Part shown: positions 1-20,000 of the stretch, one piece after another
Position numbering within the stretch: the stretch's first letter is position 1
Layout of the letters: each line of letters opens with the position of its first letter
Origin: an uncultured virus (IMG/VR IMGVR_UViG_3300024946_000002)
Lineage: Duplodnaviria; Heunggongvirae; Uroviricota; Caudoviricetes
Length of the DNA: 20,000 bases
Virus record (IMG/VR): IMGVR_UViG_3300024946_000002
Strand: one strand, 5' to 3'
Position numbers and translations under genes: made by a program
Notes under the pieces: generated by a model
What the model saw: the letters and a program-made list of their open reading frames with translations, nothing else
Told to the model about the DNA's origin: nothing
Database searches by the model: none

Positions 1-459
1 CTTAGTGGTGTTGATTTCAAACCAGTGAGCAGTAATTGATAGCTTTACCCACTTTTGAATCTGCGCCCATGTTTTAGTTTCAAGCTGAGCGCCAGTGTTT
101 GCAGTGACCGTGCCTTGTGCATAAGGTCTGGTTGACATAATCCACGATACTAACCAACCAGTCATTGCAGATTTTCCAATGCCATGACCTGAGCTTACCG
201 CCTCACGAATCGCATCAACGGCATTCACGCCATCAAATCCGTGCGCTTTGACTTGTTTGCTGATGTTATCAAGAAACTCACACGCCCATACATCCGGGCC
301 GTATTTACACTTGAATCTCGATTTGTATGGTTCTTCAAGCTCAACCAATTGCAATGCAGGGTTACTATCCCACGGAAATGCAAAGATAACGTAGCCTAAT
401 GCATCGTCATAATACTTTCCTATCTCACGCGCTAAATCAATATCAGCCCTACTGAACAC
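1..459 (-). CDS. terL: Terminase large subunit, N-terminal part (runs off window start)
   Basis: Manual translation from GTG at 459: MFSRADIDLAREIGKYYDDALGYVIFAFPW...AVSSGHGIGKSAMTGWLVSWIMSTRP...TANTGAQLETKTW. The Walker A SGHGIGKS is of the epsilon15/BPP-1-type TerL. Overlaps the terS stop. Confidence 0.93.
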   Translation of the reverse strand, partial: MFSRADIDLAREIGKYYDDALGYVIFAFPWDSNPALQLVELEEPYKSRFKCKYGPDVWACEFLDNISKQVKAHGFDGVNAVDAIREAVSSGHGIGKSAMTGWLVSWIMSTRPYAQGTVTANTGAQLETKTWAQIQKWVKLSITAHWFEINTTK

Positions 460-841
460 GCGCTCTCGCTTTCGTTATCTCTGAAGCTAAGCTCAACTCA
501 CCTGTTAGCTCAACTTTCTCAGTAACAAAACCAAGCAACTTAGCCTTTGACATTGTTGCTTGATTAGCCGCACCAGCTTGCACAGTTTCAGCGGATAAAG
601 CAGCCTTTCTATTCTCATCAAGCTCATTAAGAATATCATCTAGCGTTTCTTCTCTACGCTTTTGAGCGTCTATTAAGCGCTCATCAATATATGCCTTTAC
701 CTTAACACTTGTTAACAACCTAGAGGCTTGTTGCTCAGCAGTCTTGTGAGAAAATCCAGCAGCAATAGCCGCACGTTTACCGTTGCGGTCTATTAACCAT
801 TCATCTGCAAATATTTTATGATTAGGTCTTAACTTAGCCAT
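449..841 (-). CDS. terS: Terminase small subunit
   Basis: FADEWLIDRNGKRAAIAAGFSHKTAEQQASRLL is the typical Terminase_2 HTH motif. Lies directly upstream of terL. Confidence 0.92.
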   Translation of the reverse strand: MAKLRPNHKIFADEWLIDRNGKRAAIAAGFSHKTAEQQASRLLTSVKVKAYIDERLIDAQKRREETLDDILNELDENRKAALSAETVQAGAANQATMSKAKLLGFVTEKVELTGELSLASEITKARARVQ

Positions 842-1097
842 GTGTTTTACGTTTCCTAAGCACTAACATAACCGTATGTAATGTTTCACCGCTGATAAAT
901 GCAAATGGCAATGTGTATTGAAAGTAAAAGTTACGATCTTTAACCTCTCGCTGCACTCTAAGCCACTTCATATCTATTTGCGCATTGCTATATGAAGTGA
1001 TGCATACCAAACCTAAAAGATAGTGCCTGACAGTTGCGCTACCTACTATCTGATATGCAGGGCTTTCTTTACTGAAGTCTATTGCAGTAGTATTCAT
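834..1097 (-). CDS. Hypothetical phage protein
   Basis: 87-aa ORF in operon orientation, overlapping the terS start. Confidence 0.55.
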   Translation of the reverse strand: MNTTAIDFSKESPAYQIVGSATVRHYLLGLVCITSYSNAQIDMKWLRVQREVKDRNFYFQYTLPFAFISGETLHTVMLVLRKRKTHG

Positions 1098-1141
1098 AAT
1101 AATTACACCCTACCCCATCCAATTAATCATTAGCGCACCCA

Positions 1142-1504
1142 TCATATGAAACTACGATTTTTTAACATAGCATTTAATTCAATTACTGCAGCCAGCAAAC
1201 CTTCTTGCGTTAAATCTTGTATTGGCGTACCCATGTAAGTAATTACCTCACCTGATTTTTTGTAATCTTCTATTTTTTCTTTGTAAATATCAGTCATGCC
1301 ACTATCAACGACATATTGAAGCGATTTTGATGGTATGTTCTTGCAAGCATTCATACAAAGTATCATTCTCTCTGCTGTTTCAATGCTCATGGAAGCACTG
1401 TATTCACCGTTTGCAGATCCATCATCAGCAACAACATTCCCTTCATTATCTTCTATTTCAAAATAACTCATTTCTTGAAACACTATTTTTAATGGATATT
1501 TCAT
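1142..1504 (-). CDS. Hypothetical phage protein
   Basis: 120-aa ORF with AGAGGA SD upstream. The AERMILCMNACKNIP motif resembles common small phage proteins. Confidence 0.75.
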   Translation of the reverse strand: MKYPLKIVFQEMSYFEIEDNEGNVVADDGSANGEYSASMSIETAERMILCMNACKNIPSKSLQYVVDSGMTDIYKEKIEDYKKSGEVITYMGTPIQDLTQEGLLAAVIELNAMLKNRSFI

Positions 1505-1516
1505 TTTGTCCTCTTT

Positions 1517-1705
1517 TCAATTGCACCAAGTGCGATAACTTAATATATCACGTACCGTTCTGATGCTCACTTTAGCAAGCTTTGATAGGCGCTTGTAACC
1601 CCACTGAAACACTTCATGCAGATGCCTAAGCATATCCACCTGATTTGAAGTTAATTTGTGCTTGTGATGTGATTCACCATATCTTGAATTTTTCATGCTA
1701 TTCAC
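1517..1705 (-). CDS. Small HTH DNA-binding protein (resembles the C-terminal DNA-binding module of HNH homing endonucleases, stand-alone)
   Basis: GESHHKHKLTSNQVDMLR...GYKRLSKLAKVSIRTVRDILSYRTW matches the GExHxxxKLTxxQV...LAxxxxVSxxTVxxI....W pattern. Confidence 0.7.
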   Translation of the reverse strand: MNSMKNSRYGESHHKHKLTSNQVDMLRHLHEVFQWGYKRLSKLAKVSIRTVRDILSYRTWCN

Positions 1706-1910
1706 CCCTTAACCTATCAGGCAAAATTACCTCGTCACCACTAAAAACCATTTCATGCGCAAACTTTTTTGCACCACCAGGCAGATGTACTAAGTAGCCT
1801 TGATTCTTAATCACGGTGTAGCAGCACTTAATGCCGTTCACGATGATGACTTCTGAATCAGTCCAGCTTGATGTTTTATTGTTGAAAATGGCTTCTAGCT
1901 GTTTGTTCAT
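1698..1910 (-). CDS. Hypothetical phage protein
   Basis: 70-aa ORF abutting the upstream stop and overlapping the downstream start. Confidence 0.65.
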   Translation of the reverse strand: MNKQLEAIFNNKTSSWTDSEVIIVNGIKCCYTVIKNQGYLVHLPGGAKKFAHEMVFSGDEVILPDRLRGE

Positions 1911-2336
1911 CTAAAACATCCCCATGGTTGATCCAATGTAAACTTTTGGCGCCTTGTGCTCCTGTCTGCGAAGCGCGTCCGTCTGCTCGTGAAGTTTAAT
2001 AAGCCGCTTGTTCTTATTTGGCTGAACAATCATGTTTGGCGACCACTTAAGTTCATCTACTACTGTTTTTTTCAATATCACGCGATTGCGCGTTTTCTCG
2101 CTTACTTGCTTAACGATTCCACCTTTAGATACGTGGTCTGCCAATGCCTGATATTGCATAGGTTTTGTGCCATCTTTAACAATGATTGCCAATCCGCTTT
2201 CAATCAACCGCCCTAAATGAGATCTGGTATTTCTATCGTGCCATCCAAAGTGAGTAGCAATCTCTTTGCTGGTCTTTGGTGTACTTATAAAACATAAAAT
2301 GTCGCTGTATCGTTGATAATTGTGATCTTTAGGCAT
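1911..2336 (-). CDS. Winged-HTH DNA-binding protein (possible transcription regulator)
   Basis: N-terminal PKTSKEIATHFGWHDRNTRSHLGRLIESGLA is a wHTH pattern. TAATG-coupled to ninG. Confidence 0.7.
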   Translation of the reverse strand: MPKDHNYQRYSDILCFISTPKTSKEIATHFGWHDRNTRSHLGRLIESGLAIIVKDGTKPMQYQALADHVSKGGIVKQVSEKTRNRVILKKTVVDELKWSPNMIVQPNKNKRLIKLHEQTDALRRQEHKAPKVYIGSTMGMF

Positions 2337-2929
2337 TACGCTGCTAACCTTTCTTGTTCTTTTTTTGCTTCTTTAATCATTAATTTAAACTTTGCGATCA
2401 ATTCTTTACACTCATCTACGGTGTAGCGGTGTATCTCGTTGTAGTTCTCTATAAATTCAAATCGCTCCATGCCTATTTTCTTTATCAGTCGTGGGCGGTA
2501 ATAGAATGTATTGCCGCTTAAATGCACATTGCAGTTATTGCTACATTGCTTGTGTATGTTGTCTAGGTGAAATCGCAACTGTGGTGCTGCCTTCACAGTG
2601 CGGTAATGCCCTGCATCGTATTTAATTTTTGGATTAGTCGTTCCGCAGCTGATACACGGCTCGTAAAAATCTCTTAACTTCACATACTGGTTACAGTAGC
2701 GCTCTACAATCTTTAACCACTTTGATAGTGGCCTACTCTCTTCAAGCTTCGCTTTTGTTTCTTTCCTAATGCGCTTGGCTTCACTTGCCTCACGTTTAAT
2801 GCGTAAGTTTTCTGCATGGACTGCCGCACATTGCCAATTGCATACAGACTGCATAGGCTTGGCCGGAATAAACTTTTTCGGGCAGGCTTTACATTTCTTT
2901 GGCTTTGGTTGTTTGGCTGGTTTAATCAT
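2336..2929 (-). CDS. ninG: NinG/Rap-family recombination endonuclease
   Basis: KKCKAC..F......Q.VC...CA zinc motif, plus YVKLRD..EPCISCG, DAGHYR...AAPQLRFHLDNIHKQCSNNCNVHLSGN...YR..LI.KIG. Confidence 0.92.
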   Translation of the reverse strand: MIKPAKQPKPKKCKACPKKFIPAKPMQSVCNWQCAAVHAENLRIKREASEAKRIRKETKAKLEESRPLSKWLKIVERYCNQYVKLRDFYEPCISCGTTNPKIKYDAGHYRTVKAAPQLRFHLDNIHKQCSNNCNVHLSGNTFYYRPRLIKKIGMERFEFIENYNEIHRYTVDECKELIAKFKLMIKEAKKEQERLAA

Positions 2930-3363
2930 GCCGCCCTCTTCTCTTCAATCTCTTGATAAAAAGCATTCAACTCAGCTATGCAATCGTTGTATAAATTGGT
3001 TGTTTGGCGCTTCCAGAAAGAATCGTAGAACGTGACCAAGTTACGTAATGCAGCTAACTCATCGCTATACACTCGAAACTTACCTGTGCTTTGATAGCGC
3101 TCTAAAATCAACTTAGCTAAAAAGTTAATGGCTTTCACTGATTCTTTTAGCCCTTCGTCTGCTTTGTAATTAGCGGCAATATTTAATGTGTTGGCCATGC
3201 GGATTAGGTAATCGTACTCATCGCGTGTCGCGGTACCGAACTGAAAAGCATTGAGCATCGCAAACTCTTCTTTGCCTTCAACCGTGTCATTCATTACTCG
3301 ATTAACTAGCATTGGCACGCTGGCATGTGATGGCTTGTATTTTTTATTGCGTTTCTTACTCAT
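2926..3363 (-). CDS. Hypothetical phage protein (helical, basic N-terminus)
   Basis: 145-aa ORF with ATGA overlaps at both ends. Confidence 0.8.
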   Translation of the reverse strand: MSKKRNKKYKPSHASVPMLVNRVMNDTVEGKEEFAMLNAFQFGTATRDEYDYLIRMANTLNIAANYKADEGLKESVKAINFLAKLILERYQSTGKFRVYSDELAALRNLVTFYDSFWKRQTTNLYNDCIAELNAFYQEIEEKRAA

Positions 3364-3899
3364 AAAAACCCCACCACCTTATTCATCACATCATCCAATT
3401 CATTACGGCCTGCGTAGTTTGTTAACACCTTCTCAAGCACTACCGTTGCCACCGCGCTATAAACCTGTTCAAACTGAACATCATCCATACTGGCAAAGCT
3501 GATTGATTGCGCTTCTAAACGCATTTCGCCATCTAGGTTGAATGTCTGCTCGTAAAATCCTGCTTGGATCACTACATCTTTACGGAATCTCTCAAAGCTC
3601 TTTGCTACTGGCTGGCCTTTGTACTGTTTGTGCTTACGCTCTGGGTGCCATGCCTCAAAAGCAAAGTTCAAAAGCGCGAAGAATTTGCGATGAAACTTAC
3701 CGTTACGAGGGAATATCGCCTCGAAGTCCACAATCTCACCTACTTCAAGGTTGTTTACTCGCTTCCAAAACCTGCGCCATGCTTTATGGTCTTGTTCTGA
3801 TACACCACCAATCACGCTGAATAGGTACTCGTACAGCACTTCTTTCTGCTGTTCTGATAGCTCTACATCAGCGCGTTTGGTTATGGTGAAGTCGCTCAT
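3360..3899 (-). CDS. DUF1367-family protein (nin region)
   Basis: PRNGKFHRKFFALLNFAFEAW...KSFERFRKDVVIQAGFY...SISFASMDDVQFEQVYSAV. The start is probably the ATG at 3899 (ATGA overlap) rather than 3923. Confidence 0.85.
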   Translation of the reverse strand: MSDFTITKRADVELSEQQKEVLYEYLFSVIGGVSEQDHKAWRRFWKRVNNLEVGEIVDFEAIFPRNGKFHRKFFALLNFAFEAWHPERKHKQYKGQPVAKSFERFRKDVVIQAGFYEQTFNLDGEMRLEAQSISFASMDDVQFEQVYSAVATVVLEKVLTNYAGRNELDDVMNKVVGFL

Positions 3900-4105
3900 G
3901 CTTCTGGGTTCCACATTTGCCACTTATCGCGGCAACTAGCACAGCACCAACGCGCACCATTTACAGTTTCGCCAGTACACTCTAGGCATACAGTTGATTT
4001 AATAGCTGGCTTAACCTTGGACTGTATCGCCGCCACACCTGCATCACGCTCACGCTGCGCAAGGTCTGCGCCTAGGTCTAATGGATCGGAATGTTGCTCG
4101 CTCAT
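3896..4105 (-). CDS. DksA/TraR-like C4 zinc-finger protein
   Basis: SDPLDLGADLAQRER acidic helix followed by CLEC...RWCCASCRD. Confidence 0.7.
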   Translation of the reverse strand: MSEQHSDPLDLGADLAQRERDAGVAAIQSKVKPAIKSTVCLECTGETVNGARWCCASCRDKWQMWNPEA

Positions 4106-4107
4106 AC

Positions 4108-4488
4108 CTAGCCCAAATCCGATACAGAATCAGCAGCTGTTTTAACTACGCCAATGGTTTCAGGAATCGGGAAACCTGTTTGCTTGCGTGCACCTTCGTG
4201 TAGTGACTGCTTAAGCAAATAGCCTTCTAGCGCCCATATCTTTTCGCGTGCATTTTGGTAAGCGATTTTTTTACCAATTTCTGCATCAAAGTTTTCAGGA
4301 CTAATGCATGCACTTTCACCAACAACATGCGTGCCGTTTTTAAGCGTGATTACACAAACTGTTAAGGTTGTGCCTTCTGGTTGCCAGTATTGGCCGCCTA
4401 TCATCACACCATCAATAAGTTCTGGCGTTAAACGTGGTGCATTTAAACCTTTGGCTTTAATTTCTTGCTCAATTTGCTGTTCGCTCAT
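4108..4488 (-). CDS. acb2: Acb2-like (N4 gp49/gp66 family) cyclic-nucleotide sponge, anti-CBASS
   Basis: EQEIKAKGLNAPRLTP..ID...LTVCVITLKNG..VVGESACISPENFDAEIGKKIAYQNAREKIWALEGYLLKQ is the hallmark Gp49/Acb2 sequence. Alternative starts extend to 4497. Confidence 0.88.
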   Translation of the reverse strand: MSEQQIEQEIKAKGLNAPRLTPELIDGVMIGGQYWQPEGTTLTVCVITLKNGTHVVGESACISPENFDAEIGKKIAYQNAREKIWALEGYLLKQSLHEGARKQTGFPIPETIGVVKTAADSVSDLG

Positions 4489-4523
4489 AATCATCATCCT
4501 TTTCTATTAAAAATTACTGCTGG

Positions 4524-5033
4524 TTACTCTACAATTTGCCAATCATCAGCAAGCATGTCTGACTGACTAGCAAGCCAACCCATAAGAATTTCACCTGATG
4601 CTGTTTTCATGAGGATGTATGGGAGCACTTCGGCTGAGCCACCGTTTAATTCAGCATGGTTGCGCGTATGTTTATTCCAGAATTTCTCTGCTGGTAATGA
4701 TTTAGCGCCTTCACCTTTAGCAATCCACATGCCTTTGCCATTCCAACCAGCGCGTGCAACTTTTTTACCTTGGCCCATTGCATCCAATGCAAGCCCAAAA
4801 CTTAAGCCATCAACTGCTCTGTAAGCATTATCAAACTGCTCTTTAGGTGACCATGAAACATAGCCTGCATATTGCTCAGTGTTAGGCTTGCCGCCATCTT
4901 TGTACTCGACTAAATAGCCTTCATCATTACCGTTCTCATTTGCTGGCAATGTCCATCCGCGAAACTCGTTGTAAGCTAAGCGTGTCATTGGAATTGCATT
5001 GATAATCTTGGTGCCGATATATGTTTTCATCAC
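4524..5033 (-). CDS. tad2: Two-domain protein: N-terminal SWSPK domain plus C-terminal DUF2829 (Tad2-like sponge, anti-Thoeris)
   Basis: C-terminal LSFGLALDAMGQGKKVARAGWNGKGMWI...PYILMKTA.G...GWLASQSDMLADDWQIV is DUF2829/Tad2. The N-terminal KTYIGTK...GYLVEYKDGG...YVSWSPKEQFDNAY is a separate domain. Confidence 0.82.
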   Translation of the reverse strand: MMKTYIGTKIINAIPMTRLAYNEFRGWTLPANENGNDEGYLVEYKDGGKPNTEQYAGYVSWSPKEQFDNAYRAVDGLSFGLALDAMGQGKKVARAGWNGKGMWIAKGEGAKSLPAEKFWNKHTRNHAELNGGSAEVLPYILMKTASGEILMGWLASQSDMLADDWQIVE

Positions 5034-5034
5034 A

Positions 5035-5226
5035 TCATCCTTGTTTAAAAAGTTGTTTAATCTCAGCTCTTGATTGAGCTACCGTCTTTACTGCTTTCAC
5101 TTCACTCTCACCGTTGGCTTTCTTTTCACCAGTGAATACTTGATTTCCATTTGTTGCGCGGTAGGTGAAGCTAAAACCTGCCGCATGCATTTCATTGATG
5201 AATTGATTGCAGGTTTTCTCGGTCAT
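5035..5226 (-). CDS. Hypothetical small phage protein
   Basis: 63 aa, with AAGGAG SD and an ATGA overlap with the upstream gene. Confidence 0.75.
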   Translation of the reverse strand: MTEKTCNQFINEMHAAGFSFTYRATNGNQVFTGEKKANGESEVKAVKTVAQSRAEIKQLFKQG

Positions 5227-5966
5227 GCGGACAACTCCTTCTTTGCCATTTCACAAAATATTCCACACTGAATTTCTGGCTCTGATTGGTAGTTTCCAGT
5301 GTTAGGCTCTAATTCATCGAGGAATGACCGTTCTTCTTCAATACGAATCATGCGAACATTTAAGCGTCTTGATTCTTTAGCCATGTAATTAAAAGTTTCT
5401 GGGAAATCATTTCTAATTTTGTTCCAGTAGCCTTGACCAGTTGATTTAACACACCCAATGCAGTTGTTATGCTGATAACCAAGTTTGTACATTGTCGGTA
5501 TTTCTATTCCAGCATCTTCAATAATTGCCAAACAATCAGAATGTTCTAGTCCACGTTCAATTAATGGTGAAACAGCATCAATATTGTTTGCATCTAAAAA
5601 TCTATCCCAACGGTCTTGCTCTTCTGCACAGTATCCGAACACATGTTTGTCAGTAGGTAATTGAAAATCAATGCGCAAATCTTTCTTTAACCTGCCTGTG
5701 CATGGCGCACCATCTACGCCTGATATATAACCTCGCTGCTTAATTACTTCACGCACTGAACCGTTAAACTTTTTGTTAATTAATTGTGTTATAGGCATGC
5801 CAAACCACTTTTCACAATCCTTGGAGAACCTGTCATTGTCCTCATGTTCTTCAAACACGATCGCGCGAACAATCACAATGTTTTCTTTTCCATATTGTGA
5901 TATTGCCAACTTGGTTGCAACGGCACTGGCGACACCGCAAGAGAACCAACAAACTATTCTGCTCAT
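5223..5966 (-). CDS. PAPS-reductase-like (adenine nucleotide alpha-hydrolase/PP-loop) Cys-rich phage protein
   Basis: N-terminal IVCWFSCGVASAVA (PP-loop-like), EEHEDN.RF..DCEKWFG, GAPCT..LKK, MYKLGY.HNNCIGCVK...GYWNKIR.DFPE, QCGIFCE. Confidence 0.8.
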   Translation of the reverse strand: MSRIVCWFSCGVASAVATKLAISQYGKENIVIVRAIVFEEHEDNDRFSKDCEKWFGMPITQLINKKFNGSVREVIKQRGYISGVDGAPCTGRLKKDLRIDFQLPTDKHVFGYCAEEQDRWDRFLDANNIDAVSPLIERGLEHSDCLAIIEDAGIEIPTMYKLGYQHNNCIGCVKSTGQGYWNKIRNDFPETFNYMAKESRRLNVRMIRIEEERSFLDELEPNTGNYQSEPEIQCGIFCEMAKKELSA

Positions 5967-6442
5967 GCCGTCATCGCCTCAACTTCTTTTGCAAGCTTCA
6001 ATGAAATATCTGGGTATGCTTTCGGGTTAGCCAGAATCGGTTTAATCCATGCGCGGAAATCAGTGCGACTTTTTGCCGTCATTGACGTTGATATTTCAGT
6101 CATACGCTCATGGTTCTTTTGCAGCTCTTCTTGCGTAAACTGTCTACCAATTGCTTTGGTCATTTCGCTTGGCGAACTGGCTTTGCATAACTGCACAAAC
6201 TCTGGCAATGTTGGGGGAAATCTCAAATTGTCAGCGCAATAATCAACTGCTTTAAACACCGCTTTTGAACTCATGCCTGATAGTTTCAATTGCCATTCCG
6301 CTTTCACAGAATCAACAGGCACGTCCGACCACATATCAATCCAATGCTTGCCGTAAAAACTAGCCATGCGCAGAAATAAGCGATCTATCGGGTTCTGTTG
6401 TGTAGTCTGATACATCGATGATTCTTGGCTGGTTGTCTGCAT
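5963..6442 (-). CDS. Replication protein P-like helicase loader
   Basis: IDRLFLRMASFYGKHW..W......K.EW...L......V......C....FPPTLPEFVQLCK. Follows the initiator gene. The likely start is the ATG at 6442 with a GGAGA SD, overlapping the initiator 3' end. Confidence 0.72.
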   Translation of the reverse strand: MQTTSQESSMYQTTQQNPIDRLFLRMASFYGKHWIDMWSDVPVDSVKAEWQLKLSGMSSKAVFKAVDYCADNLRFPPTLPEFVQLCKASSPSEMTKAIGRQFTQEELQKNHERMTEISTSMTAKSRTDFRAWIKPILANPKAYPDISLKLAKEVEAMTA

Positions 6443-7253
6443 TTGTAATATCTCCGAACATGGCTTTAGCCGTTGCACTGCGTTTATCGTGAATTGATTG
6501 TGATTTCTGTGGTGCGCTTGGTAGTGCGCCTTTGTGTAAAACAAGCTTTGCTGCCTCTTCTCGCTGGCGCTTAACTATCCCGAGGGCATAACCAAACCCT
6601 TTGCCACTAGAGGCGGCCTTCTTTGCTGCATCGACAAATTCAGCTTCCGTAGCGCCTGCATCAATAAGCGCTATGAGCGTTGGGTTTGATTGGCTCATAT
6701 CGGTGAGCGCTTTGTTTTGCAAATCGAATTGAATTTTTATTGCAGCACACACAATGCCGATTGGAGTTTTCTCAAAAACATTACAATCTTCTACAGTGTG
6801 TGTTTCTTTATTGGTTTTAAATTGGTGTCTGGTGTCTGGTGTGTGGTTAGTGCTATTTTCGTGTTCACTTCGTTGCACGTTATCAGCACGATTCGTGCTA
6901 TCTTCGTTGCTTGACTTTGCTTCTTTTGCAGCACGTCTTTTTGCTTCTCGTGCTAGCGCTATTTCACGATTCGTATTTGCCTGCTCACCAGCTTTTTGTA
7001 TTTCAGCTTCAATGCGTGAATGCATCAGCCCACTATCAACAACCTCAAAGAAGCCAATAACAGCCTTCACAGCTTTGCGCTCAATAGGACTTACTGCGCC
7101 AGCTATCCTGCACAATGCATCTATGTTGTTTGGTAGTGGTTTTTCAGTAGCGTAGTAGTGATGCATAAGTGATAAATAAGCGCCACGCTCAGTTAGGCTT
7201 AAATGGCCTGTGTCACGCTGAAAGTCGCCTATGTAATGTTTGTAGAAATTCAC
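6360..7253 (-). CDS. DUF1376/YdaU-family phage replication initiator (O-like)
   Basis: MNFYKHYIGDFQRDTGHLSLTERGAYLSLMHHYYATEKPLP is the DUF1376 N-terminus. A low-complexity linker carries iteron-like repeats. GTG start. Confidence 0.88.
   Translation of the reverse strand: MNFYKHYIGDFQRDTGHLSLTERGAYLSLMHHYYATEKPLPNNIDALCRIAGAVSPIERKAVKAVIGFFEVVDSGLMHSRIEAEIQKAGEQANTNREIALAREAKRRAAKEAKSSNEDSTNRADNVQRSEHENSTNHTPDTRHQFKTNKETHTVEDCNVFEKTPIGIVCAAIKIQFDLQNKALTDMSQSNPTLIALIDAGATEAEFVDAAKKAASSGKGFGYALGIVKRQREEAAKLVLHKGALPSAPQKSQSIHDKRSATAKAMFGDITNADNQPRIIDVSDYTTEPDRSLISAHG
6803..6974. repeat. Putative replication origin inside the initiator gene (iteron-like repeats plus AT-rich tract)
   Basis: GTGCTATYTTCGT at 6850 and 6895, CTTCGTTGC at 6868 and 6902, palindrome AGCACGA-T-TCGTGCT at 6885-6899, CACGATTCGT again at 6965, TGGTGTC tandem at 6823-6843, AT-rich 6803-6823. 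Confidence 0.6.
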
Positions 7254-7351
7254 ATCAAGCCTTGCATCAAGCCATTAATAGGGTGCTGGCATGTACCGTG
7301 GGCTTGAATCACGGTAACGGTGTGTACGCACCTGCCAGCATTGATAAACAT
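7250..7351 (-). CDS. 33-aa leader ORF coupled to the replication initiator
   Basis: The ATG lies immediately after the upstream TAA. MFINAGRCVHTVTVIQAHGTCQHPINGLMQGLM*, with the stop overlapping the initiator GTG (GTGA). Confidence 0.45.
   Translation of the reverse strand: MFINAGRCVHTVTVIQAHGTCQHPINGLMQGLM
7253..7340 (-). promoter_or_regulatory. Structured RNA element (three-way junction) whose loop is complementary to two repeats at the initiator start
   Basis: Stems TGCTGGCA/TGCCAGCA (7284-91/7333-40), TACCGTG/CACGGTA (7294-7300/7310-16) and GGTG/CACC. Loop GGCTTGA (7301-07) is complementary to TCAAGCC at 7255 and 7267. Confidence 0.6.
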
Positions 7352-7615
7352 TTAAGCCGCCACCTTCAACTGCAATGCTTCAACCGTCTTGCCTGTCGTT
7401 GTATCTTTCTTTGTGCCAACAATCTCAATCACGGTATCAATCATGCTGTTTACGCGAGCGCTAACGGTGCTTGTTTCAATACCTGATAGCTGTGCTAACT
7501 CTCTGCGTGTATAAACCTTTGCAGGCTGCATAACGCTCACAATTTTTAATTGCTGCGCTTGTAGCTTTTGAGATTTTTTATGCTCGTAAAAAGCATCTAA
7601 AGAAGTGTCTTTCAT
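7352..7615 (-). CDS. Winged-HTH DNA-binding protein
   Basis: YTRRELAQLSGIETSTVSARVNSMI HTH. Typical position between cII and the replication genes. Confidence 0.8.
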   Translation of the reverse strand: MKDTSLDAFYEHKKSQKLQAQQLKIVSVMQPAKVYTRRELAQLSGIETSTVSARVNSMIDTVIEIVGTKKDTTTGKTVEALQLKVAA

Positions 7616-7617
7616 CT

Positions 7618-7860
7618 TTAATCTTCCTCTCTTCGTGCTAACTCATCTTCAACATCGCCCTGAAAAAGTACCGTTTTGGTACTTTCGTCATCAGCTGCGC
7701 CAGAGGATAATTTCTTCATGGCGTTATCTCTAATAAACCTAGTCACCAAAACACGTAAGCAGGCAGAATCACTGAGGCCCACGGCTTCCGCATCGCTATG
7801 GAATGAAAGATATTGGTCTGCTGTTAATCCTGCTTTAACAATTACATCGTGCTTAGCCAT
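7618..7860 (-). CDS. Small regulator at the cII position (ribbon-helix-helix-like)
   Basis: VIVKAGLTADQYLSFHSDAEAVGLSDSACLRVLVTRFI beta-alpha-alpha pattern. AAGGA SD, directly downstream of cro. Confidence 0.6.
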   Translation of the reverse strand: MAKHDVIVKAGLTADQYLSFHSDAEAVGLSDSACLRVLVTRFIRDNAMKKLSSGAADDESTKTVLFQGDVEDELARREED

Positions 7861-7869
7861 AGTTGGTCC

Positions 7870-8061
7870 TTATGCTGCTTTTTTAAGAAGCTTTAATTTG
7901 ACTGCTAGCATTTCAATGCGCTTTCCTGCATCGTATGAAATGCTTGATTGCTTGCCGTTAACAATGTCAGAAATTCGAGATTGCGGAACATTTGATCTAC
8001 GCGATATTTCCGTTTGGGTAAGGCCGTAATCAAGTAATTTTTTAATAATTTCACTAATCAT
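7870..8061 (-). CDS. cro: Cro-like repressor
   Basis: 63-aa XRE HTH (GLTQTEISRRSNVPQSRISDI), divergent from cI. Confidence 0.88.
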   Translation of the reverse strand: MISEIIKKLLDYGLTQTEISRRSNVPQSRISDIVNGKQSSISYDAGKRIEMLAVKLKLLKKAA

Positions 8062-8069
8062 AGGAAATG

Positions 8070-8097
8070 ATTATACGCATTCGTATTCATAAGTCAA
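8070..8097 (-). promoter_or_regulatory. PR-like promoter (cro operon)
   Basis: Minus strand TTGACT (8097-8092), 16-bp spacer, TATAAT (8075-8070). Confidence 0.8.
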
Positions 8098-8136
8098 TAC
8101 GAATTTGCATTAGCAATTTTATATACGTTATCGGAT
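8073..8136. promoter_or_regulatory. OR-like triple operator
   Basis: 14-bp pseudo-palindromes ATACGCATTCGTAT (8073), ATACGAATTTGCAT (8097) and ATACGTTATCGGAT (8123), spaced 24-26 bp. Confidence 0.85.
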
Positions 8137-8139
8137 AAT
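8111..8139 (+). promoter_or_regulatory. PRM-like promoter (cI)
   Basis: TAGCAA (8111-16), 17-bp spacer, GATAAT (8134-39). The cI ATG is 6 nt downstream. Confidence 0.65.
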
Positions 8140-8145
8140 AAAAAG

Positions 8146-8787
8146 ATGGAATTTAAAGATTGGTTAAAATCAAAAATGGCAAAAAGAGAGCTTAATAGTG
8201 CCTCTCTTGCGGAAGCTATTAGCGAAAATCAACCAACAATTTATAGAATATTAAGTGGCGAAACAAAAAACCCAAGACTGCACATAGTAAAAAAGATTGA
8301 ATCATTTTTTAATGAAGAGTTTTTAAATGCTGAAGCAATGTCAACAACAACATCTACAAGTGACATTGTAATTAATCAATACCATGACATAAGGGGCGCT
8401 ATGGGAAATGGCTTAGTGCTTCGGGGTGAATCTGGGCAAATAACAGGATGGAAAGTGACGCCTGAGTGGCTAAACAAAAATGTACCATCTAACACTGGCA
8501 ATAAGAATTTGACTATCGTTACAGGCTTCGGTGATTCAATGAGGGGAATGTTTAACTCTGGTGATCCGTTGCTAGTAGATGCTGGCGTTAAAAATTTAGA
8601 GTATGACGGTGTGTATTTCTTTAGGATTGGTGACGAAGGTTTTATTAAAACACTTCAAAGAATACCAGGTGAAGGTATCAGAGTGATTTCTGAAAATAAA
8701 AAATACGAAACATGGACAATTACTAAAGATATGGAATTTGAAGTCTTTGGCCGCGTTTTAAAGGTATGGAAAAGCGAAGAGTTTTAG
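8146..8787 (+). CDS. cI: CI-like repressor (XRE HTH plus S24 autopeptidase)
   Basis: N-terminal HTH (NSASLAEAISENQPTIYRILSGETKNPR), AMGNG cleavage-loop region, GDSM catalytic Ser, FIKTL catalytic Lys, VFGRV end. Confidence 0.95.
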   Translation: MEFKDWLKSKMAKRELNSASLAEAISENQPTIYRILSGETKNPRLHIVKKIESFFNEEFLNAEAMSTTTSTSDIVINQYHDIRGAMGNGLVLRGESGQITGWKVTPEWLNKNVPSNTGNKNLTIVTGFGDSMRGMFNSGDPLLVDAGVKNLEYDGVYFFRIGDEGFIKTLQRIPGEGIRVISENKKYETWTITKDMEFEVFGRVLKVWKSEEF

Positions 8788-8788
8788 A

Positions 8789-9028
8789 ATGGATAAAGAA
8801 TTTTTAACTCATTACCTTCTCTATGTTTTTGTTGGATTTGTGTTATCAATAATTCTTATTCCATTTCATGACAAAATTAGCAGTGATAATAGAAATCAAG
8901 ATAAAGAATTTAAAATTGGTATGTTTGTTTTAATGTTTTCTTTTATGTGGGGAATCTATCTAATAATTAGCCCATATGTTCTTATAAAAAATTACTTGGA
9001 ATCTTGGAAAGAATTTTTAAATAAATAG
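8789..9028 (+). CDS. Small two-TM membrane protein (immunity-region accessory gene)
   Basis: Two hydrophobic segments, AT-rich, co-oriented directly after cI. Confidence 0.7.
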   Translation: MDKEFLTHYLLYVFVGFVLSIILIPFHDKISSDNRNQDKEFKIGMFVLMFSFMWGIYLIISPYVLIKNYLESWKEFLNK

Positions 9029-9033
9029 ACTAT

Positions 9034-9351
9034 ATGAAAACATTACTTATATTAGCATTACTGATTTCAGGGTGTGCAACATCCACTAAACTGTCTAACC
9101 AAGCTAAATCCATTCAAGTCATTGAGCAAGATAGCGTTTTAATAAGTAAGTGCAAAATGATTGGATCAGTGAATTCCGTAAAAACAGAAATACTCCCTGC
9201 TGACAATGTTTATAATTTGGCTTTAGCTGACACATTAGAGCAAGCTGCAGCATTAGGTGCGGATGCAATTACCATCACCAATGTAGAGCACAGCGCATGG
9301 ATTGCTAACGCAGTAAGAATTCAATCAACAGCACTCAACTGTTACCACTAG
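9034..9351 (+). CDS. Lipoprotein (DUF4156/YbjQ-like fold likely), possible superinfection exclusion
   Basis: MKTLLILALLISG-C lipobox, with CKMIGSV...AAALGADAI...ALNC pattern. Confidence 0.75.
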   Translation: MKTLLILALLISGCATSTKLSNQAKSIQVIEQDSVLISKCKMIGSVNSVKTEILPADNVYNLALADTLEQAAALGADAITITNVEHSAWIANAVRIQSTALNCYH

Positions 9352-9367
9352 AAATATTTCAATACAC

Positions 9368-9391
9368 AACCTGCTTCGGCAGGTTTTTTTT
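9368..9391 (+). terminator. Intrinsic terminator of the cI operon
   Basis: AACCTGC-TTCG-GCAGGTT followed by a T run. Confidence 0.9.
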
Positions 9392-9428
9392 CGCCTAAAA
9401 ATCTAGTTTGTAAAAATATTAACAAATA

Positions 9429-9470
9429 ATACGAAAATGTATTGACTTTTATAATACGAATATGTATAGT
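9429..9470 (+). promoter_or_regulatory. PL-like promoter with two OL operators
   Basis: TTGACT (9442-47), 17-bp spacer, TATAGT (9465-70). Operators ATACGAAAATGTAT (9429) and ATACGAATATGTAT (9454) match the OR consensus. Confidence 0.87.
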
Positions 9471-9516
9471 TCAAACATCGCTACAAAACATCGTTTCGAT
9501 ACTTCCCCAAAGTTTA

Positions 9517-9550
9517 AGGGTGAAAGCTTCGGTGAGTAGCCCTCTTTTTT
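9517..9550 (+). terminator. Leader hairpin with U-tail (attenuator-like), containing a GAA/AGUA internal loop
   Basis: AGGGT-GAAA-GC-TTCG-GT-GAGTA-GCCCT then CTTTTTT, between PL and the first gene. Confidence 0.5.
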
Positions 9551-9561
9551 AGGATTCAATT

Positions 9562-9798
9562 ATGCAGACAACACCATTTAAACGTGCCCTAGCAATGATG
9601 GCGCAAATTCAAGCAATTATTTCTAGTTCGCCAGCAGGTATGCAGCAGATATTAATGGGCCAGTTAGGTCCATATAAATCTCGCGGACATGGTCGTGGTT
9701 TGTTTGGTAAAAATTACTTCAAGTCGCGCAGTAAATATTCTCCACATCAAAGCAAACGTGAATGCGCAAGGCGTGTTCTACAAATGGCAAAAGCATAA
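9562..9798 (+). CDS. Small basic protein, first gene of the PL operon (N-like position)
   Basis: AGGA SD, Arg/Lys-rich C-terminus KSRSKYSPHQSKRECARR. Confidence 0.7.
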   Translation: MQTTPFKRALAMMAQIQAIISSSPAGMQQILMGQLGPYKSRGHGRGLFGKNYFKSRSKYSPHQSKRECARRVLQMAKA

Positions 9799-9822
9799 AT
9801 TTGTATTTCAAATTTTAGGTGA

Positions 9823-9945
9823 ATGAAAATGAATAAACAGATTTCAGAGAGCACAGATGTACGCACAGTTGAAACGCTAATCCGTGAAGCATTGGCGCTA
9901 GGTTTAAAAGTGGTGCATCGCCCAGATTCAGCAAAGGCGGCTTAG
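9823..9945 (+). CDS. Small hypothetical protein (40 aa, not in ORF track)
   Basis: MKMNKQISESTDVRTVETLIREALALGLKVVHRPDSAKAA*. AGGTG SD, ends 2 nt before the next ATG. Confidence 0.6.
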   Translation: MKMNKQISESTDVRTVETLIREALALGLKVVHRPDSAKAA

Positions 9946-9947
9946 CC

Positions 9948-10175
9948 ATGGCTGATAAAAATACAGGTGGATCAGCATTTCCAAGCCATGGAAGCATGGG
10001 TGAAGTGGCTCAAGATGGCATGACATTACGTGATTACTTTGCGGCAAAGGTTTTGCAAGGAGATTCTTCTGCTGAAGGTGGTTGGTCGGTTAATGTTACA
10101 GATGAAATGATAAAAGCTAGGGTTGCTATTTATTACAGACTAGCAGATGCAATGCTTGAGGCTAGAAAGGCTTAA
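9948..10175 (+). CDS. Conserved small phage protein (GGxAFP...GMTLRDYFAAK family)
   Basis: GGSAFP, GMTLRDYFAAKVLQG and Y.LADAMLEAR are the motifs of a widespread phage family. Confidence 0.85.
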   Translation: MADKNTGGSAFPSHGSMGEVAQDGMTLRDYFAAKVLQGDSSAEGGWSVNVTDEMIKARVAIYYRLADAMLEARKA

Positions 10176-10177
10176 CC

Positions 10178-10360
10178 ATGCCCTTACTAGAGCAATACAT
10201 CATTGACCAAGACGGCGTTAAGCGCGTGGTGTTTGAGGAATCTGAAAACAAGCACGCCAACGAGTTTGCAGAGTACCAAGCAGGCTATGAAGCCGCACCA
10301 AACAAGCTTGATTACAACATGCAACTGATGAAGCAGATTAGAGCGAGGCATCCACTATGA
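10178..10360 (+). CDS. Hypothetical protein
   Basis: 60-aa ORF tightly packed in the operon. Confidence 0.65.
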   Translation: MPLLEQYIIDQDGVKRVVFEESENKHANEFAEYQAGYEAAPNKLDYNMQLMKQIRARHPL

Positions 10361-10557
10361 AAACACTTTACTCAATCATATGGGCAGCAATCATCGCCTT
10401 GGTTGTATTCGGTGCAATACACATACAGCAACAGTTAAACGCTGAGATTGATAAGCGTGCAGATGCAAAGATTAAAGAGGGTTGGTGCAATTTAGATTTT
10501 GACAGTAGCAAAGCAAGTATTGAGTGCAGCAAGGTTTCAAGACTGGAAAGAAAATGA
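10357..10557 (+). CDS. Small single-TM protein
   Basis: N-terminal hydrophobic helix, two Cys, ATGA overlap. Confidence 0.7.
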   Translation: MKTLYSIIWAAIIALVVFGAIHIQQQLNAEIDKRADAKIKEGWCNLDFDSSKASIECSKVSRLERK

Positions 10558-10643
10558 GTTTTACGCAGTATTACAGCTATTGCCGCAGGCATGGAAGCGG
10601 AATGGTTAAGAGTTTTTTGAGAGCAATTAAGGTTAATTTTTAG
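10554..10643 (+). CDS. Possible 29-aa microprotein
   Basis: MSFTQYYSYCRRHGSGMVKSFLRAIKVNF*. ATGA overlap upstream, and the stop overlaps the recT SD (TAGGAG). Confidence 0.4.
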   Translation: MSFTQYYSYCRRHGSGMVKSFLRAIKVNF

Positions 10644-10653
10644 GAGTATTCAA

Positions 10654-11613
10654 ATGAGTACAGCATTATCAGAACAGCAAAATTCAGGGTTGGCATCATA
10701 CAACGACAACATGATGATGGACGTTCAGGCGATGAAGCACATGATGGATGTTGCTAGCTTTATGTCTGGCGCAACAATGACATTGCCACAACCGTATCAA
10801 AAGAACCCAGCTAACTGCTTAGCGGTAGTGATGCAAGCGGCGCAATGGAAGATGAACCCTTTTGCAGTTGCTCAAAAGACACACTTTGTTAATGGCACTA
10901 TCGGCTATGAGGCGCAGTTAGTTTCTGCGGTAATTCAGCAATCTGGTGTAGTGACTGGCATGTTCGAGTTTGAATGGTTCGGTGACTGGTCAAAGGTTAT
11001 CGGAAAGTTCAAAGAAGTCGAAAGTAAATCTAAGACAGATGACTATGGCAGACCTAAAAAATACAAAGTTCCAGCATGGGATTTTAAGGATGAAGAAGGT
11101 CTTGGCATTCGCGTATCAGCAACATTACGTGGTGAAAGTCAGCCTCGCGTTCTTGAGTTGCTTCTAACTCAGGCAACAACTAGAAATTCAACATTATGGG
11201 CAGATGATCCTAAGCAGCAAATTGCATATCTTGGTGAAAAGCGTTGGGCTAGATTGTATTGCCCTGGCGTTATCTTGGGTGTTTATACATCGGATGAGCT
11301 AGAAACTATCCCTGCTGAAAAAGACATTACGCCAACTCAAGATAGCGCCAAAGCCGAACCTGTTTATTACACAGATGATGAATTCAATGCTAACGAAAAA
11401 GCATGGAAAAAAGTGATAGCAAACGGCAAAGCACCTAAACAGTTTATTGCCTTCGTTGAAAGCAAAGGCAAGTTATTCACGGAAAACCAAAAAGAAGAGA
11501 TTGAGCTTTGGTCACCAAAAGAGAAAGCGCCTACCGTTGTTGAAGGCGAAGCAACCAAAGTAGATGACAGTTTTACAGCAGCCTACGAAAAGGCAGAAAG
11601 CGCAGCTAAATAA
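10654..11613 (+). CDS. recT: RecT-family single-strand annealing protein
   Basis: NPANCLAVVMQAAQWKMNPFAVAQKTHFVNGTIGYEAQLV and RNSTLWADDPKQQIAYL..KRWARLYCPGVILGVYT.DE. Confidence 0.92.
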   Translation: MSTALSEQQNSGLASYNDNMMMDVQAMKHMMDVASFMSGATMTLPQPYQKNPANCLAVVMQAAQWKMNPFAVAQKTHFVNGTIGYEAQLVSAVIQQSGVVTGMFEFEWFGDWSKVIGKFKEVESKSKTDDYGRPKKYKVPAWDFKDEEGLGIRVSATLRGESQPRVLELLLTQATTRNSTLWADDPKQQIAYLGEKRWARLYCPGVILGVYTSDELETIPAEKDITPTQDSAKAEPVYYTDDEFNANEKAWKKVIANGKAPKQFIAFVESKGKLFTENQKEEIELWSPKEKAPTVVEGEATKVDDSFTAAYEKAESAAK

Positions 11614-11614
11614 C

Positions 11615-13237
11615 ATGAACATTCATAACTTAGTACAAGGTACACCAGAGTGGCACGCACACCGCGCTAATTACTTCAACGCAAGTGAAGCGCCAGCCAT
11701 GCTAGGTGTTAGCAAATACACAACACGCGACCAGTTAATCCATTCTATGGCAACTGGACTAACCAAAGAAGTAGATGCTAGCACACAAAAGATTTTTGAT
11801 AACGGCCATAAATTTGAAGCCCTAGCACGCCCTATTGCCGAAAAAATCATCGGTGAAGATTTATACCCTGTTGTTGGCTCAATGGGTGAATACAGCGCCT
11901 CATTTGATGGCATTACGATGGGCGAAGATATTATCTTTGAACACAAAACGCTAAACGATGAGCTGCGTGAATGCTTTGCAAATGGTGAGCAAACACCTTT
12001 GATGTATCGCGTACAGATGGAGCAACAACTAATGGTTTCAGGCGCTGAAAAGTGCCTATTCATGGCATCAAAATGGGATGGTGAGCAATTAGTAGAAGAG
12101 TTGCATTGCTGGTACACCCAAGACATAGAGCTACGTAAGCGCATTGTGGATGGCTGGAACCAATTAAAAGCTGATTTAGATGCATACGTTCCACCAGTAA
12201 AGGTTGAAAAGGTAGAAGCTGAAACAATCAAAGCCCTACCAGTGCCTAGCGTTGTGGTACGTGGTGAAATTACTGCATCGAATCTAACTGAAATCACACC
12301 GCAGTTCGATACTTACCTAGAAAGCATAAAAACAGAGTTAAGCACTGATCAAGACTTTGCGGACGCAGAAGCTAATGCTAAGAACTGCCGCGAAATGGCA
12401 AAGCGCATCGAGGCATTGCAAGAAAACATCATCGGTCAAATGGTGACAGTTAACGAAGCAAACGGCATTCTTGAGAACTACAAAAAAGCATTTAACGCGA
12501 TTGGTCTACGATTAGAGAAAGCAGTTAAAGATCAAAAAGAAATGCTCAAAACGCAAGCAATCATGAAAGCAAATGTGGTTTACGCTGATTTTGTAACTGA
12601 GTTAAACAAAGATATTCCAGTATTGCTTGCACAGAAATTGGTACGCCCTGACTTTGCCACTGAGATTAAAGGCGTTAAGACACTAGAAACAATGCAATCA
12701 CGCATCAATAGCGCATTGGCTAACGGCAAGGTAGAAGCAACCACCTTAGCGAATGACGTTAAATCAAAACTAGCCTATATCAATGAAGCAATCAAAGGCT
12801 ATGAGCACTTGGTTAACGTGAATGCAATCGTGTTTGGTGACATTGATTATATCAAACTACACATTCAATCAGTAAAAGACGCTGAGGACGTGCGCAAAGC
12901 TAAGCATGAAGCCGCTATCAAAGAGCAAGCCGAAGCAGATGCACGCGCCAAAATTGAAGCCGAGGCCAAAGCTAAAGAGGCTGCTGAAATCAAAGCACGC
13001 GAAGAGCTTGAAGCGCAAATCATTGCTGAGGCTAAGAGCGATGACGGTGCTGTTGTTGACGCGACATTTAACGAATCTGACTTTAAGAATGTGTTTGCAG
13101 AACCAATACAGAAAATTGCAAACGCTAAGCGCCCTACTGCTCAAGCAATCATCGCCCTAGTAGCAAAGACATACAACGTTGATACAGCTACGGCTAATCG
13201 CTGGTTGTCGCAGTCTTTTGGGTTGCAGGCGGCTTAA
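11615..13237 (+). CDS. yqaJ: YqaJ/lambda-exonuclease-family recombinase with a long coiled-coil C-terminus
   Basis: LVQGTPEWHAHR...ASEAPAMLG, GH..E..AR, SASFDG......FEHK, YRVQMEQQL.VSG. The likely start is the ATG at 11615, right after the recT stop. Confidence 0.9.
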   Translation: MNIHNLVQGTPEWHAHRANYFNASEAPAMLGVSKYTTRDQLIHSMATGLTKEVDASTQKIFDNGHKFEALARPIAEKIIGEDLYPVVGSMGEYSASFDGITMGEDIIFEHKTLNDELRECFANGEQTPLMYRVQMEQQLMVSGAEKCLFMASKWDGEQLVEELHCWYTQDIELRKRIVDGWNQLKADLDAYVPPVKVEKVEAETIKALPVPSVVVRGEITASNLTEITPQFDTYLESIKTELSTDQDFADAEANAKNCREMAKRIEALQENIIGQMVTVNEANGILENYKKAFNAIGLRLEKAVKDQKEMLKTQAIMKANVVYADFVTELNKDIPVLLAQKLVRPDFATEIKGVKTLETMQSRINSALANGKVEATTLANDVKSKLAYINEAIKGYEHLVNVNAIVFGDIDYIKLHIQSVKDAEDVRKAKHEAAIKEQAEADARAKIEAEAKAKEAAEIKAREELEAQIIAEAKSDDGAVVDATFNESDFKNVFAEPIQKIANAKRPTAQAIIALVAKTYNVDTATANRWLSQSFGLQAA

Positions 13238-13261
13238 AGAATCCCGTAGAGGAGTGCTGCG

Positions 13262-13426
13262 CGGTTTGTCCTAAATGGACGTTGCCTAACGTAAACCGAA
13301 TGGAGCGTTGAACAGTAGCCGATTGACTGGCGTAAGCAGTCACATGAATTAAGCCGACTTTATGATGTGGCGCATCACTAAAGCCAATGCGTAGGCTACC
13401 TCTTGTGGGGTTAAGTCGGTTTAATT
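13262..13426 (+). ncRNA. Cluster of structured RNA elements (three-way junction, hairpin, four-way cloverleaf)
   Basis: CGGTTT/AAACCG (13262-98) encloses GTCC/GGAC and CGTT/AACG. TGACTG/CAGTCA hairpin at 13324-42. A 14-bp stem AATTAAGCCGACTT/AAGTCGGTTTAATT (13347-13426) encloses three hairpins. Confidence 0.55.
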
Positions 13427-13574
13427 GATGGGTAATGCGTAGGCTGATACGCGGGCTGTGAAGCTAAAGGTTATTGAAGTACGACAAGGTTGCTCCTTCC
13501 CCTTGTTATGAGTAGATAGCAATGACGCGGAATGGTTTTGCAATGCCAGAGTTCAGTACTGGCACCCATCACCA
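13427..13574 (+). ncRNA. tRNA-like RNA (148 nt) with acceptor stem, D-like and T-like arms and encoded 3' ACCA
   Basis: GATGGGT/ACCCATC 7-bp stem plus ACCA, GCGT-AGGCTGAT-ACGC arm, GCCAG-AGTTCAGTA-CTGGC arm, and a long central hairpin instead of an anticodon arm. Confidence 0.7.
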
Positions 13575-13593
13575 ATTTTATGAAAGGTAGATC

Positions 13594-13935
13594 ATGGCTG
13601 TACTTGTTGAAGTTAAAAATGCAGTGATTAAAAAAGCAATTATAGACATAGGTGATAGAGGCTTTCTTACTGCAAGCCTACATCTTGACTATGGAGTGTG
13701 CATGCAACAATTTGGCGGCTTTGCACTATACCTACCAAAATCATTTGACCACCATAGATTAAATAGCAGTGCAGGACATTTTATTTTTAGAGTTTTGCAA
13801 ATTGCAGGCGTGGAACGTTGGGATCAGCTACAAAATCAGTGTGTTCGCGTTAAAGCAACTCACTCAGGCGTTATAGAAATAGGCCACATTATTATAGAAG
13901 ATTGGTTCAACCCTTTAGAAGACTTTAAGGAGTGA
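13594..13935 (+). CDS. Conserved hypothetical phage protein
   Basis: GAAAGG SD. NAVIK...DRGFLT..L.LDYG..QQFGG.AL...FIFRVLQIAGVERWDQL....VRV pattern. Confidence 0.85.
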   Translation: MAVLVEVKNAVIKKAIIDIGDRGFLTASLHLDYGVCMQQFGGFALYLPKSFDHHRLNSSAGHFIFRVLQIAGVERWDQLQNQCVRVKATHSGVIEIGHIIIEDWFNPLEDFKE

Positions 13936-13938
13936 TAA

Positions 13939-14013
13939 ATGGCAAAGCAATCTAAACGCAGCATTAAAAAGTCACGTAGAACTAAAGACCAAGATAAATG
14001 GCGGTGGCTATGA
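13939..14013 (+). CDS. 24-aa basic mini-ORF coupled to the HNH gene
   Basis: AAGGAG SD, MAKQSKRSIKKSRRTKDQDKWRWL*, ATGA overlap with the HNH start at 14010. Confidence 0.45.
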   Translation: MAKQSKRSIKKSRRTKDQDKWRWL

Positions 14014-14519
14014 AAAATATAAATGAAGATTTAATAAAAGAATTTCTTACCTACAATAAATTTACAGGTAAATTTTATTGGACTAAAGACTCTAAATTCT
14101 ATAAAAAAAATGAAGTTGCTGGATATTTAAGGCCTGATGGTTATGAAGTTATAACTATAAATGGGATTAAATATCTTTCTCATAGACTCGCATTTGTTTA
14201 TGTAAATGGAGATATTGGAAACTCAATAATAGACCATATTAATGGTTTGAGAAGTGACAATAGAATTGATAATTTAAGGATTTCTGACAAAAAAAGTAAT
14301 GCTAGAAATTGTGGAATTTACCAATCAAATAAATCAGGTTTTAAAGGAGTTACTTTTATAAAGTCAACTGGAAAATGGAGAGCTAGCGCAAGTTTTAACG
14401 GAAAAAGTAAACATATAGGTAATTATGAAACAAAAGAATTTGCTCGAGATGCTTACATAAGTTTTATAAATGAAAACTATGGTGAATTTATACATCATAG
14501 TCTATCAGCCAAAGATTGA
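14010..14519 (+). CDS. HNH homing endonuclease with C-terminal AP2 domain
   Basis: YLSHRLAF.Y..G......IDHINGLRSDNRIDNLR.....NARN, then NKSGFKGV....STGKWRAS...GK.KHIG.Y...E.A..AY. Markedly AT-rich. Confidence 0.92.
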   Translation: MKNINEDLIKEFLTYNKFTGKFYWTKDSKFYKKNEVAGYLRPDGYEVITINGIKYLSHRLAFVYVNGDIGNSIIDHINGLRSDNRIDNLRISDKKSNARNCGIYQSNKSGFKGVTFIKSTGKWRASASFNGKSKHIGNYETKEFARDAYISFINENYGEFIHHSLSAKD

Positions 14520-14528
14520 GGCTTAACC

Positions 14529-14687
14529 ATGAAAAAACAAATGAACACCGAAATGAAAAGCACATTGTTAGGCATGGTTTTAGAAGTATGCAAAAGTTAT
14601 GGGATGACCGCTAAAGATGTTCAAGAGATATTCAACAAAAGAACTATCGAAGGTGGAATGAAAATATTGGAGCAAGTAAAAGTATGA
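14529..14687 (+). CDS. Small hypothetical protein (52 aa, not in ORF track)
   Basis: GAGG SD, MKKQMNTEMKSTLLGMVLEVCKSYGMTAKDVQEIFNKRTIEGGMKILEQVKV*. Confidence 0.6.
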   Translation: MKKQMNTEMKSTLLGMVLEVCKSYGMTAKDVQEIFNKRTIEGGMKILEQVKV

Positions 14688-14842
14688 AAACAGTGACCAA
14701 ACAATTCACAGTCCTAGACCTAAACGGTAAAATAGTAGAGGCCAAAGGCTACGCAGATGCAAGCCAGAAGGCGCTTAACTTCATACAAGGTGACGAAGGC
14801 GAAGTTGTGATTGTTATTAGAATTAAAAAGGATAAAAAGTGA
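14684..14842 (+). CDS. Small hypothetical protein (52 aa, not in ORF track)
   Basis: MKTVTKQFTVLDLNGKIVEAKGYADASQKALNFIQGDEGEVVIVIRIKKDKK*, with ATGA and GTGA overlaps. Confidence 0.65.
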   Translation: MKTVTKQFTVLDLNGKIVEAKGYADASQKALNFIQGDEGEVVIVIRIKKDKK

Positions 14843-15309
14843 TGGATATTAAAGAGATTATTGAAGATGCGAAAGATGCAGGGTTTGTTCCAGTTGCAAA
14901 GACTAATCCTATAGTAATAGGAACGCCGAACGAAATTAGCTTGCTTACATTATTAACCAAATTTGCAGAACTCACACTTAAACGTGCTAGTGAGAAGATA
15001 CATAAAGCCGCAGTTGGGTATATAGACCCACAATCAGTCACCAACCTTAAAAGTAAGGTATCTACTAAAGAGTGGTTATGGGCAAACCCTGATACAAATC
15101 TAATACCACTATGCGCCTCACTATCTGCGAATGAGCAGGATGCAAAACCATTTGCTTGGTATCGTGAGGGCAATGAAATTAACCCAAACCACATCGAGCA
15201 CATCAACGAGAGAGGCGAAACAGTTTACATTGAATTCCGTATGAGTGCTCCGCCTGAAAATCGTGGATGGGTACGTTTAGCCATTGCCAATAAGAAAGTT
15301 GGTGTGTGA
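14839..15309 (+). CDS. Hypothetical phage protein
   Basis: 156-aa ORF in the operon, modular-looking (AVGYIDP, KPFAW segments). Confidence 0.75.
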   Translation: MMDIKEIIEDAKDAGFVPVAKTNPIVIGTPNEISLLTLLTKFAELTLKRASEKIHKAAVGYIDPQSVTNLKSKVSTKEWLWANPDTNLIPLCASLSANEQDAKPFAWYREGNEINPNHIEHINERGETVYIEFRMSAPPENRGWVRLAIANKKVGV

Positions 15310-15437
15310 TGGGTAACACAATATTAAATTTACGCATAGGCAAGCGACATTTGCAGATAGGATTTTGGTTTATTACCTTTAAATTGAATCCATATTGGAT
15401 AAAAAATAAACCTAATTCATTTTTGGAGATTATGTGA
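15309..15437 (+). CDS. Small hypothetical protein (42 aa)
   Basis: TGATG coupling, MGNTILNLRIGKRHLQIGFWFITFKLNPYWIKNKPNSFLEIM*. Confidence 0.55.
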   Translation: MGNTILNLRIGKRHLQIGFWFITFKLNPYWIKNKPNSFLEIM

Positions 15438-15685
15438 TGACAGACCAAGAATTTAAATTTCTCATGACGGTAAAAAATGAACAAAAAGAGTTAATAGACG
15501 AATTGGAAGCTAAGCTATCACAAGCAGAAGCAGATAAAGCGGAATTGGTGAAACGCATTAAAGAGTTAAACAGATACTCATTCTTATCAGGTGGACCAAA
15601 TGGAGGGGTTAGACTCTATATGGATAAGTCGGGTTCATGGGTTGAATATCATGAAGTCATTAAATTGTTGGGAGATGACGCATGA
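15434..15685 (+). CDS. Hypothetical coiled-coil protein
   Basis: GGAG SD, heptad segment and G.WVEY..V..L end. Confidence 0.75.
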   Translation: MMTDQEFKFLMTVKNEQKELIDELEAKLSQAEADKAELVKRIKELNRYSFLSGGPNGGVRLYMDKSGSWVEYHEVIKLLGDDA

Positions 15686-15873
15686 ATAACCTAGACCAAT
15701 TACGTGAGAGATTTGAGGCTTGGCACAGGAGTAGATATAAAGGGTTAAATTATGCTTGGAGCACCAGCAATGGGTATTTAAATGCTCGTATAGACTTGGA
15801 CTTTGAAATTTACCAAGCCGCCCACATTAGTGCAGTTAAGCAGTGTGCTGAGATAGCTAAAAAAATATCATAG
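15682..15873 (+). CDS. Hypothetical phage protein
   Basis: LRERFEAW...YQAA motif common in lambdoid early genes. ATGA overlap. Confidence 0.75.
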   Translation: MNNLDQLRERFEAWHRSRYKGLNYAWSTSNGYLNARIDLDFEIYQAAHISAVKQCAEIAKKIS

Positions 15874-15941
15874 AGAGTTCTCTGAATGTGCAGCAATAAA
15901 TATAGGCATAGACATACTAGCACTACTATCAAAGGAGAATA

Positions 15942-16181
15942 GTGATGAGTGCAACTGACAGATTGAGAGAAAAAGCGCAAAACGAACAGACAAGCATTGC
16001 ACTGAATCATCTACTTAAAGCTGAACAATTACGCAATCAGAAACTTGAGGCACAGTTAGCAATAGCCGTTGTGGCACTTGAATCATGTACTGACTATAGC
16101 GATTACGAACAAACATTTAATAGCAAGCTGGTGGAAGAAGCCCTAACCAAAATTAGAATGCAGGAAAGTAAAGGTGAATAG
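15942..16181 (+). CDS. Hypothetical coiled-coil protein
   Basis: AAGGAG SD, 79 aa. Confidence 0.75.
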   Translation: MMSATDRLREKAQNEQTSIALNHLLKAEQLRNQKLEAQLAIAVVALESCTDYSDYEQTFNSKLVEEALTKIRMQESKGE

Positions 16182-16476
16182 TATGAACGAATCAAATAGC
16201 TCATTGGTTAGAATGGGTGTGTCACTGGCTAAAGAAAACGAATCACTACGCCAACAACTAGCCGTTAAAGATTTGGAAGTGATGCAGTTGAGGGAGGTTT
16301 TTCTCAATATGAGAAACCATTTCAAATGTATGCGTAATGGGTTTAACGATTATCTTTTCATAGATGCTGAAAAAGCACTATCTCAACCAAACACTGGAAC
16401 GACTAACCATGAAAGGATAAGAAATGGGAGCTGGAAACAAACCTGTATTTTTAACCGAGCTAATTGTAGTTGGTAA
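16174..16476 (+). CDS. Hypothetical protein
   Basis: ORF overlapping the upstream stop, with a coiled-coil N-terminal half. The C-terminal extent is uncertain. Confidence 0.6.
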   Translation: MNSMNESNSSLVRMGVSLAKENESLRQQLAVKDLEVMQLREVFLNMRNHFKCMRNGFNDYLFIDAEKALSQPNTGTTNHERIRNGSWKQTCIFNRANCSW

Positions 16477-16520
16477 CACTTTTACATTTTGGCATTACTA
16501 CGGATATGAGAGATAAGAAT

Positions 16521-16703
16521 ATGAAAAACATTTATGAAATCAAAGATTGGATGGAGTACCTAGGCGCAAGCCGTGCAACGGTATCACGCTATATCAAATC
16601 TGGACTTATTCCAAAACCAGACCATATAGAGCCTCGCCCACGTTGGAATAAAAGCCCTATGACACTTGGGCTTCAATCCAATCAGAGTAATACTGCATCA
16701 TAG
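16521..16703 (+). CDS. xis: Excisionase / AlpA-like recombination directionality factor
   Basis: IKDWMEYLGASRATVSRYIKSGLIPKP......RW is a winged HTH of the AlpA/Xis type. Last gene of the early operon, adjacent to int. Confidence 0.82.
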   Translation: MKNIYEIKDWMEYLGASRATVSRYIKSGLIPKPDHIEPRPRWNKSPMTLGLQSNQSNTAS

Positions 16704-17838
16704 CGATTCTATGTTCAAGATACTCAGCACGATTATATGAAGCTCGCACATCATCTATTTCATTGTGTGCGAGTTGGCGCTCTATCCAATCTTTATCAAA
16801 GCGCCTACGACCATCAATCGTTTCATTGTTAAGCACAGTAGAGGCTAATGCCCTAAAGCCGTGGCCTGTCATTTTGCCTCGATACCCTAAACGATAGAGT
16901 GCAAATAATAGGGTATTCTCACTAATCGGATGGTTAGGCCGTTTAAGTGATCCAAGCACATACTTATCATCGCCAGTGTATTGCTCAAGCTCTTTGATGA
17001 TACTCAGTGCGAATTTAGTTAATGGTACTACGTGAGGCTTAGGCGTTTTTCCGGTAACCGTTTTCATGCGCTCACCAGGGATTACCCAAAACCTACCATC
17101 TTTAATTTCTTTACGCTCGAAATACCTTAGCTCAGTGGTCCGCACAAAGGTTAACGCCAATAACATCAAGCCAAGCCTAGTAACAGGTTCGTCATAGCTT
17201 TTAATTGCTTGAAACAGGTCTTTAGCTTCACTCACATCAATACATGGCATATGCGTGCGCACAGGCGTTCTGAGCACGCTGCATAAATTAGTTGCTGGAT
17301 GCAGTTGTATTTCATCGGTATTAACGGCATGCGTAAACACCTGCCCTAACCTACTGGCTATTCTGTTAGCAGTTTCAACAACACCTTTTGATTGAATTCC
17401 CTGCACCAACTCGACCAGCTCTTTGCGCGTAATCTTATCTAGTGGCTTGTCACCTATCTTCTCAAAAACATATTGGTCCATACTGGCCTGAATAATAGCC
17501 TTATGCTTCTGGCTTTTCAGATCAGGCAGATGATGCTTGTACCATTTCTCTTCGACAAACTGCTTGAAAGTCATTACACGGCTTTCAGTTAAGCCATGTA
17601 GCTTCAATCTCGCCTGCTCATCTTTAAACTCTGAATTTAATAATCTAGCCTTAGCTAAACTAATCTCAGGATATAGGCCATAAGTTTTGGTTTTGTATTT
17701 GTCTTGTGAATCTTTGTAGTTGTATCGCCATGATTTGATATTGCGAGGCGTAACTACTAAGTAAAGCCCTGCCATATCAGCAATCTTATATTGCTGCGCT
17801 TTAGGCTTTAGAGAATCAATCTGCTTAATGGTTAGCAT
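16657..17838 (-). CDS. int: Tyrosine integrase (P4-like, N-terminal arm-binding domain)
   Basis: MLTIKQIDSLKPK...YKIAD..GLYL.V...KSW.Y.Y arm domain. Catalytic R (TFVRTTELR), K (RMK), HGFR, LAH and Y (YNRAEY). Confidence 0.96.
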   Translation of the reverse strand: MLTIKQIDSLKPKAQQYKIADMAGLYLVVTPRNIKSWRYNYKDSQDKYKTKTYGLYPEISLAKARLLNSEFKDEQARLKLHGLTESRVMTFKQFVEEKWYKHHLPDLKSQKHKAIIQASMDQYVFEKIGDKPLDKITRKELVELVQGIQSKGVVETANRIASRLGQVFTHAVNTDEIQLHPATNLCSVLRTPVRTHMPCIDVSEAKDLFQAIKSYDEPVTRLGLMLLALTFVRTTELRYFERKEIKDGRFWVIPGERMKTVTGKTPKPHVVPLTKFALSIIKELEQYTGDDKYVLGSLKRPNHPISENTLLFALYRLGYRGKMTGHGFRALASTVLNNETIDGRRRFDKDWIERQLAHNEIDDVRASYNRAEYLEHRIAMMQYYSDWIEAQVS

Positions 17839-17841
17839 GCT

Positions 17842-18118
17842 GATACCCTAAACTGATTTAGCGAATACCCAATGCGATACCCTAAAATATTTTGGCTAGG
17901 ATTGTTTATACATGATGAATTGTGACGCATGATGTAAGCACATGATTAACTGCAAGGGCAGTCAGTATAATGCTTTCAGCTTACTTTGTGGGGAGTTTTG
18001 ATGAAGTTTGACGAACGATGAAAAAACTTGAAAAAGAGTAACTGGTAGGCAGTAGCTCTATCACAAACTTAATTCAATCAATTACTTGCGGATTTGATAC
18101 CCTAAATACAACCTTAAA
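17842..18118. other. attP region (arm-type repeats, IHF site, candidate core)
   Basis: GATACCCTAAA at 17842, 17876 and 18096, with degenerate partners at 17864 and 18108. Perfect IHF consensus AATCAA-TTAC-TTG at 18076-88. Candidate core TGGTAGGCAGTA at 18043-54 (reverse complement ends ...CCTACCA like a tRNA 3' end). Confidence 0.8.
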
Positions 18119-18126
18119 TGCTTTGT

Positions 18127-18708
18127 TTAATCTTGTTTTAGGGTGCAATCATTATACGCGCATACTGAATCAATCCAACCTCGTGCCAGATTGAATTGAG
18201 CTGTAGTTACTGCGCACGCCTGTTCGATAGCTGATAATCCAGTATCGGTTGCGTCAAGCTCTCGCCTACAGCTGGCAAGTCTTTCGGTATCGCTGGCAAT
18301 TTCGCCTGAGGTGTTGCGACTACCTGCTTCGAGCAGCATGCGGTCAGCATAAGAAGCAAGCCTAAAATCAGCATTGGTTTTGTTAGCATATAAACTACTC
18401 ACTTTCTTTTGAAGTTGCGCCTTATCAATATCTAAGGTAGCAATGATTGATTTGTACTTATTGATTTCAAGCCCCACGGCCTTTTTCGTATTAGCCTCTA
18501 TAATCTGATTCTTTTGCGCCTGCAACTCAGCTTCTTGCTTCACTAGGCCGATATACTCTTTGAAATCCTGTTTTTCATTCTCATAGGCGCTTTTGTAATG
18601 CCAGATTGCCAGCAACATAAGCACCACCAGCACAATGCGCCAGTGCGTGATTAGCAGCTGGGATAGAGATTTAAACTTACCTAGTAACCACAAGCCAAAA
18701 GTAATCAT
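18127..18708 (-). CDS. Rz: Rz-like inner-membrane spanin
   Basis: N-terminal TM (WRIVLVVLMLLAIWHY), periplasmic coiled coil and C-terminal Cys residues. Follows the endolysin with TAATG coupling (start 18708). Confidence 0.82.
   Translation of the reverse strand: MITFGLWLLGKFKSLSQLLITHWRIVLVVLMLLAIWHYKSAYENEKQDFKEYIGLVKQEAELQAQKNQIIEANTKKAVGLEINKYKSIIATLDIDKAQLQKKVSSLYANKTNADFRLASYADRMLLEAGSRNTSGEIASDTERLASCRRELDATDTGLSAIEQACAVTTAQFNLARGWIDSVCAYNDCTLKQD
18207..18389 (-). CDS. Rz1: Rz1-like outer-membrane lipoprotein spanin, fully embedded in Rz
   Basis: Signal peptide with lipobox LTA-C(C) and a Pro-rich mature part (TPQAKLPAIPKDLP), in an alternative frame within Rz. Confidence 0.82.
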   Translation of the reverse strand: MLTKPMLILGLLLMLTACCSKQVVATPQAKLPAIPKDLPAVGESLTQPILDYQLSNRRAQ

Positions 18709-19172
18709 TAATCTAACTCCACAAAATCCAACGGATCTAATCTGTTGGCCGTACCTAATCCACACACTTGCTTGGTGCGAATCTCAAAATGCAGGTGTCC
18801 ACCTTTAGCGATGGTGTCCATGCCTTTAGCATTGCCGGTGCTGCCAGTTTTTCCAATCCAACTGCCTACACTTACCTTCTCGCCCACTTTGACCGCCACT
18901 AAACTAAGGTGCGCATAGAAAGCAAATAATGTCTTACCTTCATGTTCAAACTGATGGGTAACTGTGTAGCCATAACCATCTAGCCCCATGTTTACGCCAA
19001 CGATAGTGCCATCAGCCACTGCAAGCACCATCTCACCTTTGTTGGCCTGCAAATCAATTCCCTGGTGCGCACGTTTAGAGCCATCTCCATTTCTACGCAC
19101 TAACCCAAACTTAGCGCCATTCACACTAGCTAAACCAGCTGTCCGTAACTTACATATCTTTAGTGGTTTCAT
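18708..19172 (-). CDS. M23-family metallopeptidase, putative endolysin
   Basis: HQGIDL (HxxxD), YAHL, IGKTGSTGNA and HLHFEIR (HxH). Sits between the holin-like genes and the spanins. Confidence 0.9.
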   Translation of the reverse strand: MKPLKICKLRTAGLASVNGAKFGLVRRNGDGSKRAHQGIDLQANKGEMVLAVADGTIVGVNMGLDGYGYTVTHQFEHEGKTLFAFYAHLSLVAVKVGEKVSVGSWIGKTGSTGNAKGMDTIAKGGHLHFEIRTKQVCGLGTANRLDPLDFVELD

Positions 19173-19471
19173 AAGAAGCTTGCCTCAATATCCTCGTAGT
19201 CTTTCATCATGCTTTTAAATCTATGCACCGTTCGTGGCCATACGAAAAATGCTAACGTTCCTGCTGATCCAAACAGCAACCAATGCCATTCAGGACTAGC
19301 ACGCACAAAAATCGCGTAATAGATAAAAACTAAAGCACTTGAGAATGCCAGCACGTATTTAATTTTGTGGCAGAAGTGGATCATGCCGCCTGGCATCTTT
19401 GCCATTGCGCAGAAGCTCTCAAATAAAATGTAGAGCGAAAGAATAATGGTTGCGAGTTTTAGCCAGCTCAT
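19169..19471 (-). CDS. Three-TM membrane protein (holin/antiholin candidate)
   Basis: Three hydrophobic segments with a charged C-terminal tail. ATGA-coupled within the lysis cassette. Confidence 0.6.
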   Translation of the reverse strand: MSWLKLATIILSLYILFESFCAMAKMPGGMIHFCHKIKYVLAFSSALVFIYYAIFVRASPEWHWLLFGSAGTLAFFVWPRTVHRFKSMMKDYEDIEASFL

Positions 19472-19836
19472 GCCTTGTTACCTCGTATAAAGTCTTGAAT
19501 TCTGATAAAAATAGCAGTTAAAATCTTTGGGGCTTCCTGCCTGATCTGCACCCTAAACGCAATGAATGTGAATGCCATGAATGCAGCAACAGACTTTTGG
19601 GCAATATCAGGTGCAAACTTTAGAACAACAGGTACCGCCCAACCAGTTGCCAGCGTGCCAACAACGATTAAGATAAACGCCGCAATTAGACTAGCCTCTT
19701 TAGAGAAAGCCACGCCCAATGCTGAACCAATGGCAGCCACCCAAAGCGTGGCAGGCGGCACATCAAATAAATGTCCAATCGCGGCTGCTAAAACCCCTAT
19801 GAAAGCTATCGCAATATTTGGTATGTTGTCGTTCAT
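19468..19836 (-). CDS. Putative holin
   Basis: Three to four hydrophobic segments and a basic amphipathic C-terminus. GAAAGG SD, first gene of the lysis cassette. Confidence 0.7.
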   Translation of the reverse strand: MNDNIPNIAIAFIGVLAAAIGHLFDVPPATLWVAAIGSALGVAFSKEASLIAAFILIVVGTLATGWAVPVVLKFAPDIAQKSVAAFMAFTFIAFRVQIRQEAPKILTAIFIRIQDFIRGNKA

Positions 19837-19854
19837 CTCTAACCTTTCTTATTT

Positions 19855-20000
19855 TTATTTAACTTTTAATTTTTCAAAATTCAGCGATAACAAATGCTGA
19901 GGTGTAATACGATGGTGATACTTACTATCAAACGGCCTTTGACCACCTGCTGCTAGAATGCTGGCCACCAACTCAGCACACGACCATTTATCATCTTCCT
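19855..20000 (-). CDS. C-terminal part of a permuted papain-like (YaeF/YiiX, NlpC/P60) amidase-family protein
   Basis: Manual translation ...EDDKWSCAELWASILAAGGQRPFDSKYHHRITPQHLLSLNFEKLKVK* shows the W.C[SA]EL.A.....G...F...ITP..L motif. Confidence 0.7.
   Translation of the reverse strand, partial: EDDKWSCAELVASILAAGGQRPFDSKYHHRITPQHLLSLNFEKLKVK

Follow-up and report, generated by a model that had tools for sequence, protein, structure and literature searches.

The stretch of DNA analysed here, 20,000 nt in length and hereafter called the window, belongs to a temperate, lambda-like phage, probably of Methylotenera or of another member of the Methylophilaceae, an assignment of host whose sole basis is the names of integrases that are 97-98% identical; no match to the integrase was present in a class-level sample of 401 genomes, which was reached through unrelated loci. 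The operon starts at a cI/LexA-like gene (position 8146) and a gene for RecT (10654-11613, Pfam PF03837) lies upstream of a + strand gene for a YqaJ-domain, RecE-like exonuclease of 557 aa (11564-13237, Pfam PF09588), which anchors the slot considered below. This gene is followed by a gap of 356 nt (13238-13593), by an ORF of 113 aa (13594-13935) and by a homing-endonuclease-like ORF with HNH_3 and AP2 domains close to the array (13998-14519). As the initial annotation held, the gap is the longest stretch between plausible genes in the ORF list of the window, the runners-up being intergenic stretches of ~288 nt (17839-18126) and 210 nt (9352-9561). Its assignment to an early PL transcript is best taken as an analogy. 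The gap shows no conspicuous consensus for a promoter or a terminator, with one weak promoter-like site against 2.3 expected.

The initial annotation saw in this gap a tandem array of structured RNA modules, an observation that is partly confirmed. For the gap folded as a whole, the minimum free energy (MFE) has z -2.11 on the + strand, equalled or bettered by 1 of 100 shuffles, and z -1.18 on the - strand; the gap is structured, and the earlier description of it as almost entirely paired was overstated. The gap gave no BLASTN match among 50,697 GenBank phage records. At gathering score, Rfam 15 returns no match in the window, YrlA Y RNA, the C4/CI immunity RNAs, riboswitches and self-cleaving ribozymes included, and the sole match at E <=10 within 13100-13700 is a chance match to an S15 leader (13544-13617); on 12 related loci, searched at E <=0.1, Rfam finds tRNAs and nothing else. 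Sequences complementary to the gap in the 43.9-kb genome, as potential antisense targets, are not above shuffles (two 12-mers vs 0.5 expected, seven 11-mers vs 4.4 expected).

The array can be divided into a leader segment, a small hairpin, a cloverleaf-like element and a tRNA-shaped RNA, referred to as modules A, H, C and M, all on the + strand. For comparison, 405 relatives of the yqaJ gene were collected from IMG/VR, of which 80 were kept. Module A (13238-13322) had been proposed to contain a three-way junction (13262-13298), which finds no support as a defined structure: this stretch folded alone takes another structure as its MFE, the segment folds with z -0.91 (35 of 200 shuffles as good), and in the closest relative (L011) the changes 13281 G>T and 13298 G>A both break proposed junction pairs and are uncompensated. 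Module A is common to L011 and L112 only, at 96-97% identity.

Module H (13324-13342) is exactly the hairpin TGACTG-GCGTAAG-CAGTCA that had been described, with six base pairs and a 7-nt loop of the form N-CGUAA-N, preceded by an invariant CG (13320-13321) and folding with z -2.97 (1 of 200 shuffles as good). In an alignment of nine hairpins from eight loci, 53 of 54 cells are paired and three of the six pairs show compensatory change (seven cells), a score reached by none of 500 shuffles, while the loop CGTAA is invariant. Two U.G pairs in the alignment are compatible with the + strand alone, and all ten canonical copies found lie on the yqaJ strand; the hairpin occurs once in the 43.9-kb genome. 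Supported by this covariation, the hairpin with the CGUAA loop represents a new RNA motif in phages of the Methylophilaceae type.

Module C, a cloverleaf-like four-way junction (13343-13431, core 13347-13426), is distinguished by its energy, its conservation and the covariation of its stem. The core is both the MFE and the centroid structure, at -30.6 kcal/mol (z -4.39, 0 of 200 shuffles), with a closing stem of 14 bp including one G.U pair and with the three arms TGATG/CATCA, AGCC/GGCT and CCTC/GGGG that the initial annotation had drawn; it ends at 13426, directly before the tRNA-like element that begins at 13427, again as described. Extended to 13343-13431, the element reaches -36.3 kcal/mol (z -5.85, 0 of 200 shuffles), and its helix spans 18 positions (13343-13360 with 13413-13430), of which 17 are paired and one is a G.G mismatch. 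The extended helix overlaps the first 4-5 nt of the 5' strand of M, an alternative pairing that recurs elsewhere. Folding on the - strand is weaker (z -3.53), and no ORF of at least 30 aa lies over 13344-13420 on either strand. C differs from a tRNA in its 14-bp closing stem and 8-nt second loop, shows no T-loop or D-loop signature and has no acceptor/CCA end of its own.

Nine contigs carry C at 93-100% identity, while beside it the 3' half of yqaJ is 77-91% identical where alignable and the downstream core and ORF are unrelated; the high identity could reflect recent module exchange instead of selection. Across four haplotypes of the stem, 67 of 72 cells are paired, with compensatory double changes at 4 of 18 positions; the G.U pair at stem position 11 is present in all four and the G.G mismatch is kept in two, and one locus (L115) has a hybrid stem with two mismatches. 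Covariation is lacking in the inner arms—the structure as a whole yields one compensatory pair, a result matched by 112 of 500 shuffles—and in relatives pairing of the TGATG/CATCA arm is lost in 7 of 45 cells, so that the evidence for the cloverleaf as such consists of its energy and the invariance of its sequence. About 50 interior nucleotides are invariant across the nine distinct sequences and one loop varies freely (TTGT, TAGC, TAGT or AC-T); since a mere spacer would not need them, these invariant positions point to a specific partner. A covariance model of C matches one further locus (L052) at E 0.016; switching the filters off adds L252, L266, L246 and others. The helix contributes most to these matches, which fall on both strands. 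L252 holds a close homologue of the C stem around a different, shorter interior, and L052 and L276 have, by eye only, ...GAUGACGACCGAAC...AAAGCC-like pieces in common with C. A scan of genome contigs with an 18-mer of C gave four chance matches in unrelated contexts. A candidate promoter within C (GTCACA-16-TATGAT) was rejected: the relatives' -10 reads TATAAC or TATGAC, and other sequence stands at the -35 where C follows a tRNA.

Module M (13427-13574), which the initial annotation had called a tRNA mimic, consists of a closing stem, two hairpins around a variable core, and A-CCA. The stem has 7 bp (GAUGGGU at 13427-13433 with ACCCAUC at 13564-13570) and is followed by A13571 and CCA (13572-13574); the first hairpin (13434-13452) reads AATGCGTAGGCTGATACGC, and the last (13545-13563) is GCCAG-AGUUCAGUA-CUGGC (in DNA, GCCAG-AGTTCAGTA-CTGGC). 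Folded as 13427-13572, the element has z -2.31. It is not recognised as a tRNA: ARAGORN reports no tRNA genes in the window, and Rfam RF00005 has no match in 13100-13700 at E <=10; the same tools do call a tRNA-Met and a tRNA-Arg in relatives. With its two conserved hairpins inside a closing stem, M belongs instead to an unannotated family that we define by AAUGCGYAGGCUGAURCGC ... GCCGGAGAUCAGCACCGGC. The pattern AATGCGYAGGCTGATRCGC occurs in more than 121 IMG/VR stretches, and the family is also found in 189 GenBank phages, in the late leader of lambda and in prophages of 1415 of 5426 E. coli genomes; in enterobacterial phages its members occupy the part of the late leader that separates tR' from the holin gene. 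The family motifs, searched for literally, turned up in no paper. Closure by an exact 6-mer complement is seen in 78 of 81 instances, and a simple pattern recovers the last hairpin in 54 of 78 members. A CCA lies within 9 nt of the 3' strand in only 28 of 78, so a 3' determinant of the RNase P type is not general.

In 32 of 78 family members an upstream stem of at least 12 pairs ends inside the 5' strand of the tRNA-shaped RNA, compared with 10 of 78 for control stems ending 40-60 nt further upstream; in the remaining 46 the long stem is absent or was missed by a crude scan. A long helix running into the 5' strand of M is thus a frequent, though not universal, trait of the family. The window is one instance, with 17 of 18 positions paired and a helix that ends 4 nt inside M, and the pair of stem element and tRNA-shaped RNA is also found in L052, L296, L252, HK75 and lambda; across the family the upstream stems reach 19-26 pairs. 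In L252 the pair occurs twice in tandem, and the overlap there follows from the tandem units having one closing-stem sequence in common. An exact upstream copy of the 3' strand of M was considered as a general rule and rejected, an exact 7-mer being present in 1 of 64 members (control, 2). The overlap between stem and M is real, imperfect and partial.

The slot occupied by this array holds real tRNA genes in relatives, in the same orientation. In L010 and L084 a tRNA-Met(CAT) ends in ...CACCA three bases before C, and in L004 a tRNA-Arg(TCT) stands in place of C and M and ends at a conserved junction, so that ...ACCA followed by AUUUUAUG after M in the window is the junction that follows a real tRNA-Arg in L004. 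This junction (13566-13596, + strand), ...CAUCACCA followed by AUUUUAUGAAAGGUAGAUC and AUG, forms the translation start region of whichever ORF comes next; it is 100% identical over 21-31 nt in 9 of the 13 loci compared and is present in 12 IMG/VR stretches. Between the conserved flanks at least six core types are seen. In other relatives the slot holds tRNA fragments: T-arm-like GGTTCGATTCC pieces that ARAGORN does not call (L026), or a tRNA-Arg reduced to its 3' end (L008 and L009). The modules assort independently among related Methylophilaceae-type phage contigs. A scan for TGATAGCA-N-GCACTCTA returned 91 stretches and was set aside, the real cases among them being only three already known relatives of the L012/L013-type element.

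The reading that we favour, at a probability of roughly 0.5, is that the structured RNA modules of the gap are transcribed together as an array and serve spacing and processing in a slot that tRNA genes also use. In a cassette of two parts, a long-stem element and directly after it the tRNA-shaped RNA M, C would be the first part, a spacer or leader, and C and H would act in cis at the RNA level. The very stable C helix may be the first to fold, insulating the neighbouring modules from each other, and may mark the points at which host enzymes of the kind that process tRNA and rRNA cut a polycistronic transcript: RNase P could cut at the 5' end of M (13426/13427) and RNase III, possibly, within the extended 18-bp helix. 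Cutting would free M, and a 14-bp helix expected to resist 3' exonucleases would form the flush end either of the yqaJ message or of an excised H-C RNA of ~85-105 nt. An RNase P-substrate feature is indeed present at the 3' edge of C, namely the acceptor-type stem GAUGGGU/ACCCAUC with A and CCA (13427-13433, 13564-13574). Classic RNase III processing hairpins, such as those of T7 early transcripts, of lambda N-leader/sib and of rRNA stems, have ~20-22 bp, about two turns, often with an internal mismatch; the C helix, with 14 bp, or 18 positions including the G.G mismatch, is shorter. The idea of a polycistronic small-RNA cassette put forward in the initial annotation fits the assortment of modules and the tRNA-slot context. 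The structures with their strand and conservation, the exchange of modules, the tRNA-slot context and the place of M in its family are observed; transcription as a single RNA, every cleavage and the stabilising effect are the inferred part of the reading. One RNA-library contig of 182 nt (13452-13633) bridges the 3' end of M into the next ORF; it comes from four RNA-library runs available as contigs only and at low depth, none of them on 13224-13439, which are silent on the expression of H and C. RNase P is known to process non-tRNA RNAs of phages (phi80 M3, P1/P7 C4) and operon mRNAs (PMC11143913).

The invariance of C also admits readings in which the modules have targets of their own. Unlikely in our view, yet ahead of the others weighed here, is that C, perhaps with H, consists of trans-acting small RNAs released by processing of the tRNA or tRNA-like neighbours and binding a specific host or phage factor, for instance by serving as decoy or sponge for a defence enzyme that targets tRNAs. 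The ~50 constant interior nucleotides of C beside one free loop and the constant CGUAA loop of H over covarying stems would suit such a role, as would the arrangement in L010 and L084, where C, lying between the 3' end of a tRNA and the 5' end of a tRNA-like element, would be excised. In lambda, the late operon yields a discrete RNA of ~63 nt, LPR2, near 6S RNA (bioRxiv 10.1101/2024.10.31.621285), and the core helix and interior of the lambda stem element together amount to 63 nt, from which a match to LPR2 may be presumed. C and H are nevertheless without a known partner, an Rfam family or antisense targets beyond chance in the 43.9-kb genome, and the interior of C is not kept in L252, its closest outside homologue, or in enterobacterial stem elements. 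A distinctly improbable reading takes the whole array for an RNA counter-defence locus, with H mimicking an anticodon arm and C and the hypervariable M acting as decoys or sponges for tRNA-directed enzymes of host immunity; the 7-nt loop of H, N-C-G-U-A/U-A-N, places G-U-A (G-U-U in L296) at the position of the Tyr/Asn anticodon, after a pyrimidine. Anticodon nucleases of the colicin-E5 type, and some linked to retrons or toxins, cut in a YGUN context. If true, this reading would account for the fast turnover of payloads between phages that are otherwise alike, and for the alternation of real tRNA genes with them in the slot.

Other readings grant the array no such partner. That these stretches are DNA-level boundary sequences, linkers at which homologous recombination by RecT/YqaJ swaps cassettes, with RNA structure a by-product, we rate as fairly unlikely, just below the trans-acting RNAs: C and a 31-nt junction do form islands of 93-100% identity around unrelated cores, at least six core types lie between the same flanks, recombination genes adjoin, and the record of phage CUS-3 labels the equivalent stretch of its late leader 'bsq3/bsq4; boundary sequence'. 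A linker, however, needs no hairpin. G.U and U.G pairs persist on a single strand, folding is better on + than on -, and the changes in H and in the C stem compensate in such a way that pairing, not sequence, is preserved; throughout the family, stem sequence and the 5' strand of the following module covary. Less probable than any of the foregoing is a C without present function, a relic decaying from a former tRNA or from partial duplication of its tRNA-shaped neighbour. One point in favour of such a relic is a repeat that the initial annotation had reported and that is present as described: the 12-mer AATGCGTAGGCT occurs at 13386-13397, in the loop and 3' strand of the second arm of C, and at 13434, within the family-defining hairpin AAUGCGUAGGCUGAUACGC of M (13434-13452), and nowhere else in the window. 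C thus holds a partial copy of that hairpin, its UGAUG...CAUCAC resembles the closing stem of M, and fragments of tRNAs do persist in the slot of relatives (L026; L008/L009); for a relic, however, the high identity of C beside a gene at 77-91%, folding 4-6 standard deviations better than shuffles and compensated stem changes are all unexpected. That the two copies of the 12-mer, repeated within 48 nt, form a conformational switch, as the initial annotation also suggested, is very improbable. Within M the 12-mer is paired to UACGC (13448-13452), a segment that might in principle turn to the copy in C instead; the latter copy is, however, invariant in 12 of 12 distinct cassettes and 9 of 9 distinct C sequences, while a downstream copy, with at most one mismatch, exists in three of the six downstream core types seen. 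The whole-gap MFE retains both local hairpins, and the family motif is part of a conserved hairpin with compensatory changes of its own (GCGUA/UACGC to GCGCA/UGCGC).

Many lambda-like phages, lambda included, carry the two-part cassette unannotated where others have real tRNA genes. If the modules process or insulate as in the favoured reading, they would represent a general grammar by which temperate phages embed tRNAs and tRNA-shaped RNAs in operons, with one stable stem element per tRNA-shaped unit and payloads swapped between conserved stems. Because the same layout is present, unannotated, in the late leader of lambda and in prophages carried by roughly one in four complete E. coli genomes, the proposal is directly testable in the best-studied phage system, where it bears on the setting of late-gene expression.

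Among known systems, T4 carries a tRNA cluster from which small stable non-tRNA RNAs, species 1 and 2, are matured together with the tRNAs. The window resembles it in having structured non-tRNA RNAs in a tRNA-gene context and a homing-endonuclease-like gene near the array, whereas T4, unlike the phage in the window, is virulent and has a dedicated tRNA cluster. Genuine tRNA genes head operons of lambdoid and P22-like phages (Asn/Leu in phage L, Asn/Thr in Sf6), and in P22-like phages such genes are known from the late leader, in the interval from tR' to the holin gene (PMC8022706). The slot in the window is likewise non-coding, lies inside an operon in the orientation of its genes and differs from relative to relative, whereas H and C are not tRNAs. 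The temperate-phage RNAs phi80 M3 and P1/P7 C4, which have an acceptor-like stem and are released by host RNase P out of longer transcripts (PMC11143913), offer a parallel in that M ends in A-CCA where the tRNAs of relatives end; the window differs in having no Rfam C4 match and no antisense target, and cleavage here is our proposal. The late leader of lambda contains a hairpin (44787-44863) followed by a stem-closed RNA (44858-44942), placed between regulatory and structural genes; as in the window, the long-stem element draws for its outer pairs on the 5' strand of the stem-closed RNA that follows it, although C has no sequence similarity to the lambda elements. We infer that this hairpin is either an RNase III site or LPR2. 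Daniels et al. reportedly described in 1988 RNase III processing sites in the lambda late transcript. Conservation in the enterobacterial phages concerns the stem, around a variable interior, whereas in the clade of the window it covers the whole of C. Finally, the boundary sequences of lambdoid mosaics, reportedly discussed by Clark et al. in 2001 and exemplified by bsq3/bsq4 of CUS-3, are likewise short pieces of conserved non-coding sequence that border exchangeable modules; unlike them, the stretches in the window are strand-specific helices of RNA type with compensatory changes.

The gap (13238-13593, 356 nt) lies in a plus-strand operon that begins with a cI/LexA-like gene (starting at 8146) and includes RecT (10654-11613) and a 557-aa YqaJ-domain exonuclease (11564-13237) adjoining the gap upstream. 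A 113-aa ORF, an HNH_3+AP2 endonuclease-like ORF and small ORFs follow on the same strand, and the integrase (16657-17838) is convergent to the operon. The window corresponds, in reverse orientation, to the first 20 kb of an IMG/VR record of 43.9 kb bearing terminal repeats, and integrases 97-98% identical to its own carry the source-given name Methylotenera sp., which points to a member of the Methylophilaceae as the probable host. In the gap, ARAGORN calls no tRNA and no Rfam family is matched, and no ORF of at least 30 aa runs across 13344-13420. The RNA array is followed after 420 nt by the HNH_3+AP2 ORF (13998-14519), whose domain architecture is homing-endonuclease-like; homing-endonuclease-like genes are frequent companions of variable tRNA regions in phages. 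A 24-codon ORF (13940-14014), encoding a very basic peptide (MAKQSKRSIKKSRRTKDQDKW...), keeps 76-97% nucleotide identity in six of 13 related loci although the preceding ORF differs.

Folded as a whole, the gap has an MFE z-score of -2.11 on the plus strand versus -1.18 on the minus strand. The small hairpin H proposed at 13324-13342 is exact (z -2.97, 1/200 shuffles as good), and the four-way cloverleaf C proposed at 13347-13426 is both the MFE and the centroid fold (-30.6 kcal/mol, z -4.39, 0/200 shuffles), reaching -36.3 kcal/mol and z -5.85 when extended by four pairs per side (13343-13431) and folding more weakly on the reverse strand (z -3.53). A three-way junction, which the initial annotation had placed at 13262-98, did not hold: the predicted fold differs, segment 13238-13322 has a z of -0.91 (35/200 shuffles as good), and both substitutions of the L011 relative inside the junction break pairs. 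The duplicated 12-mer is present at 13386 and 13434, with no third copy, and the switch that had been built upon it was not borne out.

Relatives were collected in five scans: YqaJ relatives in IMG/VR (405, 80 of them kept), the conserved 3' junction at the start of the following ORF (13566-13596; 12 stretches), and an 18-mer of C against IMG/VR (10 stretches, 10/10 real carriers), metagenome contigs (16 stretches, 12/16 real carriers) and GTDB genomes (four stretches, 0/4 real carriers). With the window they make 12 distinct cassettes, and in all 12 C is followed by a stem-closed RNA, in the window the tRNA-shaped M (13427-13574). M is conserved in its 5' and 3' strands, which read UGAUGG(G)...(C)CCAUCA-CCA in most of the cassettes, and its core is of at least six unrelated types. 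The 5' neighbour of C is H except in L010 and L084, which have a genuine tRNA-Met(CAT) there, with its CCA end three bases from C; in L004, a genuine tRNA-Arg(TCT) takes the place of C and M together, ending at the conserved junction (...ACCA/AUUUUAUGAAAGGUAGAUC-AUG). Measured over 13 loci, identity to the window is 93-100% for C (nine loci), 100% for the junction (nine loci) and 68-91% for the 3' half of yqaJ where alignable, and both the M core and the 113-aa ORF are unrelated to those of the window. Modules assort independently: C and the junction are kept, the M core is exchanged, and H alternates with tRNA-Met.

Further contents were observed at these loci. At 4670-4830 in L008 and L009, an unrelated 150-nt sequence occupies the slot, and of the tRNA-Arg 3' end just the final 13 nt survive before the junction, which suggests replacement through recombination inside the tRNA. 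L026 (4550-4790) carries an H hairpin, then a 16-bp stem-closed element, then a pair of T-arm-like pieces that have canonical GGTTCGATTCC loops and an ...ACCA end; neither is called as a tRNA by ARAGORN, and both resemble tRNA genes of this slot that have been remodelled or have decayed. A ~95-nt non-coding module (...GGCGAAATTCAC...GCTACGTAAATAGTCGGGCAGG...) also bearing a CGTAAA loop motif is common to two otherwise different loci (L005 4262-4360, L012 5207-5300). A 106,891-base metagenome contig holds the same cassette twice, 53 kb apart (L109 and L114), probably because a phage genome of ~53 kb was assembled head to tail.

The alignment of H comprises nine copies from eight loci, including L012 (twice), L013 and L026, whose YqaJ is only 47-60% identical. 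Pairing is kept in 53/54 cells with compensatory change at three of six pairs, a score reached by 0/500 shuffles, and the loop core CGUAA is invariant, as is CG four bases upstream. Two U.G pairs are compatible with the plus strand only, and each of the 10 canonical copies, with a 6-bp stem of TGRYTS type, has the orientation of yqaJ. The evidence for H is covariation, not count, because CGTAA taken simply as a 5-mer loop does not occur with unusual frequency (12 hairpins, where its permutations average 7.1); the 43.9-kb genome has a single copy. On this covariation, H is best described as a new motif. In L012, L013 and L129, a hairpin at the place of H (with a different loop in L129) precedes another, 17-19-bp stem-closed element sharing ...CGAYU / UUAAGUCG... 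with the stem of C, and the L296 hairpin has the loop ACGUUAC.

The nine distinct sequences of C are 95% identical, varying only in the 5' strand of the first arm (three bases), the third-arm loop (including a 1-nt indel) and, in L115/L120, the outer stem. The arms yield uninformative pair counts: two of them are invariant, the TGATG/CATCA arm is unpaired in 7/45 cells, and overall there is one compensatory pair, matched by 112/500 shuffles; for the first arm, RNAalifold favours GUG/CAC. Support for the long stem is better: when the L252 homologue is added, it is paired in 67/72 cells over four haplotypes, with compensatory double changes at 4/18 positions, an invariant G.U at position 11 and a G.G mismatch at position 4 in two haplotypes. 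The L252 interior is different and shorter, with one hairpin. Distant conservation is thus that of the helix and its position, and conservation of the cloverleaf interior is confined to the close clade.

L252 has two tandem units (stem element plus tRNA-shaped RNA) with the same closing-stem sequence, so that the spacer is bordered by strands that pair, the 3' one of unit 1 and the 5' one of unit 2. A remnant of this arrangement survives in the window, where CAUGA (13343-13347) is set against UGAUG of M with a single mismatch, G.G. One more pair comes from the CCA end of the tRNA in those cassettes that have one before C; an exact upstream copy of the M 3' strand is rare, at 1/64 members versus two in the control.

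A covariance model of C matches L052, a GC-richer phage (YqaJ 43% identical), where a 19-position helix (18 paired) leads into UGAUGG-UG-AAUGCGCAGGCUGAUGCGC...GCCGGAGAUCAGCACCGGC-CACCAUCA. The motif AATGCGYAGGCTGATRCGC (window 13434-13452) is found in at least 121 IMG/VR stretches; the 81 analysable instances among the matches listed share a 5' strand, first hairpin, variable core, last hairpin and complementary 3' strand, the length from the beginning of the motif to the end of the 3' strand being 70-307 nt (median 118). A pattern for the last hairpin (GCCGG-AGAUCAGCA-CCGGC) matches in 54/78, and a directly upstream stem (at least 12 pairs, at most one mismatch) ends inside the 5' strand in 32/78 members versus 10/78 for control stems ending 40-60 nt further upstream. 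GGCUGA, the first-hairpin loop, and UCAGC of the last-hairpin loop are complementary (window 13427-13574; L226-L305, L052); UCAGC is present in 47/82, absent in 28/82, and the hairpin is unmatched by the pattern in 7/82. The window has UCAGU, giving four pairs and a G.U. This complementarity suggests that a Watson-Crick 'kissing' elbow replaces the tRNA D-loop/T-loop contact. No paper was found containing the family motifs as literal strings.

Strand-specific helices, conserved islands, exchangeable payloads, a tRNA-slot context and membership in the M family characterize the gap, and its reading as a small-RNA cassette was broadly right. The gap has no conspicuous promoter or terminator signal and one RNA-library contig (13452-13633) spans M into the next ORF, which argues that the gap would be transcribed together with the operon; its RNA may then be cut by host enzymes, at 13426/13427 by RNase P and, possibly, by RNase III within the extended helix. 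For the lambda late transcript, RNase III sites were reportedly described by Daniels et al. in 1988. RNase P is described as cutting phi80 M3 RNA, P1/P7 C4 RNA and operon mRNAs (PMC11143913). We give roughly even odds (about 0.5) to C and H being cis-acting spacer or processing elements. That C is a trans-acting RNA seems unlikely, and is kept alive because its invariant interior is the main fact that the cis-acting reading leaves unexplained.

Counterparts extend to enterobacterial phages. One member (L250) matches 189 GenBank phage records, and the cassette of HK75 and CUS-3, unannotated or labelled 'boundary sequence', is flanked by tR' and the holin gene; no Rfam family exists for it. A 501-nt HK75 late-leader stretch including the cassette has prophage matches in 1415/5426 complete E. 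coli genomes (141 of the 1415 over at least 80% of its length), with no annotated RNA gene beneath them. P22-like late operons are described as having tRNA genes at their head, whose excision is still an open question (PMC8022706). In phage lambda (NC_001416), an unannotated stem element just after tR' (44787-44863, z -3.68) runs into a stem-closed RNA of ~85 nt (44858-44942, z -3.63), both better folded than 200/200 shuffles. Lambda is reported to make a ~63-nt late-operon RNA, LPR2 (bioRxiv 10.1101/2024.10.31.621285); core helix and interior of the stem element come to 63 nt by our count, a size match that makes it a candidate for LPR2. What these comparisons add, besides covariation for the new motif H, is that C and H are part of an unannotated RNA grammar which recurs among temperate phages and extends as far as phage lambda.

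Follow-up and report, generated by a model that had tools for sequence, protein, structure and literature searches.

A putative tRNA-shaped phage RNA with a variable arm is a member of a large uncatalogued family in phages and prophages of Beta- and Gammaproteobacteria

Introduction

The P1/P7 C4 and P4 CI antisense RNAs are small phage RNAs that RNase P releases from longer transcripts via a tRNA-like end. From the tRNA region of phage T4 come RNAC (species 1) and RNAD (species 2), two stable RNAs of small size whose role is given as unknown (PMC3014915); a second report classes them as late RNAs, checked by Northern blot (PMC9697503). Other small RNAs lie in the Q-to-lysis 'moron' region of lambdoid E. 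coli prophages. AgvB and AsxR are described there as Hfq-associated base-pairing sRNAs of 51-60 nt (PMC4104026), and the available description of PasD/STnc100 (RF02076) and the Pas type is that of terminator-ended Hfq-associated base-pairing sRNAs from the same neighbourhood (bioRxiv 10.64898/2026.05.13.724894).

Here we analyse an RNA encoded in a window of 20,000 nt from an uncultured Caudoviricetes virus (IMG/VR IMGVR_UViG_3300024946_000002). The window comes from a 43.9-kb virus record that is complete and has terminal repeats. An initial annotation had flagged positions 13427-13574 (+) as a CCA-terminated tRNA mimic with complementary D and T loops. This observation is real, and the structural description was essentially right. 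Comparative sequence analysis places the window RNA in a large, uncatalogued family of tRNA-shaped RNAs, whose carriers are phages and prophages of Beta- and Gammaproteobacteria.

Like tRNA (RF00005) and the tRNA-like domain of tmRNA, the window RNA has a closing stem of 7 bp that runs on without a break into a T-like stem of 5 bp (12 stacked pairs), a D-like element in contact with the T-like loop, a tRNA-gene neighbourhood and an ACCA end. Unlike tRNA, it has no anticodon arm, its T-like loop has 9 instead of 7 nt and lacks the usual loop sequence, and its elbow consists of 4-5 Watson-Crick pairs between the two loops. The single-stranded NCCA of tRNA is present as ACCA at 13571-13574, CCA being usually not encoded in the family; no tRNA cloverleaf with an anticodon arm was found, and RF00005 did not match the window even at E up to 10. 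Position 3:70 is U-A and not the G3.U70 of tmRNA. A tmRNA identity was rejected on this point together with the lack of an internal tag frame and of any ARAGORN or Rfam tmRNA match.

The nearest analogy to the family is provided by T4 RNAC and RNAD. In the T4 record, both come immediately behind tRNA-Arg and on its strand; rnaD has ACCA at its end, and a canonical GGTTCGAATCC T-arm is present in rnaC. The T-loop of rnaC is a standard one, whereas the family has a 9-nt loop kissing the D-like loop, plus a swappable arm. Since our covariance model of the family (R1, see below) had no match in the tRNA region of T4 (66000-76000) at E up to 10, homology between the two is not detectable. The likeness to the C4 and P4 CI RNAs lies in the tRNA-like end on a small phage RNA; their Rfam family matched neither the window nor 30 other loci at permissive thresholds, and no complementary target of the window RNA was identified. 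AgvB/AsxR and PasD/STnc100 share a neighbourhood with the family, and in Klebsiella phage P01, the STnc100 annotation lies some 900 nt downstream of a family member. They are different RNAs: the window RNA has no terminator and has a closed four-way fold, and RF02076 matched neither the window nor 22 family loci.

Results and Discussion

Genomic setting of the window RNA

Pfam scans of the window indicated a lambda-like temperate phage. The features around the RNA are as follows.

7870-8787: cro-like and cI-like repressors (Pfam scan)
10654-11613, + strand: RecT, in the early-left operon (Pfam scan)
11564-13237, + strand: RecE/YqaJ-type exonuclease of 557 aa, early-left operon (Pfam scan)
13238-13593: ORF-free stretch of 356 nt downstream of the exonuclease gene
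13594-13935: orf113, with its ATG at 13594, right after the ORF-free stretch
13998-14519: endonuclease with HNH_3 and AP2 domains, of the free-standing homing-endonuclease type, after orf113
following the endonuclease: small ORFs, then an excisionase-like HTH protein
16657-17838, - strand: integrase

The flagged interval, given as the final 148 nt of the ORF-free stretch, lies within the early-left operon, with the RecE-like exonuclease gene on one side and orf113 on the other. When the whole 43.9-kb genome was scanned with R1, 13427-13574 was the sole family copy. A search for promoters and terminators beside the RNA revealed no convincing one, and no terminator on the + strand next to it. 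An RNA-library contig of 182 nt (run X8) covers 13452-13633 and crosses the proposed 3' end; it may represent unprocessed RNA or carried-over DNA. The RNA-library data consist of contigs, which give neither transcript ends nor strand nor level, and in which uncovered parts carry no meaning.

Some other properties of the window were recorded. The Pfam match of the exonuclease comprises residues 29-162 only, and its phage relatives align over roughly residues 5-455. The endonuclease stretch (13998-14519) has 27-31% G+C compared to about 42% in its surroundings and looks like a recent acquisition. A Tad2-like (Thoeris anti-defence 2) domain was found in a 169-aa protein encoded at 4524-5033 on the - strand (E 1.6e-23).

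Fold of the window RNA

The RNA is composed of a 7-bp closing stem (P1), an AAU linker, a D-like hairpin, a variable arm, a T-like hairpin and an ACCA end:

13427-13433, + strand: 5' strand of P1, the closing, acceptor-like stem, GATGGGT; 7/7 pairing with 13564-13570
13434-13436, + strand: AAU linker from P1 to the D-like hairpin; AAT nearly invariant in alignments A1 and A2
13437-13452, + strand: D-like hairpin GCGTA-GGCTGA-TACGC; columns invariant or nearly so in A1
13453-13544, + strand: variable arm (cargo) of 92 nt, folded under constraint
13545-13563, + strand: T-like hairpin GCCAG-AGTTCAGTA-CTGGC with a 9-nt loop; stacks on P1
13564-13570, + strand: 3' strand of P1, ACCCATC; 7/7 pairing with 13427-13433
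13571-13574, + strand: ACCA tail, the opening four bases of the conserved linker CACCAATTTTATGAAAGGTAGATC
13575-13593, + strand: conserved linker and ribosome-binding region ahead of orf113

The perfect 7-bp stem followed by ACCA is present as described in the initial annotation, and so is the 5-bp T-like arm stacked on the closing stem, with zero bases between CTGGC and ACCCATC. The D-like arm also exists, but the 4 bp and 8-nt loop ascribed to it have to be revised, as the homologues favour 5 bp (GCGTA/TACGC) and a 6-nt GGCTGA loop. Linker and D-like hairpin together (13434-13452) read AAT GCGTAGGCTGATACGC, which fits the family pattern AAU plus GCGYA-GGCUGA-URCGC. The proposed complementarity of the two loops is real: GCUGA and UCAGU form four Watson-Crick pairs and one G.U pair, with a duplex energy of -5.3 kcal/mol. 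In the constrained fold, the arm consists of a small hairpin, the long interrupted hairpin that had been proposed for the middle (loop UUGCUCCUUCC), and a second small hairpin. The notion of a tRNA-shaped scaffold without an anticodon arm was borne out, with the 92-nt insert occupying the place of that arm.

The cloverleaf-like constrained fold has a free energy of -46.9 kcal/mol, calculated without the kissing term, compared to -47.7 kcal/mol for the minimum free energy (MFE) fold. The MFE fold of the RNA alone gave a z score of -1.76 and was equalled by 12 of 200 shuffled sequences. As this is only modestly unusual, and weak evidence taken singly, the case for a fold above chance rests on the homologues. 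In addition, T13426 is able to pair with A13571.

It had been expected that no canonical match would be found. Indeed, ARAGORN detected neither tRNA nor tmRNA in the window (0 genes), and Rfam 15 returned 0 matches in the window at gathering score and noise only at E up to 10 over 13000-14000. At permissive thresholds, no Rfam model matched in the window and 30 other loci; only true nearby tRNAs were found. In agreement with the initial annotation, the libraries searched offer no named family for this RNA.

Close relatives share flanks and differ in the interior

Close relatives were defined as loci encoding relatives of the RecE-like exonuclease; loci are referred to below by L numbers. Comparison with these loci showed that the ORF-free stretch is a mosaic. 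It has a shared 5' part up to 13452 and shared last 29 bases (CCCATCACCA plus the ribosome-binding linker), while the middle (13453-13564) is different in every close relative, as had been anticipated for the arm. No homologue of the arm itself (13453-13544) was found among 81 related loci or in the phage collection, and contigs from other sequencing runs contain other inserts between identical flanks.

Altogether six interiors were found between common GATGG...CCATC-ACCA ends. Within the closing stem, pairs six and seven vary on both sides (GT/AC, GG/CC, TG/CA). The D-like and T-like hairpins are retained in three interiors, those of the window, L083 and L010, in which the loops pair as GCUGA/UCAGU, GCUG/CAGC and GCGA/UCGC. 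In L010 (interior v3), an altered D-like loop, GGCGA, is answered by UCGC, so that loop pairing is kept in v1, v2, v3 and in L230, a divergent locus described below. The other three interiors (v4-v6; L005, L011 and L084) are structured and 94, 131 and 167 nt long, one of them with two GNRA-type loops. They match neither R1 nor Rfam, though closing stem and flanks are in common. Because v4-v6 use the closing stem and flanks without matching R1, these parts act as recombination joints as well.

The linker was found to be identical in L004, L005, L008-L011 and L119, a Methylotenera MAG locus, ahead of different genes. In L004, a genuine tRNA-Arg(UCU) ends at this linker, L010 and L084 have a tRNA-Met just upstream, and in L008/L009 only the 3' end of a tRNA remains ahead of it. 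The ACCA of the window copy belongs to a linker that the phage group reuses, also behind genuine tRNAs. Counted as 24-29 bases (CACCAATTTTATGAAAGGTAGATC, 13565-13593), it stands ahead of at least four different genes, and a tRNA, a tRNA-shaped RNA or an unrelated RNA may precede it; it resembles a recombination joint in which the ribosome-binding site is included. In L026 (about 4640-4770), a tandem pair of GGTTCGATTCC T-arm-like motifs, in which ARAGORN calls no tRNA, precedes a similar linker.

A scan of genome contigs with 17 bases of the linker gave matches of just 17-25 bases at all loci but one, and these look like chance. The full 24-base linker was found in that scan in L119 only. Since the Methylotenera MAG has the same linker, this points to Methylophilaceae as the host group.

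Family search and covariance model R1

Nucleotide searches with the locus itself found little. With blastn, the whole intergenic region had no match in the phage collection, an exact 30-mer of the 3' end had none in IMG/VR, and the search for relatives of orf113 yielded one locus, which lacks the RNA. A blastn search of 361 Methylophilaceae genomes with 13320-13452 gave two short matches only, one of which led to L230. This divergent copy in a Methylophilaceae genome has the closing stem TGTGGTG/CGCCACA and two unchanged hairpins. Because the hairpins are kept in L230 despite the very different closing stem, we searched with the D-like motif alone. It matched in 10 of the 361 Methylophilaceae genomes (reversed control pattern, 0) and in at least 121 loci of IMG/VR.

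The resulting family consensus is a 7-bp P1, AAU, GCGCA-GGCUGA-UGCGC, an insert of 26-359 nt (92 nt in the window), GCCGG-AGAUCAGCA-CCGGC and the 3' strand of P1. The T-like hairpin has the family consensus GCCGG-AGATCAGCA-CCGGC, and the loop consensus pairs GCUGA with UCAGC. Short inserts show no resemblance to anticodon stem-loops.

The covariance model R1 was built from 60 family sequences, with the window left out, and has 125 model positions. It matched the window end to end, positions 1-125 aligning with 13427-13574 (+) at 65.8 bits (E 3.8e-17). L083 scored 66.7 bits and L230 58.6 bits; the L010 type was weaker at 16-25 bits. When 75 further loci were scanned, a few of which had also served for training (as checked for L232, L233 and L241), 71 matched, and the four misses were Methylophilaceae pattern matches. 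The initial annotation had proposed to test a model built from phage homologues for a variable middle and for covarying D and T loops. The middle is variable, and the loop pairing is changed on both sides in one lineage (L010).

Covariation and conservation

The T-like hairpin was found at a fixed position, without positional freedom, in 93 of 113 distinct sites. P1 is paired 7/7 in a fixed register in 78 of these 93, compared to 8.7 for permuted partners, and is represented by 42 distinct 5' strands. In an alignment of 62 sequences, 98.2% of the cells are paired, with changes on both sides at 13 of the 22 pairs; none of 500 shuffles reached the observed value, and slid controls paired in 24-49%. 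Double-sided changes occur in all seven P1 pairs and all five T-stem pairs. A pair of the D-like stem is C-G in 54 sequences and U-A in 8, with zero mismatches. These data show a four-way-junction fold with a kissing-loop elbow as in tRNA and a cassette-like arm in the place of the anticodon arm. Because G.U cells outnumber A.C cells (31 versus 6), the + strand is the folding one.

The loop-loop pairs hardly vary across the alignment, which is in part explained by the search pattern, as it fixes the D-like loop. Hardly any sequence variation is seen in the D-like and T-like stems either, and folding alone is not a sufficient explanation for this. Sequence is kept in the linker, in both hairpins and in the A-rich bases ahead of the T-like hairpin, but not in P1 and the insert, which vary freely. 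GATC occurs in the T-like loop of most copies.

Three features of the window RNA that the initial annotation had emphasized do not extend to the family. NCCA follows P1 directly in only 7 of 98 members; their tails are A/C-rich yet consistent with simple composition. Nor is the acceptor length of 7 bp general. Position -1 pairs with +1 in 59 of 88 members, where about 33 are expected (our own arithmetic), so that the helix is often one pair longer than a tRNA acceptor stem. Finally, the anti-Shine-Dalgarno-like character of the loop in the arm is not reflected in the 12 most enriched arm words, at any length tested.

These results also bear on the idea that the palindromes and inverted ends act at the DNA level, as recombination or protein sites for cassette swaps, with the RNA fold as a by-product. 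The exchange of the interior between identical flanks within the phage group, the GATGG/CCATC ends common to unrelated interiors, and the GATC of the T-like loop would all fit such an element. The excess of G.U over A.C cells, however, points to a folded + strand rather than to duplex DNA. Moreover, the closing stem covaries without sequence conservation, unlike a protein site or a patch of homology, and no recombinase was consistently found near family copies in the loci examined. We therefore give this explanation very little credence.

Distribution of the family and the preferred reading

A typical member matched 156 cultured-phage records, among them phages of Klebsiella (58), Escherichia (36) and Pseudomonas (25); further cultured carriers are phages of Salmonella, Aeromonas, Erwinia and Hafnia and Stx-converting phages. 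The cultured phage vB_EcoM-ep3 carries a copy that scores 83.4 bits with R1. P22 has no family member. Copies were found in 753 of 5426 complete E. coli genomes, that is, about one in seven carries the family, well-studied prophages included. No annotated feature lies beneath the E. coli match in any of the 25 matches listed. In the E. coli prophage L364, the copy is located between the genes for the Q antiterminator and holin, and in prophage L363 between a ParA-family gene and yfdP; their R1 scores are 83 and 97 bits. Some viral contigs have two copies at a short distance, with different closing stems and arms (L315, 494-603 and 921-1043; L243/L244).

Klebsiella phage P01 and Aeromonas phage ST4 have a copy upstream of tRNA clusters on the same strand. 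Of 88 oriented loci, 11 contained a tRNA in the flanks that were fetched, which for most loci measured about 0.5 kb per side. Of 18 flanking tRNAs, 17 are on the strand of the RNA, the nearest starting 7-8 nt after P1.

Literature searches with exact core strings and with words found no paper describing this RNA family. The core string was absent from six supplementary files of PMC10690425. As three files, including the two largest, fell outside this search, the family may be among the 10,006 unnamed candidates of that study. It is a widespread family without a name in Rfam 15, in the genome annotations inspected and in searchable papers.

We consider it somewhat better than even (probability about 0.55) that the family represents a co-transcribed tRNA-like scaffold RNA, excised like its tRNA neighbours, in which a fixed elbow core is combined with a phage-specific arm. 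The window RNA would be transcribed with its operon and fold as an autonomous domain. Its 5' end would be released by RNase P, cutting at the 5' side of G13427 as for the neighbouring tRNAs, and its 3' end by endo- or exonucleases that trim as far as the closing stem, leaving ACCA in the window. By analogy with tRNAs, excision is probably carried out by tRNA-processing enzymes. The invariant elbow core would confer stability and serve as a handle for a conserved host factor, and the swappable arm would be the part that differs in function between phages. Points against this reading are the RNA-library contig across the 3' end, the rarity of NCCA behind P1, the often longer closing helix, the 9-nt T-like loop and the negative results with ARAGORN and the Rfam tRNA model, the nearly invariant hairpin stems, and the v4-v6 interiors.

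Only tentatively do we suggest a further step, namely that the family is a natural 'tRNA scaffold' display. An invariant core with an artificial elbow would make, stabilize and deliver interchangeable RNA cargos, and would be recognized by a universally conserved host machine, for which RNase P, the ribosome and a tRNA-targeting defence nuclease are candidates. The cargos would be exchanged when phages recombine at the conserved hairpins, and each phage would have its own decoy, sponge or antisense arm.

The positions of the copies could also be explained by a cis-acting element for punctuation or stability that is never a free RNA and that gives a cleavage or protection signal between the exonuclease part and the part of the transcript from orf113 onward, comparable to tRNAs in mitochondrial transcripts. 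The copies are always on the strand of the flanking genes, inside operons or leaders (Q-holin in L364, ParA-yfdP in L363, exonuclease-orf113 in the window), an own promoter or terminator was not found, the ribosome-binding linker of the next gene begins right behind the RNA, and one RNA-library contig bridges the 3' end. A mere cleavage signal, however, would need neither a large, ever-changing structured arm nor two hairpins that are nearly invariant across phages of Beta- and Gammaproteobacteria, and some genomes have two different copies within a short distance of each other. We regard this explanation as unlikely.

If the scaffold reading is correct, the family would be one of the most frequent structured RNAs lacking annotation in phages of enterobacteria, Pseudomonas and methylotrophs, and the question posed by the T4-type 'extra' stable RNAs of phage tRNA clusters, open for a long time, would become testable in tractable hosts. 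A fixed tRNA-like chassis with an exchanged arm mirrors the tRNA scaffolds that have been engineered for recombinant RNA expression. For annotation, gaps that bear the family are currently taken as empty spacers.

Tag frames and neighbouring structured modules

A frame resembling a tmRNA tag, ANDDVVLMAA with two stops behind it, was found in L364 (4787-4822) and also in L259 and L280, 214-350 nt upstream of the tRNA-shaped RNA. In this region, weak matches to the permuted and betaproteobacterial tmRNA models were obtained (E 0.066 and 0.09). The tag frame was rejected as a feature of the family, since no more than 2 of 126 viral loci have it alongside and the window lacks it. An AN...AA-stop pattern was not found inside the insert; on the + strand of the window it matches once, where the exonuclease ORF ends.

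We considered in this context whether the RNA is a decayed relic of a tRNA or tmRNA, without function and kept for lying between useful genes. Real tRNAs occupy the same slot in relatives, L008/L009 retain a tRNA 3' end alone ahead of the linker, and the tmRNA-like matches lie near an E. coli copy. A relic, however, would not be expected to keep its fold by compensatory changes in hundreds of copies, or to have a core more conserved than the surrounding genes. For tmRNA in particular, the U-A at 3:70, the negative ARAGORN result and the rarity of the tag-like frame speak against it. This explanation is disfavoured and in our opinion highly improbable.

Upstream of the window RNA, two further structured elements were identified.

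13324-13342, + strand: hairpin A, TGACTG-GCGTAAG-CAGTCA, just past the exonuclease stop region
13347-13426, + strand: module B, with a closing stem of 14 bp (13347-13360 paired to 13413-13426) that encloses three small hairpins

The loop of hairpin A always holds CGTAA, and its stem changes with pairing kept in L012, L013, L026, L119 and L230. With a stop triplet in its loop, hairpin A is reminiscent of helix 5 of tmRNA; no tag frame precedes it in the window. Module B ends directly at the first base of P1 and is conserved in L005, L006, L010, L011 and L083-L091. The MFE fold of 13238-13426 gave a z score of -2.67.

These modules, together with the pattern of conservation, have to be taken into account when asking whether the RNA might be a new self-cleaving ribozyme or an aptamer, with the hairpins and the junction as active site or pocket and the insert as an optional peripheral domain. 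A conserved core with optional domains is the pattern of ribozymes and riboswitches. Linker, hairpins and A-rich bases are conserved in the family while P1 and insert are free, and the RNA often adjoins another structured module within 0-4 nt. On the other hand, no known Rfam ribozyme or riboswitch model matches, and the RNA has no consistent position ahead of one kind of gene, which makes a riboswitch unlikely. Overall, a ribozyme or aptamer seems improbable to us.

A long stem ending 0-4 nt before P1 is found repeatedly in the family. It is present with 9/9 Watson-Crick pairs in 12 loci, where about 0.3 would be expected (our own arithmetic), and only this subset is meaningful as a statistic. 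A looser count, which allowed 8/9 pairs with G.U and gave 70 of 89 loci, is at chance level given the freedom of the search and was discarded. Examples of upstream covarying stems are ATGGCGATT/AGTCGCCAG and GTAAGAGCA/TGCTCTTTC. Module B could represent a leader, a partner RNA or a family of its own.
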